Made by a program: the position numbers and the translations under genes. Of a DNA stretch of 64,000 nt, positions 1 through 64,000 are shown in pieces (within the stretch, counting starts at the first letter, position 1; every line of letters begins with the position of its first letter). The notes beneath the pieces are model-generated. The model searched no databases. It saw only the letters and a program-made list of their open reading frames with translations, and had not been told where the DNA came from. This DNA comes from Nitrososphaerota archaeon (lineage in GTDB: Archaea > Thermoproteota > Nitrososphaeria > PSMU01): contig PSMU01000001.1 of the NCBI GenBank assembly GCA_040290255.1, positions 338,385-402,384 on the forward strand. The letters run 5' to 3'.

Positions 1-316
1 CTCCCCTCCTCTCCCCCTCGATGACGCTCAGGTAGACCTGGCCGGTCGTGATGTTGGCCTCCTTGCTGAGGTCGAGGCCAAGGAACCTCTCATAGGTGCC
101 TATGTCCATATCGCATTCGCCCCCGTCCTCGGTCACAAAGACCTCGCCGTGCACATAGGGGTTCATGGTGCCGGCGTCCACGTTCAGGTACGGATCTATC
201 TTCGCACATGAGACGTTATAGCCCATGAGCTGAATGAGCTTAGCCGTCGAGGCGGTCACAACCCCCTTGCCCAGCCCCGACATCACTCCGCCAGTTACGA
301 AGATGAACTTCCGCAT
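1..316 (-). CDS. pyrG: CTP synthase, N-terminal part (runs off window start)
   Basis: Manual translation from ATG at 316: [23 protein letters not shown]...[41 protein letters not shown], the CTP synthase N-terminal signature. Confidence 0.97.
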
Positions 317-356
317 GGCCAGCTCCTCGCTCCTGCCTAAATTAACTTTACGCGCC

Positions 357-1313
357 CTACTCCCTCAGCGGGCCGGCGAGGTCCGCCAGGTCCACCCAGA
401 GGCCCGCTATATCGAGGAGCAGGGAGCAGACGACGGCCAGCTCGGCCCCGCGGTTGGAGGAGAGCAGGGTGCCCGCCAGCTCCCTGGCGCGCTCATACGT
501 CTCGTGCGCTGCGAGCGTGCGGCCCATATCCCTGGAGAGGAAGGCCCCAAAGGCCTGCTCCTGTCCTTCCTTAAGGAGGGCCAGCAGCCTGAGAAGCCCT
601 TCCCCTTCATGCCCAAGGCGGGGCGCCTGAGCGAGCGCCACCGCCTTATCTCCTATTCCCTCGAGCAGCTGTGAGGCCACCCTGAAGTCCAGCAGCCGGA
701 GCGGCGACAGGCCCAGCCGGAGCGCCAGCGAGGGGTCCGAGGCCGCGCCCCTCAGCAGCCTCACGAGGTAAAAATAGAGCCTATCCACGACCTCATCCTC
801 GTCCAGCACCTTCTTGGGCTCCTCCCTTCCCAGGGCCGCCTCCAGGGCCCACCGCTGCATCTTGAGCGTGCTGACGTGCATCCTCCTCAGCGCCTGCTCC
901 GGCGCTAGGCCCGAGGCATCGGCCATAACTCGCAGCAGCAGCTCGCCGTCCTCCTCGACCAGCTCCAGGCCCAGCAGTTTGGAGGTCAGGGCCCTTATCA
1001 GCTGCCTTGCCCCCTCGGCCATCCCCTTCTCGGCGCTAATGCGTATATCATCATATCCATCTAGGTATGCGGCGACGAGCTCGTTGTAGAAGGCCCCCTC
1101 CTGGCCCTGTGCATACCTCAGCGAGATCGACCTGCGGGCGGCCTGAGCCCCTTTCCAGGGCAGCAGCAGCAGCACCCTGCCCTCTATCCTGGCCTCAAGC
1201 GGGTCGCCCTTCTTAAGGCCCAGGGCCTTGGCCCACGCATGAGGAACCGCGACCACCAGCGAGCCGCCGCTCCTCTGAAGGCGCCTCAGCTCGGTCCTAG
1301 GCGCTTGATACAT
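357..1313 (-). CDS. PhoU-family phosphate uptake regulator with N-terminal AbrB/MazE domain
   Basis: [28 protein letters not shown] (AbrB-like), [25 protein letters not shown] and LEGIGD PhoU motifs; start moved to ATG 1313. Confidence 0.88.
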
Positions 1314-1369
1314 ATCAATATGTATTGAATGTATGCAATATTGATAAGGTTTGCTCACGTGGTGGGCCC

Positions 1370-2311
1370 GTGCCCCCCTCCGTGCTCGTGCCCGCCCATA
1401 TAACGGGCTTCTTCTATCCGCTGCTGGACTCACCGGATCCGCTACGCCAGGGCTCGCTGGGCGCGGGCGTCTCGCTGCAGATGGGCATGCGCACCGAGGC
1501 CGAGTTCCTTGAGGGAGAGCAGGGGAGCGTGGAGGTCTGGATAAATGGGGAGCAGGTCGAGGAGGCCCCCGTCAGCCGGCGCGTGGGCGAGCTGCTCCTG
1601 CTCTGGAGCCGGAAGAGCGGTAAGCTCGTCCTGAGGCATGAGGCCTACGCCCCCATAGGCGCGGGCTTCGGCATGAGCGGCGCGGCGGCGCTCGGCGCGG
1701 CCCTCGCGGGGGCCAGGGCGCTGGGCCTGGCCCTAAGGCCCCTTCAGCTCGCCCAACTGGCCCACCTGGTGGAGGTGGAGCAGCGCACGGGGCTGGGCAC
1801 GGTGATAGCCGAGTACTATGGAGGCCTCGAGCTGAGGCTCAGGCCCGGCGCGCCCGGCATAGGCCAGCTGATCAAGCTGAAGCTCGCCGAACCATATTAC
1901 GTGCTGGCCTCGTACAATGGGCCGATGAGCACCCGGGCCCTGCTCTCCAGCCAGGAGGTCCTGAGCGAGGTGAGGGCCCTTGCCCCTTCCCTCCTGGCGC
2001 GCCTGCTCAGGGAGCCCAGCGCCGAGCTGTTCATGAGGCTGAGCCACGAGTTCTCGCTCGCGCTCACCGGCGTGCCGGGCGCCGTGAAGGAGGAGCTGAG
2101 GAGGCTTAGGCAGGAGGGCCTGCTCATGGCCATGGCGATGTTCGGCCACACGTACTTCACGCTCGTGCCCGAGTCCCGGCTCGACGAGGAAAGGAGGAGG
2201 GCCTCGCAGCTGATCGCGGGGCGCAGGCTCTACCTCGCCAGGGTGGATGAGGAGGGCTTGGAGGGAAGGCTGCTCTATGAGGATCCCGCCCAACCATCCC
2301 AGGGCCGCTAG
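1370..2311 (+). CDS. Pantoate kinase (GHMP kinase family)
   Basis: VPAHITGFF, GSLGAGV, PIGAGFGMSGA, TGLGTV, MFGHT motifs; first gene of CoA operon; GTG start inferred. Confidence 0.92.
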   Translation: MPPSVLVPAHITGFFYPLLDSPDPLRQGSLGAGVSLQMGMRTEAEFLEGEQGSVEVWINGEQVEEAPVSRRVGELLLLWSRKSGKLVLRHEAYAPIGAGFGMSGAAALGAALAGARALGLALRPLQLAQLAHLVEVEQRTGLGTVIAEYYGGLELRLRPGAPGIGQLIKLKLAEPYYVLASYNGPMSTRALLSSQEVLSEVRALAPSLLARLLREPSAELFMRLSHEFSLALTGVPGAVKEELRRLRQEGLLMAMAMFGHTYFTLVPESRLDEERRRASQLIAGRRLYLARVDEEGLEGRLLYEDPAQPSQGR

Positions 2312-3053
2312 CCTTATCATCAGGGAGAGGCTGGTGGAGGCATACCGGCAGGGCATCGTCGCGCCCGAGGGGCTCCTCGCCCACGGCAGGGGGGAGGCCT
2401 TCGATTACCTTCTTGGCGAGAGGACCATACCGGAGGCGGAGAGCGCGATCGAGGCCGCCGCCGCGCTGCTCCTCCTGGCGGCCAGGCCGGTGATCTCTGT
2501 CAACGGCAACGCCTGCGCGCTTGCGGCCGAGGAGCTGGTCAAGCTCTCGAAGGTCACGGGCGCGCGCCTGGAGGTGAACCTCTTCTACAGGACGAGGCAG
2601 AGGGAGGAGGCGATCGCGCGGCGGCTGAAGGAGGCGGGGGCCGAGGAGGTCTACGGCGTGGGCGAGCAGGCCTCGGCGACGATCCCCGAGCTCTCCAGCG
2701 AAAGGAGGCGCGTGGACCCCCGGGGCATCCTGGCGGCCGATGTGGTGCTCGTGCCGCTCGAGGATGGCGACAGGACCGAGGCCCTCAGGAGGCTGGGCAA
2801 GCAGGTGATCGCCATAGACCTGAACCCCCTCTCCAGAACGGCCCGCATGGCCACGGTGACGATCGTCGATAACATCGTGAGGGCGCTGCCCCGGCTAGTT
2901 CAGGCCTGCGCAACGCTGAGGACCCTAGGAAGGGAGGAGCTGGCCTCGAGGGTATCCTCCTTCAACAACGAGCGAAACCTAAGGGCCGCGCTGGCCAGGA
3001 TCCTGGAGGGCCTGAGAAGGCTGGCGGGTGAGGAGGATGGCGGAGAGGGTTAG
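2277..3053 (+). CDS. 4-phosphopantoate--beta-alanine ligase (phosphopantothenate synthetase, PPS)
   Basis: IPPNHPRAASL, GLLAHGRGEAFDYLLGE, VPLEDGDRTEAL, IDLNPLSRT. Confidence 0.96.
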   Translation: MRIPPNHPRAASLIIRERLVEAYRQGIVAPEGLLAHGRGEAFDYLLGERTIPEAESAIEAAAALLLLAARPVISVNGNACALAAEELVKLSKVTGARLEVNLFYRTRQREEAIARRLKEAGAEEVYGVGEQASATIPELSSERRRVDPRGILAADVVLVPLEDGDRTEALRRLGKQVIAIDLNPLSRTARMATVTIVDNIVRALPRLVQACATLRTLGREELASRVSSFNNERNLRAALARILEGLRRLAGEEDGGEG

Positions 3054-3906
3054 GAAGGTCTCGGTGCAGGACCTCTGGGAGAAGAAGGCCAGGGGCGAAA
3101 AGATCGTGATGGTGACGGCCTACGATTATCCCTCGGCCAGGGCCGCGGAGGAGGCGGGCGTGGACGTGATCCTCGTGGGGGACTCGGGGGCCATGGTCGT
3201 GCTGGGCTATGAGGATACCAGGCCCGTGACGATGGAGGAGATGCTCGTGCTCTCGAGGGCCGTGGCCCGGGGCGCGAGGAGGCCCCTGCTCGTCGGGGAC
3301 ATGCCCTTCATGTCCTTTCAGGCGGGCGTCGAGGAGGCCCTAAGAAATGCCGGGCGCTTTATAAAGGAGGGGGGCATGGATGCGGTGAAGATCGAGGGCG
3401 GCGCCGAGCAGGCGCGGGTGGTAAGGGCCCTGACCGAGGCGGGCATCCCCGTCATGGGCCACATAGGCTTCACGCCCCAGAGCGTGCCCATCTGGAAGGG
3501 CTACCGCTCCCAGGGCAAGAAGGCCGAGGACGCGCTCAGGCTGCTGGAGGATGCGGTGGCGCTCGAGGAGGCGGGCGCCTTCTGCATAGTGCTCGAGATG
3601 GTCACGGCCGAGGCGGCGGAGGCGATCACGGCCCGGCTCAGGATACCTACGATAGGCATAGGCTCGGGCCCCGGCTGTGACGGACAGGTGCTCGTGCTGC
3701 ACGACCTGATCGGATATTACGATAGGTTCACGCCCAAGTTCGCGAAGCGGTATGCCGATGTGAGGGGCATCGTGCTTCAGGCGCTGAGGGCCTATAGGGA
3801 GGAGGTGCTGGGGGGCCACTTCCCGGGCGAGGAGCATCTATTCAGGATGGAGCCCGGCGAGCGGGAGAAGTTCCTGGCCCGGCTGGCGGCGTGGAGGCGG
3901 GCATAG
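3037..3906 (+). CDS. panB: 3-methyl-2-oxobutanoate hydroxymethyltransferase
   Basis: VTAYDY, ILVGDS, GDMPF, VKIEGG, GHIGFTPQ, GIGSGPGCDGQVLV. Confidence 0.97.
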   Translation: MAERVRKVSVQDLWEKKARGEKIVMVTAYDYPSARAAEEAGVDVILVGDSGAMVVLGYEDTRPVTMEEMLVLSRAVARGARRPLLVGDMPFMSFQAGVEEALRNAGRFIKEGGMDAVKIEGGAEQARVVRALTEAGIPVMGHIGFTPQSVPIWKGYRSQGKKAEDALRLLEDAVALEEAGAFCIVLEMVTAEAAEAITARLRIPTIGIGSGPGCDGQVLVLHDLIGYYDRFTPKFAKRYADVRGIVLQALRAYREEVLGGHFPGEEHLFRMEPGEREKFLARLAAWRRA

Positions 3907-4814
3907 TGGGCGCCGGCGCGGTGGGCAGGCTCCTGGCCTGCCTGCTGAGCCTCGGCGGGGCCCGGGTGACGCTCTATGCCAGGGACGAGGCGAAGAGGAG
4001 GGCCCTGGAGCAGCAGGGGCTAAGGCTCGAGGGGCCGGAGGGAGTGAAAACGGCCAGCGTGAAGCTGGCCCGCGGTCCCGAGGAGCTGGCCGAAGCGGGC
4101 TTCGTCATCCTGGCCACCAAGGCGCACCAGCTGGAGGGCGCGCTGCAGGAGCTGCGCCCGGTGCTGGCCAGGGGCCCCTGCCTCGTGCTCGTGCAGAACG
4201 GCATGGGCTTTCAGGAGAGGGTGGCCCAATCCGTGGGGCCCGAGAGGCTGGTGGTGGCCTCGCTATATATAGGGGCCCAGCTGCGCGATGAGGGCAGCGT
4301 GCTGTATGCGGGAGGCAGCGATGTGGAGCTCGCCGCGCTGGCGCCCTCCGCCCGCGGCCGCCTGGAGGAGGCCTCTCGCCTCTTCGCGGCCGGCGGGCTT
4401 CGCGTGCGCATCAGGCAGGACTGGAGGGCCATGCTCTGGGAGAAGCTCATCGTGAATTCGGCCATAAATCCCATCACGGCGCTGAGCGGGCTCTCGAACG
4501 GCGAGGTGCTGCAGGTCCCCTCGCTTGCCCGGCTGCTGGTGCGCGTGGCGCACGAGAGCTATAGGGTCGCGCTGGCGGAGGGCATAGGGCCCTCCTTCAC
4601 GGACCCCGCGGCCAAGGTGCTGGAGGCCTGCAGGAGCACGGCCTCCAACAGGTCCTCCATGCTACAGGACCTGCAGGCCGGCAGGAGGACCGAGGTCGAC
4701 TTCATCAACGGATACATCGTGGAGAAGGCCCAGGAGAGGGGCGTGGAGGCGCCTTTGAACCTGGCGCTTTATGCCCTGGTCAAGGGGAGGGAGAGGGCGC
4801 TTGGCGTCGGCTGA
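3891..4814 (+). CDS. panE: 2-dehydropantoate 2-reductase
   Basis: GIVGAGAVG, ATKA, QNG, WEKLIVNSAINP, SSMLQDL..GRRTEVDFING. Confidence 0.95.
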   Translation: MEAGIVGAGAVGRLLACLLSLGGARVTLYARDEAKRRALEQQGLRLEGPEGVKTASVKLARGPEELAEAGFVILATKAHQLEGALQELRPVLARGPCLVLVQNGMGFQERVAQSVGPERLVVASLYIGAQLRDEGSVLYAGGSDVELAALAPSARGRLEEASRLFAAGGLRVRIRQDWRAMLWEKLIVNSAINPITALSGLSNGEVLQVPSLARLLVRVAHESYRVALAEGIGPSFTDPAAKVLEACRSTASNRSSMLQDLQAGRRTEVDFINGYIVEKAQERGVEAPLNLALYALVKGRERALGVG

Positions 4815-6033
4815 GGGCTATAGGCCCGCCTCGGAGATAAGGGGCACGAAGGGCAACCGGCTGCAGGGCGTGAATGTGATCCTGGGCATCTGTGGGAGCA
4901 TAGCGGCGCTGGAGAGCTACAGGGTGGCCAGGGAGCTGATAAGGGAGGGGGCCGAGGTGTGGCCCGTGCTCACGCCCAGCGCCAGGAGGCTCGTGAGCGA
5001 GGAGGCGCTCTGGTGGGCCACGGGCAACAGGCCCATCACCCGGCTCACGGGCGCGCTGGAGCATGTGCTGCTGCTCAAGAAGCAGAACCCCGTCATGCTC
5101 ATAGCCCCCGCCACGGCCAACACGCTCGCTAAGATCGCGGCGGGCATCGATGATACGCCCGTCACGAGCCTTGCCTCCGTCGCCCTGGGCCTGGGCGTGC
5201 CGCTGCTCGCCGCGCCGGCCATGCACGAGCCCATGTACAGGAACCCCTTCGTGGCCCAGGCGATGAAGAGGCTGAGGGAGGCGGGCATCCTCTTCATCGA
5301 GCCCAAGGTGGAGGAGGAGAAGGCGAAGATGGCCGAGCCCGAGAGGATCCTGGAGGCCGTCGTGGCGGCGGTCAGCCCCCCGCTCAGGGGGCGCCGGCTG
5401 CTGATCACGGCGGGGCCCACCGTGGAGCACTTGGATCCCGTGCGCGTAATAACGAACAGGAGCAGCGGGCTGATGGGCCTTGAGCTGGCCAGGGAGGCGC
5501 GCAGAAGGGGCGCGGAGGTGACGCTCATCCTGGGCCCCACGCCCCTGGAGCCCCCGCCGGGCGTGCGCGTGCTCAGGGCGCTGAGCGCCTCCCAGATGGC
5601 GGAGCTCGTGGCCTCGGAGCTGGCCTCCGGCGAGTATCATGCCGTGCTCGCGGCCGCGGCGCCGGCGGACTTCAGGCCCACATCCCCTTCGAGGCGCAAG
5701 CTGGACAGCCGCGTGCGCAGGCTCAGGCTGGAGCTGGTGCCCACGCCGAAGGTCATCGGCCAGGTCAAGAGGCTGAGGCCCGGCGCGCTGCTGGTCGCCT
5801 TTAAGGCGGAGCCCAGCGCAAGCGCGCTGAGGAGGAGGGCGCCGCTGCTCTTCAAGGAGGCGGGCGCGGACCTCGTCGTGGCCAACGAGGCCGCGGAGGG
5901 CTATGGCCCGGGCGAAGTGCGCCAGAGGGGCTTCATCCTCGACCGGCAGGGCCGCAGGCTCTCCTTCGAGGCCGACAAGGCCTCGCTGGCCTCGCTCATC
6001 CTGGACCTGGTGCAGGAGAGGCTGAAGGCATGA
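4801..6033 (+). CDS. coaBC: Bifunctional phosphopantothenoylcysteine decarboxylase/synthase
   Basis: GICGSIAA, APATANTLAKIAAGIDD, PAMHEPM, ITAGPTVEHLDPVRVITNRSSG; TTG start inferred. Confidence 0.95.
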   Translation: MASAEGYRPASEIRGTKGNRLQGVNVILGICGSIAALESYRVARELIREGAEVWPVLTPSARRLVSEEALWWATGNRPITRLTGALEHVLLLKKQNPVMLIAPATANTLAKIAAGIDDTPVTSLASVALGLGVPLLAAPAMHEPMYRNPFVAQAMKRLREAGILFIEPKVEEEKAKMAEPERILEAVVAAVSPPLRGRRLLITAGPTVEHLDPVRVITNRSSGLMGLELAREARRRGAEVTLILGPTPLEPPPGVRVLRALSASQMAELVASELASGEYHAVLAAAAPADFRPTSPSRRKLDSRVRRLRLELVPTPKVIGQVKRLRPGALLVAFKAEPSASALRRRAPLLFKEAGADLVVANEAAEGYGPGEVRQRGFILDRQGRRLSFEADKASLASLILDLVQERLKA

Positions 6034-6587
6034 AGGGCCCGCTCTTCGCGCTCACGGGCCCCCCGGGCTCGGGCAAGACGACGCTGGCGCTGAGGCTCGT
6101 GCAGGACATAAGGGCCCAGGGCCATGCGGCGGGAGGCGTCATCAGCCTGGAGGTAAGGGAGGGCGGTAGGAGGACGGGGTTCGTGATGAGGGACCTGCTC
6201 ACGGGCGAGCAGGAGCTCCTGGCGACGACGAAGGGGGGCCGGGGCCCGAGGCTGGGGCGCTACTTCGTGAACGTAGAGGGCATAGGCGGCTTCTGCAGGA
6301 GGGCCCTGGAGAGGGCCAGGCAGCAGGGCGGGCTGGTGGTCGTGGATGAGGTGGGGCCCATGGAGCTGCTGAGCGAGGAGTTCGTGGGGGCGGTGGAGGA
6401 GGCGCTGGGCTGGGGAAGGCCGCTGCTCGTGGTGCTGCACCAGAGGAGCGCCCATGCCCTGGCGAGCAGGATAAGGGCCAGCGCGAGGGCGCTCTACTCC
6501 CTGGCCGAGAGGCCCCCCGAGCTCGTGCGCCGGGAGCTGCTGGAGGCGCTGCTGGCCGAGCTTCGGGCGGCTAAGCCTTATTATTAG
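6030..6587 (+). CDS. THEP1-type nucleoside-triphosphatase
   Basis: TGPPGSGKTT, EVREGGRRTGF, VVDEVGPMEL. Confidence 0.92.
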   Translation: MKGPLFALTGPPGSGKTTLALRLVQDIRAQGHAAGGVISLEVREGGRRTGFVMRDLLTGEQELLATTKGGRGPRLGRYFVNVEGIGGFCRRALERARQQGGLVVVDEVGPMELLSEEFVGAVEEALGWGRPLLVVLHQRSAHALASRIRASARALYSLAERPPELVRRELLEALLAELRAAKPYY

Positions 6588-6588
6588 G

Positions 6589-9500
6589 GTGCGCGCGCCT
6601 CGCGCCGTGTTCATAAAGCGCGTCGAGCTCCAGGGCTTCAAGTCGGTGGGCCAGCGCCCGCTCTCCCTGCAGTTGGAGAGGGGGCTCACCGTGATCACCG
6701 GCCCCAACGGCTCGGGCAAGAGCAACGTGCTCGACGCCATCGCCTTCTGCCTGGGCGAGTCAAGCCTCAAGAGGCTGAGGGCGAACCGGCTGAGCGCGCT
6801 CATTCACTCCTCCGGGGGCCGGGCGCTGGACCGGTGCCGGGTCTCGGTGACGCTGGATAACAACGACGGCGTCCTGCCCATCGAGGCGAGCACGGTGATC
6901 GTGGCCAGGGAGATGGATGCGTCCGGCGAGAGCCGCTTCTACGTGAACGGCAGGAGGGTGAGCAAGGGCGAGCTGGAGGACCTGCTCTCCGCGGCGGGGC
7001 TCCTGCCCGGGGGGCTCTGGATGCTGCCCCAGGGCACCGTCACCAGGGTCGCGGACCTGAACCCCGTGGAGAGGAGGAGGCTCGTGGAGGAGCTGGCGGG
7101 CCTCGAGAGGTTCGAGGCGAAGAAGGCCGAGGCGCTGAAGGAGCTCGAGGAGGCGGACCGAAGGCTCGAGTTCCACAGGGGCCAGGTGGGCATCAGGAGG
7201 GAGGAGCTGCTGGAGCTCGAGGCGCAGAGGAACGAGCGGCTGAGGCTCCGGCTGCTGGAGAGGTACCTAAGGCGCCTAAGGGCTTCAAGGCTGGCCCAGG
7301 AGCTGCTGGAGCTCAGCGCCCAGGCCGAGGAGGCCGAGCGCGCGTTGGGCCAGAAGGAGCAGGAGAGGGCGAGGCTCGAGCAGGAGAGGGAGGCGCTGCT
7401 CGCCTCGCTGGAGCAGCTGGAGCGCCAGAGGCAGGGCCTGATGGCCTCGCTTGTCGGGGAGGGCAGGGGCCCGGCCGAGCTGGCCTACCTCATATCGGAG
7501 AAGGAGGGTAGGCTGGGGCAGCTGGAGAGGAGGAGGCAGGAGCTGGCCGAGGAGAGGGCAAGGCTGCAGGCCGGGCTCGAGGACCTGGCCCGGGCGCGGG
7601 CCAAGAACCTGGAGGAGAGGGCAAGGCTCAGGGGCGAGCTGGAGGCGCTGCGCCTAAAGCTGCGGGAGCTCGAAGGGGAGAAGCGCGCCAGGCTCTCACA
7701 GCTTAGGGCCGAGGAGAGGGAGGCGAGGAGGCTGAGCGCCCTTCTGGCGAGGAGGACCACGGAGCAGCAGAGGCTGGAGCAGAGGGCCAGGGCGCTGGCC
7801 AAGAGGAGGGATGCGCTGCTGGTCAGGTTCCTGGCCGAGCAGGAGAGGGCCAGGGCGCTGAGGGAGAGGATACAGGGGCTCGCGAGGAGGGTCCAGGAGG
7901 CCAGGGCCACGCAGGAGGCGCTGGAGAAGGCGCTGGCGGGGCTGGAGGAGCTCAGGGGCGGCGTCCTCAGCGAGGCGAAGCAGGAGAGGGAGGCCCTTGA
8001 GCGCCTGCACGCGAGGTGGGGCGAGGCCCTTCAGAACCTCTCCTTCGCGCAGAGGGCCCTGCAGGAGGGCTATGCGCTGCTGCTCTCCTCCGGCGAGAGG
8101 CTCGCGGGGCCGGCGGAGGCAAAGCTGGAGGAGCTCTATAGGAAGGGGGTCTGCGGGGAATACCTGGGGCGGCTGGAGGAGCTGCTGGGCAGCGCCGAGC
8201 CGGCGCTGCTCGCCGCGCTGGGCCCCTGGCGCTATGCGCATGTCTTCAGGGAGGCCTCGGCCCTCCCAAAGGCGCTCAGGCTGGCCGAGAGGCTCGACCT
8301 TCACCCCCTCCTTGCCTGCGCGGAGCTCGCCCCGGAGCGCCCTGCGCCCTTGCCCGAGGGCGCAAGGGCCTGGGTGGCGGAGCTCGTGGCGAACCCGGAG
8401 CTAAGGGGGCTCGTGCACAGGCTCTCCGGCGGGGCCCTCCTGGCGGAGGACAGGCGCTCGGCGCTCGCGCTGGCGCGGGAGGGCTACAGGGCCGTGCTTC
8501 AGGATGGGGAGCTCTATGAAGGCGGCGCCAGCGGGGCCCTTAGGCCCTACCTGCTGCCCCCCTCCCAGGCAAGGGCGATCACGTCGGACCTCAGGGCCCT
8601 GCAGGAGGCGGTGGGCCGGCTGCTGAACAGGGCGCTGGAGATGGTGAGGGAGGGCACGAGGAGGCTGGCCCAGCTGGAGAGGAAGGTGGCCCGCCATGCC
8701 TCGCTGGAGGGGGAGGCGCTGGCCTTCAGGAGGGTGGGCAGGAGGGCCCTCAGGGCCCTGGCCCAGCTCGAGGCGCTGCGCGCCAGGCTGGAGGAGAGGC
8801 TCGCCGCCCGCGAAAGGGCCCTGGGCCAGCTGAAGCAGGCGCTTGAAGCCCTCACGGCCAAGGGGCAGGAGCTGGAGGAGCAGCTCAGGGGCCTGACGCT
8901 GCCCGAGCTCCGCGAGGCGCTGCAGCGCTCTCAGGCTCGGCAGGCGCAGCTGAGGGATGAGCTCTTCGAGGTGGAGAAGCGGATGGGCGAGTGGAGGGGC
9001 CGGCTCCCGCCGCTGAGGGCCGAGCTGCGCACGCTGCTGGAGCAGGCGCGGCGCATAGCGGAGCAGGCCAGCCAGGCGAGGCTGAGGCTAAAGCAGCTGG
9101 CCCAGGAGCTGCCCAGGCTGGGGGGCGAGCTCGAGCAGGAGAGGCAGGCGCTCGAGGCGCTGGCCAAGGAGAGGGAGGCCCTGATGGAGAAGCTGAGGTC
9201 CATACAGCCGACCCTGGATGCCCTGGGCCAGGAGAGGGAGAGGCTGGAGCTGCGCAGGAGGGAGCTGGAGGCCTCGCTCAGCAGGCTGGACAGGGAGGCC
9301 TCGGCGCTCAGGGGGCAGCTGGCCCGGCTGGAGGCCAGAAGGGAGGCGGCCTCTCGCTCGCTGCAGGAGCTGGGCGAGGAGGCGCGCCCCCTGGCCGGCG
9401 AGGAGCTGGAGCGGGCGCTCTCGGAGCTGGAGCAGGAGAGGGCCTCGCTGGCCGAGCGCGTCAACATGGCGGCCGAGGAGGCCTATGAGGCCCTCTATAG

Positions 9501-10065
9501 GGGGTACCGCTCGCTCTCCCAGAGGCTTAGGCAGCTCGAGCTGGAGAGGGAGGCGATCGTGAAGGCGATAGAGGAGGTCGAGGCCCAGAAGAGGGGCGAG
9601 TTCCTGAAGCTCTACACGCGCCTGAACGAGGGCCTGCAGCAGGTCTTCGCCGAGCTGACGGGGGGCACGGCCCGGCTCGAGCTGGAGGACCCCGAGACGA
9701 TCTTCAACGGGGGGCTCTTCCTGCTCGCCTCCTTCCCCGGCAAGGATGAAAGGGAATCGAACGCGCTCAGCGGGGGCGAGAGGACGGCCGCCGCGCTCAG
9801 CTTCTCGCTGGCGGTGCAGGCGCTGAGCCCCTCGCCCATCCTCGTGCTGGACGAGGTGGACGCGCACCTGGACTACCAGAACGCGCAGCGGTTCGCGGAG
9901 GTGCTCGCGCAGAGGGCCCGGCAGAGGCAGATCATCGTCACGAGCCTCAGGGAGTCGATGGTGGCCGCCGCGGACTTGGTCTACGGGCTGTACAGCGTGG
10001 ATGGCCTGACCAGGGCCGTGAGGTACAGGCCGCTGGTGGGGGTGAAGAGCGCTGGAGGGGGCTGA
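6589..10065 (+). CDS. smc: Chromosome segregation ATPase SMC
   Basis: GFKS, GPNGSGKSN Walker A, long coiled coils, LSGGE signature, VLDEVDAHLD Walker B; followed by scpA/scpB. Confidence 0.95.
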   Translation: MRAPRAVFIKRVELQGFKSVGQRPLSLQLERGLTVITGPNGSGKSNVLDAIAFCLGESSLKRLRANRLSALIHSSGGRALDRCRVSVTLDNNDGVLPIEASTVIVAREMDASGESRFYVNGRRVSKGELEDLLSAAGLLPGGLWMLPQGTVTRVADLNPVERRRLVEELAGLERFEAKKAEALKELEEADRRLEFHRGQVGIRREELLELEAQRNERLRLRLLERYLRRLRASRLAQELLELSAQAEEAERALGQKEQERARLEQEREALLASLEQLERQRQGLMASLVGEGRGPAELAYLISEKEGRLGQLERRRQELAEERARLQAGLEDLARARAKNLEERARLRGELEALRLKLRELEGEKRARLSQLRAEEREARRLSALLARRTTEQQRLEQRARALAKRRDALLVRFLAEQERARALRERIQGLARRVQEARATQEALEKALAGLEELRGGVLSEAKQEREALERLHARWGEALQNLSFAQRALQEGYALLLSSGERLAGPAEAKLEELYRKGVCGEYLGRLEELLGSAEPALLAALGPWRYAHVFREASALPKALRLAERLDLHPLLACAELAPERPAPLPEGARAWVAELVANPELRGLVHRLSGGALLAEDRRSALALAREGYRAVLQDGELYEGGASGALRPYLLPPSQARAITSDLRALQEAVGRLLNRALEMVREGTRRLAQLERKVARHASLEGEALAFRRVGRRALRALAQLEALRARLEERLAARERALGQLKQALEALTAKGQELEEQLRGLTLPELREALQRSQARQAQLRDELFEVEKRMGEWRGRLPPLRAELRTLLEQARRIAEQASQARLRLKQLAQELPRLGGELEQERQALEALAKEREALMEKLRSIQPTLDALGQERERLELRRRELEASLSRLDREASALRGQLARLEARREAASRSLQELGEEARPLAGEELERALSELEQERASLAERVNMAAEEAYEALYRGYRSLSQRLRQLELEREAIVKAIEEVEAQKRGEFLKLYTRLNEGLQQVFAELTGGTARLELEDPETIFNGGLFLLASFPGKDERESNALSGGERTAAALSFSLAVQALSPSPILVLDEVDAHLDYQNAQRFAEVLAQRARQRQIIVTSLRESMVAAADLVYGLYSVDGLTRAVRYRPLVGVKSAGGG

Positions 10066-10126
10066 GCGCGAGCCGCAGCTGCCCCCCCTCCTGAGGCTGC
10101 TGCTCAACCCCCTGCTGCTGAGGAGG

Positions 10127-10705
10127 GTGAGGCCCTGGGAGGTGAACCTGCTGGAGGCCCTGCAGCAGCTGAGGAGCTATGCGGAAAGGCTGGGCCGCCC
10201 GCTGCCGCTCTACGGCCTGGCCGTGCGCTCCTCCTCGCTCATCTACAGGCTGAAGGTCGAGACGCTCTTCGAGGAGCCGGCCAAGAGGAGGGCCCCGCCG
10301 CGGGCCTCTTCGCTGGCCCCCCCGCCCATCCTGGACAGGCTGTCCATGCCCTTTAGGAGGGAGCCCGCGCTCGTGAGCGTGGAGGAGCTGCTGGCCGCCC
10401 TGGAGGAGCTGCTCAGGGAGGAGCCCTCGGCCCCCCAGGCCCCGCGCGCCCTTGAGCCCCTCGAGCAGCCCCAGCCCCAGGAGCTGCTCTCGGCCTCGCT
10501 CGCCCGCCACCTGCAGGAGCTGAGGCTTCGCATCCTGGAGCTCTCGGGCGTGAGGGGCGAGCTGCTCTTCAGCCAGCTCGTGGCCGGCCTAGGGGCGCAG
10601 GAGGCCGCCAGGGCCTTTCTCTGCCTCCTCTTCCTGGCCCAAGAGGGCGCCGTGCTGCTGGAGCAGCAGGAGGAGGAGATAAGGGTCGTGCCCGTGGGCG
10701 CATAG
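10127..10705 (+). CDS. scpA: Segregation/condensation kleisin ScpA (true start may be ~10052)
   Basis: PWEVNL, SSSLIYRLKVE, C-terminal FLCLLFLAQEGAVLLEQ; lies between smc and scpB; the frame is open upstream (EPQLPPLLRLLLNP). Confidence 0.85.
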   Translation: MRPWEVNLLEALQQLRSYAERLGRPLPLYGLAVRSSSLIYRLKVETLFEEPAKRRAPPRASSLAPPPILDRLSMPFRREPALVSVEELLAALEELLREEPSAPQAPRALEPLEQPQPQELLSASLARHLQELRLRILELSGVRGELLFSQLVAGLGAQEAARAFLCLLFLAQEGAVLLEQQEEEIRVVPVGA

Positions 10706-10743
10706 GCGGCCGCGGTTATATAGCTCCGTGCACGCTAAGGGGC

Positions 10744-11247
10744 ATGGGCGGCGACCTGGAGGCGGAGCTGGAGGCCCTGCTCTATGCCACCAGCGTGCCG
10801 CTGGGCCTGGATGAGCTCGCCGCCCACCTGGGCACCTCGAGGAAGAGGGCCGAGCGCGCGCTAAAGGCCGTGGCGCAGAGGCTGAACGCCACGCTGAGGG
10901 CCCTGAGGGTGGCCGAGTACCCGGGCCGTAAGTACATCCTGGAGCTCAGGCCCGAGTTCGGCCGGCTCGCCGCGAAGGTCTCGGGCAGAAGGCTCCTCCC
11001 GAGGGCGGTGCTGAACACGCTGGCCTACGTGGCCTACTATCAGCCCATCAGCGCCTCCGAGCTGGCGCTGAAGAGGGGGAGCAGGGTCTATTCCCACCTG
11101 AAGGTGCTGGAGGCGCTGGGCTTCATAGCCTTCAGGAGGGAGGGGAGGAGGAGGCTCTGCTTCACCACCCCGCTCTTCGCGCGCTATTGGGGCCTGAGCG
11201 AGGACCCGGAGAGGATGAAGAAGGAGCTCGCGAAGGTAAGCCTATAA
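10744..11247 (+). CDS. scpB: Segregation/condensation protein ScpB
   Basis: LEALLYA, TLAYVAYYQPI, TTPLFARYWGL. Confidence 0.9.
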   Translation: MGGDLEAELEALLYATSVPLGLDELAAHLGTSRKRAERALKAVAQRLNATLRALRVAEYPGRKYILELRPEFGRLAAKVSGRRLLPRAVLNTLAYVAYYQPISASELALKRGSRVYSHLKVLEALGFIAFRREGRRRLCFTTPLFARYWGLSEDPERMKKELAKVSL

Positions 11248-11270
11248 AAGGGCTTCGCGGGCGGCCGGGC

Positions 11271-11657
11271 ATGGCCAGGAACATCCTCAAGCGCCGCCAC
11301 ACGGGGGCCAAGCCCAAGCCCTTCAGGGGCAGGAGAAAGCATGAGAGGGACAGGCCCCCCATCCTGACCCGGCTGGGCCCCCTGGAGGTGGTGAGGAGGA
11401 GGGCGAGGGGGGGCTCCTTTAAGCTGGGGCTGAAGAGCGCGGACTTCGCCAACGTGTACGATCCCGAGGCCAAGGCCGTAAAGAGGGCCAAGGTGATCAG
11501 GGTGCTGGAGAACCCCGCGGGCGGCGACCTGCAGAGGATGGGCATCATCACCAGGGGCGCCATAATAGAGACCGAGCTGGGCAGGGCAAGGGTCACCTCC
11601 AGGCCCTCACAGCATGGCGTGCTGAACGCGGTCCTGCTGCCCAAGGAGGGGGCGTGA
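11271..11657 (+). CDS. rps8e: 30S ribosomal protein S8e
   Basis: RARGG, VLENPA, IITRGAIIETELGRARVTSRPSQHGVLNAVL. Confidence 0.96.
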   Translation: MARNILKRRHTGAKPKPFRGRRKHERDRPPILTRLGPLEVVRRRARGGSFKLGLKSADFANVYDPEAKAVKRAKVIRVLENPAGGDLQRMGIITRGAIIETELGRARVTSRPSQHGVLNAVLLPKEGA

Positions 11658-11959
11658 AGGACTACGGCCGCTATATCATATGGCTGGACTACCTTGACTC
11701 AAGGCTCAGCAGGGCCCAGGGCCGGCGCCTTCAGGTGAGCCGCTGCGTGCCCGCGCCCACGCTGGAGGAGCTGGCCCAGGCGGCGAGGGCGCTGGGCCTG
11801 GAGGCCGAGGCGCAGGAGGCCCGGCACCCCCGCCGACACCGCGTGAGGTCGGGCTATATCTCGGTGAAGAAGCCCGGCATGGGCAAGGGCCGGCTGCTGC
11901 AGGCCCTGGCCCAGGAGCTGGCCAGGATGAGGGGTGAGCGGGCAAGGCGAGGAGGCTAG
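11654..11959 (+). CDS. srp19: Signal recognition particle 19 kDa protein
   Basis: IIWLDYLDSRLSRAQGRR, PTLEEL, ARHPR. Confidence 0.93.
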   Translation: MKDYGRYIIWLDYLDSRLSRAQGRRLQVSRCVPAPTLEELAQAARALGLEAEAQEARHPRRHRVRSGYISVKKPGMGKGRLLQALAQELARMRGERARRGG

Positions 11960-12194
11960 GCCGGTGGGCAGGGCCCTTCACGTGGCCCACAGCGGCGCGC
12001 TCATCGTCAAGCTTCAGCGGCCCGTGCCCGTGGGGGCGGTGCTGGTGGATGAGCGCGGAAGGCCCGTGGGGAGGGTGACGTCGCTGCTGGGCCCCGTCGC
12101 GTCGCCCTACGCCTCCGTGAGGGTGATGACCGATAGAGTTAAAAGGGTGCTGGGCAAATACTTGTATCTCAAGCCAGGCTTGGCCCAGGGGTGA
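11934..12194 (+). CDS. gar1: H/ACA RNP protein Gar1/Naf1
   Basis: VGRVTSLLGPVASPYASV; conserved position between srp19 and tfb. Confidence 0.85.
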   Translation: MSGQGEEARPVGRALHVAHSGALIVKLQRPVPVGAVLVDERGRPVGRVTSLLGPVASPYASVRVMTDRVKRVLGKYLYLKPGLAQG

Positions 12195-13132
12195 AGGGCT
12201 TGTTCAGCTCTGAGGAGAGGCCGAACTCATGCCCCTTATGCAAGCGGCCGCTCGTGGGCGACCCCGAGAAGGGGGAGGAGGTCTGCCCCCAGTGTGGCAT
12301 CGTGCTGCAGGAGAGGCTCGTGGACGCCAGGCCCGAGTGGAAGGCCATCGACCTGGAGGAGAAGGAGAAGAGGGTGCGCGCGGGCTATCCGCTCACGCTC
12401 ACGCAGCACGATTATGGCCTCTCGACCTTCATACCCACCAACGATGCCGAGATGAGCGGCGTGAGCGCGGAGCTCAGGGGCGATGCCTACCGCCTCTCCA
12501 AGTGGCAGCGCAGGATCAGGACCACGAGCCCGGAGGATAGGAGCCTCATGGCCCTGCTGAACCGCCTGAACGAAGCGGTCGAGGTGCTGCACCTGCCCGG
12601 GCACGTGGCGGAGACGGCCGCGCACATCATAAGGTCGGCCGTGAAGACGAGGATCGCGAAGAGCAGGTCGGTCTCGGGGATCGTGGGGGCGGCCATCTAT
12701 CTGGCCTGCAGGAAGTGCAATGTGAGCAGGATGATGGAGGAGATCAGCGGGCCCCTGCAGATCGACAGGAACCTGCTGGGCTACTATTACCGCTATTTGG
12801 TCCGCATGCTCGAGGGCAGCGCGGTGCCCCTGATCCCCATCGAGAACTACATAAAGAAGGTGACCGATAAGCTGGGCGCGGGCGCGGACGTGGAGCGCCT
12901 CGCGATAGAGCTCGCGAAGCGCACGAAGGACTCGGAGCTGGCGGACGGCAAGTCGCCCATGGGCCTCGCCGCGGCCTACGTTTACCTCTCGCTCATCCTG
13001 CTCAGCAAGCCCGTGCCCCAGAGGGAGGTGGCCGACGTGGCCGGCGTCACGGAGGTGACGCTCAGGAACAGGTACAAGGAGCTGCTGCAGCGCTATACGC
13101 TCGTGCAGGTGCTGCAGAGCGAGGAGCCCTAG
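12191..13132 (+). CDS. tfb: Transcription initiation factor IIB
   Basis: Zn ribbon CPLC..CPQCG, PEWK, HDYGLST, cyclin repeats, QREVADVAGVTEVTLRNRYKEL. Confidence 0.95.
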   Translation: MKGLFSSEERPNSCPLCKRPLVGDPEKGEEVCPQCGIVLQERLVDARPEWKAIDLEEKEKRVRAGYPLTLTQHDYGLSTFIPTNDAEMSGVSAELRGDAYRLSKWQRRIRTTSPEDRSLMALLNRLNEAVEVLHLPGHVAETAAHIIRSAVKTRIAKSRSVSGIVGAAIYLACRKCNVSRMMEEISGPLQIDRNLLGYYYRYLVRMLEGSAVPLIPIENYIKKVTDKLGAGADVERLAIELAKRTKDSELADGKSPMGLAAAYVYLSLILLSKPVPQREVADVAGVTEVTLRNRYKELLQRYTLVQVLQSEEP

Positions 13133-13135
13133 CCC

Positions 13136-13729
13136 ATGCGCCTGGCGGAGGCGAGGGCCGATGCCTTTAGGCGCCTAGCCAGGAGGGAGGGGTACCGCAG
13201 CAGGGCGGCCTACAAGCTGCTGGAGCTGGACAGGAGGTTCGGGCTCCTCGCGCCGGGCATGAGGGTGCTCGACCTGGGCGCGGCGCCGGGCTCATGGCTC
13301 CAGGTGGCCTCCAGCAGGGTGGGGCGCGGCGGCCTCGTGGTGGGCGTGGACCTCCTCGAGATAAAGCCCGTGGCCCCGAACGTGATCACGCTCAGGGCGG
13401 ACCTGCGCGATAGGGCCCTCCTGGACCAGCTAAGGCCCCATGCCCCCTTCGACCTCATCCTCTTCGATGCATCGCCCAACCTCACGGGCATCGCGGAGGC
13501 CGATGCGCGCAGGCATGGGGAGCTGCTGCTCTCGGCGGCGGGCCTGACGGCCGGGCTGCTGAGGGAGGGCGGCGCGGGGGTCTACAAGCTCTTCGAGCAC
13601 CAGGAGCTGCGGGAGGCGGAGGCGGCGCTCCGGGCCCTCTTCTCCTCGGCGAGGCGCTACAAGCCCGGGGCCTCCAGGAGGAGGGGGAGGGAGCTGTACC
13701 TGGTCTGCAGGGGCTTCAGGGGAGCTTGA
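13136..13729 (+). CDS. rlmE: 23S rRNA 2'-O-methyltransferase RlmE/FtsJ
   Basis: GYRSRAAYKL, DLGAAPGSWLQ, DASPN, KPGASR..ELY. Confidence 0.92.
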   Translation: MRLAEARADAFRRLARREGYRSRAAYKLLELDRRFGLLAPGMRVLDLGAAPGSWLQVASSRVGRGGLVVGVDLLEIKPVAPNVITLRADLRDRALLDQLRPHAPFDLILFDASPNLTGIAEADARRHGELLLSAAGLTAGLLREGGAGVYKLFEHQELREAEAALRALFSSARRYKPGASRRRGRELYLVCRGFRGA

Positions 13730-14867
13730 GCGCCGCCTCCAGCAGCGCCTCGGGCGGGGCCTCGGTCCTGAGGCCCGTGGGATCAAGGCTGGTGCGCGCG
13801 CTCCTCCAGCCCCCCTCGGCCAGCAGCTGAAGGAGCCCCTGGAGAGGGGGCGAGCTCCTCCTGAGCCTTCTGCCCAATTCGGCCAGCGTATAATAGCCCA
13901 CCGGCAGGCCCGCCTCCTGTAGCGCCGTGGCCAGCAGCCTCTCGGCTTGGGGATACGCGCCCCTGGGCATGCGGGCCAGGGCCTCCGAGAGCAGGCGGGC
14001 ATCGAAGAGGGGCCCTATCCAGAGCGGGCCCGCCCTGCTCACCTCCCTCCCGCAGGAGGCGCAGGCCGCCGGCGGCTCCTCGGAGGCATAGCGGTGCAGG
14101 CCCGCTGCACAGCGCACGTAATACCCCATGCCCTTGGCCGCTTCATCCGCCCTCGCGGCCCCCCTCTCGAAGGCCACGAAGGCCCTGATGTAGTGCCTGG
14201 TCACGTGGGCGAAGAGGGGCCTTATGCCCCCCTCCAGCCTCATCGCGGCCTGCGCGCTGGCGCCGTAGAGGAGCCGGACCGCGATCTCCCTGGCCTCCTC
14301 GCACCTCAGCGAGGTGCCCCCATACCTCCTCTTGGCCACGAGCGGGTGAAGGCCCATCAGCGCGGCCGTGTCCGTGGCGGAGAAGGCCAGCACGCCCCCC
14401 AGCCGCACGGCCCTCAGCCCCGCCTCCAGGAAGGGCGCGGGGGAGCCGAAGGGGTCTATATCGACCACGAGGAACCGCTCCCCCCTTCTCGCCCTCTCCG
14501 CCATGAGGTAGACCGCCTCCTCCACGGTGAAGGAGCAACGGGCCTCCACGCCGTTGAGCCGCGCCGCCTCCTTGGCCAGCTCGATGGCATAGGGGTTCAG
14601 GTCGTTGAGGTGGGCGAAGTCCATGCCCGCCTCCACCAGCACCCTGAGCCCCCTGGCCCCCACGCCCGCGAGCGCGTCCAGGTAGTTATGAGGGGGCGGC
14701 GCCAGCTGCCTGAGCGCGCCGCAGAGCAGCACCGTGACATCCCTTCCCAACCTGGCATGGGGGTTGAAGAAGGCCGGCGCGGCCGGCGGGGCCGGGGAGC
14801 TCAGCGAGCCGCTCGGCACGAGCAGCCTGGTGCGCCCCTCCACATATTCGCTGAGCTCGGCCCCCAT
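13716..14867 (-). CDS. trm1: tRNA (guanine-26-N2)-dimethyltransferase
   Basis: FFNP, DALAGVGARGLR, DIDPFGSP, ATDTAAL, AGPLWIGPL, RTEAP. Confidence 0.94.
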   Translation of the reverse strand: MGAELSEYVEGRTRLLVPSGSLSSPAPPAAPAFFNPHARLGRDVTVLLCGALRQLAPPPHNYLDALAGVGARGLRVLVEAGMDFAHLNDLNPYAIELAKEAARLNGVEARCSFTVEEAVYLMAERARRGERFLVVDIDPFGSPAPFLEAGLRAVRLGGVLAFSATDTAALMGLHPLVAKRRYGGTSLRCEEAREIAVRLLYGASAQAAMRLEGGIRPLFAHVTRHYIRAFVAFERGAARADEAAKGMGYYVRCAAGLHRYASEEPPAACASCGREVSRAGPLWIGPLFDARLLSEALARMPRGAYPQAERLLATALQEAGLPVGYYTLAELGRRLRRSSPPLQGLLQLLAEGGWRSARTSLDPTGLRTEAPPEALLEAALKLP

Positions 14868-14901
14868 GCCAAGCTTTAAGCCCCGGCCGCATATATTATG
14901 C

Positions 14902-15543
14902 GTGCTGCTGGGCGGCGTGGACGAGGCGGGCAGGGGGGCCGTCCTGGGCCCCCTCGTGGTGGCCGGCGTCTGCCTCAGGCCCGATGCGCTTACCCTGCTG
15001 CGCGGGCTGGGCGTCAGGGACTCCAAGAGGCTCACGGCATCGGCCAGGCAGCGGCTCTTCCCCCTGCTCCTAAGGGCCTGTGTGAGGGTGGAGGTGGAGG
15101 AGCTGCCCCCCTCGCTGGTGGACAGCTATGTGGCGGGCCCGCAGGGCCCTAGGGGGCTGAACAGGCTCGAGGCGCTGGCGATGGCCCGGGTAATAGCCCG
15201 GCTGGGCGCTACGAGGGTCTACGTCGACAGCCCCGACCTAAGGCCCCTAAGGTTTAGGAGGCAGCTCAGGGAGGCGCTGAAGAGCCCTCCCAGGCTCACG
15301 GTGGCACACCATGCGGACGGCCGCTACCTGCCCGTCGCCGCGGCCTCCATCGTGGCCAAGGTGCTCAGGGATAGGCGCCTGGCCGAGCTTAGGGCCCATG
15401 GGGAGGTGGGCTCGGGCTATCCGGCCGATCCCGCCACGAGGCGCTTCCTCGCCTCCTGGCTCGCGCGCCACGGGAACCCGCCCCCCTTTGCCAGGAGCAG
15501 CTGGGGGACGCTCAAGAAGCTAAGGGCGCCGCGCCAGGATTAG
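14902..15543 (+). CDS. rnhB: Ribonuclease HII
   Basis: GVDEAGRGAVLGPLVV, VRDSK, AAASIVAKV.RD, GSGYPADP. Confidence 0.96.
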   Translation: MLLGGVDEAGRGAVLGPLVVAGVCLRPDALTLLRGLGVRDSKRLTASARQRLFPLLLRACVRVEVEELPPSLVDSYVAGPQGPRGLNRLEALAMARVIARLGATRVYVDSPDLRPLRFRRQLREALKSPPRLTVAHHADGRYLPVAAASIVAKVLRDRRLAELRAHGEVGSGYPADPATRRFLASWLARHGNPPPFARSSWGTLKKLRAPRQD

Positions 15544-16206
15544 CAGGTGCTCCTTATCGAAGGGCTCGAGCCTGACCCTCTCCTCGACCCTAAAGCCGGC
15601 CGCCTGAAGCTTTGCCTCCTCCTCGCCGAAGATCCTCTCCGCGCTCTTCACGGCATCGATGCTCCTGGCCTTCACGATGAGCAGCAGCGCCCCTCCCTCC
15701 GCCAGGTAATGCTCGGCGTTCAGCAAGGCGATCTCGGTCTCATCGGGCTGCGCTATATCGCAGTAGAGCGCATCGGCCAGCCTGTCGATGGAGGCGTAAT
15801 GCGTGGGCCTCCTCGCATCCTCCACGATGGGCACGACGTTTCTCCTGTGGCGCACCACCCTTTCATAAAGCTCCCGCACCACCCGCGGCGAGACCTCGAC
15901 GGCGAAGACGAGGCCGCGCTCCCCTACGATGTCCGAGACGTGGCTCACGGTGGTGCCGGAGGCGGCGCCGAGATACAGCACGCAGGCCCCCGGCCTTATG
16001 GGCAGCGCGCGAAGGCCGTTGATGAGCGCGGCGGCCAGCTTGCTCCTGAAGGGATCCCAGAGCCTGAACTCCTCGCCCTCATGCCTTATCAGCGCTTCGC
16101 CATAGACGCTGGTGCCCGGGGCCAGGTTCTTGGTCAGGGGCCGGCTTCCCCCACCTTCCTCGCCCCAGAAGACGCCGGGGAACCTAGCGTCGGGCTTCAC
16201 GTCCAT
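15520..16206 (-). CDS. flpA: Fibrillarin-like rRNA/tRNA 2'-O-methyltransferase
   Basis: VYGE, WDPFRSKLAA, LYLGAASGTTVSHVSD, DIAQPDE, LEPFDKEH. Confidence 0.97.
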   Translation of the reverse strand: MDVKPDARFPGVFWGEEGGGSRPLTKNLAPGTSVYGEALIRHEGEEFRLWDPFRSKLAAALINGLRALPIRPGACVLYLGAASGTTVSHVSDIVGERGLVFAVEVSPRVVRELYERVVRHRRNVVPIVEDARRPTHYASIDRLADALYCDIAQPDETEIALLNAEHYLAEGGALLLIVKARSIDAVKSAERIFGEEEAKLQAAGFRVEERVRLEPFDKEHLLILARRP

Positions 16207-16209
16207 GGC

Positions 16210-17397
16210 CTACGCGCGCCTGCGCCGCTTATAGCCCTTCTCCCCCCTCTTGGCGGGCAGGGGGGGCTTGGCGTACTTCTGCCTCAGCTCGGCCAGCTTC
16301 TCCTCCAGCTTCGCCTTCAGGCCCTCCTCTGCCTCGCCCTTGAAGTAATCGATGCGGGCGGCGATGGCGAGCAGGTTCGCGAAGAGCCTGGCTATCTTGC
16401 CCCTCTGCCACTTCGGCGCGCCGTGCACGAGCGGGTGCTGAAAGAGGATGCCGTGCTTGGGGGGCCTCGTGCCGGTCCTCAGGGCCCTGAAGAGCGCCTT
16501 CTCCGCGCCTAAGACCTGTATCGTGCTGGCGGGGAGGCTGGCCAACCGCTCTAGGCTGCCCACCTTGGCCAGCAGCTTCGCGCCCACCAGCGCGCCCACG
16601 AGCTGGGTGATGTTCGGCGCCAGGCGCTCCATGTTCCTCTGCACATAGGAGGAGAGCTCCCTCCTAAGGGCGAGCATGCTCAGCAGCAGCCCGGCCAGCG
16701 CGGCCACCTCCCTCAGGTCCTCCTCCCTGACCTCCGCCCCCTTGCTCTCCCTCGCCGCCCTCGCGAGGGCCTCGGCCTCCTGCGACCCCAGCCCCAGCCT
16801 CGCCAGGGCCGCGGGGGCGATGAGCTCCCTCCTGCCTATCGCCTGAACGACCCTGGCATAGAGCTCCATGTCCGTGACGCGCAGCTCCAGCTCGGGAAAG
16901 TGAAGGCCGTACCACTCCCTGAGCCTGGCCCAGAGGATGTTAGAGGCCTTATCCAGCTCCTCCACGGCCCTCACGGCCTCTATGACGTGCCTCTCGGGCT
17001 TGGCCGCGAACTCCCTGAGCCTCCTCTCCAGCCTCTCCAGCGCGAACGCCCTTATCAGCTCAAGCGCCTCCCCCTCCCCTTGGGCCAGGCCGGCCTGCTG
17101 CAGGAGCTTGGGCCTGAGGGCCGTGAGCTGCCTCCAGGCGGCGGGCTCGATGGTCCTGGCCCTGAAGCCCCTGCGCTGCGCGAGCTGCACGAGCCCCGAG
17201 GTGGGCACGCCCAGCTCCTCGACCCTTAGCCCCCTCGCGCGCTCCAGCAGCTCGGCCACCTCCCTGACCTCCTCCCCCTCCAGGAGCCTCTCCAGCGCGT
17301 AGACCCTATCGGAGGCGAAGGGCTCATAGTCCAGCAGGTCCCCCTGGGGCCCCACGAGTGCTATTCCTCCCTCGAGCGGCAGCAGATAGGCCTGCAC
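16210..17397 (-). CDS. nop5: C/D box RNP protein Nop5 (Nop56/58)
   Basis: LREWYGLHFPEL, APN, PASTIQVLGAEKALFR, PPKHGILFQHP, RGKIAR. Confidence 0.97.
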   Translation of the reverse strand: MQAYLLPLEGGIALVGPQGDLLDYEPFASDRVYALERLLEGEEVREVAELLERARGLRVEELGVPTSGLVQLAQRRGFRARTIEPAAWRQLTALRPKLLQQAGLAQGEGEALELIRAFALERLERRLREFAAKPERHVIEAVRAVEELDKASNILWARLREWYGLHFPELELRVTDMELYARVVQAIGRRELIAPAALARLGLGSQEAEALARAARESKGAEVREEDLREVAALAGLLLSMLALRRELSSYVQRNMERLAPNITQLVGALVGAKLLAKVGSLERLASLPASTIQVLGAEKALFRALRTGTRPPKHGILFQHPLVHGAPKWQRGKIARLFANLLAIAARIDYFKGEAEEGLKAKLEEKLAELRQKYAKPPLPAKRGEKGYKRRRRA

Positions 17398-17611
17398 GGC
17401 CTTAACTGCGGGCGGGCGTTATAAAAGATGGGCGCCGGGCCAACTTAACTTAATAAGCGCAAGGGCCCCCAACCTTTTGCCCTTGACGGGGAAGGCGGCT
17501 GGCGCTGCCGCTGCTTCTGCTCTTCGCGCGCTGCGGCTTGCCAGAAGGCTGCGCTGGGCCCCTGCTCGCGTCACGGCTCAGGTTTAAAGCCAGGCGCCGG
17601 CCGGTCTGGGC

Positions 17612-18523
17612 ATGCCTTCGCTTGAAACGGAGCTGGTGGGCCTTAGGCTGAAGCACCCCTTCATGAATGCCTCCGGCTTCTACGGCATCACGGCGCCGCT
17701 GCTAAGGCGCGTCTACGAAGCTGGCGCCAGCGCCGTCCTGACCAAGTCCACCAGCCTCCGCCCCGTGGCGGGCTATGATAACCCCACGATGGTCGAGCTG
17801 GCCGTCGGATACCTGAACGCGATAGGCCTCTCGAGCCCCGGGGCGGAGGAGCTGGCGAAGGAGCTCTCCTCCCCCCTGCTCTCGGGCGTGCCGGTTATAG
17901 CGAGCATCTTCGGCTCCAGCCCCGAGGAGATGGCGGCCGCGGGGGCCCTCTTGGCCCAGGTGCCCTGCGTAAAGGCGCTCGAGATCAACCTCTCCTGTCC
18001 TCATGTCAGGGGCGTGGGGCTGGAGGTGGGCTCGGACCCCGACCTCGTGGCCGAGATCACGCACCGGGTCAAGGCGGCCGTGAGGGTGCCGGTGATCGTG
18101 AAGCTGAGCCCCAACGTGGCGGATATAGTAGAGATCGCCGCGGCGGCGGAGAAGGCGGGCGCCGACGCCCTCACGGCCGTCAACACGCTGAAGGCCCTGG
18201 CCGTGCATCCGGAGCTCAAGAGGCCCCTGCTCTCCCATGCCTACGGCGGGCTCTCGGGCCCCGCGCTTAAGCCCGTGGCCCTGCGCTGCGTCTACGAGCT
18301 CTACGAGCACGTGAAGGTCCCCATCATAGGCTGCGGGGGCATAGAGGGCCCGCTGGACGCCGTGGAGTTCCTGCTCTGCGGGGCCAGGGCGCTTCAGGTG
18401 GGCTCGGCCCTCGCCAAGAGGGGCCCGGGCCTATTCTCGGAGCTGGCCCAGGGGCTCGCTTCTTATATGGAGAGGGAGGGCTTCCGTGATATAGGGGAGC
18501 TGGTGGGGCTGGCGCATGGCTGA
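17612..18523 (+). CDS. pyrD: Dihydroorotate dehydrogenase (family 1B) catalytic subunit
   Basis: NASG, TKS, NAIGL, EINLSCPH, VKLSPN, GGLSG. Confidence 0.96.
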   Translation: MPSLETELVGLRLKHPFMNASGFYGITAPLLRRVYEAGASAVLTKSTSLRPVAGYDNPTMVELAVGYLNAIGLSSPGAEELAKELSSPLLSGVPVIASIFGSSPEEMAAAGALLAQVPCVKALEINLSCPHVRGVGLEVGSDPDLVAEITHRVKAAVRVPVIVKLSPNVADIVEIAAAAEKAGADALTAVNTLKALAVHPELKRPLLSHAYGGLSGPALKPVALRCVYELYEHVKVPIIGCGGIEGPLDAVEFLLCGARALQVGSALAKRGPGLFSELAQGLASYMEREGFRDIGELVGLAHG

Positions 18524-19337
18524 GCACTATCACAGGCGCGTGCTCATAGAAGCGGCTCAGAGGAGGGATGAGAATACCGTGACGCTGCTCTTCAGGGACG
18601 GGGCCTGCTCCAGGGCCAGGCCAGGGCAGTACGTGATGCTCTGGGCCCCGGGCAGGGGAGAGTTTCCGCTGAGCCTCTCCCACGCATATCCCGGCGAGGG
18701 GCTGGCCGGCGTGACGATAAGGGCCAGGAGCGAGAGGGCCCGCGCCTTTCTGGGGCTGAGCCCGGGCGAGGCCGTAGGCATCAGGGGCCCCCTGGGGACC
18801 TCCTTCAGCATCAAGGACGGGCGAGCGCTGCTGGTGGGCGGGGGCACGGGGCTGGCGCCGCTGCACCTCCTGGCCCGGGAGCTGGCGCTGCAGGGCCCGG
18901 GTCCCACGCTGATCGCGGCCGCCCGGACCTCCTCTGAGCTGCTCTTCAGGGAGGAGCTCGAGGCCCTGGCCGCGGCGGGCCGCCTCAGGCTGATCTATGC
19001 GACGGAGGATGGCAGCGCCGGCCAGCGCGGCCTGGCCACGGACGTGTTCGAGCAGGAGCTGAAGAGGGCAGCCCCCTCGGCGGTCTACGCCTGCGGCCCC
19101 GAGCCGATGGTGGCGCGCATCGTTAAGAGGGCGCTGGAGCAGGGCCTATATGTGGAGGCCAGCCTGGAGCGCCCCTTCAAGTGCGCCCTAGGGGCCTGCG
19201 GCGCCTGTGGCCTGGGCCGTTACCTGCTCTGCAGGGAGGGGCCCGTGCTGGGGCCAAGGCAGCTGGCGGAGGTGGCCGACGAGCTCGGCATATATACCAG
19301 GGACCACAGCGGCAGGAGGGTAAAGCTGCACGCCTAA
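18516..19337 (+). CDS. pyrK: Dihydroorotate dehydrogenase electron transfer subunit
   Basis: PGQYVMLW, IRGPLG, GGGTGLAP, CGPEPM, KCALGACGAC...CREGPV. Confidence 0.94.
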   Translation: MAEHYHRRVLIEAAQRRDENTVTLLFRDGACSRARPGQYVMLWAPGRGEFPLSLSHAYPGEGLAGVTIRARSERARAFLGLSPGEAVGIRGPLGTSFSIKDGRALLVGGGTGLAPLHLLARELALQGPGPTLIAAARTSSELLFREELEALAAAGRLRLIYATEDGSAGQRGLATDVFEQELKRAAPSAVYACGPEPMVARIVKRALEQGLYVEASLERPFKCALGACGACGLGRYLLCREGPVLGPRQLAEVADELGIYTRDHSGRRVKLHA

Positions 19338-19395
19338 CCGCTCGCGGGGAGGTCCGTTACAAAAGCTTAAATCCCCAGTTCGCAGCTGGCGCATA

Positions 19396-19542
19396 ATGAG
19401 CACCGTCCAGGTCGAGGAGCCGCTCGAGGAGCTCCTGCCCCTGTGCGAGGCGAACCGCCAGCTGGTCGTCAACCCGCTGGCCTACGCCGCCAACGCCCAC
19501 TTTAGGGTGGGGCCCCTCAGGCTCATAGACAAGGCTCCATAA
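19396..19542 (+). CDS. 48-aa ORF, possibly the 5' part of a split gene continuing at 19544
   Basis: Manual translation MSTVQVEEPLEELLPLCEANRQLVVNPLAYAANAHFRVGPLRLIDKAP*; codon usage like neighbouring genes; AT-rich box (ttaaat) upstream. Confidence 0.6.
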   Translation: MSTVQVEEPLEELLPLCEANRQLVVNPLAYAANAHFRVGPLRLIDKAP

Positions 19543-19543
19543 T

Positions 19544-20044
19544 ATGGCAGAGCCGGAGTATAGGGATAGAGAGCTGGAGAACCTCCTGGGCCAGTTCCTA
19601 GTGGCCTCCTTTCAGAGCGAAAAGCTGGCCGAGCTGATCTACGACAGGCTGCGCTTCAGGAACACGGCCAAGGAGATGAAGGTGCTGCTGACCAGCAGCT
19701 TCAGCTCAAGGCCCCCGCTGCTCATCACGATAAGGGTGGAGCCCTATAACCCGCTTCCACAGGAGAAGGGGCAGGCCGAGGCCGAGGCGCTCAGGGCCTT
19801 CTGCGTGCTGGAGAGCCCGCCGCTCCACGTGGCGCCCGGCGATGTTAAGAATGAGGTCGAGGAGATCGTGGCCGGCAGCCTGAGGTGGTGGAGCAGCCAA
19901 GGGCACCACCATTACCTTAAGCTCGACGAATGGCGCACATCGATCTACTTGGTGACGGCCAGGGACTATAGGGAGGCCAGGGAGGTGCACAGGATCCTGC
20001 AGGCGCTCGAAGCTAAGAGGAAGGGCGAGGCCTCGGGCCCCTAG
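19544..20044 (+). CDS. Hypothetical protein (possibly the 3' part of a split gene)
   Basis: 166-aa ORF with normal codon usage; no family recognised. Confidence 0.65.
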   Translation: MAEPEYRDRELENLLGQFLVASFQSEKLAELIYDRLRFRNTAKEMKVLLTSSFSSRPPLLITIRVEPYNPLPQEKGQAEAEALRAFCVLESPPLHVAPGDVKNEVEEIVAGSLRWWSSQGHHHYLKLDEWRTSIYLVTARDYREAREVHRILQALEAKRKGEASGP

Positions 20045-20107
20045 GCCCCGCTCTGCTGCCAATTTTTCGAAAGCCTTAAAAGAGGTGAGCCTGGGCTATG
20101 GGCCAGC

Positions 20108-20275
20108 ATGGTAATACATGGCTCAATCACCAAGGCGGGCAAGGTCAGGGCGCAGACGCCCAAGATACCGCCCAGGCCCAAGAAGAGCCCCATACCGAAG
20201 CACAGGGTGGCCAGAAACTACCACGTTAGGTTCCTGCTGAAGAGGAGGCCCGGGCAGCGGGCGCCGGGCGGCTAG
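20108..20275 (+). CDS. rps30e: 30S ribosomal protein S30e
   Basis: Manual translation MVIHGSITKAGKVRAQTPKIPPRPKKSPIPKHRVARNY... (55 aa, below ORF-track cutoff). Confidence 0.95.
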   Translation: MVIHGSITKAGKVRAQTPKIPPRPKKSPIPKHRVARNYHVRFLLKRRPGQRAPGG

Positions 20276-20311
20276 GCTCACCTTTAACTTAACCCCCTTG
20301 CTTATCCTGTC

Positions 20312-21646
20312 GTGGAGCAGGACCCGCTACAGGGCTATACGGGCGAGGCCAGGAGCTACCTGGAGCGCAGGGGGGTAAAGGTGGGCGACCTGCTCAGGCT
20401 GAGGTTCAGGGGCGCCGAGATCAAGGGCACGTTGATGCCCCGCTATGGGCTGTACGCGGAGGCCAAGCTCGTGATCAAGCTGCCCAATGGGTACAATGTG
20501 GGCATCGACCTGGCCAGCATAGAGGGGCTGGAGAAGGCCGGCGAGGCAAGGGCACCTTCCTTCATCCCTCCTCCTTCGCCCTCGCCCCCTCCCTCGCTGC
20601 CCAGGGTCCGCCTCATAGGCACGGGCGGCACCATCGCGAGCAGGATCGATTATGAGACGGGGGCCGTGCACGCCTTCCTGGACGCCTCTTCGCTCTACTC
20701 ATCCTACCCCGAGCTGGCGAGCGTAGCGCTGCTGGAGCCCGTGCAGCTGTTCAACCTCTACAGCGAGGACATAGGCCCTGGGCACTGGAGCAGGATGGCG
20801 GAGGAGATCTGGAGGGGCGGAGAGGAGGCCCAGGGCTTCGTGGTGGCCCACGGCACGGACACGATGGGCTACACCGCGGCGGCGCTCAGCTTCTCGCTCA
20901 GGCACTTGGACAGGCCCGTTGTGCTGGTGGGCGCGCAGCGCTCCAGCGATAGGCCCTCCTCCGATTCCTTCACGAACCTGCTGGCCGCGATAAGGTTCGC
21001 CGCCCAGGCCCCCTGCGCGGGCGTCTTCGTGGCGATGCACGAGAGCCCCAGCGACCAGAGGATCGCCGTGCACCTGGGCACGCGGGTAAGGAAGTGCCAT
21101 ACCAGCAGGAGGGATGCCTTCCGCTCCATCTCCATTCCCCCCGTGGGATATGTGGAGGGCGACAGGATCGCGCTCAGGCCCGGGCTCAGGGCCAGGGGGG
21201 AGGGCAAGGGGGGCGGGCTGCTTAACAAGTTCGAGGAGAGGGTGGCGCTGTTGAAGTTCTATCCGGGCATGAGGCCCGAGCAGCTGCTCTGGCTAAAGGA
21301 GGCGGGCTATAGGGGGGTCGTGCTGGAGGGCACGGGCCTGGGGCATGTGGCGCACCACCTTATCCCCGCGCTCAGGGAGCTGAGGGAGAGGGGCCTGCTG
21401 GTGGGCATGACCTCACAGACGATCTGGGGCAGCCTGAGGATGACCGTGTATGAAACGGGCCGCAGGCTGCTGGAGGCGGGCGTGGTGCCCCTGAACATGA
21501 TCCCCGAGACGGCGCTGGTGAAGATGATGTGGGCGCTGGGCAACGCGGGGAGCAGGGAAGGGGCCCTGGAGCTCCTGATGGAGCCCATCGCGGGCGAATT
21601 CCTCGAGAGGGAGGTGGCGGGCGGCCATGGCAGCGGCTCCGAGTAG
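20312..21646 (+). CDS. gatD: Glutamyl-tRNA(Gln) amidotransferase subunit D
   Basis: KLPNGYNVG, GTGGTIASRIDY, HGTDTM, GAQRSSDRPSSD, KCHTSRRDAF. Confidence 0.97.
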   Translation: MEQDPLQGYTGEARSYLERRGVKVGDLLRLRFRGAEIKGTLMPRYGLYAEAKLVIKLPNGYNVGIDLASIEGLEKAGEARAPSFIPPPSPSPPPSLPRVRLIGTGGTIASRIDYETGAVHAFLDASSLYSSYPELASVALLEPVQLFNLYSEDIGPGHWSRMAEEIWRGGEEAQGFVVAHGTDTMGYTAAALSFSLRHLDRPVVLVGAQRSSDRPSSDSFTNLLAAIRFAAQAPCAGVFVAMHESPSDQRIAVHLGTRVRKCHTSRRDAFRSISIPPVGYVEGDRIALRPGLRARGEGKGGGLLNKFEERVALLKFYPGMRPEQLLWLKEAGYRGVVLEGTGLGHVAHHLIPALRELRERGLLVGMTSQTIWGSLRMTVYETGRRLLEAGVVPLNMIPETALVKMMWALGNAGSREGALELLMEPIAGEFLEREVAGGHGSGSE

Positions 21647-23555
21647 CGAAGGCGGCCTGAAGGTGGGCCTGGAGGTCCACCAGCAGCTGGCCACGAGGCA
21701 CAAGCTCTTCTGCGCCTGTCCCACGCAGGGAAAGGCCGCCCAGGGGCCGGTGGTGGTGAGGAGGCTCAGGCCCACTCAGAGCGAGCTGGGCGAGATAGAC
21801 CCCGCGGCCAGGTATGAATTCGAGAGGGGGCTCGAGTACAGGTACATCGCCCCTCCCGAGCTCAGCTGCCTCGTCGAGCTCGACGAGGAGCCGCCCAGGG
21901 AGCTCAACAGGGAGGCGCTGGAGGCCGCGCTCCTGGTGGCGCTGAGGCTCAGGGCCACGGTCGTAGATGAGGTGCACGTGATGAGGAAGATCGTGATCGA
22001 TGGCTCGAACACCACGGGCTTTCAGAGGACGGCCGTCATCGCGCTAGGGGGGTGGTTTGAGCATGCGGGCAGGAGGATAGGCGTGCAGACGATAACGCTC
22101 GAGGAAGACTCGGCCCGCCTCGTGGAGGCGGGCGAGGGCTACAGGACCTTCAACCTTGACCGGCTGGGCCTGCCCCTGGTGGAGGTTTCGCTGGAGCCCA
22201 TCTCAGGGCCGCCCGCGCTCGTGCAGGAGGTGGCCCTGGCGCTGGGCAGGATCCTCAGGTCCACGAGGAGGGTCGCGAGGGGGCTGGGCACCATCCGGCA
22301 GGACCTCAACATCTCCTTGGGCGGGGGGCCCGTGGTGGAGGTGAAGGGCGTGCAGCAGCTCGAGCTCGTGGGCAAGGTCGTGGACTACGAGCACAGGAGG
22401 CAGCTCTGGCTTCGCAGGCTGGCGCAGGAGCTGAGGGGCATGGGGTTCGAGGAGAGGGCGAAGGAGCTGAGGCCCCTTGAGGTGACGCCGCTGGTGCTGG
22501 GGGGCTCGGGCCCGCTGGCAAAGGCGGCGGGCAGGGGCGAGCCCGTCTTTGCCCTCCCGCTTCCCCTCTTGGCCGGCAGGCTGGGGAGAGGGCCCTCGCC
22601 CGACCTGAGGTTGGGCCTGGAGCTGGCCGACGTGGCCAGGGCCTTCGGCCTTGGCGGCATAATCCACTCGGACGAGCTTCCGGGCTACGGGCTGGAGGGG
22701 GGCGCGGTGGAGCGGATCAGGGCCCAGCTGGGGCTCGATGCGCGCGACGGCTTCCTGCTGCTGGCCGGGCCCCAGCCCAGGCTCTTCCTGGCCCTGGAGG
22801 CCCTGGCCAAAAGGGTTAGGGCGCTGGGCGAGGGGGTGCCCGCGGAGACCAGGGGGCCCACGCCCGAAGGGCGAACGCGCTACCAGCGCCCGCGCCCTGG
22901 CGCGGCGAGGCTTTATCCTGAGACGGACATACCCCCCATACCCGTGCCTCGAGCCTGGCTCAGGGAGCTGGAGGCGGCGCTGCCGCCGGGCTGGGAGGAG
23001 GAGGTGGCCCGGCTCAGGGCCCTCTACGGGCTCAGCGCCCAGCTGGCCGAGAAGCTCTACGATAGCGACTACCTGGCGCTCTTTGAGGCCCTCTGCGCCC
23101 CTCGGCGCCTCGCCCCCTCCTTCGTGGCCTCTCTTCTCACCGATGGCCTCGTGACGTTGAGGCGAGAGGGCCTGCCCGTGCAGGAGGTGGAGGAAACCAC
23201 GCTCAGGGAGCTCGTCTCGCTCGTGGAGCAGGGCAGGGTGGCGAAGGAGGCGGCGCTCGACCTGCTGCGCGCGAAGCTGAAGGGGGGCTACGCGACGGTA
23301 CAGGAGGCCCTCGAGGCCCTGAAGATCAGGCCGATGGGCGAGGAGGAGCTGAAGGCCCACCTGAGGCGCCTGGTGGACAGAAACGAGGAGGTGATAGCCC
23401 AAAGGGGCGAGAGGGCCCTCTCCGCCCTGATGGGGGAGGCCATGGCGGAGCTAAGGGGCAGGGCCGACGGGGCGCTTGTAAACAGCCTGTTAACCCGGCT
23501 GCTCAAGGAGAAGCTCGAGCAGCTGGGCCGGTCCCAAAAGGTTAAAAGCAAATAA
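21627..23555 (+). CDS. gatE: Glutamyl-tRNA(Gln) amidotransferase subunit E
   Basis: VGLEVHQQL, SELGEIDPAA, MRKIVIDGSNTTGFQRT, RPRPGAARLYPETD. Confidence 0.97.
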   Translation: MAAAPSSEGGLKVGLEVHQQLATRHKLFCACPTQGKAAQGPVVVRRLRPTQSELGEIDPAARYEFERGLEYRYIAPPELSCLVELDEEPPRELNREALEAALLVALRLRATVVDEVHVMRKIVIDGSNTTGFQRTAVIALGGWFEHAGRRIGVQTITLEEDSARLVEAGEGYRTFNLDRLGLPLVEVSLEPISGPPALVQEVALALGRILRSTRRVARGLGTIRQDLNISLGGGPVVEVKGVQQLELVGKVVDYEHRRQLWLRRLAQELRGMGFEERAKELRPLEVTPLVLGGSGPLAKAAGRGEPVFALPLPLLAGRLGRGPSPDLRLGLELADVARAFGLGGIIHSDELPGYGLEGGAVERIRAQLGLDARDGFLLLAGPQPRLFLALEALAKRVRALGEGVPAETRGPTPEGRTRYQRPRPGAARLYPETDIPPIPVPRAWLRELEAALPPGWEEEVARLRALYGLSAQLAEKLYDSDYLALFEALCAPRRLAPSFVASLLTDGLVTLRREGLPVQEVEETTLRELVSLVEQGRVAKEAALDLLRAKLKGGYATVQEALEALKIRPMGEEELKAHLRRLVDRNEEVIAQRGERALSALMGEAMAELRGRADGALVNSLLTRLLKEKLEQLGRSQKVKSK

Positions 23556-23571
23556 CTTCACGGAATTTGCA

Positions 23572-24018
23572 ATGGCTTCGCCGCCTATAAGGCTCAGGAT
23601 GAAGATAGGAGCAAATGAAGTGGAAATAGAGGCCCCCCTGGAGCTCTGGGAGGAGGCCATGGAGAAGGTCGACCTGCTGCTGGACAGGATCACGCAGGCC
23701 TCCGCCGCGGGGCCCACGACCCCCGCTCCCCCCAGCTCGCCCCCCGAGCTCCCCTCCGTCAAGATCGACCCGAAGATGTCGCTGACGGAAATACTCGAAA
23801 GGTTCTTCTCGGACCCCTGGGGCAGCAAGCCCCGGCGCCTGGGCGATGTTAGGTCGGTGCTGCACTCCTATGGCCTCACGTACCCTAAATCCTCGGTGGC
23901 CGTGGCGCTGCTGCGCCTTGCCCAGGCGGGCAAGATCAGGCGGTTCAAGGAGGGCAACGAGTACGTGTACGTGGCCGCGCATCCTCCTCTTTCATCGCCC
24001 CCTGAGGCCGTGGCATGA
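23572..24018 (+). CDS. Hypothetical protein: short N-terminal domain, Pro-rich linker, C-terminal winged HTH
   Basis: MKIGANEVEIEAP; C-terminal LGDVRSVLHSYG..VAVALLRLAQAGKIRRFKEGNEYVY wHTH pattern. Confidence 0.7.
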   Translation: MASPPIRLRMKIGANEVEIEAPLELWEEAMEKVDLLLDRITQASAAGPTTPAPPSSPPELPSVKIDPKMSLTEILERFFSDPWGSKPRRLGDVRSVLHSYGLTYPKSSVAVALLRLAQAGKIRRFKEGNEYVYVAAHPPLSSPPEAVA

Positions 24019-24542
24019 GCGAGGAGATAGAGGCGGAGCTCGTCATCGGCGAGGTGAGGACAAGGTTCAGGGGCCCCGCCGAGAGGCTCATGTCCTTCCT
24101 GCTGGAGTTCGCCGCTAAGTACGTGCCCCAGCTGCAGCTGGCCTCAAAGCTCTGCCTCAGCTATTCGCTGGCGGAGCTGGCGGAGAAGTTCGGCGACTAC
24201 GTAAAGATAACGCCCGAGGGCCCCCGCGTCATGGCGGACGAAAGGCTCTCGGACAAGGCGCAGGTGGCGCTGCAGCTGCTGGCCCAGCGGATCGCCAAGG
24301 AGCTGGGCAGGGCCCCCACGGACGCCCTTCAGGTCAAGGAGATCTGCCAGCTCACGGGCCTAAAGGAGAAGTCCGTGAGCTCCCGGCTGAGCGAGATGAG
24401 CTTAGAGCAGCACGTGGAGAGGGTGAAGGAGGGGAAGGCCGTAAAGTACAGGCTGGCAACGCTGGGCATAAAGTGGCTCGAGGAGTATATCAGGAAGCAG
24501 CTGAAGGCCCCTGCCCCGGCGGCCTCTTCTGTATATACGTAA
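24015..24542 (+). CDS. Hypothetical protein with C-terminal winged HTH
   Basis: VKEICQLTGLKEKSVSSRLSEM...VERVKEGKAVKYRL. Confidence 0.7.
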   Translation: MSEEIEAELVIGEVRTRFRGPAERLMSFLLEFAAKYVPQLQLASKLCLSYSLAELAEKFGDYVKITPEGPRVMADERLSDKAQVALQLLAQRIAKELGRAPTDALQVKEICQLTGLKEKSVSSRLSEMSLEQHVERVKEGKAVKYRLATLGIKWLEEYIRKQLKAPAPAASSVYT

Positions 24543-24972
24543 AGCGCCTGGGCTCGCCCCTTCGCGCCAGCAGCCCCTCCCTCACGAGCTCCGCCAATAC
24601 GTGAGCTATGGCGGAGCGGTCATAGTTGTAGCCCCTCTTCCTGAGCTCTAGGTCCACCTCGCTCAGCACCCTCTCTTGGGAGAACCAGCCCTCGCTCCAG
24701 AGCCGCTCCACGAGCCCCCTGCACGTCGCCGCCGGCTTGAGGGGCTCGGCCCTGGCCTCCTGCTCCAGCTTTGGAGGGGGCTGGGCCCTGGCCATCCCGG
24801 CCAGCACGTCTTCGACCACCTCCCTAACCCTGGCCGCCGGCGCCTCCACCTCGATCGTCCAGTCGCCGTGCCTCAGCACTATCCTTACCTTCTCGGGCTC
24901 CTCCTGCTTGCGCTCAGGGGTCCCCGCGCCCTCATCTTGTTGTTGCGCATCTTGCGCAACATTTATAAGCAC
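24490..24972 (-). CDS. Hypothetical wHTH protein resembling 23572..24018 (start uncertain)
   Basis: VLRHGDWTIEVEAP; WFSQERVLSEV..RGYNY..IAHVLAELVREGLLARRGEPRRFTY. Confidence 0.65.
   Translation of the reverse strand: MLINVAQDAQQQDEGAGTPERKQEEPEKVRIVLRHGDWTIEVEAPAARVREVVEDVLAGMARAQPPPKLEQEARAEPLKPAATCRGLVERLWSEGWFSQERVLSEVDLELRKRGYNYDRSAIAHVLAELVREGLLARRGEPRRFTYIQKRPPGQGPSAAS
24941..24961. promoter_or_regulatory. Perfect 9-bp inverted repeat next to a TATA-like box in a divergent promoter region
   Basis: TGTTGCGCA-tct-TGCGCAACA immediately followed by TTTATAA (24962-24968). Confidence 0.55.
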
Positions 24973-25019
24973 GGCACTTGCACCTGTTGTTGGGCAACTT
25001 GAACAACCAAATAAAGCTT

Positions 25020-25967
25020 ATGGCCGTCCTTGACCCTCCTCTCCCCTTCAACGCGGGCCTGGAGGAGCTGGTGAAGGCGGAGGTGATCTTCCTGAGGGGG
25101 GAGCAGGAGCCCGAGCCGCTCTTCGCGGCGCAGGGGGGGCCTCTCTTTCGCCGCGTTTCGGGCGAGGGCAGGGGCGCCCGGGTGGCGGCCGTCGACTCCT
25201 CCTGCAGGAGGATAGGCGAGACGCTCAGGGGCACCATCTACGCCACAAGGGTCGCCTGCGTGCTCTGCCGCGAGAAGAAGGTGCTGGGCCACATGAGGCT
25301 GGGCCCCTTCCTGAGTTACCTGACCGACGATATGCTGGCCAGGCTCGCGCGCCCGCTGCCGCTGCAGGATCTGCTGGCGGTGGACCCAGGCTTTGCTGAG
25401 AGGTTCCTGAGGCGCATGGCGGAGAGGTGGCTGCAGCGCCAGCTGGTGTTGGAAGGGGAGCTGGACTACTTGCTAATCGATGGTCCGCTGACCTTTCCCC
25501 TGCCCGAGCCCCCGCCCTATGGCCTGAGGGCGCTGCTCGATGAGGCCAGGAAGAGGGGCACGGCGCTTTTGGGCCTATCGAAGACGACGCGCCTCAGGGC
25601 GCTGATGAAGGCCCTCTCTTATCTGGGCCGCGCTGAAGATGCGCCCTGCTACATGAAGGTGAGGGAGCCGGATGCGGGGGCCATAGCCACCTACGTGGTG
25701 CGCCTCACCAAGGGGGGCGAGTGCTTCAGGCTGGACCTGGATGAGCGGGCCTGCACGATCGAAGGGGCGCTGCTGGACCTGAGGCGCAACGATGCCCTGA
25801 CCGCGGGCTATCCGGAGGGGCTCCGGCTAGCCCATCACCTCTGCGTCATAGGCGACGTGGATATGGCCTCGGTGGCAAGCTACATCATGGCCAAGCTGGG
25901 CGCCCAGCAGGTCTCCTTCCTGCCGAGGAGAAGGCTGCTCCTCCCCGTGCCGGGGCCCAGGGCATGA
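25020..25967 (+). CDS. NurA-family nuclease
   Basis: AAVDSS, LLIDGPL, GLSKTT, GYPEGLRLAHHLC; directly upstream of a HerA-like ATPase. Confidence 0.82.
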   Translation: MAVLDPPLPFNAGLEELVKAEVIFLRGEQEPEPLFAAQGGPLFRRVSGEGRGARVAAVDSSCRRIGETLRGTIYATRVACVLCREKKVLGHMRLGPFLSYLTDDMLARLARPLPLQDLLAVDPGFAERFLRRMAERWLQRQLVLEGELDYLLIDGPLTFPLPEPPPYGLRALLDEARKRGTALLGLSKTTRLRALMKALSYLGRAEDAPCYMKVREPDAGAIATYVVRLTKGGECFRLDLDERACTIEGALLDLRRNDALTAGYPEGLRLAHHLCVIGDVDMASVASYIMAKLGAQQVSFLPRRRLLLPVPGPRA

Positions 25968-27415
25968 AGCTGCTGCAGAAGAGGGGCGATGAAGTGCTCC
26001 TGCTCTGCTCGCCGCGGGAGGAGGTGAGCCTGGGCGAGTACCTCTCGGTGAGCGATGGCGGGGGAAGGGCGCTGATCGTCCAGGCCTATGAGCAGTCATA
26101 CCTCGAGTACCCGGGCATGCTGGAGGAGCTGGTGAGGGAGGAGATCGTGGAGTCGCTGGGCCAGGGCGAGGAGCGGGATCCCCTGGAGATAAGGAACTTC
26201 AACCAGCTGCTCAGGGACCTAAAGCTGGTGAGGTGCAAGGTGAGGGGCGTGCTGAGCGGCGGCAGGCTGAGCCTGGAGGCGGGCTGGCTTCCATCCAGGT
26301 CGAGGGCGCTGGTGAGGAGAGTGAGCATGCCCGAGCTGCTCCGCGCCCAGGGCGTGCAGAGCCGGAGGCCGCTGAAGCTGGGCGAGGCCCAGGGGGAGGA
26401 GCACTCCATCTGCTGGGAGGACCTGGATGGCAAGCTCACGCTCATCCTGGGCAGGAAGGAGACGGGCAAGTCGCACCTGGCCAAGCTGCTGGCGACGGGC
26501 CTTGTCCAGGCCGGCGCGGGCGTGCTCGTCTTCGACATCAACAACGAGTACCTGGCCCTGACCAAGGCGGAGGAGCTGGAGGGCCGGGCCCAGGCGCTCA
26601 CGCCCTCCTCGAGCCTGCTCTTTTCGCTTCAGGGCCTGGGCCTCGGCGTCATGGTCAGGATCGTGGAATGGGCCCTCGAGACGCCCGCCATTTCGGTAAG
26701 GGAGTTCGCGCGCCTCTGGAGGGCCTGTGAGGCCGAGGGCCGGCTCACGCTCGATGCCCTGCTCGAGAGGGCCGAGCAGGCGCGCATGAACGAACACGTG
26801 AGGGAGGCGCTGGTATCGAGGCTGCTGGCGCTCAGGGGCTCCAGGCTCTTCTCTGAATGGCCTAAGCCTCCGGAGCTCTCCTCGCTCTTCTACCGGGAGG
26901 GCGGGCAGCTGACCGTGCTCGCGCTGAGGCACCTGAGCAGGCTCCAGAGGCGCATCCTCGTGGAGGCGCTGCTGGGCAAGGCCCTGGAACTGCTGAGCCT
27001 GGAGCGCATCCCGCCCATCTTTGTCCTCGCGGAGGAGGCCCACCTGTATTTGGGCGAGACGCACTGGGACGACCTGATCACCAGGATGAGGCACTACGGC
27101 ATCTTCCCCATCTTCGTCACCAACCAGCCCGACGCGGTGCCCGAGACGGTATACCGGCAGCTGGACAACCTTTTCCTCTTCAACGTGAATAGCGAGAGGG
27201 ATGTCGAGCGCATCAGCGCCTGCCTGGGGCTCGATGCGCAGTCCACGGCGGCCATAGCCAAGGGCCTCCCGATGGGCCACTGCCTCATCGTGGGCCTCGC
27301 CTCCCATGGCCTGCCGGTGGTGAGCAGGATAAGATCGCTGGGGGCGGAGGCGGGCGGCGCCACCCGCAGCTTCCTGGCATGGCAGCAAAAGGCTATTAAG
27401 CAAAGCACCTCGTAG
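25964..27415 (+). CDS. HerA/FtsK-like (DUF87) ATPase
   Basis: N-terminal HAS-barrel-like region, GRKETGKS Walker A, VFDINNEY, AEEAHLY Walker B, RMRHYG, VTNQP. Confidence 0.87.
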   Translation: MKLLQKRGDEVLLLCSPREEVSLGEYLSVSDGGGRALIVQAYEQSYLEYPGMLEELVREEIVESLGQGEERDPLEIRNFNQLLRDLKLVRCKVRGVLSGGRLSLEAGWLPSRSRALVRRVSMPELLRAQGVQSRRPLKLGEAQGEEHSICWEDLDGKLTLILGRKETGKSHLAKLLATGLVQAGAGVLVFDINNEYLALTKAEELEGRAQALTPSSSLLFSLQGLGLGVMVRIVEWALETPAISVREFARLWRACEAEGRLTLDALLERAEQARMNEHVREALVSRLLALRGSRLFSEWPKPPELSSLFYREGGQLTVLALRHLSRLQRRILVEALLGKALELLSLERIPPIFVLAEEAHLYLGETHWDDLITRMRHYGIFPIFVTNQPDAVPETVYRQLDNLFLFNVNSERDVERISACLGLDAQSTAAIAKGLPMGHCLIVGLASHGLPVVSRIRSLGAEAGGATRSFLAWQQKAIKQSTS

Positions 27416-27424
27416 CGGGCCAAG

Positions 27425-28132
27425 TTGTCGCGCCAGCTGAGGGCGACGCTGGAGAGGCTGGCGGGCCACATAGCGCTGCACTCGAACCCCTCATCCGTGC
27501 TCCGCCAGCTCAGGCTGAGGCTTCATCTCAGCCTGACGGAGATGGCGCGGCTCATGCGCATATCGCCCTCAATGGTCTGCGACTACGAGAAGGGCAGGAG
27601 GCAGCCGGGCCTCGGGTACGTGAAGAGGTACGTGGAGGCCATTTCGGTTAAGCTCTCGGAGCTGCAGAGGGGGGCCACGCTGGAGGGCCTGGAGTTCACG
27701 GAGCGGCTCAACGAGGCGATCATGGCCATCGGCGACTACCAGAACTCGATCACGGTGCAGCGCGCGCTGGAGGCGCTGGGGGCGCAGCCCCTGACGCGCT
27801 ATGAGCCCCAGGCCCCCCTGTACGGCTACACCGTGCTCGACAGCCTGAAGGCGATCAGGGCCCTGAGCGGCTTCGAGTTCCTGTATATCTTTGGCTCTAA
27901 CGCGGAGAGGGTCCTGGTCTTCACGAGGGTGGGCCTGGGCAGGTCGCCCATGGTGGCCGTGAGGATCTCGCCGCTGAAGCCCAGGCTGGTGGTGGTCCAC
28001 GGGCCGCTGAAGGTGGACCCCCTGGCCGTGGAGCTGGCCGAGAGGGATGGCGTGGCGCTGGCCCTCGCCGAGAAGCCCGAGGTTAAGGAGCTGGTGGCGG
28101 GCCTGCAGAGGGCCTTCGCCGAGGGCCTCTAG
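27425..28132 (+). CDS. XRE-type HTH transcriptional regulator (archaeal COG1709-like)
   Basis: ISPSMVCDYEKGRRQPG, YGYTVLDSLKAI, FTRVGLGRSPMVAVRI. Confidence 0.85.
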   Translation: MSRQLRATLERLAGHIALHSNPSSVLRQLRLRLHLSLTEMARLMRISPSMVCDYEKGRRQPGLGYVKRYVEAISVKLSELQRGATLEGLEFTERLNEAIMAIGDYQNSITVQRALEALGAQPLTRYEPQAPLYGYTVLDSLKAIRALSGFEFLYIFGSNAERVLVFTRVGLGRSPMVAVRISPLKPRLVVVHGPLKVDPLAVELAERDGVALALAEKPEVKELVAGLQRAFAEGL

Positions 28133-28133
28133 C

Positions 28134-28928
28134 TTGGCCCCCTGGCTGGACGTGGGCGGCCTGGCCGTGGTGGGGCTCCTGGCCCTGGCCTCTTATGCGT
28201 TAAGGGCGCTCACGCCGGGAGGGGCGCTGCTGGGCTTCCTCCTCGGGTATACCACCTGGCTGGCGGGAGGGCTGCGCTGGTTCCTCCTCTTGCTCGTGAC
28301 CTTCGCCGCCACGGTGCAGGCCACGAGGGCGGGCTACCGCCTGAAGAGCCTGAAGGGCATGGCCGAGAAGAGGAGGGGGGCCAGGGGCTGGCTGAACGTG
28401 CTGGCGAATGTGGGCCCCTCCAGCCTGATGGCCCTGCTCTTCGTCCTGGCCCCCTTCCCGGCCACGCCGCTGCTCTTCACCTCCTTCCTCTGCGTCGCCC
28501 TGGCCGATACCGTCGCCACGGAGCTGGGGGGGCTCTCGAGGGGCCCTCCAAGGCTCATCACGCGGCCGTGGGTGAGGGTCCCCCCCGGCACATCGGGGGG
28601 CGTGAGCGGCCTGGGCCTGGGCGCCTCGCTTCTGGCGGCGGCCCTCTTCTCGCTCATGGCCTGGCTGCTGGGCGTGGTGGAGCCCACGCCGCTCGCCTGG
28701 TTCGCCGTCTGCCTAGGCGGCTTCTTGGGCGCGCTGCTCGATAGCCTCCTGGGCGCCACCCTTCAGGAGAGGTTCCTCTGTCCCAACTGCGGCCGCGTGG
28801 TGGAGGAGCGCGTGCACTGCCTGAGGCTCTGCGAAAGGAGGAGCGGCATCCCGGGCCTCGATAACAACGTGGTGAATATCCTGGCGATAGCCCTGGGGGG
28901 CCTGCTGAGCCTGCTGCTCTTCAGCTGA
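28134..28928 (+). CDS. DUF92/TMEM19-family membrane protein
   Basis: RGWLNVLANVG, ADTVATELG, VPPGTSGGVS, DSLLGATLQ, DNNVVN. Confidence 0.92.
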   Translation: MAPWLDVGGLAVVGLLALASYALRALTPGGALLGFLLGYTTWLAGGLRWFLLLLVTFAATVQATRAGYRLKSLKGMAEKRRGARGWLNVLANVGPSSLMALLFVLAPFPATPLLFTSFLCVALADTVATELGGLSRGPPRLITRPWVRVPPGTSGGVSGLGLGASLLAAALFSLMAWLLGVVEPTPLAWFAVCLGGFLGALLDSLLGATLQERFLCPNCGRVVEERVHCLRLCERRSGIPGLDNNVVNILAIALGGLLSLLLFS

Positions 28929-30366
28929 TGGCCAGCGCGCCGCGCAGGAAGCCCTGCAGCTCCGCTATGGCCATGCGCTGCTGCTGCATGCTATCCCTCT
29001 CCCTCACGGTTACGGTATCGTCCTTCAGCGTCTGGCCATCTATCGTGATGCAAAAGGGCACGCCCAGTAGGTCGGCCTTCCTATACCTCCTGCCGATGCT
29101 GCCCTCCTCTTCGTAGAGCACGTCGAAGTCCAGCTCCAGGGAACCCTTTATCGCCCTGGCCTTCTCCGGCATGCCCTCCCTCTGCACGAGCGGGAAGATG
29201 GCGACCTGGAGGGGCGCCAGGTACGGCTTCAGGGCCAGGACCCTTCTCCCCTGCTGCTCGCGCAGGCTCAGCTCCAGCAGGGCATATAGGCTCCTATCGA
29301 TGCCCATCGAGAGCTCGAAGATGTGCGCCATGAGCTTGGTCCCCGCATCCTCCACGAGCAGCTCCTGGCCGCTGATCCTTGCATGGTTCGTCAGGTCATA
29401 ATCCCCCCTATAGTTGCAGGCGACGAGCTCCAGCCAGCCCACGCTGGTCAGGGCCTCCAGGTCAAAGGCCTGGCGCGAGTAGAAGGCCCTTTCATCCTCG
29501 CGCAGCAGCCTGAACCTCAGCGCCTCCGCCGGGAAGCCCGCCTTTATGTAGAAGCGCTGCAGGAGCGCCAGGTAGTAGGCGATCAGGGGGTGCTCCACAA
29601 TTCCCCCCTCCACCAGCTCCCTCACGCTCACCTCCTTCATGCTGTTCCCATCGTACAGGCGCAGCCTATCCTCGAGGTAGGGCGCGAGCTTCGGCACGGC
29701 CCTCTGGGCCGGGTTGAAGAAGACCTCCATCTCCGCCTGGTAGAACTCCCGGAGCCTCAGGAACCCCTGCCGAGGCGAGATTTCGTTCCTGAAGCTCTTC
29801 CCTATCTGCGCGATGGCCTGGGGGAGCTTAAAGCCCAGCGTCTTGTAGAGCGTGAGGAAGTCGACGAAGATGCTCTGGCAGGTCTCGGGCCTCAGGTAGC
29901 ACTCCTCGCCCCTGGGCCCTATCAGGACCTTGAACATCAGGCTCACCAGGAAGGGCTTCGAGAGCCCGCCGCCGCAGCTGGGACAGGTCACCGCGCTCCT
30001 CTCCAGCAGCGCGCCCAGCTCCTCCAGCGAGCCCCCCTCGGGGAACTCGATGCCCGCCTTCTCCCACAGCAGCTTATCGGCCCTGAAGTAGCCGCCGCAG
30101 CGCTCGCATCTGACGGTAGGGTCCACGAAGCTCTTCAGATGCCCCGAGGCCTCGAAGACGCTCCTGGGCAGTATGGCGCAGCCATCGAGCTCCAGCATCC
30201 CATCCCTCCTGAAGATCTCCCTCCTGAGCAGCTGCACATACCTGTGCTTAAGCAGCGTGCCCAGGGGGCCATAGTCCCAGAAGCCGGCGGGCGTGCCCGA
30301 GTAGATCTCTGCTGCCGGAAAGAAGAAGCCGTGTTGCTTCGCATAGCGCTGCAGCTCCTCGAGCAC
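28921..30366 (-). CDS. glyS: Glycine--tRNA ligase
   Basis: GFWDYGPLG, ASGH, LRPETCQ, GKSFRNEISPR, RLREFYQAE, SIGRRY. Confidence 0.96.
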   Translation of the reverse strand: MLEELQRYAKQHGFFFPAAEIYSGTPAGFWDYGPLGTLLKHRYVQLLRREIFRRDGMLELDGCAILPRSVFEASGHLKSFVDPTVRCERCGGYFRADKLLWEKAGIEFPEGGSLEELGALLERSAVTCPSCGGGLSKPFLVSLMFKVLIGPRGEECYLRPETCQSIFVDFLTLYKTLGFKLPQAIAQIGKSFRNEISPRQGFLRLREFYQAEMEVFFNPAQRAVPKLAPYLEDRLRLYDGNSMKEVSVRELVEGGIVEHPLIAYYLALLQRFYIKAGFPAEALRFRLLREDERAFYSRQAFDLEALTSVGWLELVACNYRGDYDLTNHARISGQELLVEDAGTKLMAHIFELSMGIDRSLYALLELSLREQQGRRVLALKPYLAPLQVAIFPLVQREGMPEKARAIKGSLELDFDVLYEEEGSIGRRYRKADLLGVPFCITIDGQTLKDDTVTVRERDSMQQQRMAIAELQGFLRGALAIS

Positions 30367-30403
30367 GCCGGCCGCTGGCGGCGCGTTAATTAAAGCGTTC
30401 GGC

Positions 30404-30568
30404 CTACTTCGCCACCACGACCTTGGCGATGGGCGGCCTCACCTTCCTCAGCACGCGGTACCCGCAGATGCACCTTATATCGGGCAGCTCGGCCAGGTCC
30501 TCGGCCCTGTTCAGGGCCCCGCACCTGACGCACTGGTACACCAGGCCCTTTATCTTCTCCGAGCTCAC
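30404..30568 (-). CDS. rpo12: DNA-directed RNA polymerase subunit Rpo12 (RpoP)
   Basis: Manual translation MSSEKIKGLVYQCVRCGALNRAEDLAELPDIRCICGYRVLRKVRPPIAKVVVAK (54 aa, Zn ribbon). Confidence 0.92.
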   Translation of the reverse strand: MSSEKIKGLVYQCVRCGALNRAEDLAELPDIRCICGYRVLRKVRPPIAKVVVAK

Positions 30569-30590
30569 GGGCTCGCCGGGGCTTTCCCGC

Positions 30591-31715
30591 TTAAAACGTT
30601 TTCCTCTTGAGGGCCCAGCCCCTCACCTCCCGGGCCACGCGCCTCACGTCCGCGGCGCCCATCCGCGGGTGCAGCGGCAAGGAAAGCACGCAGCGGGCCG
30701 CCCTCTCCGCGTTGGGCAAGCTAACGGCGCCGTAGCGCTCGCGGTAGAAGGGGAGCCTGTGCAGCGGCGTGGGATAGTAGACCCTGGCCTCTATGCCCCT
30801 GCCCTCCAGGTGCAGCAGCAGCTCATCCCTCCCTTCCTCCACGAAGATCGTGAAGGCCGTCCAGGAGTGCTCGCAGTACTCCTTGACGCGAGGCAGCCTT
30901 ATGTACGGCACCCCCTCCAGCTCCTCCATGTAGAGCTGGGCCAACCCCCTCCTCCTCCTGAGCAGGGCCGCTGCCCTCCTCAGCTGCGCAAGCCCCAGGG
31001 CCGCCAGCGGCTCGGGCAGGCGCAGGTTCAGGCCCAGCGCCTCAGTCTCATAATGCCTCCAGGCGCCGTGGTTCCTGATGAGCCTGAGCCTCCTGGCCAG
31101 CTCCGAGGCCTGCGCTATAACTGCCCCTCCCTCGGCGGTGGTGATGAGCTTAGTGGGGTAAAAGCTGAGGCAGCCCAGGTCGCCCAGCGTGCCCGCGCAT
31201 CTTCCCCTGTACTTCGCCAAGAGCGCCTGGGCGGCATCCTCGACGATCCAGAGCCCCCTGGCCTGCTTCAGCTTCAGCAGCGCATCCATATCGCAGACAT
31301 GCCCATAGAGGTGCACGGGCAACAGGCCCTTCACGCCCTCCAGCTGCCGCTCATCCAGGGAAGCCGCGTCCAGGCAGTAGGTCTCCAGCTCTATATCCGC
31401 GAAGACGGGCACGCCTCCCAGGGCCACCACGACGTTGGCCGTGGCGGGGAACGTCAGCGCGGGCACGAGCACGCGATCTCCTGGCCTGAGCCCCAGGGCC
31501 AGCAGCGCGGCATAAAGGGCTGAGGTGCCCGAATTGAAGGCCACGACCTCCTGCGCGCCCAGCAGCTGCGCCAGCGCGCGCTCGAAGCGGCCCACATAGG
31601 GCCCCCCTTGGGGCGAGGCGCTGGTCAGCAGCCCGCTCCGCAACGGTGCCGCGATGGCCCTCCTCTCGGCCCTGCCCAAGTAAGGCGCGGCGATCCTTAT
31701 CCTCCTAGCCGCCAA
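30591..31715 (-). CDS. DegT/DnrJ/EryC1/StrS aminotransferase
   Basis: NSGTSAL, TFPATAN, PVHLYG, EDAAQA, SFYPTKLITTAEGG. Confidence 0.93.
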   Translation of the reverse strand: MAARRIRIAAPYLGRAERRAIAAPLRSGLLTSASPQGGPYVGRFERALAQLLGAQEVVAFNSGTSALYAALLALGLRPGDRVLVPALTFPATANVVVALGGVPVFADIELETYCLDAASLDERQLEGVKGLLPVHLYGHVCDMDALLKLKQARGLWIVEDAAQALLAKYRGRCAGTLGDLGCLSFYPTKLITTAEGGAVIAQASELARRLRLIRNHGAWRHYETEALGLNLRLPEPLAALGLAQLRRAAALLRRRRGLAQLYMEELEGVPYIRLPRVKEYCEHSWTAFTIFVEEGRDELLLHLEGRGIEARVYYPTPLHRLPFYRERYGAVSLPNAERAARCVLSLPLHPRMGAADVRRVAREVRGWALKRKTF

Positions 31716-32358
31716 GCCTCCTCACCAGCTCCACCACGCGCCTCAAGGCCCCCTCCAGCAGCTCGGGCCCTATGCCGGGCACGCCGCAGGCCAGGGCCAG
31801 CACATGGTTCGTGGAGCCCGTCACCTTTGTCCTGTTCGCATCCCTAAAGGGATAGACATGCATTACGCCCAGCTCATCGGCCAGGACCACGCTCTTAGCC
31901 GTGAGCACGACCTCCCTGCCCGTTATGTCCACAAAGAGCTCGCCCTCGCGCGCCCATCTCAGCCGCGGCACGCCCCTCACCCTTGCCAGGTCATATAGGC
32001 CTATCGCGATCAGCGTCTCGGCCGAGGCAAGGTTGCCCGCATCGACCACGTTGTTTATGCTGGGCAGGCCGCCCCTGAGCAGGAGCCTCCTGACCAGGCT
32101 CTCCGAGGAGGGCCTCTGCTTCGTGGGGTCGATGCCCAGCCTCCAGTAGAAGTCCCTATAGGCCCTGACCACGGGATGCTCCTTCAGGGAGGTGAGGTCC
32201 AGGTTGAGCCCCCGCCTTAGGGCCTGAAGTTCCTGCTCAAACCCATAGCCCGCCTCGAGCACCCTGGCCCTGAAGCTCAGCGCCCTCACGGCGAGCCCCG
32301 GAAAGCGCGCGGCGAGTTCCTCCTCTATGGGCACCGGAAAGGGCTGGGGCTCAGCCAA
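31705..32358 (-). CDS. Stand-alone B3/B4 (PheRS-beta editing-like) domain protein
   Basis: AYRDFYWRLGIDPTKQRPSSESLVRR, INNVVDAGN, GLYD, YPFRD..TKVT. Confidence 0.9.
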   Translation of the reverse strand: MAEPQPFPVPIEEELAARFPGLAVRALSFRARVLEAGYGFEQELQALRRGLNLDLTSLKEHPVVRAYRDFYWRLGIDPTKQRPSSESLVRRLLLRGGLPSINNVVDAGNLASAETLIAIGLYDLARVRGVPRLRWAREGELFVDITGREVVLTAKSVVLADELGVMHVYPFRDANRTKVTGSTNHVLALACGVPGIGPELLEGALRRVVELVRRLGG

Positions 32359-33406
32359 AGCGCGCCAGCTCCTGGGCCCAGCGCGCCAGCCTCTCCCTAT
32401 ACGGGGCCACGAGCGCGTCGAGGGCCTTGGCCAAGGCGAGCTTCAGGTCCATGGGATGCAGGCGGCCGCCCATATAGTCCTCCCTGAGCTGCTCGTAGCG
32501 CTCGTAGGTCACATCGCCGCCCTTTGATGCGGGCCTGCTCACCTCCAGCACGGGCCTAAGGCGGAAGACGATGAGCTTGGCGAGCGCGAGCACGGGGTTG
32601 AGCTCCTCCTGCTGAGGGGGGCACCAGGCCTCCTTTAGCTTCCTGGCCATCTCCTCGGCCGAATCGTGCACGAAGAGCGCGCTCTTGGGCTTGGACTTGC
32701 TCATCTTGCTCGAGATGATCATATCCATCCTCTCATCCTCGTCCAGCCCCTCCCTATGCGGCGGCAACAGGCCCGGCAGGAGCTCGTGGTGAAGCGCTAT
32801 GGGGGCCCTCCAGCCCAGCTTGGGATAGACATCCCTGGCCAGCATGTGCACCTTCCTCTGGTCCATGCCGGCATGGGCCACATGGACGCCCAGGGCCCTT
32901 ATATCTAGGGCCTGCATGAGGGGGTAGAGGTAGTGGGCCACCGCCAGCCCCTCGCCGGCCCTCCTGCCCATGATCGTGAGCGCCCTCATGGCCCTCCTGA
33001 GCGGGGTCCTTAGGGCCAGCCTCACCAGCTCCTGCCAGTACTCGCGGTAGCTCTCATACAGGTCGGAGCCGAGGATGCATTCGACCCCGGGAGCGAAGAG
33101 CTCGAAGGCCTCCTTATAGTAGCTGGCGGCCTCCCTGATGAGCTCCCAATCCCCGCCCATCTTCTCGTTTATTACGCTATGCCAGTCGGCGAGGAAGACC
33201 TTGCAGCGAAAGCCCGCCTCCTGGAAGTCCCTTATCTTTATGCCCGAGATGAAGAGCGTGCCCAGGTGGAGCGGGCCTGAGATCTCGAAGCCTATATAAT
33301 GCCCTGGCCTCTCCTCGGTTTCGAGCAGCAGCCGCAGCTCCTGCTCCGTTACCACCTCCTGCGTGGGGGGCCTGAGCAGGGCCTGCATGCGCGAGGCAGG
33401 GTCCAC
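32351..33406 (-). CDS. tyrS: Tyrosine--tRNA ligase
   Basis: YIGFEISGPLHLG, LADWH, YPLMQALD, GMDQRKVH, KMSKS, LHPMDLK. Confidence 0.96.
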   Translation of the reverse strand: MDPASRMQALLRPPTQEVVTEQELRLLLETEERPGHYIGFEISGPLHLGTLFISGIKIRDFQEAGFRCKVFLADWHSVINEKMGGDWELIREAASYYKEAFELFAPGVECILGSDLYESYREYWQELVRLALRTPLRRAMRALTIMGRRAGEGLAVAHYLYPLMQALDIRALGVHVAHAGMDQRKVHMLARDVYPKLGWRAPIALHHELLPGLLPPHREGLDEDERMDMIISSKMSKSKPKSALFVHDSAEEMARKLKEAWCPPQQEELNPVLALAKLIVFRLRPVLEVSRPASKGGDVTYERYEQLREDYMGGRLHPMDLKLALAKALDALVAPYRERLARWAQELARFG

Positions 33407-33430
33407 GGCCCGAGCCTTCGCGCACTTCTA

Positions 33431-33796
33431 TTATCCTTTTCCCGAGGCCAGCGCGAGGAGCAGCGAGAGCGCGAGCAGCGCTGCCAGCGCCACCGAGATG
33501 CCGCCGTATGCGATGGCGATAAGATAGGCCCCCAGGGCCCCGAAGGAGAGGAAGGCCACGGCCTGGTAGAGGTGCGCCAGCAGGCTAGTTGCCAGCGTGG
33601 AGATGATGAGCGCTCGCCAGCGCTCGTTCATCTTTCCCTTCCTCACCAGGGCGTAGAGCGAGAGCAATGAGGCGGCGCTGAGCGCCAGCAGCCTGGCGCC
33701 GCCCTGGCCCAGGAGCACCGCGATGGCCCAAAAGGCTGCGTTGGCCAGGAGCGAGGCCAGCAGCAGATGAAGCCCCCTCACGCCCCTCCTGGGCAA
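33431..33796 (-). CDS. Small membrane protein (about 4 TM segments)
   Basis: 121-aa strongly hydrophobic ORF upstream of tyrS on the same strand. Confidence 0.6.
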   Translation of the reverse strand: MPRRGVRGLHLLLASLLANAAFWAIAVLLGQGGARLLALSAASLLSLYALVRKGKMNERWRALIISTLATSLLAHLYQAVAFLSFGALGAYLIAIAYGGISVALAALLALSLLLALASGKG

Positions 33797-33972
33797 TCCC
33801 TGTTAAAAGCTGCTGCGGTGGCCGGCATGTGCCGGAGCGATCGTCCAAAAAAAAGGGAATATAGGGCACAAAATTGACCAAGAGGGGTTCTAAGAGCCGG
33901 GAAGTGCTGTCCCCTTAACTTGGAATCCTTTGCGTTAAGCCTAATATCATATGCTCCCGGGGGCCGTTAGGC

Positions 33973-34419
33973 TTGGAGCGTAGGCTAAGGACCAAACTGG
34001 TGGCCGCAGTTCTTCCTCTGCTAATCCTCCTAGGGGCAAGCGCCGCGTATGCCGTGACCATATCTCTCAGCAGCTCTAACGTAATGCCGATAGGGGGCAC
34101 GGGACTCGTTACCGTGAATTGCCCAGCACAACCCTGCGCGGTGAGCAAAGTAACTTGGACGCTGGACACCTCACCTCCCTTCTACGTAGCCAGCGCAACC
34201 GTGTCCTGGACGCCCAGCCAAGATGGAGACTACCAGGTCTGCGTAAACCTCTATGGTAGCGATGGCAACCCGCTCAATAATGGAAGCGGCTGCATCACCA
34301 AACGCTTACCTGGAGGCACGGCTACAAGTACCACCGTGCCCTTCTCTGGGACGGGCTCGTCGAGGCCAAACCCAAGGGATATCTATAAGGTGGAAGTGAT
34401 AATAGTCCAGACTCCTTGA
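33973..34419 (+). CDS. Secreted beta-rich protein, candidate fibre subunit 1
   Basis: Signal peptide ending AAYA; mature VTISLSSSNVMPIGGTG; four Cys; S/T/V-rich. Confidence 0.7.
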   Translation: MERRLRTKLVAAVLPLLILLGASAAYAVTISLSSSNVMPIGGTGLVTVNCPAQPCAVSKVTWTLDTSPPFYVASATVSWTPSQDGDYQVCVNLYGSDGNPLNNGSGCITKRLPGGTATSTTVPFSGTGSSRPNPRDIYKVEVIIVQTP

Positions 34420-34796
34420 GAAGACTTTTTTTGCTGCTGCTTCTCTCAATTATCTTAGCCCCGGCCTACGCGCTCTTAATAAGCCCCGTAAATGTCCAGC
34501 CCGCCGAAGGCATAAGGGTGGACCTCACGCGCCCCCTCAACAGCTGCTTTGAAGTAAAGGGGCTCGCCTTTTCCTTCAGCGCCACGTCCATAACCTCCGT
34601 CACGATAACGGTTTTTAACACATGCAACTCTCGAGAAACGGCGGATGTCTTGATTACCTGGTACCTAAGGGATGGGAGCTCTTTACAGACTCATATGACC
34701 ATTCAGGTGCCCGGGCTGGGAACCAAGGCTGGCTCCGCCGCTTTATCCAACCCCATTCCCTTCGCCTCCCTGATTAAGGTGGTCGTGAATGTCTAG
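34416..34796 (+). CDS. Secreted beta-rich protein, candidate fibre subunit 2
   Basis: Signal peptide ending PAYA; overlaps neighbouring genes; beta-strand pattern. Confidence 0.65.
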   Translation: MRRLFLLLLLSIILAPAYALLISPVNVQPAEGIRVDLTRPLNSCFEVKGLAFSFSATSITSVTITVFNTCNSRETADVLITWYLRDGSSLQTHMTIQVPGLGTKAGSAALSNPIPFASLIKVVVNV

Positions 34797-35232
34797 AACT
34801 AGGACTTCGGCCGCGCTGTTCTTCGCGGGCCTGCTGCTCTTATTGATGGCCACCCCCTATGAGGCCTTCTCATCCCTGCTTGCCATCTCCACCATTAGGC
34901 CGGTGGGGGGCTCCGGCCTTGTACCCGTGCCCAAGGACGGCGTGCTGATGATCCGCATAAGCCTAAGCATGGGGGGAAACCTGGCCGATGATCGCATAAA
35001 TCGGTTAGATATAGCGCTGCGGGCCTCGGACCCCAGCTACTCCTGCCCCGGCGGCTCGCGGTGTTATACGCTCGCCTATACGCTATATCTGGATAACTCC
35101 CTTTCGAGCTCCCGCAGCCGCGCCGTTTCGGTAACCACTACGGCAACTACAATCACCTTCAGCTTTTCTCCGCTTAATCAGGCCGGCGCGCAAAACCTCT
35201 CCATAATAATTAACGTGGTGAGAAGTTCATGA
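34789..35232 (+). CDS. Secreted beta-rich protein, candidate fibre subunit 3
   Basis: Signal peptide ending AFS; IRPVGGSGLVPVP resembles VMPIGGTGLVTV of 33973..34419. Confidence 0.65.
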   Translation: MSRTRTSAALFFAGLLLLLMATPYEAFSSLLAISTIRPVGGSGLVPVPKDGVLMIRISLSMGGNLADDRINRLDIALRASDPSYSCPGGSRCYTLAYTLYLDNSLSSSRSRAVSVTTTATTITFSFSPLNQAGAQNLSIIINVVRSS

Positions 35233-35669
35233 TGAAGCGCGAGGCCTTCCTCCTCGGCATGGGCCTTCTCCTAACGGCCTATGGCGGCTATGGGCTGGCG
35301 CAGCGCCTCACGCTCTACTATGTAGCCTCTGGCTCCATGGAGCCCTACTTGCCCACAGGGAGCTTAATATTGGTTGAGCGCGGCGCCGTGCCCGCGGCCG
35401 GCGACATAGCGCTAGTGAACTATTACGGTGAGCCGCTCGTGCATAGGGTCGTGCGGGTAGACCCGAGCTCGGGCATAATATGGCTTACCGCCGACGCGCA
35501 GCCGGGCTTCGTTCAGCAAGCAAAGCTGAGGGATTTAATCGGCGTCGTCGTCCTGGCATTGCCCTACTTTGGCTATATGGCCATGCTTGCAAGGGCTTAC
35601 CCCTGGCTTACTACAGCTATGCTGGGAGCGCTTATATCGCTAATCCTATTGAGGTGGATTAAGGGGTGA
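35229..35669 (+). CDS. Signal peptidase I, SipW/Sec11-type (S26)
   Basis: VASGSMEP (catalytic Ser), LVHRVV (His), LIGVVVLALPYFGY, C-terminal TM. Confidence 0.88.
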   Translation: MMKREAFLLGMGLLLTAYGGYGLAQRLTLYYVASGSMEPYLPTGSLILVERGAVPAAGDIALVNYYGEPLVHRVVRVDPSSGIIWLTADAQPGFVQQAKLRDLIGVVVLALPYFGYMAMLARAYPWLTTAMLGALISLILLRWIKG

Positions 35670-36946
35670 GGAGGCCCCTCAAGGCGCTCCTTACGCTCGC
35701 GCTGCTCTTTCCCCTACTTGCTCATCCCTCCCATGCCATCGCTTCGGTGACCGTCGACGTCCCCTTTCAAATATCAGCCACGCTTGATGGAAGGCCGCTG
35801 CTGATAAGCGGCGCGGCGCAGGTCTCCGGCACGCTGTGCCTGCCCCTGCTCGTGTACGCTTCTCCTCTAGAGCGCTATGCCTTCGAGGGCTGGTATGTTA
35901 ATGCCACGCGCATCTCAACGGGCTCCTGCCTAAGCGTAAGCGAGGGCAGCTACCTGGCGCACTACAAGCCGCAGTTCCTGGTGGGCCTGGCCTCGGATCC
36001 GCCGGGCCTCCTCTCGACGAGCCTTTGGGCAAATGCGAGCGAGCCCACGCCCATTTCCCTTCCGACGCAGATAGAGCGAGAAGGGGTGAGGGCCAGGCTT
36101 ATCGCCGCTTACTTCAACGGATATCCCCTTCCAATAATAAACGGGAGCATCGTCATAGGCGTAAGGGCCCCAGCCCTAATAACCCTGGCCTATGAGAAGT
36201 TCGTGAGGATAACCATCATGGGCCCTAACTTCACGCGAGAGCTCTGGGCCAGGGCCGGAGCGCCGATAGCCCTACCGCTTCCTGATTATGTGCCCGTAGC
36301 CGAGGGCGCAAGATTACGGCTGGTCGCAGCGTATGCTGGGCAGACAGAGATAGGCCGAACCTACATACCCGGCGAGCCCGTGCTCATAGCCGCGGCCTAT
36401 GTAAGGCAATATTATGTGAGGGTAAGCTCGCCCCAGGGGGCTTTAGTTGAGGGCTGGTATGATGAAGGCACTCAGCTCAGTATATCCGCGCCTGAGATGA
36501 TAAGCATGGGCCCCGGCAGGAGGCTGGCCTTCCTGGGCTGGAGCGGCATAAACTACACGGGCAGCAGCCTCGGCTTAACTGTACGGGCTCCGATCAACGC
36601 CACGGCCCTGTACGAGCTCCAGGTGGAGGTTCAGCTAATGACTCCCCTGGGAACTTCGAGCTACTGGATAGGAGCGGGGAAGACGATGGCCCTCAGCCTG
36701 CCCACCTCCCTTCCCGCCTCCCTCGGCTTCGTCAGAAGCCTGGTGGGCGTAACGATGAATGGAAAGAGCCTGCCAGTAGATAAGGGCATAATCATGGTTA
36801 CCCCCCTCGAGCCCTCGATGGTGGTGGCGCAGTATTCGCTCTCACTGGACCCTCAGGGCCTCCTAATACTTGCAGGGATTGGGCTGCTCATTTCGGCGCT
36901 TTACCTCGGCCTGAGCAGGGCCAAGAAGAGGGAGAAGCCCGATTAG
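35666..36946 (+). CDS. Membrane-anchored surface protein with repeated beta domains
   Basis: Signal peptide; repeats such as YAFEGWY, QYYVRVSS..GWYDEG, LAFLGWSG; C-terminal TM plus basic tail RAKKREK. Confidence 0.75.
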   Translation: MRRPLKALLTLALLFPLLAHPSHAIASVTVDVPFQISATLDGRPLLISGAAQVSGTLCLPLLVYASPLERYAFEGWYVNATRISTGSCLSVSEGSYLAHYKPQFLVGLASDPPGLLSTSLWANASEPTPISLPTQIEREGVRARLIAAYFNGYPLPIINGSIVIGVRAPALITLAYEKFVRITIMGPNFTRELWARAGAPIALPLPDYVPVAEGARLRLVAAYAGQTEIGRTYIPGEPVLIAAAYVRQYYVRVSSPQGALVEGWYDEGTQLSISAPEMISMGPGRRLAFLGWSGINYTGSSLGLTVRAPINATALYELQVEVQLMTPLGTSSYWIGAGKTMALSLPTSLPASLGFVRSLVGVTMNGKSLPVDKGIIMVTPLEPSMVVAQYSLSLDPQGLLILAGIGLLISALYLGLSRAKKREKPD

Positions 36947-37046
36947 GCGCGTACCTCCGCGGTCTGACGGCTCCTTAGCGAGCTAAGCAGGGGAAGGGCC
37001 CCAGCAGGTATGTCTCGATTATAATGTCTGGTGGCCGGGCGCGCGC

Positions 37047-37595
37047 CTACCTGGAGGCCAGCTGGCCGGAGAGCAGCAGCCCCCAGGCGAGCACCGGATA
37101 GACGATCATCCTCTCGATCCCTCCCCTGCCCAGGCCCAGGTCCACGTTGGCCAGGAAGAGCAGCAGCGAGAGCAGGCTGAGGAGGCCCAGCAGCAGATGT
37201 AGCGGCCTTAGGGCCGGGGGCGAGATGCGATACGAGGAGAGCGCGGCCAGCCCCGAGAAGAGGAAGGCGATGAGCGAGAAGAGGCCATGTAAGAGGCCGA
37301 AGCGCTCGTTGAAGAGGCCCACGCCCAGGGCGCCTATGCCCGCGAGCGCGAGCAGCAGCCTAAAGATCCTGCCGTAGCCTTCGCCCAGCCAGTAGCTGCC
37401 CGCCAGCACGAGCAGGCCCAGCAGCGAGACCGAGCCGTTGAAGGCCCAGGCGGAGGGGCCCACGCCCAGGTCGCTGATGAAGTTCTGGGAGACGCTGTAG
37501 TCCGGATAGAGGGCCTCCGCGGCCAGCAGGCCCAGCAGCAGGAACTGGATCACGCCCACCGAGAAGGCAAGGGAGGCAAGGTGCACCCTGTTCAT
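37047..37595 (-). CDS. DUF998-family membrane protein
   Basis: AEALYPDYSVSQNFISDLG, GVGLFNE, GLGRGGIERMIVYP. Confidence 0.85.
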   Translation of the reverse strand: MNRVHLASLAFSVGVIQFLLLGLLAAEALYPDYSVSQNFISDLGVGPSAWAFNGSVSLLGLLVLAGSYWLGEGYGRIFRLLLALAGIGALGVGLFNERFGLLHGLFSLIAFLFSGLAALSSYRISPPALRPLHLLLGLLSLLSLLLFLANVDLGLGRGGIERMIVYPVLAWGLLLSGQLASR

Positions 37596-37653
37596 GCCAA
37601 GGCCCTGGGGGGTTAGGTTTATATGCGCTCGCAGGGCCCGAGCGGCACACGAT

Positions 37654-40188
37654 ATGTTCGAGGGCGGGGGAACGGTCGCGGCGAAGCTCCGGCAGCTCAC
37701 CGCCCATACGAGCAACCTCCCGCCCTCCATGCTCGTCTCCGCCACCTATAACGGCGAGCAGGCCGTGGCCGTGCTGAAGTTCTACGAGCCCTCGGGCCAG
37801 CGCATCTATCTCTGGTACGACAGGACGGGGCACAGGCCCTATTGCTATACGCTGCTGGGCCTTGAGGAAACCAGGGCCCGGCTCAGGGGCTTCATGGACC
37901 TGAGGTTCCAGGAGGAGGAGAAGTATGACCTGCTGGAGGATAGGCCCAGGAGGGTCACGAAGATCGTCGCGCCCGACCCGCTCACCATAGGCGGGGGCAA
38001 GAAGTCCGTCAGGAACGATATAGAGGCCTGGGAGGCCGACATAAAGTACTATGAAAACTACCTGTATGATAATAACCTGCACGTGGGCGCCTTCTACCGC
38101 ATCGTCGACGACGTGATCCAGCCCGTGCCCTATGAGCTGCCGCAGGAGGTCGGCAGGGTGCTCGAGGAGCTGCTGCAGGAGAACGAGAGGGAGCTGAGGG
38201 ACTACATCAAGGAGTGGGCGGTGCTGCTCAACCAGCCCCTGCTGAACTTCAAGAGGCTGGCCCTCGATATAGAGGTGGATGCCGGCGGCCTGAACCGCGT
38301 GCCCGACACGGCCGAGGCCAAGGAGAGGGTGCTGGCGATAGGGCTGGTGGGCAGCGATGGCAGAAAGGAGGTGCTGCTGCTCAGGAGGGAGAGGCCGCTG
38401 GGCGAGAAGGGCGGGCTGGAGGCCAGCGTCATCCCCTTCGAGGACGAGCGCGAGATGCTGCTCTCGGCCTTCGAGAGGATGATGGAGTACCCCTTCGTGG
38501 TCACGTTCAACGGCGATGACTTCGACCTCAACTACCTGTACCACAGGGCGCTCAGGCTGGGCATTCACAGGGAGGCGATCCCCATCACGATGGGCCGCGA
38601 CTATGCCGCGCTGGCGCACGGCGTGCACATAGACCTCTACCGCACCTTCGTCAACAGGTCCATCCAGAACTACGCCTTCGGCAGGAGGTACACGGAGCAC
38701 ACGCTGGAGGGCGTGGCGGAGGGGCTGCTGGGCGAGGGGAAGCTGGAGTATGAGGGGCGCCTGGAGGATCTCCCGCTGCTCTCGCTCGCCCAGTACTGCT
38801 ACAGGGATGCCCAGCTCACGTACCAGCTGACCTCCTTCGACGATGAGGTGCTGCTGAAGCTGCTGACGGTCATCGCGAGGATAGCGAAGCTGCCCATCGA
38901 TGACGTGGCCCGGCTGGGCGTCTCGCAGTGGATAAGGAGCATGATGTACATGGCGCACAGGCGCCAGGGCTACCTGATACCCAGGAAGGACGATTTGGCC
39001 AGGAAGGGGGGCGCCTCGTCGGAGGCCGTCATCAGGGGCAAGAAGTACAAGGGCGCGCTGGTGGTGGAGCCCAAGTCCGGCGTGCACTTCAACGTAAAGG
39101 TGCTGGACTTCGCCTCGCTGTACCCCAGCATCATCAAGGTCTTCAACCTCTCATATGAAACGGTGCGCTGTCCCCATCCCGAGTGCAGGGCCAACGTCAT
39201 CCACGAGACCGACCACTGGGTCTGCACCAAAAGGAGGGGCATCACCTCGCTGCTGATCGGCAGCCTGAGGGACCTCAGGGTCAAGTACTACAAGCACCTC
39301 GCCAAGAGCCCGGGGCTCAGCAGGGTGGAGAGGAGCTTTTACTCGGTCATCTCCCAGGGCCTCAAGGTGATCCTGAACGCCGCCTACGGCGTCTTCGGCT
39401 TCGAGGAGTTCCCCCTGTACTGCCTGCCCGTGGCCGATGCCACGGCCGCGATAGGGCGCTACATCATCAGCAGGACGATCGAGCAGTGCGGGACGCTGGG
39501 CGTCGAGGTGGTCTACGGCGACACCGACAGCCTCTTCATCAAGAGCCCCGCCGAGGAGCCCGTGGAGAGGATCAGGAGCTGGGCCGAGGCGGAGCTGAGG
39601 GTCGAGCTGGAGCTGGACAAGGTCTACAAGTACGCCGCCTTCAGCGGCAGGAAGAAGAACTACTTCGGCGTGCTGCCCGATGGCTCCGTGGACATAAAGG
39701 GCTTGACGGGCAAGAAGTCCCATACGCCCCTCTTCATAAAGAAGCTCTTCCAGCAGGCCCTGCAGTACTTGGGCGAGGTGAACACGCCCGAGGACTTCAT
39801 GAAGGCCCGGGAGAGGACCAAGGAGCTGCTGCGCGAGGGCTACCTGCAGCTGAAGGAGAGGAAGGTGCCGCTGGAGGAGCTGGCCTTCAGGGTGATGCTG
39901 GGCAAGAACCCCGAGGAGTATGCGGAGACGACGCCCCAGCACATAAAGGCGGCCCGGCTGCTGCAGGAGAGGGGCAAGGAGGTGAAGGCCGGCGACATCA
40001 TCTACTTCGTGAAGGTGATGGGCCCGCTGGGCGTAAAGCCCCTGGAGCTCACCAGGAAGGAGGAGGTGGACGTGGACAAGTACGTGGAGTTCCTCAAGGG
40101 CACCTTCGAGCAGGTGCTCGATGCCCTGGGCTATGACTTCGAGGAGCTGATGGGCGCCAGGAGGCTGGAGGAGTTCTTCGTCAGCTAG
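37654..40188 (+). CDS. polB: Family B DNA polymerase PolB1
   Basis: Exonuclease motifs LALDIEV, FNGDDFD, YCYRDA; polymerase motifs DFASLYPS, KVILNAAYG, YGDTDS; no intein. Confidence 0.96.
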   Translation: MFEGGGTVAAKLRQLTAHTSNLPPSMLVSATYNGEQAVAVLKFYEPSGQRIYLWYDRTGHRPYCYTLLGLEETRARLRGFMDLRFQEEEKYDLLEDRPRRVTKIVAPDPLTIGGGKKSVRNDIEAWEADIKYYENYLYDNNLHVGAFYRIVDDVIQPVPYELPQEVGRVLEELLQENERELRDYIKEWAVLLNQPLLNFKRLALDIEVDAGGLNRVPDTAEAKERVLAIGLVGSDGRKEVLLLRRERPLGEKGGLEASVIPFEDEREMLLSAFERMMEYPFVVTFNGDDFDLNYLYHRALRLGIHREAIPITMGRDYAALAHGVHIDLYRTFVNRSIQNYAFGRRYTEHTLEGVAEGLLGEGKLEYEGRLEDLPLLSLAQYCYRDAQLTYQLTSFDDEVLLKLLTVIARIAKLPIDDVARLGVSQWIRSMMYMAHRRQGYLIPRKDDLARKGGASSEAVIRGKKYKGALVVEPKSGVHFNVKVLDFASLYPSIIKVFNLSYETVRCPHPECRANVIHETDHWVCTKRRGITSLLIGSLRDLRVKYYKHLAKSPGLSRVERSFYSVISQGLKVILNAAYGVFGFEEFPLYCLPVADATAAIGRYIISRTIEQCGTLGVEVVYGDTDSLFIKSPAEEPVERIRSWAEAELRVELELDKVYKYAAFSGRKKNYFGVLPDGSVDIKGLTGKKSHTPLFIKKLFQQALQYLGEVNTPEDFMKARERTKELLREGYLQLKERKVPLEELAFRVMLGKNPEEYAETTPQHIKAARLLQERGKEVKAGDIIYFVKVMGPLGVKPLELTRKEEVDVDKYVEFLKGTFEQVLDALGYDFEELMGARRLEEFFVS

Positions 40189-41407
40189 CGCCCAGGAAGG
40201 AGGCCAGGCGGGCCAGCGCCTCCCTTATCCTTTCAACCCCCTCGCTCACGAAGGTGAGCCTTACATGCCCCGCGCCTGCGGCGCCGAAGTAGTTGCCGGG
40301 CACGACGGCCACCTTAATGCCCTCCAGCGCCCTGCGGGCGAGCTCCTCCTCGCTGAGCCCCAGCGCCTGGAGATAGCCGCGCAGCTCGACGAAGAAGTAG
40401 AAGGCCCCCTCGGGCCAGGCGAAGCCCGCCTCGGGCAGCAGGCGCTCCAGGGCCCTGCCCATCGCCTCCCTCCTCTCCCTGTAGGCCGGCAGCACCAGCT
40501 CCTCTATGTAGCGGTCCCTGCCCTCCCACGTGTAAAAGGCCAGGGCCAGCGTCTGGCCCAGCAGGCTGGGCATGAGCGTCACCAGCTGCTTCAGCTTCTC
40601 GCACCGCTCGATGATGGGCCTCGGGCCCACCAAGAAGCCTATCCTGGCGCCGGGCGCGTTCAGCTCCTTGGAGGCCGTGAAGCAGGAGAGCGTGCTCTCC
40701 TGGGGGCCGTGGGCGAGGGCATAGGCGTGCTCGCCCTCATACAGGATCCTGCGGTAGGCCTCGTCGCTGAGCAGGAAGAAGCCCCCCTCCTGCGCCAGCT
40801 CCGCCAGGGCCCTGAGCTCCTCCCGCCTCAGGACCCTGCCCGTGGGGTTATCGGGCGAGGCGTAGATGAGCAGCTTCGTCCTCCTGCTCATCCTCTCCTT
40901 CACCTCCTCGAGCGGGAGCCGGTAGCGCCCCTCCCTCCTCATCCTCACGAAGACCGGCCTCGCGCCCGCAAACCTGACCAGGTCCTCGTAGGCCACGTAG
41001 GTGGGGTCGAAGAGCAGCGCCTCATCGCCGGGCTCCAGCAGCACCTGCGTGGCCAGGAAGAGGGCCTCCTGGCTCCCGTCCGTGACGAGCACCTGCTCGG
41101 GGCCCACGTCCACATGGGCCCTCTGCCTTAGGTCCGCCGCGAAGGCCTCCCTGAGCTCATACAGCCCCGCCGTCTCGCCATAGGTGTAGGCGCCCACCCC
41201 TCCCTTCCGCAGGTGCCCAAGCCAGCGCTCGAGCACCTCCTGGGGAGGCGGAAAGCTGGGGGCGCCGCCGCCCAGCGAAATTATCTCGTGCCTGGCCTGG
41301 CTCTTCGCGATGAGCCTGGCGATCTCCCTTATGGGCGAGCCCCTGATCTCATCGACCCTGCTGCGCAGGGCCGGGGGAGGAAACATCGAGCTCGCCCCGT
41401 TGGCCAT
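40181..41407 (-). CDS. Class I/II PLP-dependent aminotransferase (aspartate aminotransferase-like)
   Basis: GLYELREA, SPDNPTG, SDEAY, TASKELNAPGARIG. Confidence 0.92.
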   Translation of the reverse strand: MANGASSMFPPPALRSRVDEIRGSPIREIARLIAKSQARHEIISLGGGAPSFPPPQEVLERWLGHLRKGGVGAYTYGETAGLYELREAFAADLRQRAHVDVGPEQVLVTDGSQEALFLATQVLLEPGDEALLFDPTYVAYEDLVRFAGARPVFVRMRREGRYRLPLEEVKERMSRRTKLLIYASPDNPTGRVLRREELRALAELAQEGGFFLLSDEAYRRILYEGEHAYALAHGPQESTLSCFTASKELNAPGARIGFLVGPRPIIERCEKLKQLVTLMPSLLGQTLALAFYTWEGRDRYIEELVLPAYRERREAMGRALERLLPEAGFAWPEGAFYFFVELRGYLQALGLSEEELARRALEGIKVAVVPGNYFGAAGAGHVRLTFVSEGVERIREALARLASFLGAS

Positions 41408-41433
41408 TTATATAACTCTATGGCCACCCCCGC

Positions 41434-42279
41434 ATGGGCTACGCGCAGCTCTACCTCTCGGGGGGAGGAGGGGGCTGGGGCAGCGGGCCCGGGCTCAGGT
41501 TCTTCGGGGCGCCCTACGAGGCCACCACCAGCTTCCGGCCGGGCTGCAGGTTCGGGCCCGCGGCCTTCAGGCAGGCCCTGATGAACGTGGAGGTCTACTC
41601 GCCCAGCAGGGACTTCGACCTGGAGGAGAGGAGCGTCAGGGACCTGGGCGACTTTAGGGCACAGGGCGAGTTCCCTCAGGTGAGGAGGGCGCTCGGGGCG
41701 CTCTGCGAGGAACTGCTGCGAGAGCCGGGGCCCGTCCTCATGGTGGGCGGCGAGCACCTGCTCACGCTCGGCTCCTTCCCGGCCTCGGGCGCCCAGTGCC
41801 TGCTGGTCTTCGATGCGCACCTGGACCTCAGGGAGGAGCTCCATGGGCTCCGGTACAGCCACGCCACCTTCCTCAGGCGGCTGATGGAGGAGGGCGCTGC
41901 GCAGCTGGTGCACGTAGGGGCCAGGGCAGCATCGAGGGCCGAGTGGGAGGAGGCGAGGAGGCTCAGGGCCAGGCTGCACCCCCTTCACGCGCTGGATGCG
42001 CGCGCCGCGAAGGAGCTCAGGGATGAGCTCTCTCCCTTCAGCCGGCTCTACCTCTCCGTGGACCTGGACGTCTTTGACCCCTCGGAGGCGCCGGGGGTGG
42101 GCAACCCCGAGGCCGGGGGCCTGAGGTTCAGGGAGTTCGTGGCCCTGCTCGAGGCCCTGGAGGGAAAGGAGGTGAGGCTCTTCGATATCGTCGAGCTCTG
42201 CCCTCCGTATGATGCGGGCGGCATCACCTCCTGCCTGGCCGCCAAGGTGGCCGTGGAGGTCGCGGCGAGGCTCCTCTAG
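41434..42279 (+). CDS. speB: Agmatinase (ureohydrolase family)
   Basis: SFRPGCRFGP, GGEH, DAHLD, SHAT, VDLDVFDP..APGVGNPE.GG. Confidence 0.9.
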   Translation: MGYAQLYLSGGGGGWGSGPGLRFFGAPYEATTSFRPGCRFGPAAFRQALMNVEVYSPSRDFDLEERSVRDLGDFRAQGEFPQVRRALGALCEELLREPGPVLMVGGEHLLTLGSFPASGAQCLLVFDAHLDLREELHGLRYSHATFLRRLMEEGAAQLVHVGARAASRAEWEEARRLRARLHPLHALDARAAKELRDELSPFSRLYLSVDLDVFDPSEAPGVGNPEAGGLRFREFVALLEALEGKEVRLFDIVELCPPYDAGGITSCLAAKVAVEVAARLL

Positions 42280-44093
42280 CGAAAGCCGGGGCGCTGTGAG
42301 AGCAGCCTGGGCAGCGCCAGCGGCCTATAGGGCTTGCCCTCGCACTCCCTCCTGATGCGGGCTATCAGCTCCTCCAGCGACATCCTCTCCACCTTCCTCT
42401 GGGCCCTGACCCTCACGGGCAGGGGCCCCCCGCCCAGCTCCTTCTCGCCCAGCACCACGATGTAGGGGATCCAGGCCACCTCCGCCTCCCTTATCTTCCT
42501 GCTCACGCTCCAGTCCCTGTCGTCCACGTCGGCCCTGATGGAGGCCCCCTCGAGGCTCCTCTGCAGGGCCAGGGCCGCATCGACATAGGGCTGGGAGAGG
42601 GGCACGAGCCTGACCTGCACCGGGCAGATCCATGTGGGCAGCGAGGGCGGCTCCCTCCTGAGGGCGGTGTCGAAGAGCAGGAACAGGAAGCGCTCCAGCG
42701 TGCCCAGGGGGGCGCTGTGCAGTATGACGGGCCTCTTCTCGCTGCCATCCCTGTCCGTGTAGGAGATGCCGAACCGCTCCGCGTTGCCCACGTCTATCTG
42801 CACCGTCGCCACCTCCCTCGGCTCCCCCCTCTCGTCGATGATGTGATACTCTATGTTGAGCACCCAATAGTACCCCGCCTCCTCGGGGTACTCCGCCACG
42901 AGCGCGGGCTTCCCCTCCACCTCCAGCAGCTGCCTGAAGAAGGGCCCCTGCTCCTCCAGCAGGCGCCTGCCCCTGATATTATACAGCGAAACGTACTCCC
43001 TGCCCAGCTCCCTGATCTGCCCGTAGATGAGCCTGTGCAGGGCCAGGAAGACGCCCTTCGCCTCCTCGAGGTCCCGGCAGAAGACGTGCAGGTCGGGCAT
43101 GCTCATCTTCCTGACCCTAAAGCCCAGCAGCAGCTCGCCTGACTGCTCGAGCCTATAGCTGTCGGCGATCTCGAAGGCGCCGAAGGGCAGGTGCCTATAG
43201 CTCAGCGTCCAGTCCCTTATCATGCTGAACTGCTGGAAGCAGGCCGCATACCTGAGCACGTAGCTGCGCGGGCCCACCCTGAGCTGGTACATGCGCTGGC
43301 CGAAGAGCTGCGCGTGCTCCCTTATCGCCTTCTCCTCCAGGCTGAACATGTTCGTGCCCTGCACGAAGTAGACCGGGAAGTCCAGGCGCTGCACCAGCTG
43401 GGCCACGTAATCGGCCGCGAGGGCCAGCATGAGCGCGCCCTCCGGCCCATAGCGCAGGTGGCCCAGGTCCGAGGCCCTCTCCCACGTTATGCCCATCCTG
43501 ACCATCTGCCTGATGAACCTGGGCTCCCTCCCCTCGCCCCTGATGCCCAGCGCCTCGCGCTCCACGAGCCGGCGAAACTCCTCGAGCCCGGCATAGTCGA
43601 AGCTCGCTGGGTCGTGCAGCCGGCCATCGAGGCCTAGGATATAGTAGAGCTTCCTGGGGGCGGCCTGGGCTTGGGTCCCTTCCTCCCCCTCCTCGTAGAC
43701 CTTGAGCTGCTCGGCCAGCGGATGCCCCTTCACGCGCAGCGTAAAGCGCTTCGTCCAGCCAAAGGGCGCGAGGGAGGCCTCGACGCCCCTTTCCTCCAGC
43801 AGGGCTCGAAGCCGCGCCAGCTCCCTCTTCGCCTCCTCCGGGGGCGCAAGCCGGTTCGAGAGGTGCGCATAGGGGTACAGCAGCACCCGTGCAGCCTTAA
43901 GCTGCTGGGCAAGGCCCGCCAGGTCGGCCGCGGCCCTGCTTGCGCACCTTTCACCATCGCCCTCCTCCACGCTGATGAAGGCGACGAGCCCCTCCCCCAT
44001 GCTCCCCCCGCGGGCCCGCTCCTCGGCCCCGCTCACCTCGGGCGCGAGGGGCTCGTATTCGAAGGCCTCGACGTGAAAGATGAGCAGCCTCAT
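42276..44093 (-). CDS. thrS: Threonine--tRNA ligase with archaeal N-terminal editing domain
   Basis: YPYAHLS, PFGW.K, GHPLAE, LRYAACF, YRLEQSGEL, MPDLH, ILHSAP.GTLER. Confidence 0.96.
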   Translation of the reverse strand: MRLLIFHVEAFEYEPLAPEVSGAEERARGGSMGEGLVAFISVEEGDGERCASRAAADLAGLAQQLKAARVLLYPYAHLSNRLAPPEEAKRELARLRALLEERGVEASLAPFGWTKRFTLRVKGHPLAEQLKVYEEGEEGTQAQAAPRKLYYILGLDGRLHDPASFDYAGLEEFRRLVEREALGIRGEGREPRFIRQMVRMGITWERASDLGHLRYGPEGALMLALAADYVAQLVQRLDFPVYFVQGTNMFSLEEKAIREHAQLFGQRMYQLRVGPRSYVLRYAACFQQFSMIRDWTLSYRHLPFGAFEIADSYRLEQSGELLLGFRVRKMSMPDLHVFCRDLEEAKGVFLALHRLIYGQIRELGREYVSLYNIRGRRLLEEQGPFFRQLLEVEGKPALVAEYPEEAGYYWVLNIEYHIIDERGEPREVATVQIDVGNAERFGISYTDRDGSEKRPVILHSAPLGTLERFLFLLFDTALRREPPSLPTWICPVQVRLVPLSQPYVDAALALQRSLEGASIRADVDDRDWSVSRKIREAEVAWIPYIVVLGEKELGGGPLPVRVRAQRKVERMSLEELIARIRRECEGKPYRPLALPRLLSQRPGFR

Positions 44094-44305
44094 GCCGGGG
44101 CTCCGAACCTCAGCCTCTCCAGCAGCCTCTCGCCCTTGGTCCTCTTCTTATAGTCCCTATAGTGGGCCCTGCAGAGGCAGCAGCGCGCGCCGGCCTCGGC
44201 GAGCACGAGGCCCGCCGCCCTCACCCGCGCCGAGGGGAGCGAGCGCACGGCCGGCGCGGAGCAGCCCTGCACGGAGCAGGAAGCGCCCTTCGCGACCCTC
44301 CCCAC
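44090..44305 (-). CDS. Small Zn-finger-like protein upstream of thrS
   Basis: CSVQGC...LCRAHYRDYKK; its stop overlaps the thrS start. Confidence 0.7.
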   Translation of the reverse strand: MGRVAKGASCSVQGCSAPAVRSLPSARVRAAGLVLAEAGARCCLCRAHYRDYKKRTKGERLLERLRFGAPA

Positions 44306-44362
44306 GGTCGCACCCTCATCCTTACCCTAAAAAGCCTTAACCCGGGCCGCACAGGGCGGGGC

Positions 44363-44929
44363 TTGCTCAACCGGTTCAGGGAGCTCTTCGCGAGGGCGCT
44401 GACGCCCATGGCCCTGGCGCTGGCGAGGGCGGGCCTGAGGCCGCTTCATGTTACGCTGCTCTCGCTGCTCCTGGCGCTGCTCGCGCTGCCCGCGCTGCTG
44501 GGCCTGCTGCGCCCCGCCCTGCCGCTCGCGGCCCTGCTCCTCCTGGGCTCCGGGCTCCTGGATGCGTTGGACGGCCAGCTCGCCAGGGCGCTGGGCGCGG
44601 AGTCAAGGAGGGGGGCCTTCCTGGATTCCACCTTCGACCGCCTCTCGGAGGGCGCGATCTACATAGGCCTGGCGGCCGGCGGCTGGGTGCCCGCCTACCT
44701 GGCCACGCTGGCGCTGCTGCTCTCGCTCATGGTGAGCTATGTGAGGGCCCGGGCCGAGGGGCTGGGCGTGCAGCTGAAGGGCGTGGGCTTCGCGGAGAGG
44801 GCCGAAAGGCTCCTGATCCTCTCGCTCTCCCTCCTGCTCGGCTATCCGGCGCCGGGCGCCGTGCTCGTCGCGCTGCTCTCCGCCCTGGCCCTGGCCCAGA
44901 GGATATGGGCCGCGCTAAAACAGCTTTGA
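44363..44929 (+). CDS. CDP-alcohol phosphatidyltransferase (archaetidylinositol phosphate synthase-like)
   Basis: DALDGQLAR...GAFLDSTFDRLSE, VSYVRARAE, ERAER. Confidence 0.92.
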   Translation: MLNRFRELFARALTPMALALARAGLRPLHVTLLSLLLALLALPALLGLLRPALPLAALLLLGSGLLDALDGQLARALGAESRRGAFLDSTFDRLSEGAIYIGLAAGGWVPAYLATLALLLSLMVSYVRARAEGLGVQLKGVGFAERAERLLILSLSLLLGYPAPGAVLVALLSALALAQRIWAALKQL

Positions 44930-45202
44930 GGGGAGCCTCCTCTCCTCCTCGGCCCTGACCTTCACCACGCCGAAGTGCACCGCGCAGGAGACGCAGTAAT
45001 ACTTCATGATCGGCATGCGGGGCACATAGGCGCCCTTCTCCTTGAGCTCCCTGGCCAGCATCGGGTCCACCGGCGAGACGAAGCTCGTCACCTTCTTGGC
45101 CTTATCCCTGGGGATGAGCGCCCCGCAGTTCGTGCAGTGCACCAGGTCGGACCTGCCCTTGCCTCCCTTAGCCCTTCCCCTGTTCTTCCTCTTCTTTGGC
45201 AC
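44915..45202 (-). CDS. rps26e: 30S ribosomal protein S26e
   Basis: PKKRKNRGRAKGGKGR, CTNCG..PRDKAKK, YCVSCAVH; GTG start inferred. Confidence 0.96.
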   Translation of the reverse strand: MPKKRKNRGRAKGGKGRSDLVHCTNCGALIPRDKAKKVTSFVSPVDPMLARELKEKGAYVPRMPIMKYYCVSCAVHFGVVKVRAEEERRLPSKLF

Positions 45203-45261
45203 GGCCTCAGCTTCTCGCCGCCGTAAATAAACGTTATTAGACCTGGCCATAACCGCTGCGG

Positions 45262-46188
45262 ATGCCCTACTTCACGCTCGTGGGCCACATCACGCTGGAT
45301 TACATCTTCCAGGAGGGGAGGCTGAGGTACAGGGGGCTGGGGGGCCCGCCCTCGTATGCCTCCGCGCTTCTCCAGGCGGAGGGCGAGAGGGCCTACGTGA
45401 TCACGAAGCATGGGCCCAGGCCGCCGAAGGAGTGGGCGCTGCTGCTGGCCATGGGCAGGATGGCGCTCGCGCCCGGCTATGAGGAGCCCAGCAGGCCCAC
45501 CACGAGCTTCAGCCTCAGCTACAGGAGGGGGCGGCGCAGGGTGAGGCTGCTCGCCTACTGCGCGCCCATCGCGCCCCAGCAGCTCGTGCAGGGGCCCATG
45601 GACGTGGCCCTGATATCGCCGGTGATGAAGGAGGTGGACGAGGGCGCGCTGGCCATACTTCGCTCGAGGGCCCAGCTGAGCCTGCTGGACCCTCAGGGCC
45701 TGCTGAGGAGCGCGGATGAAAGGGGCCGCTGCCGCCTTTCCCCTCCGCCCTTCAACCCGCTGCGCTATGCCGATTACGTGAAGCTCGGTGGCGAGGAGGC
45801 CGAGGCGCTCCTGGGCCCCCTCGCGCCCGCCGAGGCCCTCGAGAGGCTGCTGGCCCGAGGCGCCAGGGGCATCCTGCTCACGGGCAGGAGGGAGGTCTAC
45901 CTGAGGGTGGGCGGCGCGGCCTACCATCTGCCCCTTCCCAGGGTCCGCGCGCTGGACCCCACGGGGGCCGGGGATATCTTCTGCGCCTCCTTTCTCCTAG
46001 GCCTGGTGCGCAAGGGAGATCCCCTGCTCGCCCTGGCCGGCGCGGCGGTTCAGGCCCAGGCGGCGGTGAGGTTGGGCCTGGGCATAAGGAAGGTCCTGGC
46101 GCTGAAGGAGGCCCCCTCGCTCATGGGCAAGGGCCTTATGAGGAGGGCCGAAATCCTGCTGCAGCGGCTCAGGAGGCTAAGCGGCTAA
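45262..46188 (+). CDS. PfkB-family carbohydrate kinase
   Basis: GHITLD, GGPPSY, LDPQG, DPTGAGDIF. Confidence 0.88.
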   Translation: MPYFTLVGHITLDYIFQEGRLRYRGLGGPPSYASALLQAEGERAYVITKHGPRPPKEWALLLAMGRMALAPGYEEPSRPTTSFSLSYRRGRRRVRLLAYCAPIAPQQLVQGPMDVALISPVMKEVDEGALAILRSRAQLSLLDPQGLLRSADERGRCRLSPPPFNPLRYADYVKLGGEEAEALLGPLAPAEALERLLARGARGILLTGRREVYLRVGGAAYHLPLPRVRALDPTGAGDIFCASFLLGLVRKGDPLLALAGAAVQAQAAVRLGLGIRKVLALKEAPSLMGKGLMRRAEILLQRLRRLSG

Positions 46189-47627
46189 TAGGCCTTGCCG
46201 AAGTAGGCAATGACGGAGGGCCCGGTGCCGCAGTAGATGCAGCCCTCCTGCACCTCCTCGGGCTTAAGAGGTATGAGCCTGATATCGGCGCCCGTCTCCT
46301 GTTTTATGCTGGCCTCGCACTCGCCCGACCCGCACCAGGGCGCCGCGATGAAGCCGCCGAGCTCGCTCAGCGCGCGCCTGAACTCCTCATAGCCCTTGAC
46401 CCTGTGCGTGAGCCTCTCGCGCACCTCCCTGGCCCTCCTCCTCAGCTCCTCCTGTATCTCTTCTAGGAGCCGGGCGGCCCTCTTGGGCGCCTGGGCGGCC
46501 TGCACCTTCTCCTTCTGCAGCGTGTCCCTCCTGGCCAGGATGCACGTGCCCTCCCGGACATCCCTGGGCCCCACCTCGAGCCTCAGCGGCACGCCCTTGA
46601 GCTCCCAGTCGTTGAACTTCCAGCCGGGCGTGTGCCAGTCCCTGGCGTCCAGCTCGGCCCTGATGCCCTGCTCGAGCAGCGCGCGGTGCAGGGCCCTGCA
46701 GTGCTCCAGCACGGCCTCCTTCTCCTCCTCCTTATAGTAGATGGGCACGAGCACCGCCTGAATGGGCGCGATCCTGGGCGGCAGCACGAGCCCCCTATCA
46801 TCGCCGTGCAGCATGAAGACGGCGCCCAGGAGCCTCCACGAGACGCCCCAGGAGGTCTGCCAGACGTACTCCCACCTGCCCTCCCTGCTCAGGTACCTTA
46901 TCTCAAAGGCCCTGGCGAAGCGATCCCCTAGATGGTGGGAGGTGCCCAGCTGCAGGATGGTGCCATCGGGCATGACGCCCTCGAGCGTGAGCGTATAATC
47001 CGCGCCCGCGAACTTCTCCCTCTCCGACTTCCTGCCCGCCAGGGGGGCCAGGGCCAGCTCCTCGACCATGAACTCCTCATAGGTGCGCAGCATGAGCAGG
47101 GCCATCTCCTCCGCCTCCTGCCTCGTGGCATGGGCCGTGTGCCCCTCCTGCCAGAGAAACTCCGAGGTCCTGATGAAGGGCTTCGTCATCTTTATCTCGG
47201 CCCTCAGCACGGAGTTCCAGAGGTTCAGCTTTATGGGGAGATCCCTGTAGCTCTTCACCACCCTGGCCAGGTGGGAGTAGATGATCGTCTCCGAGGTGGG
47301 CCTTATAGCGAGGCGCTCGCTCAACCTATCATCGCCCGCCTCCGTGACCCAGAAGACCTCGGGCACGAAGCCCTTGAAGTGCTCCGCCTCCCTCTTCAGC
47401 AGGCCCTCGGGGATCAGCAGCGGATAATAGGCGTTCCTGACGCCCAGCCGCTTGAGCCTGGCATCGAGCCCCCTCTGAATGAGCTCCCAGATGGCGTAGC
47501 CATAGGGCCTGAGGATGATGAAGCCCTTGACGTCCGCGTAATCGGCCAGCTCCGCCTTCACGATGAGCTCCGAGTACCACTGGGGAAGGGCCTCGGCCTT
47601 CTTGTACCGAAGCCCCAGCTCGCTCAT
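46185..47627 (-). CDS. proS: Proline--tRNA ligase
   Basis: RPTSET, FIRTSEFLWQEGHT, GTSHHLG, QTSWGVS.R, C-terminal AYFGKAY. Confidence 0.97.
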   Translation of the reverse strand: MSELGLRYKKAEALPQWYSELIVKAELADYADVKGFIILRPYGYAIWELIQRGLDARLKRLGVRNAYYPLLIPEGLLKREAEHFKGFVPEVFWVTEAGDDRLSERLAIRPTSETIIYSHLARVVKSYRDLPIKLNLWNSVLRAEIKMTKPFIRTSEFLWQEGHTAHATRQEAEEMALLMLRTYEEFMVEELALAPLAGRKSEREKFAGADYTLTLEGVMPDGTILQLGTSHHLGDRFARAFEIRYLSREGRWEYVWQTSWGVSWRLLGAVFMLHGDDRGLVLPPRIAPIQAVLVPIYYKEEEKEAVLEHCRALHRALLEQGIRAELDARDWHTPGWKFNDWELKGVPLRLEVGPRDVREGTCILARRDTLQKEKVQAAQAPKRAARLLEEIQEELRRRAREVRERLTHRVKGYEEFRRALSELGGFIAAPWCGSGECEASIKQETGADIRLIPLKPEEVQEGCIYCGTGPSVIAYFGKAY

Positions 47628-47713
47628 GGCGCCCCATTTCGCCCCGCGCTTAAAGCTTCTTGTGGGCGGCCTAGGCCTTAGCTAAATATGTAGGGCCCCT
47701 AAGGCGGGAGGGG

Positions 47714-48526
47714 TTGAAGGCCAAGGCCGGGGCGCTCCTCTTCCTCCTCCTGGCGCTCCTCCCACTTCCCTCGAGCGGCGCGCAGGTCACGCAGGTCTCG
47801 ATCCTGCTGGACCCGACGGGCTACGCTTCGGTGAGCATGCTGGTGAGCTTCAATTCGAGCGAGGCGATCGCGCTCGTGCCCATGGTGGGCCGGCCGGACC
47901 TCTTCACGCTCACGGCCCGGGATGCGGGGGGCCAGCAGGTGCCCTTCAACCTGACGGACACGAGGATAAGCCTCCTGCTCCTGGGCGTCTCGTCGCCCGT
48001 AAAGTTGAGCTACTATACCTCCAACCTCACGGCGAAGAGGGGGCCCATGTGGAACGTCAGCTTCGTGGCCCCCGCGCCCACCACGCTCACGCTGCCCCAG
48101 GGGGCCGTGTTGATCTCCGTGAACCGCCTCCCCCAGGATGTGTCGACGGCCAACGGCGCCACGCAGCTCCTCCTGGCGCCCGGCCCCTGGTCCATCTCCT
48201 ACTTCCTCAGGCCCCCTCCTCCAGCTTCGGCCGGCTTCCCGTACCTGCTCGTGGCCGGCGCGACGGGCGGCGCGGCGGTGAGCCTTGCCGTGGCCCTGGC
48301 CTACATCAGGCTAAGGAGGAGGAAGGGCGAGGCCCGCCTCCGGCCCGATGACAGGCGCATCCTGGACTTCCTCAGGGCCATAGGGGGGCAGGCCTATGAG
48401 AGCGACATCGTGCGCGAGCTGAACCTGCCCAAGACCTCGGTGTGGAGGGCGATAAAGCGCCTCTCGGATGCGGGCCTGGTGAGGGTCGAGAGGGAGGGCA
48501 ACAGGGTGAAGGTGATTGCCAAGTAG
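47714..48526 (+). CDS. Membrane-anchored regulator: signal peptide, extracellular beta domain, TM, cytoplasmic wHTH (COG2512-like)
   Basis: TM at about aa 176-198, then DRRILDFL..GGQAYESDIVRELNLPKTSVWRAIKRLSDAGLVRVEREG. Confidence 0.82.
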   Translation: MKAKAGALLFLLLALLPLPSSGAQVTQVSILLDPTGYASVSMLVSFNSSEAIALVPMVGRPDLFTLTARDAGGQQVPFNLTDTRISLLLLGVSSPVKLSYYTSNLTAKRGPMWNVSFVAPAPTTLTLPQGAVLISVNRLPQDVSTANGATQLLLAPGPWSISYFLRPPPPASAGFPYLLVAGATGGAAVSLAVALAYIRLRRRKGEARLRPDDRRILDFLRAIGGQAYESDIVRELNLPKTSVWRAIKRLSDAGLVRVEREGNRVKVIAK

Positions 48527-48599
48527 GCGGGAAACGTTCCGAAACGGGTTCCTGCTGGAGGCCTTTTATAAGGCCCCGTGCAGCTCCTCCACGAGGGAA

Positions 48600-50324
48600 A
48601 TGGCCACCAGGCCCATCCTCGCGGCCCTGCTGCTGGCGCTGCTCACGCTCGCCGCCTTTGCGCCCCTGGCCAGCAGGGCTTCGCCTCCCCAGGAGGGCAA
48701 GCAGGCCGCGCTGCAGGCGCTTCAGGCCGTGCTGCAGGGCCTGCAGGACCTCAGGCAATACCTCTCGAGCACGAACGCCGGCGCCCAGGCGCTTCAGGCC
48801 CTGGATGGCGCGATCGCCAACCTCCGGGCCACGATCGAGATCGTGAACGCCACGGGCGATGCAAGGGCGGCCGAGGCCACGCTTGCCTATGAATCCTCGC
48901 GGCTGGCGCAGCTGCTGGGCGCTCTTGGGCCTGGCGCGCTCGGATCGGAGAGGCTGCAGAGGGCGCTTCAGCTCGCGCAGGGGAGGGCGGCGGAGCTCTC
49001 CCAGCAGGTGGGCCAGCTGCCCTCGGGCCCGCTGAGGTCCTCGCTGCTGCGGCTCCTTCAGCAGGCGAACCAGAGCCTCGCCCAGGCCTCCGGCCAGCTG
49101 CAGCAGGGCAACGTTTCGGGCGCCGCCCATGCGCTGGTCCAGGCCAAGGCGCTCTTGGGCCTCGTCAACGCGGCCCTCTCCAGGCATTTAGGGCAGGAGA
49201 GGCTGGAGAGGTATGGGCCTCAGGCGAGGGCCGCGCTGGAGAGGGCGCTGGCCAGGCTGCTGGAGAGGGCCTCAAAGCTGAAGGCGCAGGGCCTGGGCGC
49301 CCAGGCCCTCCTGCTGCTGGAGAGGGCCCTCGAGCTGGGCAAGGGCGCCGGCCGGTTGCTGAACAGCTCGGACCTGCAGGGCGCGATCTCCGCGCTGGCC
49401 CAGGCCGAGGAGCTGCTCGAGGAGGCGGAGGAGCACGCGGGCGAAGCACGGCAGGCGCTCTCATCGCTCACCGAGAGGGCGCAGGAGCTGGGCGATAAGT
49501 TAAGCGAGCTGGCCGCACGGCTGGCCTCGGCGCAGCTGCCGCCGGAGAGGCGGGCCCTGGCCAGCTCCCTGCTCTCCAACGCCACGGCCGCGCTGAATGG
49601 GGCCCTTATGGCGCTTGCGCAGGGCAGGCTCAAGGACGCCTCCCTGCTCTTGGACCGAGCCTCCTCGCTGCTGGCCCAGCTGCTGCAGCTGCTGGAGAGC
49701 GGGGGCCGGGGCTCGATAGGGGAGGCCCGGCTGGAGATAAGGGCGCGGCTCACGCCCCAGCAGCTCCGGCTCGAGATAGAGAATGCCGGCCAGGAGGCGG
49801 CCACGCTCATCTACATCAGGCTGCTGGACGCGGCCGGCGCCGAGGTGGCCCTCACGTGGTCCTCCTCTTGCCTGGGCACGCTCGCGCCCGGCGATAGGGC
49901 CAAGTGCGCGGCCCAGCTGCAGGCCCGGCCCAATCAGGCCTACACGCTCGTGGTGGGCGCGAAGCCCTCCTCCTCGCCCAACGTGAGCGAGATAAGGCTG
50001 CCGCTCCTGGCCCAGGCCGCGGCGCTGGGCCTGCTGAAGTTGGAGGGCGAGATAAAGGGCAACCTGTTGGAGCTCAAGCTGGAGGCCGAGCACGCGGCGT
50101 TCACGATAGAGGCGATTAGGGTGCTGACGCCCTCCCATCAGGAGCTGCAGCTGAGCTGGGTTAGCCCCTGCCCCAGCTCCCTGGCCGCAGGGCAGAGCGC
50201 GGAGTGCACGGCCACGGCCTCCTTTGTGGCCGGCCAGCCCTACATCGTGCTCGTGCAGGCGAGGTCCGAGGGAGGGGCCAGCATGATGCTCCAGCTCATC
50301 CTGCTGGCGCAGCACGAGGATTAG
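48600..50324 (+). CDS. Secreted protein with long helical repeats and two C-terminal Ig-like domains
   Basis: Signal peptide; A/L/Q-rich helical repeats; duplicated C..L.(P/A)G..A.C.A....Y...V.A domains. Confidence 0.7.
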   Translation: MATRPILAALLLALLTLAAFAPLASRASPPQEGKQAALQALQAVLQGLQDLRQYLSSTNAGAQALQALDGAIANLRATIEIVNATGDARAAEATLAYESSRLAQLLGALGPGALGSERLQRALQLAQGRAAELSQQVGQLPSGPLRSSLLRLLQQANQSLAQASGQLQQGNVSGAAHALVQAKALLGLVNAALSRHLGQERLERYGPQARAALERALARLLERASKLKAQGLGAQALLLLERALELGKGAGRLLNSSDLQGAISALAQAEELLEEAEEHAGEARQALSSLTERAQELGDKLSELAARLASAQLPPERRALASSLLSNATAALNGALMALAQGRLKDASLLLDRASSLLAQLLQLLESGGRGSIGEARLEIRARLTPQQLRLEIENAGQEAATLIYIRLLDAAGAEVALTWSSSCLGTLAPGDRAKCAAQLQARPNQAYTLVVGAKPSSSPNVSEIRLPLLAQAAALGLLKLEGEIKGNLLELKLEAEHAAFTIEAIRVLTPSHQELQLSWVSPCPSSLAAGQSAECTATASFVAGQPYIVLVQARSEGGASMMLQLILLAQHED

Positions 50325-51656
50325 CTACCTCATCCTTATATAGGCATAGGCCTCCGTCTGGGACTCGAAGCAGTAGAGGACCCTCTGGAAGGGCCTCCTC
50401 AGCTCCCTGACCTCCTCCCTTACCCTCTCGGGCTCCTCGCCCTTCACCACCCTGGCGATGAGCCTGGCTATCTCCTTCATCTCGCCCTTCCCCATCCCCA
50501 GCCTCGTGACCTCCTGCGTGCCCAGCCGGATGCCCGAGGGGTTCCGGTAGTGCAGTCCCTTCTGAATGTCCCCGTAGAGCAGCTGCCTGTTCACGATGAT
50601 ATTCGCCCTCTCGAGCCTCCTCTCCGCATCGCCCCCCAGGCAGTACCTGGAGACGTCCACGGCCACCTGATGGCTCTGCGTGAAGCCCCTGCGCTCGCCC
50701 ACCACATCCAGGCCCTCCTCGTGGAGCGCCTGGGCCAGGGCCCTCGCGTTCTCCACGACCCTCAGGCAATACTCGCGGCCAAAGGCGAGCATCTCGGCAA
50801 AGGCGAGCGCCTTGCCCGCCACGTGGTGCAGGTGGTGGTTCGAGACGGTGGCCGGGAAGGTGGTGGCCTTTATCACCTCGCCATTCCTTTCATCGCTCAC
50901 GATGGCGCCCCCCTGGGGCCCCGGTATGGTCTTATGGGTGCTCATCGTCATCACCCTTGCCCCCTCCCTGAGGGGATCCTGAAAGAGCCCGGCCGCCACC
51001 AGCCCGGCCACGTGGGCGGCATCATAGCAGACGAGCGCGCCCACCTCCTCGAGCGCGGGGGCCAGCTCCTTCAGCGGCTCGGGAAAGAGGATGAGCGAGC
51101 CGCCGAACATGGCGATCCTGGGCGGCTTATTGGCCCTGGCCATCTCCCTTATCTTGACCCTCGCGGCGTCCACATCTATCTGCAGCTCCTCATCATCGAA
51201 GGGCATGTACTGGACGTCCAGCCTGCTCACGAAGCCGGCCGTGCCCCTCACCCTCTCGGGGCCCATGGAGACGTGCCCCCCCTTCACGATGGGCTTCACC
51301 AGCATGACGTCGCCCGCCCTCGCGAAGGCGCTGTAGACCACGAGGTTCGCGACGAGGCCCGAGGTCGGCCTCACGTCGGCAAAGGGGGCCCTGAAGAGCT
51401 GCTTCGCCAGCTCTATGGCGATCTCCTCGGCCCTATCTATGTAGGTGCAGCCCGCGTAGACGCGCTCGCCGGGCCATCCCTGCGGGGGCTATGCCCTCTC
51501 CGCGTACCTGTTGCCGAAGTCGCTGGCGAGCGCCTCCCTTACCGCCGGGCTGGGCACGTTCTCCGAGGCGATCAGCGGAAGCGCCTCGCTGAACCACCTG
51601 TGGTGGCGCTGGAGCAGCTCCAGCACCTCCTCATAGTACTCCCTCGGCCCCTTCAT
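50325..51656 (-). CDS. glyA: Serine hydroxymethyltransferase, join(51656..51498, 51479..50325), 437 aa after removing an 18-nt insert
   Basis: Exon 1 has LIASEN..SDFGNRYAE; exon 2 has GWPGERVYAGC, GGHVS, YDAAHV, STHKTIPGPQGG, SGIRLGT. Confidence 0.92.
51480..51497 (-). other. Candidate bulge-helix-bulge (BHB) mRNA intron in glyA
   Basis: mRNA GCGG-AG^A-GGGC-AUA-GCCC-CCGC-AG^G; 4-bp central helix, two 3-nt bulges, in-frame UAG; excision gives GCG GAG GGA UGG (AEGW). Confidence 0.82.
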
Positions 51657-51739
51657 GGCGCACCCTGCCCTGGGCCCATGATAACCTTTGCCCCGGCCAG
51701 GCCCCTCAAGGTTATTAGCCAGGGCCTCGCCGCCGTGGC

Positions 51740-52924
51740 GTGCCCGTCAGGATAGGCATCTATGGCAAGACGAACGTGGGCAAGACCACCTTCTTCAGCG
51801 CGGCGACGCTGCTGAGGGCCGAGATCGCGAACTATCCCTTCACCACCAAGCAGCCCAACGAGGGCATCGCCCACGTGCTCACGCTCTGCGTGCACAGGGA
51901 GTTCAACGTGGAGGATAACCCCTCGAACTCGGCCTGCAGGGATGGCTGGAGGTTCATACCCATCACGCTCATAGACCTGCCCGGCCTCATAAAGGGCGCC
52001 TGGATGGGCAAGGGCCTGGGCAACCAGTTCCTCAGCGTGGCCGCGCAGAGCGATGCGCTCATACACGTGGTCGACGCCTCGGGCAGCGTCGATGCGGAGG
52101 GCCGCATCACGGAGCCCGGCATGGGCGACCCCCTCGCGGATATAGCGGACGTGGAGCAGGAGCTGGCCATGTGGTACATGAAGCTGATCGAGGCCAATAG
52201 GGAGAAGGCCGCGAAGCTGGCCGAGAGGCAGGGCCTGGCGAAGGCCCTGGAGGAGGTGCTCTCGGGCATAAAGGTGAAGGCCGCGCACGTGGAGCTGGCG
52301 CTCAAGGCCACGGGGCTGAGGCCCGAGGAGTTCGCGAGGTGGGATAAGGACAGCCTGAGGGACTTCGCCTGGGTGCTCAGGGACGTGAGCAAGCCCACGC
52401 TCATCCTGGCCAACAAGATGGACCTGCCCTACAGCGAGGAGAACTTCGAGAGGATCAGGAGGGAGTACAAGGACATGCTCGTGGTGCCCGCCAGCGCCGA
52501 GGCGGAGCTCGCGCTCAGGAGGGCCGAGGAGAGGGGCCTCATACGCTACATACCGGGCGAGGAGAGGTTCGAGGTGCTCAGGCCCGGGGAGCTCACGGAG
52601 CAGCAGAGGAGGGCGCTCGAGTACATAAAGCGCATGGTGCTCGAGCGCTTCATGAGGACCGGCGTGCAGTTCGCGCTGAACGTGGCCGTCTTCAAGCTGC
52701 TGCGCATGAACGCCGTATACCCCGTCTCGGACCCCCGCAAGCTCACGGACAGCAGGGGGAGGGTGCTGCCCGACGTCTTCCTGGTGCCCGACGGCATGAC
52801 GGTGAAGGAGTTCGCGGAGCTCATTCACAGCGAGCTGGCCAGGGGCCTTCTTTACGCCATAGATGCCCGCACGGGCCTTCACCTGCCCGTGGACTATAAG
52901 GTGAAGGACAGGGACGTGCTCTCG

Positions 52925-52951
<27 letters not shown>
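51740..52951 (+). CDS. ychF: Obg-family ATPase/GTPase YchF (archaeal)
   Basis: GKTNVGKTTFF, NYPFTT, DLPGLIKGA..GKGLGNQFL, ANKMD, C-terminal TGS domain. Confidence 0.92.
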
Positions 52952-54340
<1,389 letters not shown>

Positions 54341-54396
54341 CGCGCGATGCCCCCTAATAAAGGTACAGTTTTAAGCGCAGGCCTGAGGGGGAGCCC

Positions 54397-56865
54397 GTGA
54401 GCGCCTTCGAGCTGGAGGGCTCACGCCCGCACTATACGAGGAGCAGGCCCTTCGATGCCCAGCACCTGAGGCTGGAGGTCAAGTTTTACCTGAACGAGAG
54501 GAGGATAGAGGGCAGCGCGCTCCACCGGCTGAGGAGCCTAAGGGAGGGCCTCGATGCGATCCCCCTCGACCAGGTGGGCCTGGAGATAAAGGGCGTGGAG
54601 CTGGAGGACGGCACGCCCTGCGGCTTCGTGGCCGGCCAGGAGGGGCTGCTCGTGCGCCTGCCCAGGCGCTTGGCGCTGAACGAGGAGGTCGCGCTGAGGA
54701 TAAGGTATGAGGCGAGGCCCCAGAAGGGGCTCTACTTCATCCTGCCCGATGAGGCCTATCCTCAGAGGCCCGTGCAGTGCTGGTCCCAGGGCGAGGACGA
54801 GGACAACAGGTACTGGTTCCCCTGCTACGATAACCCCAACGACAAGCTCACCAGCGAGCTGATCGCCTGGGTGCCCCAGGGCTTCATGGCCATCTCGAAC
54901 GGCAGGCTGCTCTCCAGGCGAGAGGAGGAGGGGTGGAGCATCTACCACTGGAGCCAGGAGCAGCCCCATGCCAGCTATCTTATCTCCGTGGTGGTGGGCC
55001 GCTTCTCGGAGCTGAAGGAGGAGGTGGACGGGCTGCCGCTGTACTACTATGTGCCCGAGGGCAGGGAGGAGGACGCGCGCCGCTCCTTCAAGGACACCGC
55101 CGACATGGTCAGGTTCTACAGCTCCCTGCTCGATTACCCCTATCCCTATCCCAAGTACGCGCAGACGACCGTGCACGACTTCATCTACGGGGGCATGGAG
55201 AACACCAGCGCGACCACGCTCACCGAGCTGGCGCTGCTCGATGAGAAGGCCTCCAGGGATCACACCGTGAACCCGCTGGTGGCCCATGAGCTGGCGCACC
55301 AGTGGTTCGGGGACCTGATCACCTGCAGGCACTGGTCCCATGCCTGGCTGAACGAGGGCTTTGCCACGTACTTCGAGAACCTCTACGTGTGGAGGAGCCT
55401 GGGCCAGGAGGAGTTCTGGAGGGCCCTTATGGAGGACTTCGAGAATTACAGGAAGGAGGTGGAGGAGAGGTACAGCAGGCCCATCGTCTGCAGGGTCTAC
55501 GAGAGCCCCAACGAGCTCTTCGACAGGCACCTCTACGAGAAGGCGGGGCTCGTGCTGCACACGCTACGCTACTACATGGGGGAGGAGGGCTTCTGGAGGG
55601 GGGTGAGGGCCTACGTCAGGAAGTGCGCCTACAGCTCCGTGGATACGGAGGACTTCAGGAAGGCGCTGGAGGAGGAGACGGGGCTCAGCCTGGAGCAGTT
55701 CTTCGAGGAGTGGTTCTACAGGCCCGGCCACCTGAAGCTGAAGGTGAGGCAGGAGTATGAGCCCTCGACGGGCCTGCTGAGGCTGGAGCTGCAGCAGGGG
55801 CAGGAGCAGCCCTATCACATACCGCTGGACGTCTACGTCTACACCGAGAGGGGCGAGCAGCGCTGGAGGCTGCAGCTCTCCGAAAGGGCCCATACCTTCT
55901 ACCTTCCCCTTCCGGCGCGGCCGCTCTCCGTGAGCGTGGACAGGGAGCTCTGGGTGCTGAAGGAGCTGGAGCACGATAAGCCCGTCGAGATGTGGCTCTA
56001 TGACCTCGAGCATGGCAACGCCGTGGAGAAGGTGCTGGCCTGCAGGGCGCTGGCGAGCGCGGTGGACTACAGGGCCGAGCCCGCCCTGATAAGGGCGCTC
56101 AAGGGCGAGGGCTTCTGGTATGTGAGGGGCCAGGCGGCCCTCGCGCTGGGCAGGAGGGGGGGCGAGGGGGCCCTGAGGGCCCTGCTCGAGGCCCTTCAGG
56201 AGCCTCACCACAGGGCCCGCCGCCTCATCGTCCAGGCGCTGGGCAACTTCAAGGACAGGAGGGCGGTGGAGGCCCTCGCGCCCCGCCTGCTGGAGGATGA
56301 AAGCTACTTCGTGCAGGCCGAGGCCGCCATCAGCCTGGGCAAGACGAAGCAGAGGGAGGCCTACGAGCACCTGCTGAAGGGCCTGCAGATAGGCTCCTAT
56401 GCGGAGGTGGTCAGGGCGGGCGTGCTTCAGGGGCTGGCCGAGCTGGGCGATGAGAGGGCGCTGGAGGTGGCGAAGGAGTGGTGCGCCTATGGCAGGCCCC
56501 ATCAGGTGCGCGTGGCGGCCATCAAGTGCATAGCCAAGCTGGGCAGGGGCAAGGAGTGGGCCTTCGAGCTGATGGCCGACCTGCTCAGGGATTACTGGTA
56601 CGCCGTGCGCATGGCCGCGGCCGAGGCCTTCAAGCAGTGGGGCGATGCCAGGGCCCTGCCCCACCTGGAGGAGGCCCTCAGGAGGGAGCTGCAGGGGAGG
56701 GTGAGGAGGAGCCTGAGGGAGGCGATTCACAGGATAAGGACGCCCTCCGCGCCCCAGGAGCTGGCCAAGCTGAGGGAGGAGCTGGAGCGGCTGCGCGAGG
56801 AGAACGCAAGGCTGCGGGAGAGGCTGGAGAGGCTGGAGGCCCAGCTGGCGAAGCCCGCTAGCTGA
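54397..56865 (+). CDS. M1-family aminopeptidase with HEAT repeats and C-terminal coiled coil
   Basis: GGMEN, HELAHQWFG...WLNEGFA, YEKA; C-terminal HEAT repeats; LREELERLREEN. Confidence 0.93.
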   Translation: MSAFELEGSRPHYTRSRPFDAQHLRLEVKFYLNERRIEGSALHRLRSLREGLDAIPLDQVGLEIKGVELEDGTPCGFVAGQEGLLVRLPRRLALNEEVALRIRYEARPQKGLYFILPDEAYPQRPVQCWSQGEDEDNRYWFPCYDNPNDKLTSELIAWVPQGFMAISNGRLLSRREEEGWSIYHWSQEQPHASYLISVVVGRFSELKEEVDGLPLYYYVPEGREEDARRSFKDTADMVRFYSSLLDYPYPYPKYAQTTVHDFIYGGMENTSATTLTELALLDEKASRDHTVNPLVAHELAHQWFGDLITCRHWSHAWLNEGFATYFENLYVWRSLGQEEFWRALMEDFENYRKEVEERYSRPIVCRVYESPNELFDRHLYEKAGLVLHTLRYYMGEEGFWRGVRAYVRKCAYSSVDTEDFRKALEEETGLSLEQFFEEWFYRPGHLKLKVRQEYEPSTGLLRLELQQGQEQPYHIPLDVYVYTERGEQRWRLQLSERAHTFYLPLPARPLSVSVDRELWVLKELEHDKPVEMWLYDLEHGNAVEKVLACRALASAVDYRAEPALIRALKGEGFWYVRGQAALALGRRGGEGALRALLEALQEPHHRARRLIVQALGNFKDRRAVEALAPRLLEDESYFVQAEAAISLGKTKQREAYEHLLKGLQIGSYAEVVRAGVLQGLAELGDERALEVAKEWCAYGRPHQVRVAAIKCIAKLGRGKEWAFELMADLLRDYWYAVRMAAAEAFKQWGDARALPHLEEALRRELQGRVRRSLREAIHRIRTPSAPQELAKLREELERLREENARLRERLERLEAQLAKPAS

Positions 56866-57031
56866 CGCGCCTTATCCTGTACCGCCTCACCTCCTCGGGC
56901 GTATAGTAGCCCAGGACCCCCGTGCGCCACCTGATGGCGTAGAGCTGCTGCCCATCGCCCGCCTTCGTGACCTCCACCACCACGCCCTCCATCTTCAGCG
57001 GCGAGCGCACCTTATCGCCCACGTTCAGCAC
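56858..57031 (-). CDS. Small SH3/KOW-like hypothetical protein
   Basis: VLNVGDKVRSPLKMEGVVVEV...YAIRW; AT-rich box upstream; GTG start inferred. Confidence 0.5.
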   Translation of the reverse strand: MLNVGDKVRSPLKMEGVVVEVTKAGDGQQLYAIRWRTGVLGYYTPEEVRRYRIRRVS

Positions 57032-57103
57032 GCCCCGAGCGCCCCTGAGCGCTTTTAACCTTTCCCGCCTAAAGCCCATATAGGAGCAGAGGATGCGAAG
57101 GGC

Positions 57104-57733
57104 GTGGGCAGGGGAAGGCGCTTTCTGCTCATCTTCGAGGCCAGGGGCCGGAGCCCGCTCGATAGGGCCCCCCTCCTGGAGGGGGCCAGGGAGGCCGTGG
57201 CGCCGCTGCAGGCCTTCGTGGGCGACCTGAGGGTGGGCGAAAGGCACCTCGAGCTGGACCTCTTCTGCCCCATGCTCTCGCTCAACGAGGCGCTGAAGAA
57301 GCTCTCATCGCTGCTGGGAGGGCCCCCGCTCTCCGTCAGGAGCCTGGACGTGGCGCAGGAGCTGCCCAAGGAGAGGGCGCTCGGGGAGGTCTTCTACCTC
57401 TTTAACAGCGGCCGGTATTGGGAGTCGCATGAGGCGCTGGAGGCGCTGTGGAAGGAGGCGCAGGGCGATGAGAAGAGGGCCCTTCAGTTCCTCATCCTCG
57501 TCTCGGCCGCCTTCGTGCACCGCCAGAAGGGGAGGGAGCAGGTGGCCCTGGGCATCCTGAGGAGGGCGCTGGCCCGCTCCGAGGAGCTGCCGGCGCTGGG
57601 AAACCTGGACCTGAGGGGCCTCGCCGCGCAGCTACAGCGGCTGCTGGAGAGGGGCGCGCTGGAGCGCCCCGTGCTGAGGGAGCTAACGCCCCCCCAGCTC
57701 GCGCCGCTGGCGGAGGCGCTGGCGAGGCTCTAG
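57104..57733 (+). CDS. DUF309-domain protein
   Basis: LFNSGRYWESHEALEALWK. Confidence 0.85.
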   Translation: MGRGRRFLLIFEARGRSPLDRAPLLEGAREAVAPLQAFVGDLRVGERHLELDLFCPMLSLNEALKKLSSLLGGPPLSVRSLDVAQELPKERALGEVFYLFNSGRYWESHEALEALWKEAQGDEKRALQFLILVSAAFVHRQKGREQVALGILRRALARSEELPALGNLDLRGLAAQLQRLLERGALERPVLRELTPPQLAPLAEALARL

Positions 57734-58420
57734 CCTGGTCTTGAAGGGGAAGGGGCAGAGCCGCTCGACGGGGCACTCATAGCACAGCGGCCCGCGGGCC
57801 CTGCAGGTGCGCCTGCCGAAGGAGATGAGCAGCAGGTGCGCCCTATGCCTCAGCCGCGGGGGCGTGAGCTGCTCGAGCCTGCGCTTGATGGCCTCGTAGC
57901 TCCCTCCTCGATGGAGGCCCAGCCGCTGCGTGACCCTTTTCACGTGGGTATCTATGGGCAGCAGGGGTGCGCCCGCGGCCGTGGCCAACAGCACCTCCGC
58001 GGTCTTGGGCCCCACGCCCGGCAGGGCGCGCAGCTCCTCCAGGGCTTCTTCATGAGGCAGCGAGAGGAGGCGCTCCAGGTATCCCTCCCCCGCTCTGCTC
58101 AGCGCTTGGGCGAGGGCCTTCAGCGCCCTGGCCCTCTGCCTGTACATGCCGCCCGCCCTTATCGCCTCCTGCAGCTCCTGCAGCGAGGCCTTCGCGATGC
58201 GCTCGATGTCCACGCCCACCCTTTGCTCGAGGGCTGCATAGGCCCTCAGGGCGTTGACATCGGAAGTATTCTGGCTCAGGACCGTGGCCACGAGCGCCCT
58301 GAAGGGATCCCTCGTCTCCCTGAAGACGTGCAGCGTGGCGAACTCCTCCTGCCTTATCTTCACATGCCTCTCCAGCAGGCTGAGGATGCGCAGCCACCTC
58401 CCCCGCTCGCCCCTGGCCAA
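57683..58420 (-). CDS. nth: Endonuclease III (HhH-GPD, 4Fe-4S)
   Basis: LVATVLSQNTSD, LPGVGPKTA, IDTHV.R, C.ARGPLC.ECP....C; start inferred. Confidence 0.93.
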   Translation of the reverse strand: MARGERGRWLRILSLLERHVKIRQEEFATLHVFRETRDPFRALVATVLSQNTSDVNALRAYAALEQRVGVDIERIAKASLQELQEAIRAGGMYRQRARALKALAQALSRAGEGYLERLLSLPHEEALEELRALPGVGPKTAEVLLATAAGAPLLPIDTHVKRVTQRLGLHRGGSYEAIKRRLEQLTPPRLRHRAHLLLISFGRRTCRARGPLCYECPVERLCPFPFKTRLEPRQRLRQRRELGGR

Positions 58421-58492
58421 GCGGCACCTCGGCGCCAAGGGGGTTTTTATGGTGGCGGCTGAGCCTAAATAGGCCTCCTTCCATGCCCCGCC

Positions 58493-58804
58493 ATGGCCAA
58501 GCTGGCCGAGGAGGAGATAAGGAGGAGGCTGAGGCGGCTGAGGGGCTGGAGGTATGTGCGGGGCGAGCTCAGGAGGGCGCTTCGCTTCGAAGATTACCTG
58601 AGCGAGGTCGCCTTCTTCAACCTGCTCGCGCTTCAGGCGGAGCGCATGGACCACCATCCCGATGTGAGGCTGAGCTGGGGGAGGATGGAGCTCTCGCTCA
58701 CGACCCATTCGGAGGGGGGCGTGACGGAGAAGGACTTCCTGCTGGCCGAGGGCATAGAGAAGGCCTATCGCCTTCTGCGGGCTAGATCACGCCGCGCCTC
58801 CTGA
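58493..58804 (+). CDS. Pterin-4-alpha-carbinolamine dehydratase
   Basis: AERMDHHPD, LTTHSEGGVTEKD. Confidence 0.93.
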   Translation: MAKLAEEEIRRRLRRLRGWRYVRGELRRALRFEDYLSEVAFFNLLALQAERMDHHPDVRLSWGRMELSLTTHSEGGVTEKDFLLAEGIEKAYRLLRARSRRAS

Positions 58805-59837
58805 GCGCCGCGAGCTCCTCTCGCCTAACCCCCAGCTCCAGCAGCACCTGCTCCGTATGCTCCCCGAGCGCGCAGGGCCTGCCCTCGTTCACCTGCGGCC
58901 TGCCGTCCAGCAGCGCGAGGGAGAAGTAGGGCACGCCCTGCCTGACGCTCAAGGAGCCCCTCCGCCTGTAATAGGCGTGCCCGGGCAGCTGCTCGGGCTC
59001 CAGCACCTCCTGCAGCGGCAGGTCCCTCTGCCTGGCCAGCCGCAGCAGCTCGCGCAGCTCCCTCGAGGCCAGCGCCTCGGCCAGGGCTTCGGGCTTCTCA
59101 TCGCTCAGGCCCAGCGCTTCCTTCAGGGCCTCCTGAAATTCCGGCTCCAGCGCGGCCACGCTCACGGGCTTTCCCTCCCGCGAGCGGTAGAGCCTGTAGT
59201 AGGCGTAGCGCCCGTTCAGGAGCTCCTCCCTGGAGCCGGCGAGGGCCTGCGTGAGCCTGTAGAGCGAGAAGGGCAGCGCGGCATCGGCCATGGAGACATC
59301 TATGTACAGCCCCCTGCTTCGTGAGGCCAGCGCGGCGCAGATGTAGAGCGCGGCCGCCAGGCCCGCCGCTATATCCGCGATCAGGAGGGGCAGGAGGGGC
59401 TCATAGCCCTCGCCGGGCAAAAGGCCCGCCAGGCCCGCGCAGTTGATGTCGTGGCTGGGCAGCGGCGCATGCTCGCCCTTCTTCCCATAGCCCGTGATGG
59501 AGCAGTAGATGAGCCTGCGGTTGACCCTCCTTAACTTAGAGGGGCCTAGGCCCAGGCGGCGGGCGGCCTTGGGCCTGAAGCTCTCCACGAGCACATGTGA
59601 GCGCGCGGCCAGCATGTAAAGAAGCCTCCTGCCCTCCGCCCTCCTGAGGTTCAGCGTGACGCTCCTCTTGCCCCTCGCGAGCGCCTGAAAGAGCGGCAGC
59701 ACGCGCATATAATCCCCCACGCCCGGCTCCTCCACCTTTATGACCTCAGCCCCCAGGTCCGCGAGCAGCTGCGCGCAGAGGGAGGAGGGCAGCAGGCGGC
59801 CCACCTCGAGCACCCTTATGCCCTTCAGCAAGGCCAT
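58782..59837 (-). CDS. CaiB/BaiF family CoA-transferase (family III)
   Basis: LADLGAEVIKVE, RGKRSVTLNL, ESFRP, SITGYG, HDIN, LGEHT. Confidence 0.92.
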   Translation of the reverse strand: MALLKGIRVLEVGRLLPSSLCAQLLADLGAEVIKVEEPGVGDYMRVLPLFQALARGKRSVTLNLRRAEGRRLLYMLAARSHVLVESFRPKAARRLGLGPSKLRRVNRRLIYCSITGYGKKGEHAPLPSHDINCAGLAGLLPGEGYEPLLPLLIADIAAGLAAALYICAALASRSRGLYIDVSMADAALPFSLYRLTQALAGSREELLNGRYAYYRLYRSREGKPVSVAALEPEFQEALKEALGLSDEKPEALAEALASRELRELLRLARQRDLPLQEVLEPEQLPGHAYYRRRGSLSVRQGVPYFSLALLDGRPQVNEGRPCALGEHTEQVLLELGVRREELAALRRRGVI

Positions 59838-59885
59838 GCCGGGCCAAGCCCGAAGGCTTATAAAATGACAGCCCCCGCGAGGCCC

Positions 59886-61868
59886 ATGTCAAGGGCTGAA
59901 AGGCTCTGCGTGGTCGGCAGCGGCACGATGGGCCACGGCATCGCGCAGGTCTCCGCGATGGCGGGGTACGCGGTGACCATGGTGGACGTCTCGGACGAGA
60001 TCCTCTCCAGGGCCCTGGAGAGGATCAGGTGGAGCCTGGGCAAGTTCGCCGAGAAGGGCAGGATAAGGCCCGAGCAGGTGCAGGAGACGCTGGCGAGGAT
60101 CAGCACCACCACCTCCCTCGAGCAGGGCGTGAGGGGGGCCTCGCTCATCATAGAGGCCGTGGTGGAGGATACGGAGGTGAAGAAGGACGTCTTCAGGCGC
60201 GTGGGCGCCGTCGCCTCCGAGGAGGCGCTCCTGGCCACCAACACCAGCACGATCCCGATCAGCGAGCTGGCCGAGGCCGTGCCCCTGCCCGAGAGGTTCC
60301 TGGGCCTTCACTTCTTCAACCCTCCTCAGCTGATGCCGCTGGTGGAGGTCATCCTGGGAAAGAGCACTTCGGAACAGGCCCTGAAAAGGGCGCTCGAGTA
60401 CGTAAGGGCCATAGGCAAGGAGCACGTGCTCTGCCGCAGGGATGTGCCCGGCTTCATCGTGAACAGGATCCTGGCGCCCATCTTCAACACGGCCTCCTGG
60501 CTAGTCAGCAAGGGCGAGGCGAGCGTGGTCGAGATAGACAGCGCCGCAAGGTATCAGCTGGGCCTCCCCATGGGCCCCTTCGAGCTCGCCGATTACACGG
60601 GCATAGATATAGGCTTCAGGGTGATGGAGGAGATCAACAGGAGGGAGCCCAGCCCCGCGCCCGTGGCGCCGCTGCTCAGGGAGCTCTACGAGAAGAAGTG
60701 GTTCGGCCAGAAGGCGGGCCGCGGCTTCTACGAGTACAAGGGGGCCTTTTACGAGCGGCCCAACATCCCCCCCGAGGCGGGAAGGTCCTTCAACCCCCTC
60801 AGGCTGCTCGCCCCCGCCGTGAACGCGGCCGCCTGGCTGCTCGAGAACGGCGTGGCGAGCAGGGAGGACATAGATAAGGCCGTCAAGCTGGGCCTCGGCT
60901 TTCCCAAGGGGATCCTGGAGTATGCGGACGAGCTGGGCCTCGACGCCGTGGTGAGCGAGCTGAAGCGCCAGGCAGCGCTGCTGGGCCCGCAGTGGGAGCC
61001 GGTGCCCCTGCTCCTGAGGATGGTGGAGGAGGGGCGCCTGGGCAGGAAATCGGGCCGGGGCTTCTACGAGTATGCCGCGGAGGAGCGCCGCTATACCGAG
61101 GTCGCGCTCAGGAAGGAGCCGCCCCTGGCCTGGATCCTGCTGAGCAGGCCCCAGAGGCTGAACGCCCTGACGCCCACCATGCTCAAGGAGCTGCTCTCGG
61201 CGCTGGAGGAGCTCGAGGGCGACGCGGGGATAAGGGTCGTCATAATAAGGGGGGAGGGGGGCAGGGCCTTCAGCGCGGGCGCCGATATCTCCTTCTTTCA
61301 GCCCGTTCCCCCCCATAAGGTGGTGCAGCTCATGCAGGTCTTTCACGAGGCCTACTCGAGGATAGAGCGCTTCAGCAAGCCCGTCATCGCGGCGATAGAG
61401 GGCTATTGCCTGGGAGGGGGCGCGGAGCTGGCCGCGGCCTGTGACTTTCGCCTTGCCAGCGATGAGGCTCAATTGGGCCAGCCCGAGCTGAACATAGGCA
61501 TCATGCCCGGCGCGGGGGGCACGCAGAGGTGGACCAGGCTGGTGGGCCTCGCCAGGGCCAAGGAGCTGGTGATGCTGGGCGAAAGGATCGGGGCGGAGGA
61601 GGCGCTCAGGCTGGGCCTCGTGCACCGCGTCTTTCCCAAGCCCAGGTTCGAGGAGGAGGTGAGGAAGTTCGCGCTCAAGCTGGCGGAAGCGCCACCCATA
61701 GCGCTCGCGATGGCGAAGCTCTCGCTCAACTTCGGGGCCAACATGGACCTGCAGGGCGCCCTTCTGCTGGAGTCGGCGCTCTTCTCGCTGCTCTTCGGCA
61801 CGAAGGATATGCTCGAGGGCCTCTCCGCCTTCCTGAGCAAGAGGAGGCCCGAGTTTAAGGGCGAGTAG
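59886..61868 (+). CDS. Bifunctional 3-hydroxyacyl-CoA dehydrogenase / enoyl-CoA hydratase
   Basis: GSGTMGHGIA, TNTS, HFFNP, GFIVNR; C-terminal crotonase AFSAGAD, GGGAEL, PE...GIMPGAGGTQR. Confidence 0.95.
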   Translation: MSRAERLCVVGSGTMGHGIAQVSAMAGYAVTMVDVSDEILSRALERIRWSLGKFAEKGRIRPEQVQETLARISTTTSLEQGVRGASLIIEAVVEDTEVKKDVFRRVGAVASEEALLATNTSTIPISELAEAVPLPERFLGLHFFNPPQLMPLVEVILGKSTSEQALKRALEYVRAIGKEHVLCRRDVPGFIVNRILAPIFNTASWLVSKGEASVVEIDSAARYQLGLPMGPFELADYTGIDIGFRVMEEINRREPSPAPVAPLLRELYEKKWFGQKAGRGFYEYKGAFYERPNIPPEAGRSFNPLRLLAPAVNAAAWLLENGVASREDIDKAVKLGLGFPKGILEYADELGLDAVVSELKRQAALLGPQWEPVPLLLRMVEEGRLGRKSGRGFYEYAAEERRYTEVALRKEPPLAWILLSRPQRLNALTPTMLKELLSALEELEGDAGIRVVIIRGEGGRAFSAGADISFFQPVPPHKVVQLMQVFHEAYSRIERFSKPVIAAIEGYCLGGGAELAAACDFRLASDEAQLGQPELNIGIMPGAGGTQRWTRLVGLARAKELVMLGERIGAEEALRLGLVHRVFPKPRFEEEVRKFALKLAEAPPIALAMAKLSLNFGANMDLQGALLLESALFSLLFGTKDMLEGLSAFLSKRRPEFKGE

Positions 61869-61888
61869 CGCCGGCCTCGCCCGCGCGT

Positions 61889-62225
61889 GGCCCTACTGGG
61901 AGGAGCTGCTGAGGCTGAGGGGCCCCCTTCATGCCCTCGAGCATGGGCGCCAAGGGCACGCTCGATGGCGATGGCATCCTCTTCGTGGCCCATGATGCCA
62001 AGGCCTTCCCGGGGGCCTTCCTCCCCGTGCCCCTTGGCAACGTCGGGGGCGATCAGCTGCGTGAGATATACAGGGGCAACGAGCTGCTTCAGAGGATAAG
62101 GGCCCGGCGCCTTGAGGGCATCTGCGGGCCTGCGAGTTCAGGCAGGTCTGCGGGGGCAGCGGGGCCAGGGCCTACCCTCACACGGGGAACCCCCTGGCCT
62201 CGGACCCCGCCTGCGTGCTGGTGAG
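61889..62225 (+). pseudogene. Remnant of the C-terminal SPASM region of a radical SAM protein
   Basis: GTLDGDGILFVAHD...FLPVPLGNV...IYR.NELL, then after a frameshift near 62128 CEFRQVCGGSGARAY.HTGNPLASDPAC; no radical SAM core upstream. Confidence 0.8.
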
Positions 62226-62973
62226 CGGCGATGCAGGTGCCTGCGCGGGGCATCGCTGGCCGGCGATGGAGGCTAGGCTGAAGGAGGTGATCGGAGGCCT
62301 TATGCTGGCCGCGAGCCCTTGATATCCCTTCCGGAGATGATGAAGGGCCAGATGTGAGCTGTAGAAACGCTCACGGGCCTTTCTGTCTACTTGTTCTACT
62401 GGCAGTTCTATCCAGCATGAGGGTCCATCTATTTCTAACTCGCCGATTAATCTCTGTCTGGCCTTCTATGCAACGCTCCGCGTTGCGTTCTAGGGGGGTC
62501 CAGGCATGCCCTTCTTTTCTAAATGCAGATACGTGAGCGGTTCTATCCCTTTGTTCTATGTTTCTATCCGCGCCCATGTCCGTTTCTATCACGCGCGGGG
62601 CCTATTTTATCGCGCCCACGATTCTTTTCCCCGCCCGGAATTGCTATTCCGCGAGCTCTGCAATGCCATATCCCTTTCCAGGCCCACCCATAACGTTCCT
62701 TGGCGCCGGTGCCACGGCTGCAGGATGGCCATGCGCTTAATCCATCTCATCATCCTTCTGGTCCTGCGCCTTGATATCGCGGCAGCAGGGCCAAACGTCG
62801 GAAAAGGGGTTCTGCGGGGGCTCCGCTGCGTCCTTCCCTCACATGCGGGCCGCGATGCTCGGAAATCCCCGTAGCTTAGCAACGGTTTGACCTTAAGTCA
62901 ATAAATCTTAACCCCCCTCATGGACAAATTGTTCTAAAGCTTTAAAAGCCCTGGCCTGAAGGGGCGCGCGAAA

Positions 62974-64000
62974 ATGCTGTTGAAGCGCAGAGGATACATG
63001 CGCGATGCAGGCATTAGCCTGCTCCTAAGCCTCCTCGTCCTCGCCACCTTCGCCATGGCATTCCCGGCTGCGCCGGCAGTTGCCGTGCAGCCCCCGCCCA
63101 AAGTGAGCGTGGAGCCCAACGTGGTCGAAGGTGGAGTGCCCACCGCCTTCTCCGTTACGGTGAGCAACCCCATCACCAACAGCTACGCGATCACGGCCAT
63201 CACGGTAAGTGCGCCCCCGGGCTGGACGTTCACATATGGTGCTCCACCTGCTCCATGCGCCGCCCCCCTGGGTACTCTGGAGGCAAGTAGCCCTAGCGCC
63301 TTCACCTGCAGCGGCAAACTGCTCCCTGGCTACTCGGTGACCCTAGGAGGGGGGGGCAGTCTGCAACTCACCGGCCCCACGCCCGGAGATGTCAATGCCA
63401 TAGTGGGCACCTTCAGCACCAGCGTGCAGGACGCCTCTTCTCCAGCCTTCTATGCGGGGCCCACCTTCACGGTGTATGCAACCGGCCCCAGCCCCTCATT
63501 AACCATAACCTTCCCTAGCGCCGACCCCTGCTCCGGCACAGATTATGTAGCGGGCTCCGGCCCCTGCAGCGCCACCGTCACGGTAAGTACTACAGGCAGC
63601 GTAGGCATCGCGGGCCTCCCCGTCATCTTCACCACCGATCCAAAGAGCGCCGCATCTCCCACCAGCGCCACCACCGATAGCACCGGCAAGGCCAGCACCA
63701 CTTGGCAGCCCTCAAACGTAGCGGGCACCACCAATAGGCTGGATGCCACCCTTGGCACCAGCTCCTTTACAACTTCTACATCTATCCGCGTCGTGCCCGG
63801 CGCGCCCAGCAAGGTGGTCTTCGCTTCTCCGTTCAGCCGCACCCACTATGTAACAACATCCACCACCGTCGGCGAAACGCTCTACGCCCAAGAAGGCGCT
63901 TCTGGACAAAACCCCATCACATATAACGTGGCAGATGCCTTCGGCAACCCTATAGATTGGGGCTCGATATCCTTCGAGCGCAACCAGGGCATAACGCTCA
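62974..64000 (+). CDS. Large secreted S/T-rich surface protein with Ig-like (Big-1/invasin-like) domain, partial
   Basis: Manual translation, open to window end: signal peptide, then VTVSNP..., GLPVIFTT...SATTDSTGKASTTW, VVPGAPSKVVF, VADAFGNP. Confidence 0.8.
   Translation, partial: MLLKRRGYMRDAGISLLLSLLVLATFAMAFPAAPAVAVQPPPKVSVEPNVVEGGVPTAFSVTVSNPITNSYAITAITVSAPPGWTFTYGAPPAPCAAPLGTLEASSPSAFTCSGKLLPGYSVTLGGGGSLQLTGPTPGDVNAIVGTFSTSVQDASSPAFYAGPTFTVYATGPSPSLTITFPSADPCSGTDYVAGSGPCSATVTVSTTGSVGIAGLPVIFTTDPKSAASPTSATTDSTGKASTTWQPSNVAGTTNRLDATLGTSSFTTSTSIRVVPGAPSKVVFASPFSRTHYVTTSTTVGETLYAQEGASGQNPITYNVADAFGNPIDWGSISFERNQGITL

Follow-up and report, generated by a model that had tools for sequence, protein, structure and literature searches.

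In a 64,000-nt stretch of DNA from a Nitrososphaerota archaeon (the window), the glyA gene, which codes for SHMT, carries 18 nt that are in all likelihood a tRNA-type BHB intron of the relaxed HBh' form, excised from the glyA pre-mRNA with joining of the two exons. The glyA mRNA very probably has to be spliced, to judge from the sequence and structure of the insert, its conservation and covariation, the purifying selection on both exons and the enzyme genes present in the same genome. We envisage that GCGG at the end of exon 1 would pair with CCGC near the 3' end of the intron, with the bulges AGA and AGG flanking this helix and the hairpin GGGC/GCCC closing inside it. An endonuclease of the heterotetramer type, made of catalytic and structural subunits, would cut after the second nucleotide of each bulge, and RtcB would join the exons into ...GCG GAG/GGA TGG..., giving an intact 437-aa SHMT; the excised 18-mer would be released, probably in circular form. 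An unspliced mRNA would give a 55-aa peptide only. That the glyA RNA is cleaved and ligated, with whatever efficiency, we infer from the features that follow.

51498..51656, minus strand: glyA exon 1, 53 codons from ATG 51656 to GAG 51500-51498, ending ...NRYAE; Pfam SHMT positions 5-50.
51480..51497, minus strand: predicted 18-nt BHB micro-intron AGGGCATAGCCCCCGCAG, with an in-frame TAG at 51491-51489; 15 further glyA genes carry a homologous insert at this position.
50325..51479, minus strand: glyA exon 2, 384 codons plus the stop TAG 50327-50325, beginning GWPGERVYAGC; Pfam SHMT positions 51-399, E 4.7e-51.
51479..51503, minus strand: whole HBh' motif, with cuts predicted between 51498/51497 and 51480/51479.
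5' half of the HBh' motif, minus strand: H 5' strand GCGG 51503-51500 (in exon 1), bulge 1 AGA 51499-51497, inner stem GGGC 51496-51493.
3' half of the HBh' motif, minus strand: loop ATA 51492-51490, inner stem GCCC 51489-51486, H 3' strand CCGC 51485-51482, bulge 2 AGG 51481-51479.

Read on the minus strand, the gene runs ...GAC TTC GGC AAC AGG TAC GCG GAG, then AGGGCATAGCCCCCGCAG, then GGA TGG CCC GGC GAG CGC GTC TAC..., and its translation across the insert is ...SDFGNRYAE RA* PPQ GWPGERVYAGC.... The original prediction had the coordinates, the sequence of the insert, its in-frame stop and the protein lengths correct to the base. It had also claimed that removal of exactly these 18 nt restores an intact SHMT of 437 aa. 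This was borne out by the Pfam alignment, in which SHMT positions 50 and 51 abut at the junction, so that exactly the 18 nt are surplus and glyA has no other lesion; 53 of the 437 aa come from exon 1 and 384 from exon 2. In the frame of exon 2 the first ATG, GTG or TTG comes only 35 codons beyond the junction, and these 35 start-less codons encode the invariant motif GWPGxRxYAGC. A search of 50000-52200 against Rfam gave no family above threshold and no match at the glyA intron; ARAGORN found no tRNA in the window, and no homing-endonuclease gene was seen beside glyA in the list of open reading frames of 49500-52500. Tail to tail with glyA lies an open frame of 602 aa (window 48516-50324, plus strand), rich in Ala, Leu and Gln and with a hydrophobic N-terminal stretch, which is possibly a secreted or surface coiled-coil protein.

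The fold of the insert has the parts of a BHB motif, namely a central 4-bp helix, GCGG/CCGC, with two 3-nt bulges, AGA and AGG, on opposite strands. The 5' strand of this H helix is made of the Ala codon GCG and the first base of the Glu codon. The inner helix h' has 4 bp in glyA and the outer helix h just 1-2 bp, which makes the motif a relaxed HBh' and not a strict hBHBh'; it would be reliant on an enzyme of broad specificity, and this counts against an intron. The shape proposed originally, relaxed and with a weak outer helix, was thus recovered in each of its parts: a 4-bp H helix, two 3-nt bulges, a 4-bp inner stem and 1 bp of outer helix. A cut after the second nucleotide of each bulge would take the 18 nt out and join SHMT positions 50 and 51, restoring a functional RNA; the register of the cut is fixed only by the BHB rule, because shifts of 1-2 nt yield the identical spliced product. 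The HBh' motif is the minimum-free-energy structure of its 66-nt context. The folding energy of this GC-rich context is no better than that of shuffled sequences (z = 0.26), which counts against an intron. Of 200,000 shuffled versions of the 18 nt, only 21 had the complete 4-bp helix in this register together with an inner stem of 4 bp or longer.

Inserts of 18-39 nt were found at the identical YAE/GW(P/V/A)G site in 16 glyA genes, with lengths of 18, 25, 29, 32 and 39 nt; because those of 25, 29 and 32 nt put the codons behind them out of frame, translation through them is impossible. In a search of 40 relatives, six members of one family (f6) proved to have a 32-nt, frame-shifting insert at exactly this position. 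DNA patterns for an insert at this site, which demand TAC/GCS/GAR and GGNTGG and miss variants, matched 9 of 401 genomes of the class, namely this genome (G000) and all eight members of f6 (8/8), against 1 hit for a reversed-pattern control; the tally of 401 includes five unpublished genomes (G131, G230, G282, G326 and G364), none of which matched. In the phylum sample 2 of 401 genomes matched, G000 and G432, the latter with a 32-nt insert and belonging to another class, so that over the other classes of the phylum the insert was present in 1 of 340 genomes (G432). Furthermore, of the 80 best SHMT relatives in a collection that represents each species by a single genome, 8 have an insert there (one of 25 nt, one of 29 nt, five of 32 nt, two of these being f6 contigs again, and one of 39 nt). 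According to the titles of the records, which may be imprecise, one f6 contig comes from Conexivisphaera sp. and the other carriers are Nitrososphaerales, Bathyarchaeia or simply 'archaeon'; by the titles of named records, likewise, the class is Nitrososphaeria, broadly understood.

In a tree built from 110 different SHMT sequences, with 15 intron-bearing rows, at least six changes of state between presence and absence of the insert are required, and the well-supported branches alone force six. A gene without the intron, from a MAG with the record title Thaumarchaeota archaeon, is the fully supported sister of the glyA gene studied here, at 69% identity. The intron would consequently be either an old one that was precisely lost several times, an argument also made for cbf5, or one that entered a single site more than once.

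The 16 inserts are all built alike: a 4-bp helix is followed by a 3-nt bulge, an inner stem (4-11 bp) with its loop, the returning strand of the helix and another 3-nt bulge. In the carriers, the 5' strand of the helix consists of the Ala codon and the first base of the Glu codon, and bulge 2 ends with the first G of the Gly codon. The H helix is fully paired in 15 of the 16; the 39-nt form (L094) has 3 of the 4 central pairs and ATG as bulge 2, and may be cut slightly differently. In the 25- and 29-nt forms (L080 and L087) the Ala codon is GCC instead of GCG, the partner strand changes from CCGC or CCGT to CGGT, and bulge 2 is TGG. With the step from GCGG/CCGC to GCCG/CGGT, in which the third H pair turns from G-C to C-G, the central helix itself covaries.

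Covariation was tested on a gap-free alignment of the 11 distinct 32-nt forms, with 14 pairs and 500 shuffles. In these forms 96.1% of the cells pair, compared with 33-54% in controls whose partners were slid by 1-3 columns. Nine of the 14 pairs changed on both sides, a number reached by 2 of the 500 shuffles, and the percentage paired, the double-change cells, the pair types and the covariation score were reached by 0 of 500, although such shuffles overstate significance in related sequences; the slid controls keep the relatedness and also fail. The structure of the glyA inserts is therefore kept by compensatory changes. The alignment of glyA from relatives, proposed originally as a check, accordingly gave a patchy presence of the insert together with compensatory changes in its stems.

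The genome encodes two proteins of the EndA family, of 183 aa and 182 aa. The best match of the 183-aa protein is the catalytic chain 3p1z_B (E 7.6e-48), and it also matches 2zyz_B; these are the catalytic chains of the heterotetramers of Aeropyrum pernix and Pyrobaculum aerophilum, respectively. A loop aligned between the 183-aa protein and the Aeropyrum chain is presumably the crenarchaea-specific loop with its lysine. The 182-aa protein, from a reading of its sequence, has no His at the aligned catalytic site, and its matches include the structural chain 3p1z_A. The splicing endonuclease of this organism is thus predicted to be a two-subunit enzyme of the crenarchaeal (alpha-beta)2 type, which two reviews (PMC6379350; PMC5829648) give as one of two endonuclease types that cut relaxed motifs. 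RtcB is also encoded (566 bits), and the gene content consequently includes what a host of such introns needs, an (alpha-beta)2 or epsilon2 endonuclease together with RtcB. The EndA and the RtcB on which the original prediction relied are both represented in the genome, EndA by genes for the two subunits of a broad-specificity type.

In cbf5, a passage of PMC2738675 places the predicted cut between the second and third residues of the bulge. In the genome under study, a cut after the second bulge nucleotide reproduces the intron borders given by ARAGORN in tRNA-Lys(CTT), with 15 nt, tRNA-Lys(TTT), with 11 nt, and tRNA-Ser(GCT), with 12 nt. Seven other tRNA introns do not fit the strict motif or are off by 1-3 nt, and several of these ARAGORN calls look doubtful; three confirmations were counted. 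The same rule could be applied to a coding sequence elsewhere in the genome.

G000:C9:5234-5253 (L038:1235-1254), plus strand: second coding-sequence micro-intron (predicted), 20 nt, phase 2, in an IF-2B-family (MtnA/aIF-2B-like) gene outside the window.

This insert is composed of the helix strand CTGC, bulge AAA, inner stem CGCGC, loop GTA, inner stem GCGCG, helix strand GCAG and bulge AGC. Pfam positions 2-114 of the gene lie before it and 117-280 after it. The gene is uninterrupted in all relatives searched, and its intron looks lineage-specific. In 26 of 26 relatives (3 of 29 loci, which had no exon-1 hit, were left out) ...THC is separated from (A/T)G... by exactly one codon, AAC or AAT, and cutting the insert by the bulge rule joins AA to C, that is, the invariant Asn codon of ...THC-N-TG.... 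If the insert is removed as predicted, this rebuilt codon is an independent confirmation of the cut rule in an mRNA of the same organism. The cuts originally proposed, after the second nucleotide of each bulge, therefore give an intact SHMT and follow a rule that also holds for three tRNA introns and for the IF-2B-family insert.

A scan of the whole genome for the strict motif with coding potential on both sides and an interrupted frame returned 65 rows, and 45 rows when 'no nearby start codon' was added; the scan is blind to other bulge sizes, to mismatched helices, to in-frame introns without a stop and to introns longer than 200 nt. Only two cases were convincing, glyA and the IF-2B-family gene. 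The suggestion that the lineage may hide many such micro-introns thus gains at least one further case in the same genome, but two convincing cases in total are not many. Most of the other rows are, by eye, ordinary gene boundaries (rpoB/rpoA, carA/carB, pairs of ABC ATPases), and two rows tested with Pfam turned out to be complete neighbouring genes. The cbf5 gene of this genome (TruB_N, G000:C3:28326-28664, minus strand) is one open frame of 336 aa with no frame-breaking intron.

A separate observation concerns the gene that follows pheT (G000:C2:86468-88039, minus strand; L158:169-1740), which has a Pfam tRNA_bind_4 domain and a weak class II synthetase core. From the upstream stop to some 50 codons beyond residue 12 of the frame, where its first Pfam domain begins, it shows no ATG, GTG or TTG. 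A TTTAAA box lies just upstream and no sensible BHB motif was seen there; the gene may use a non-canonical start codon.

Other explanations of the 18 nt have to be set against splicing. The assembly has 9 contigs and is 91% complete, and an error of assembly or sequencing might be suspected at this place, but we regard this as next to impossible. The DNA is matched in 7 public sequencing runs of 4 studies, all of them of DNA. In run X2, from which this assembly possibly derives, a 5,835-nt contig covers 50200-51800 without gaps and with 1 difference, insert included. In runs X6 and X7, which resemble one data set filed twice, a 994-nt contig covers 50920-51800 with 18 differences, none of them at 51436-51588, and this strain, about 98% identical, carries the 18-nt insert unchanged. 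The original prediction would have fallen had the reads lacked the insert; it is present in run contigs from other studies, the diverged strain included, and inserts also occur in independent genomes of other species. The insertion might instead be recent and its stop might have killed glyA, an SHMT-like paralog now doing the work; this we hold to be improbable, with only a slight chance of being right. It would account for the in-frame TAG, and there is indeed a second intact gene of the family, with the PLP lysine motif.

G000:C4:269029-270267 (locus L032:1225-2463), minus strand: SHMT-family paralog, intact, 42% identical to glyA, with the lysine motif THK.

With such a gene present, loss of the interrupted glyA might be tolerated, which counts against an intron. 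The paralog, however, has RYTAPDGFYMGTRY where glyA has RYAEGWPGERVYAGC and lacks the YAEGWPG motif, and similar paralogs accompany an uninterrupted glyA in four other genomes (G018, G020, G030 and G034), so that the paralog is no replacement peculiar to this genome. Against the strain that is about 98% identical, the spliced frame of glyA, free of any further lesion, shows 16 synonymous and 7 non-synonymous changes, and the intron shows 0. We read this synonymous excess as the signature of purifying selection on glyA, exon 2 included; the two substitutions of exon 1 are both non-synonymous, which counts against an intron. An intact second copy, with relaxed selection on this one, had been named beforehand as grounds for giving up the intron, and half of this was found: the intact paralog exists, but relaxed selection was not seen. 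Moreover, a dead gene does not agree with inserts of the same fold at the same site, with compensatory changes, in 16 genes on at least six branches of the SHMT tree.

The insert could also be translated, by read-through of the TAG or by its use for pyrrolysine, into an SHMT of 443 aa with six extra residues, and it is compatible with this that, in this genome alone, the insert has a length divisible by three and keeps the frame except for the TAG. We nevertheless consider it very unlikely, since its homologues of 25, 29 and 32 nt throw the codons out of frame and in many cases start with TAG directly after the Glu codon, since the extra residues would fall inside the invariant YAEGWPGxRxYAG and divide this motif, the most conserved one of SHMT, and since the base pairing of the inserts is conserved and their coding is not. 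Translational bypassing is exemplified by phage T4 gene 60, and the stop and stable hairpin placed right after the last codon of exon 1 recall a bypass site. Ribosomes bypassing the hairpin, or two polypeptides that are made separately and then assemble, have in our view very little chance of being the explanation. Matched codons are absent, the take-off codon being GAG or GAA and the codon before exon 2 being CAG, TAG, TTG or CAT depending on the lineage; the conserved 3-nt bulges and the 4-bp helix are needed by a splicing enzyme and not by bypassing; and a separately made second polypeptide would have to be started in an exon that is start-less for 35 codons, the most conserved of the protein.

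The predicted tRNA-type intron in glyA is found at one site in several families and two classes, with strong covariation and with a second example in the same genome, which suggests that splicing of pre-mRNA by the enzymes of tRNA splicing recurs in archaeal gene structure and is no mere curiosity. Genes of this kind are called truncated, split or pseudogenes, and metabolic reconstructions from MAGs are distorted as a result, here by a 'missing' SHMT. As a wider hypothesis, which we offer tentatively and think rather doubtful as a whole, BHB micro-introns of 18-40 nt could form a class that spans the Thermoproteota-type archaea and lies in their core genes of metabolism and translation. These introns would be either very old, preceding the split of the archaeal classes and followed by many precise losses, or able to re-enter GCGGAR/GG by reversal of the endonuclease and ligase reactions, and the supply of SHMT would be tied to tRNA-splicing capacity. 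If this were true, the dependence of the supply of enzymes such as SHMT on tRNA splicing would be a possible regulatory coupling. The related family includes a complete genome and so may be cultured.

According to a passage in a 2020 study (PMC7714728), the single BHB intron reported from archaeal mRNAs, apart from that study's own case in a Haloferax 5' UTR, is the one of cbf5, and a structural paper of 2025 (PMC12397907), in the part that deals with mRNA, cites the cbf5 work alone. In the main texts of papers outside subscription journals, nothing was found that describes an intron of glyA/SHMT or introns of Conexivisphaera. Within the searchable literature, the glyA gene reported here would be the second gene family, after cbf5, with a BHB intron in its coding sequence.

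The BHB intron in the cbf5 pre-mRNA was reportedly described by Watanabe in 2002. In Desulfurococcales and Sulfolobales, according to passages of Yokobori 2009 (PMC2738675), this intron is short, lies in the coding sequence and mostly has a relaxed BHB motif; it is tied to the hetero-oligomeric splicing endonuclease, and its patchy occurrence is attributed there to inferred lineage-specific losses. The predicted glyA intron resembles it in all of these respects, being a short intron of a coding sequence with a relaxed BHB, the same predicted cuts, a hetero-oligomeric endonuclease and a patchy distribution. It differs in that cbf5 codes for an RNA-modification enzyme and glyA for a metabolic one, and in that its carriers are, by record titles, MAGs of Nitrososphaeria type or labelled Bathyarchaeia and not members of the cbf5 lineages. 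Splicing of cbf5, furthermore, was seen by cDNA, whereas that of glyA is predicted from DNA alone.

The splicing endonuclease of Haloferax is of the homodimeric type. In Haloferax volcanii, a passage of Schwarz 2020 (PMC7714728) describes a BHB intron in the 5' UTR of the HVO_1309 mRNA, with cleavage by the endonuclease confirmed in vitro. HVO_1309 and glyA are alike in that the archaeal splicing endonuclease acts on their mRNA, for glyA by prediction; unlike the glyA intron, that of HVO_1309 lies in an untranslated leader and leaves the reading frame uninterrupted.

Short non-canonical tRNA introns with hBH or HBh' motifs are mentioned, in a passage of PMC6379350, as work of Marck and Grosjean 2003. 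The glyA intron has the same motif as such introns, with 3-nt bulges and a central helix of 4 bp, is of similar size (they span 11-20 nt in this genome) and presumably depends on the same enzymes. In contrast to them, it would be recognized in an mRNA, which offers no tRNA body as an aid to recognition and hardly any outer helix, and two conserved codons, Ala-Glu, constrain the 5' strand of its central helix.
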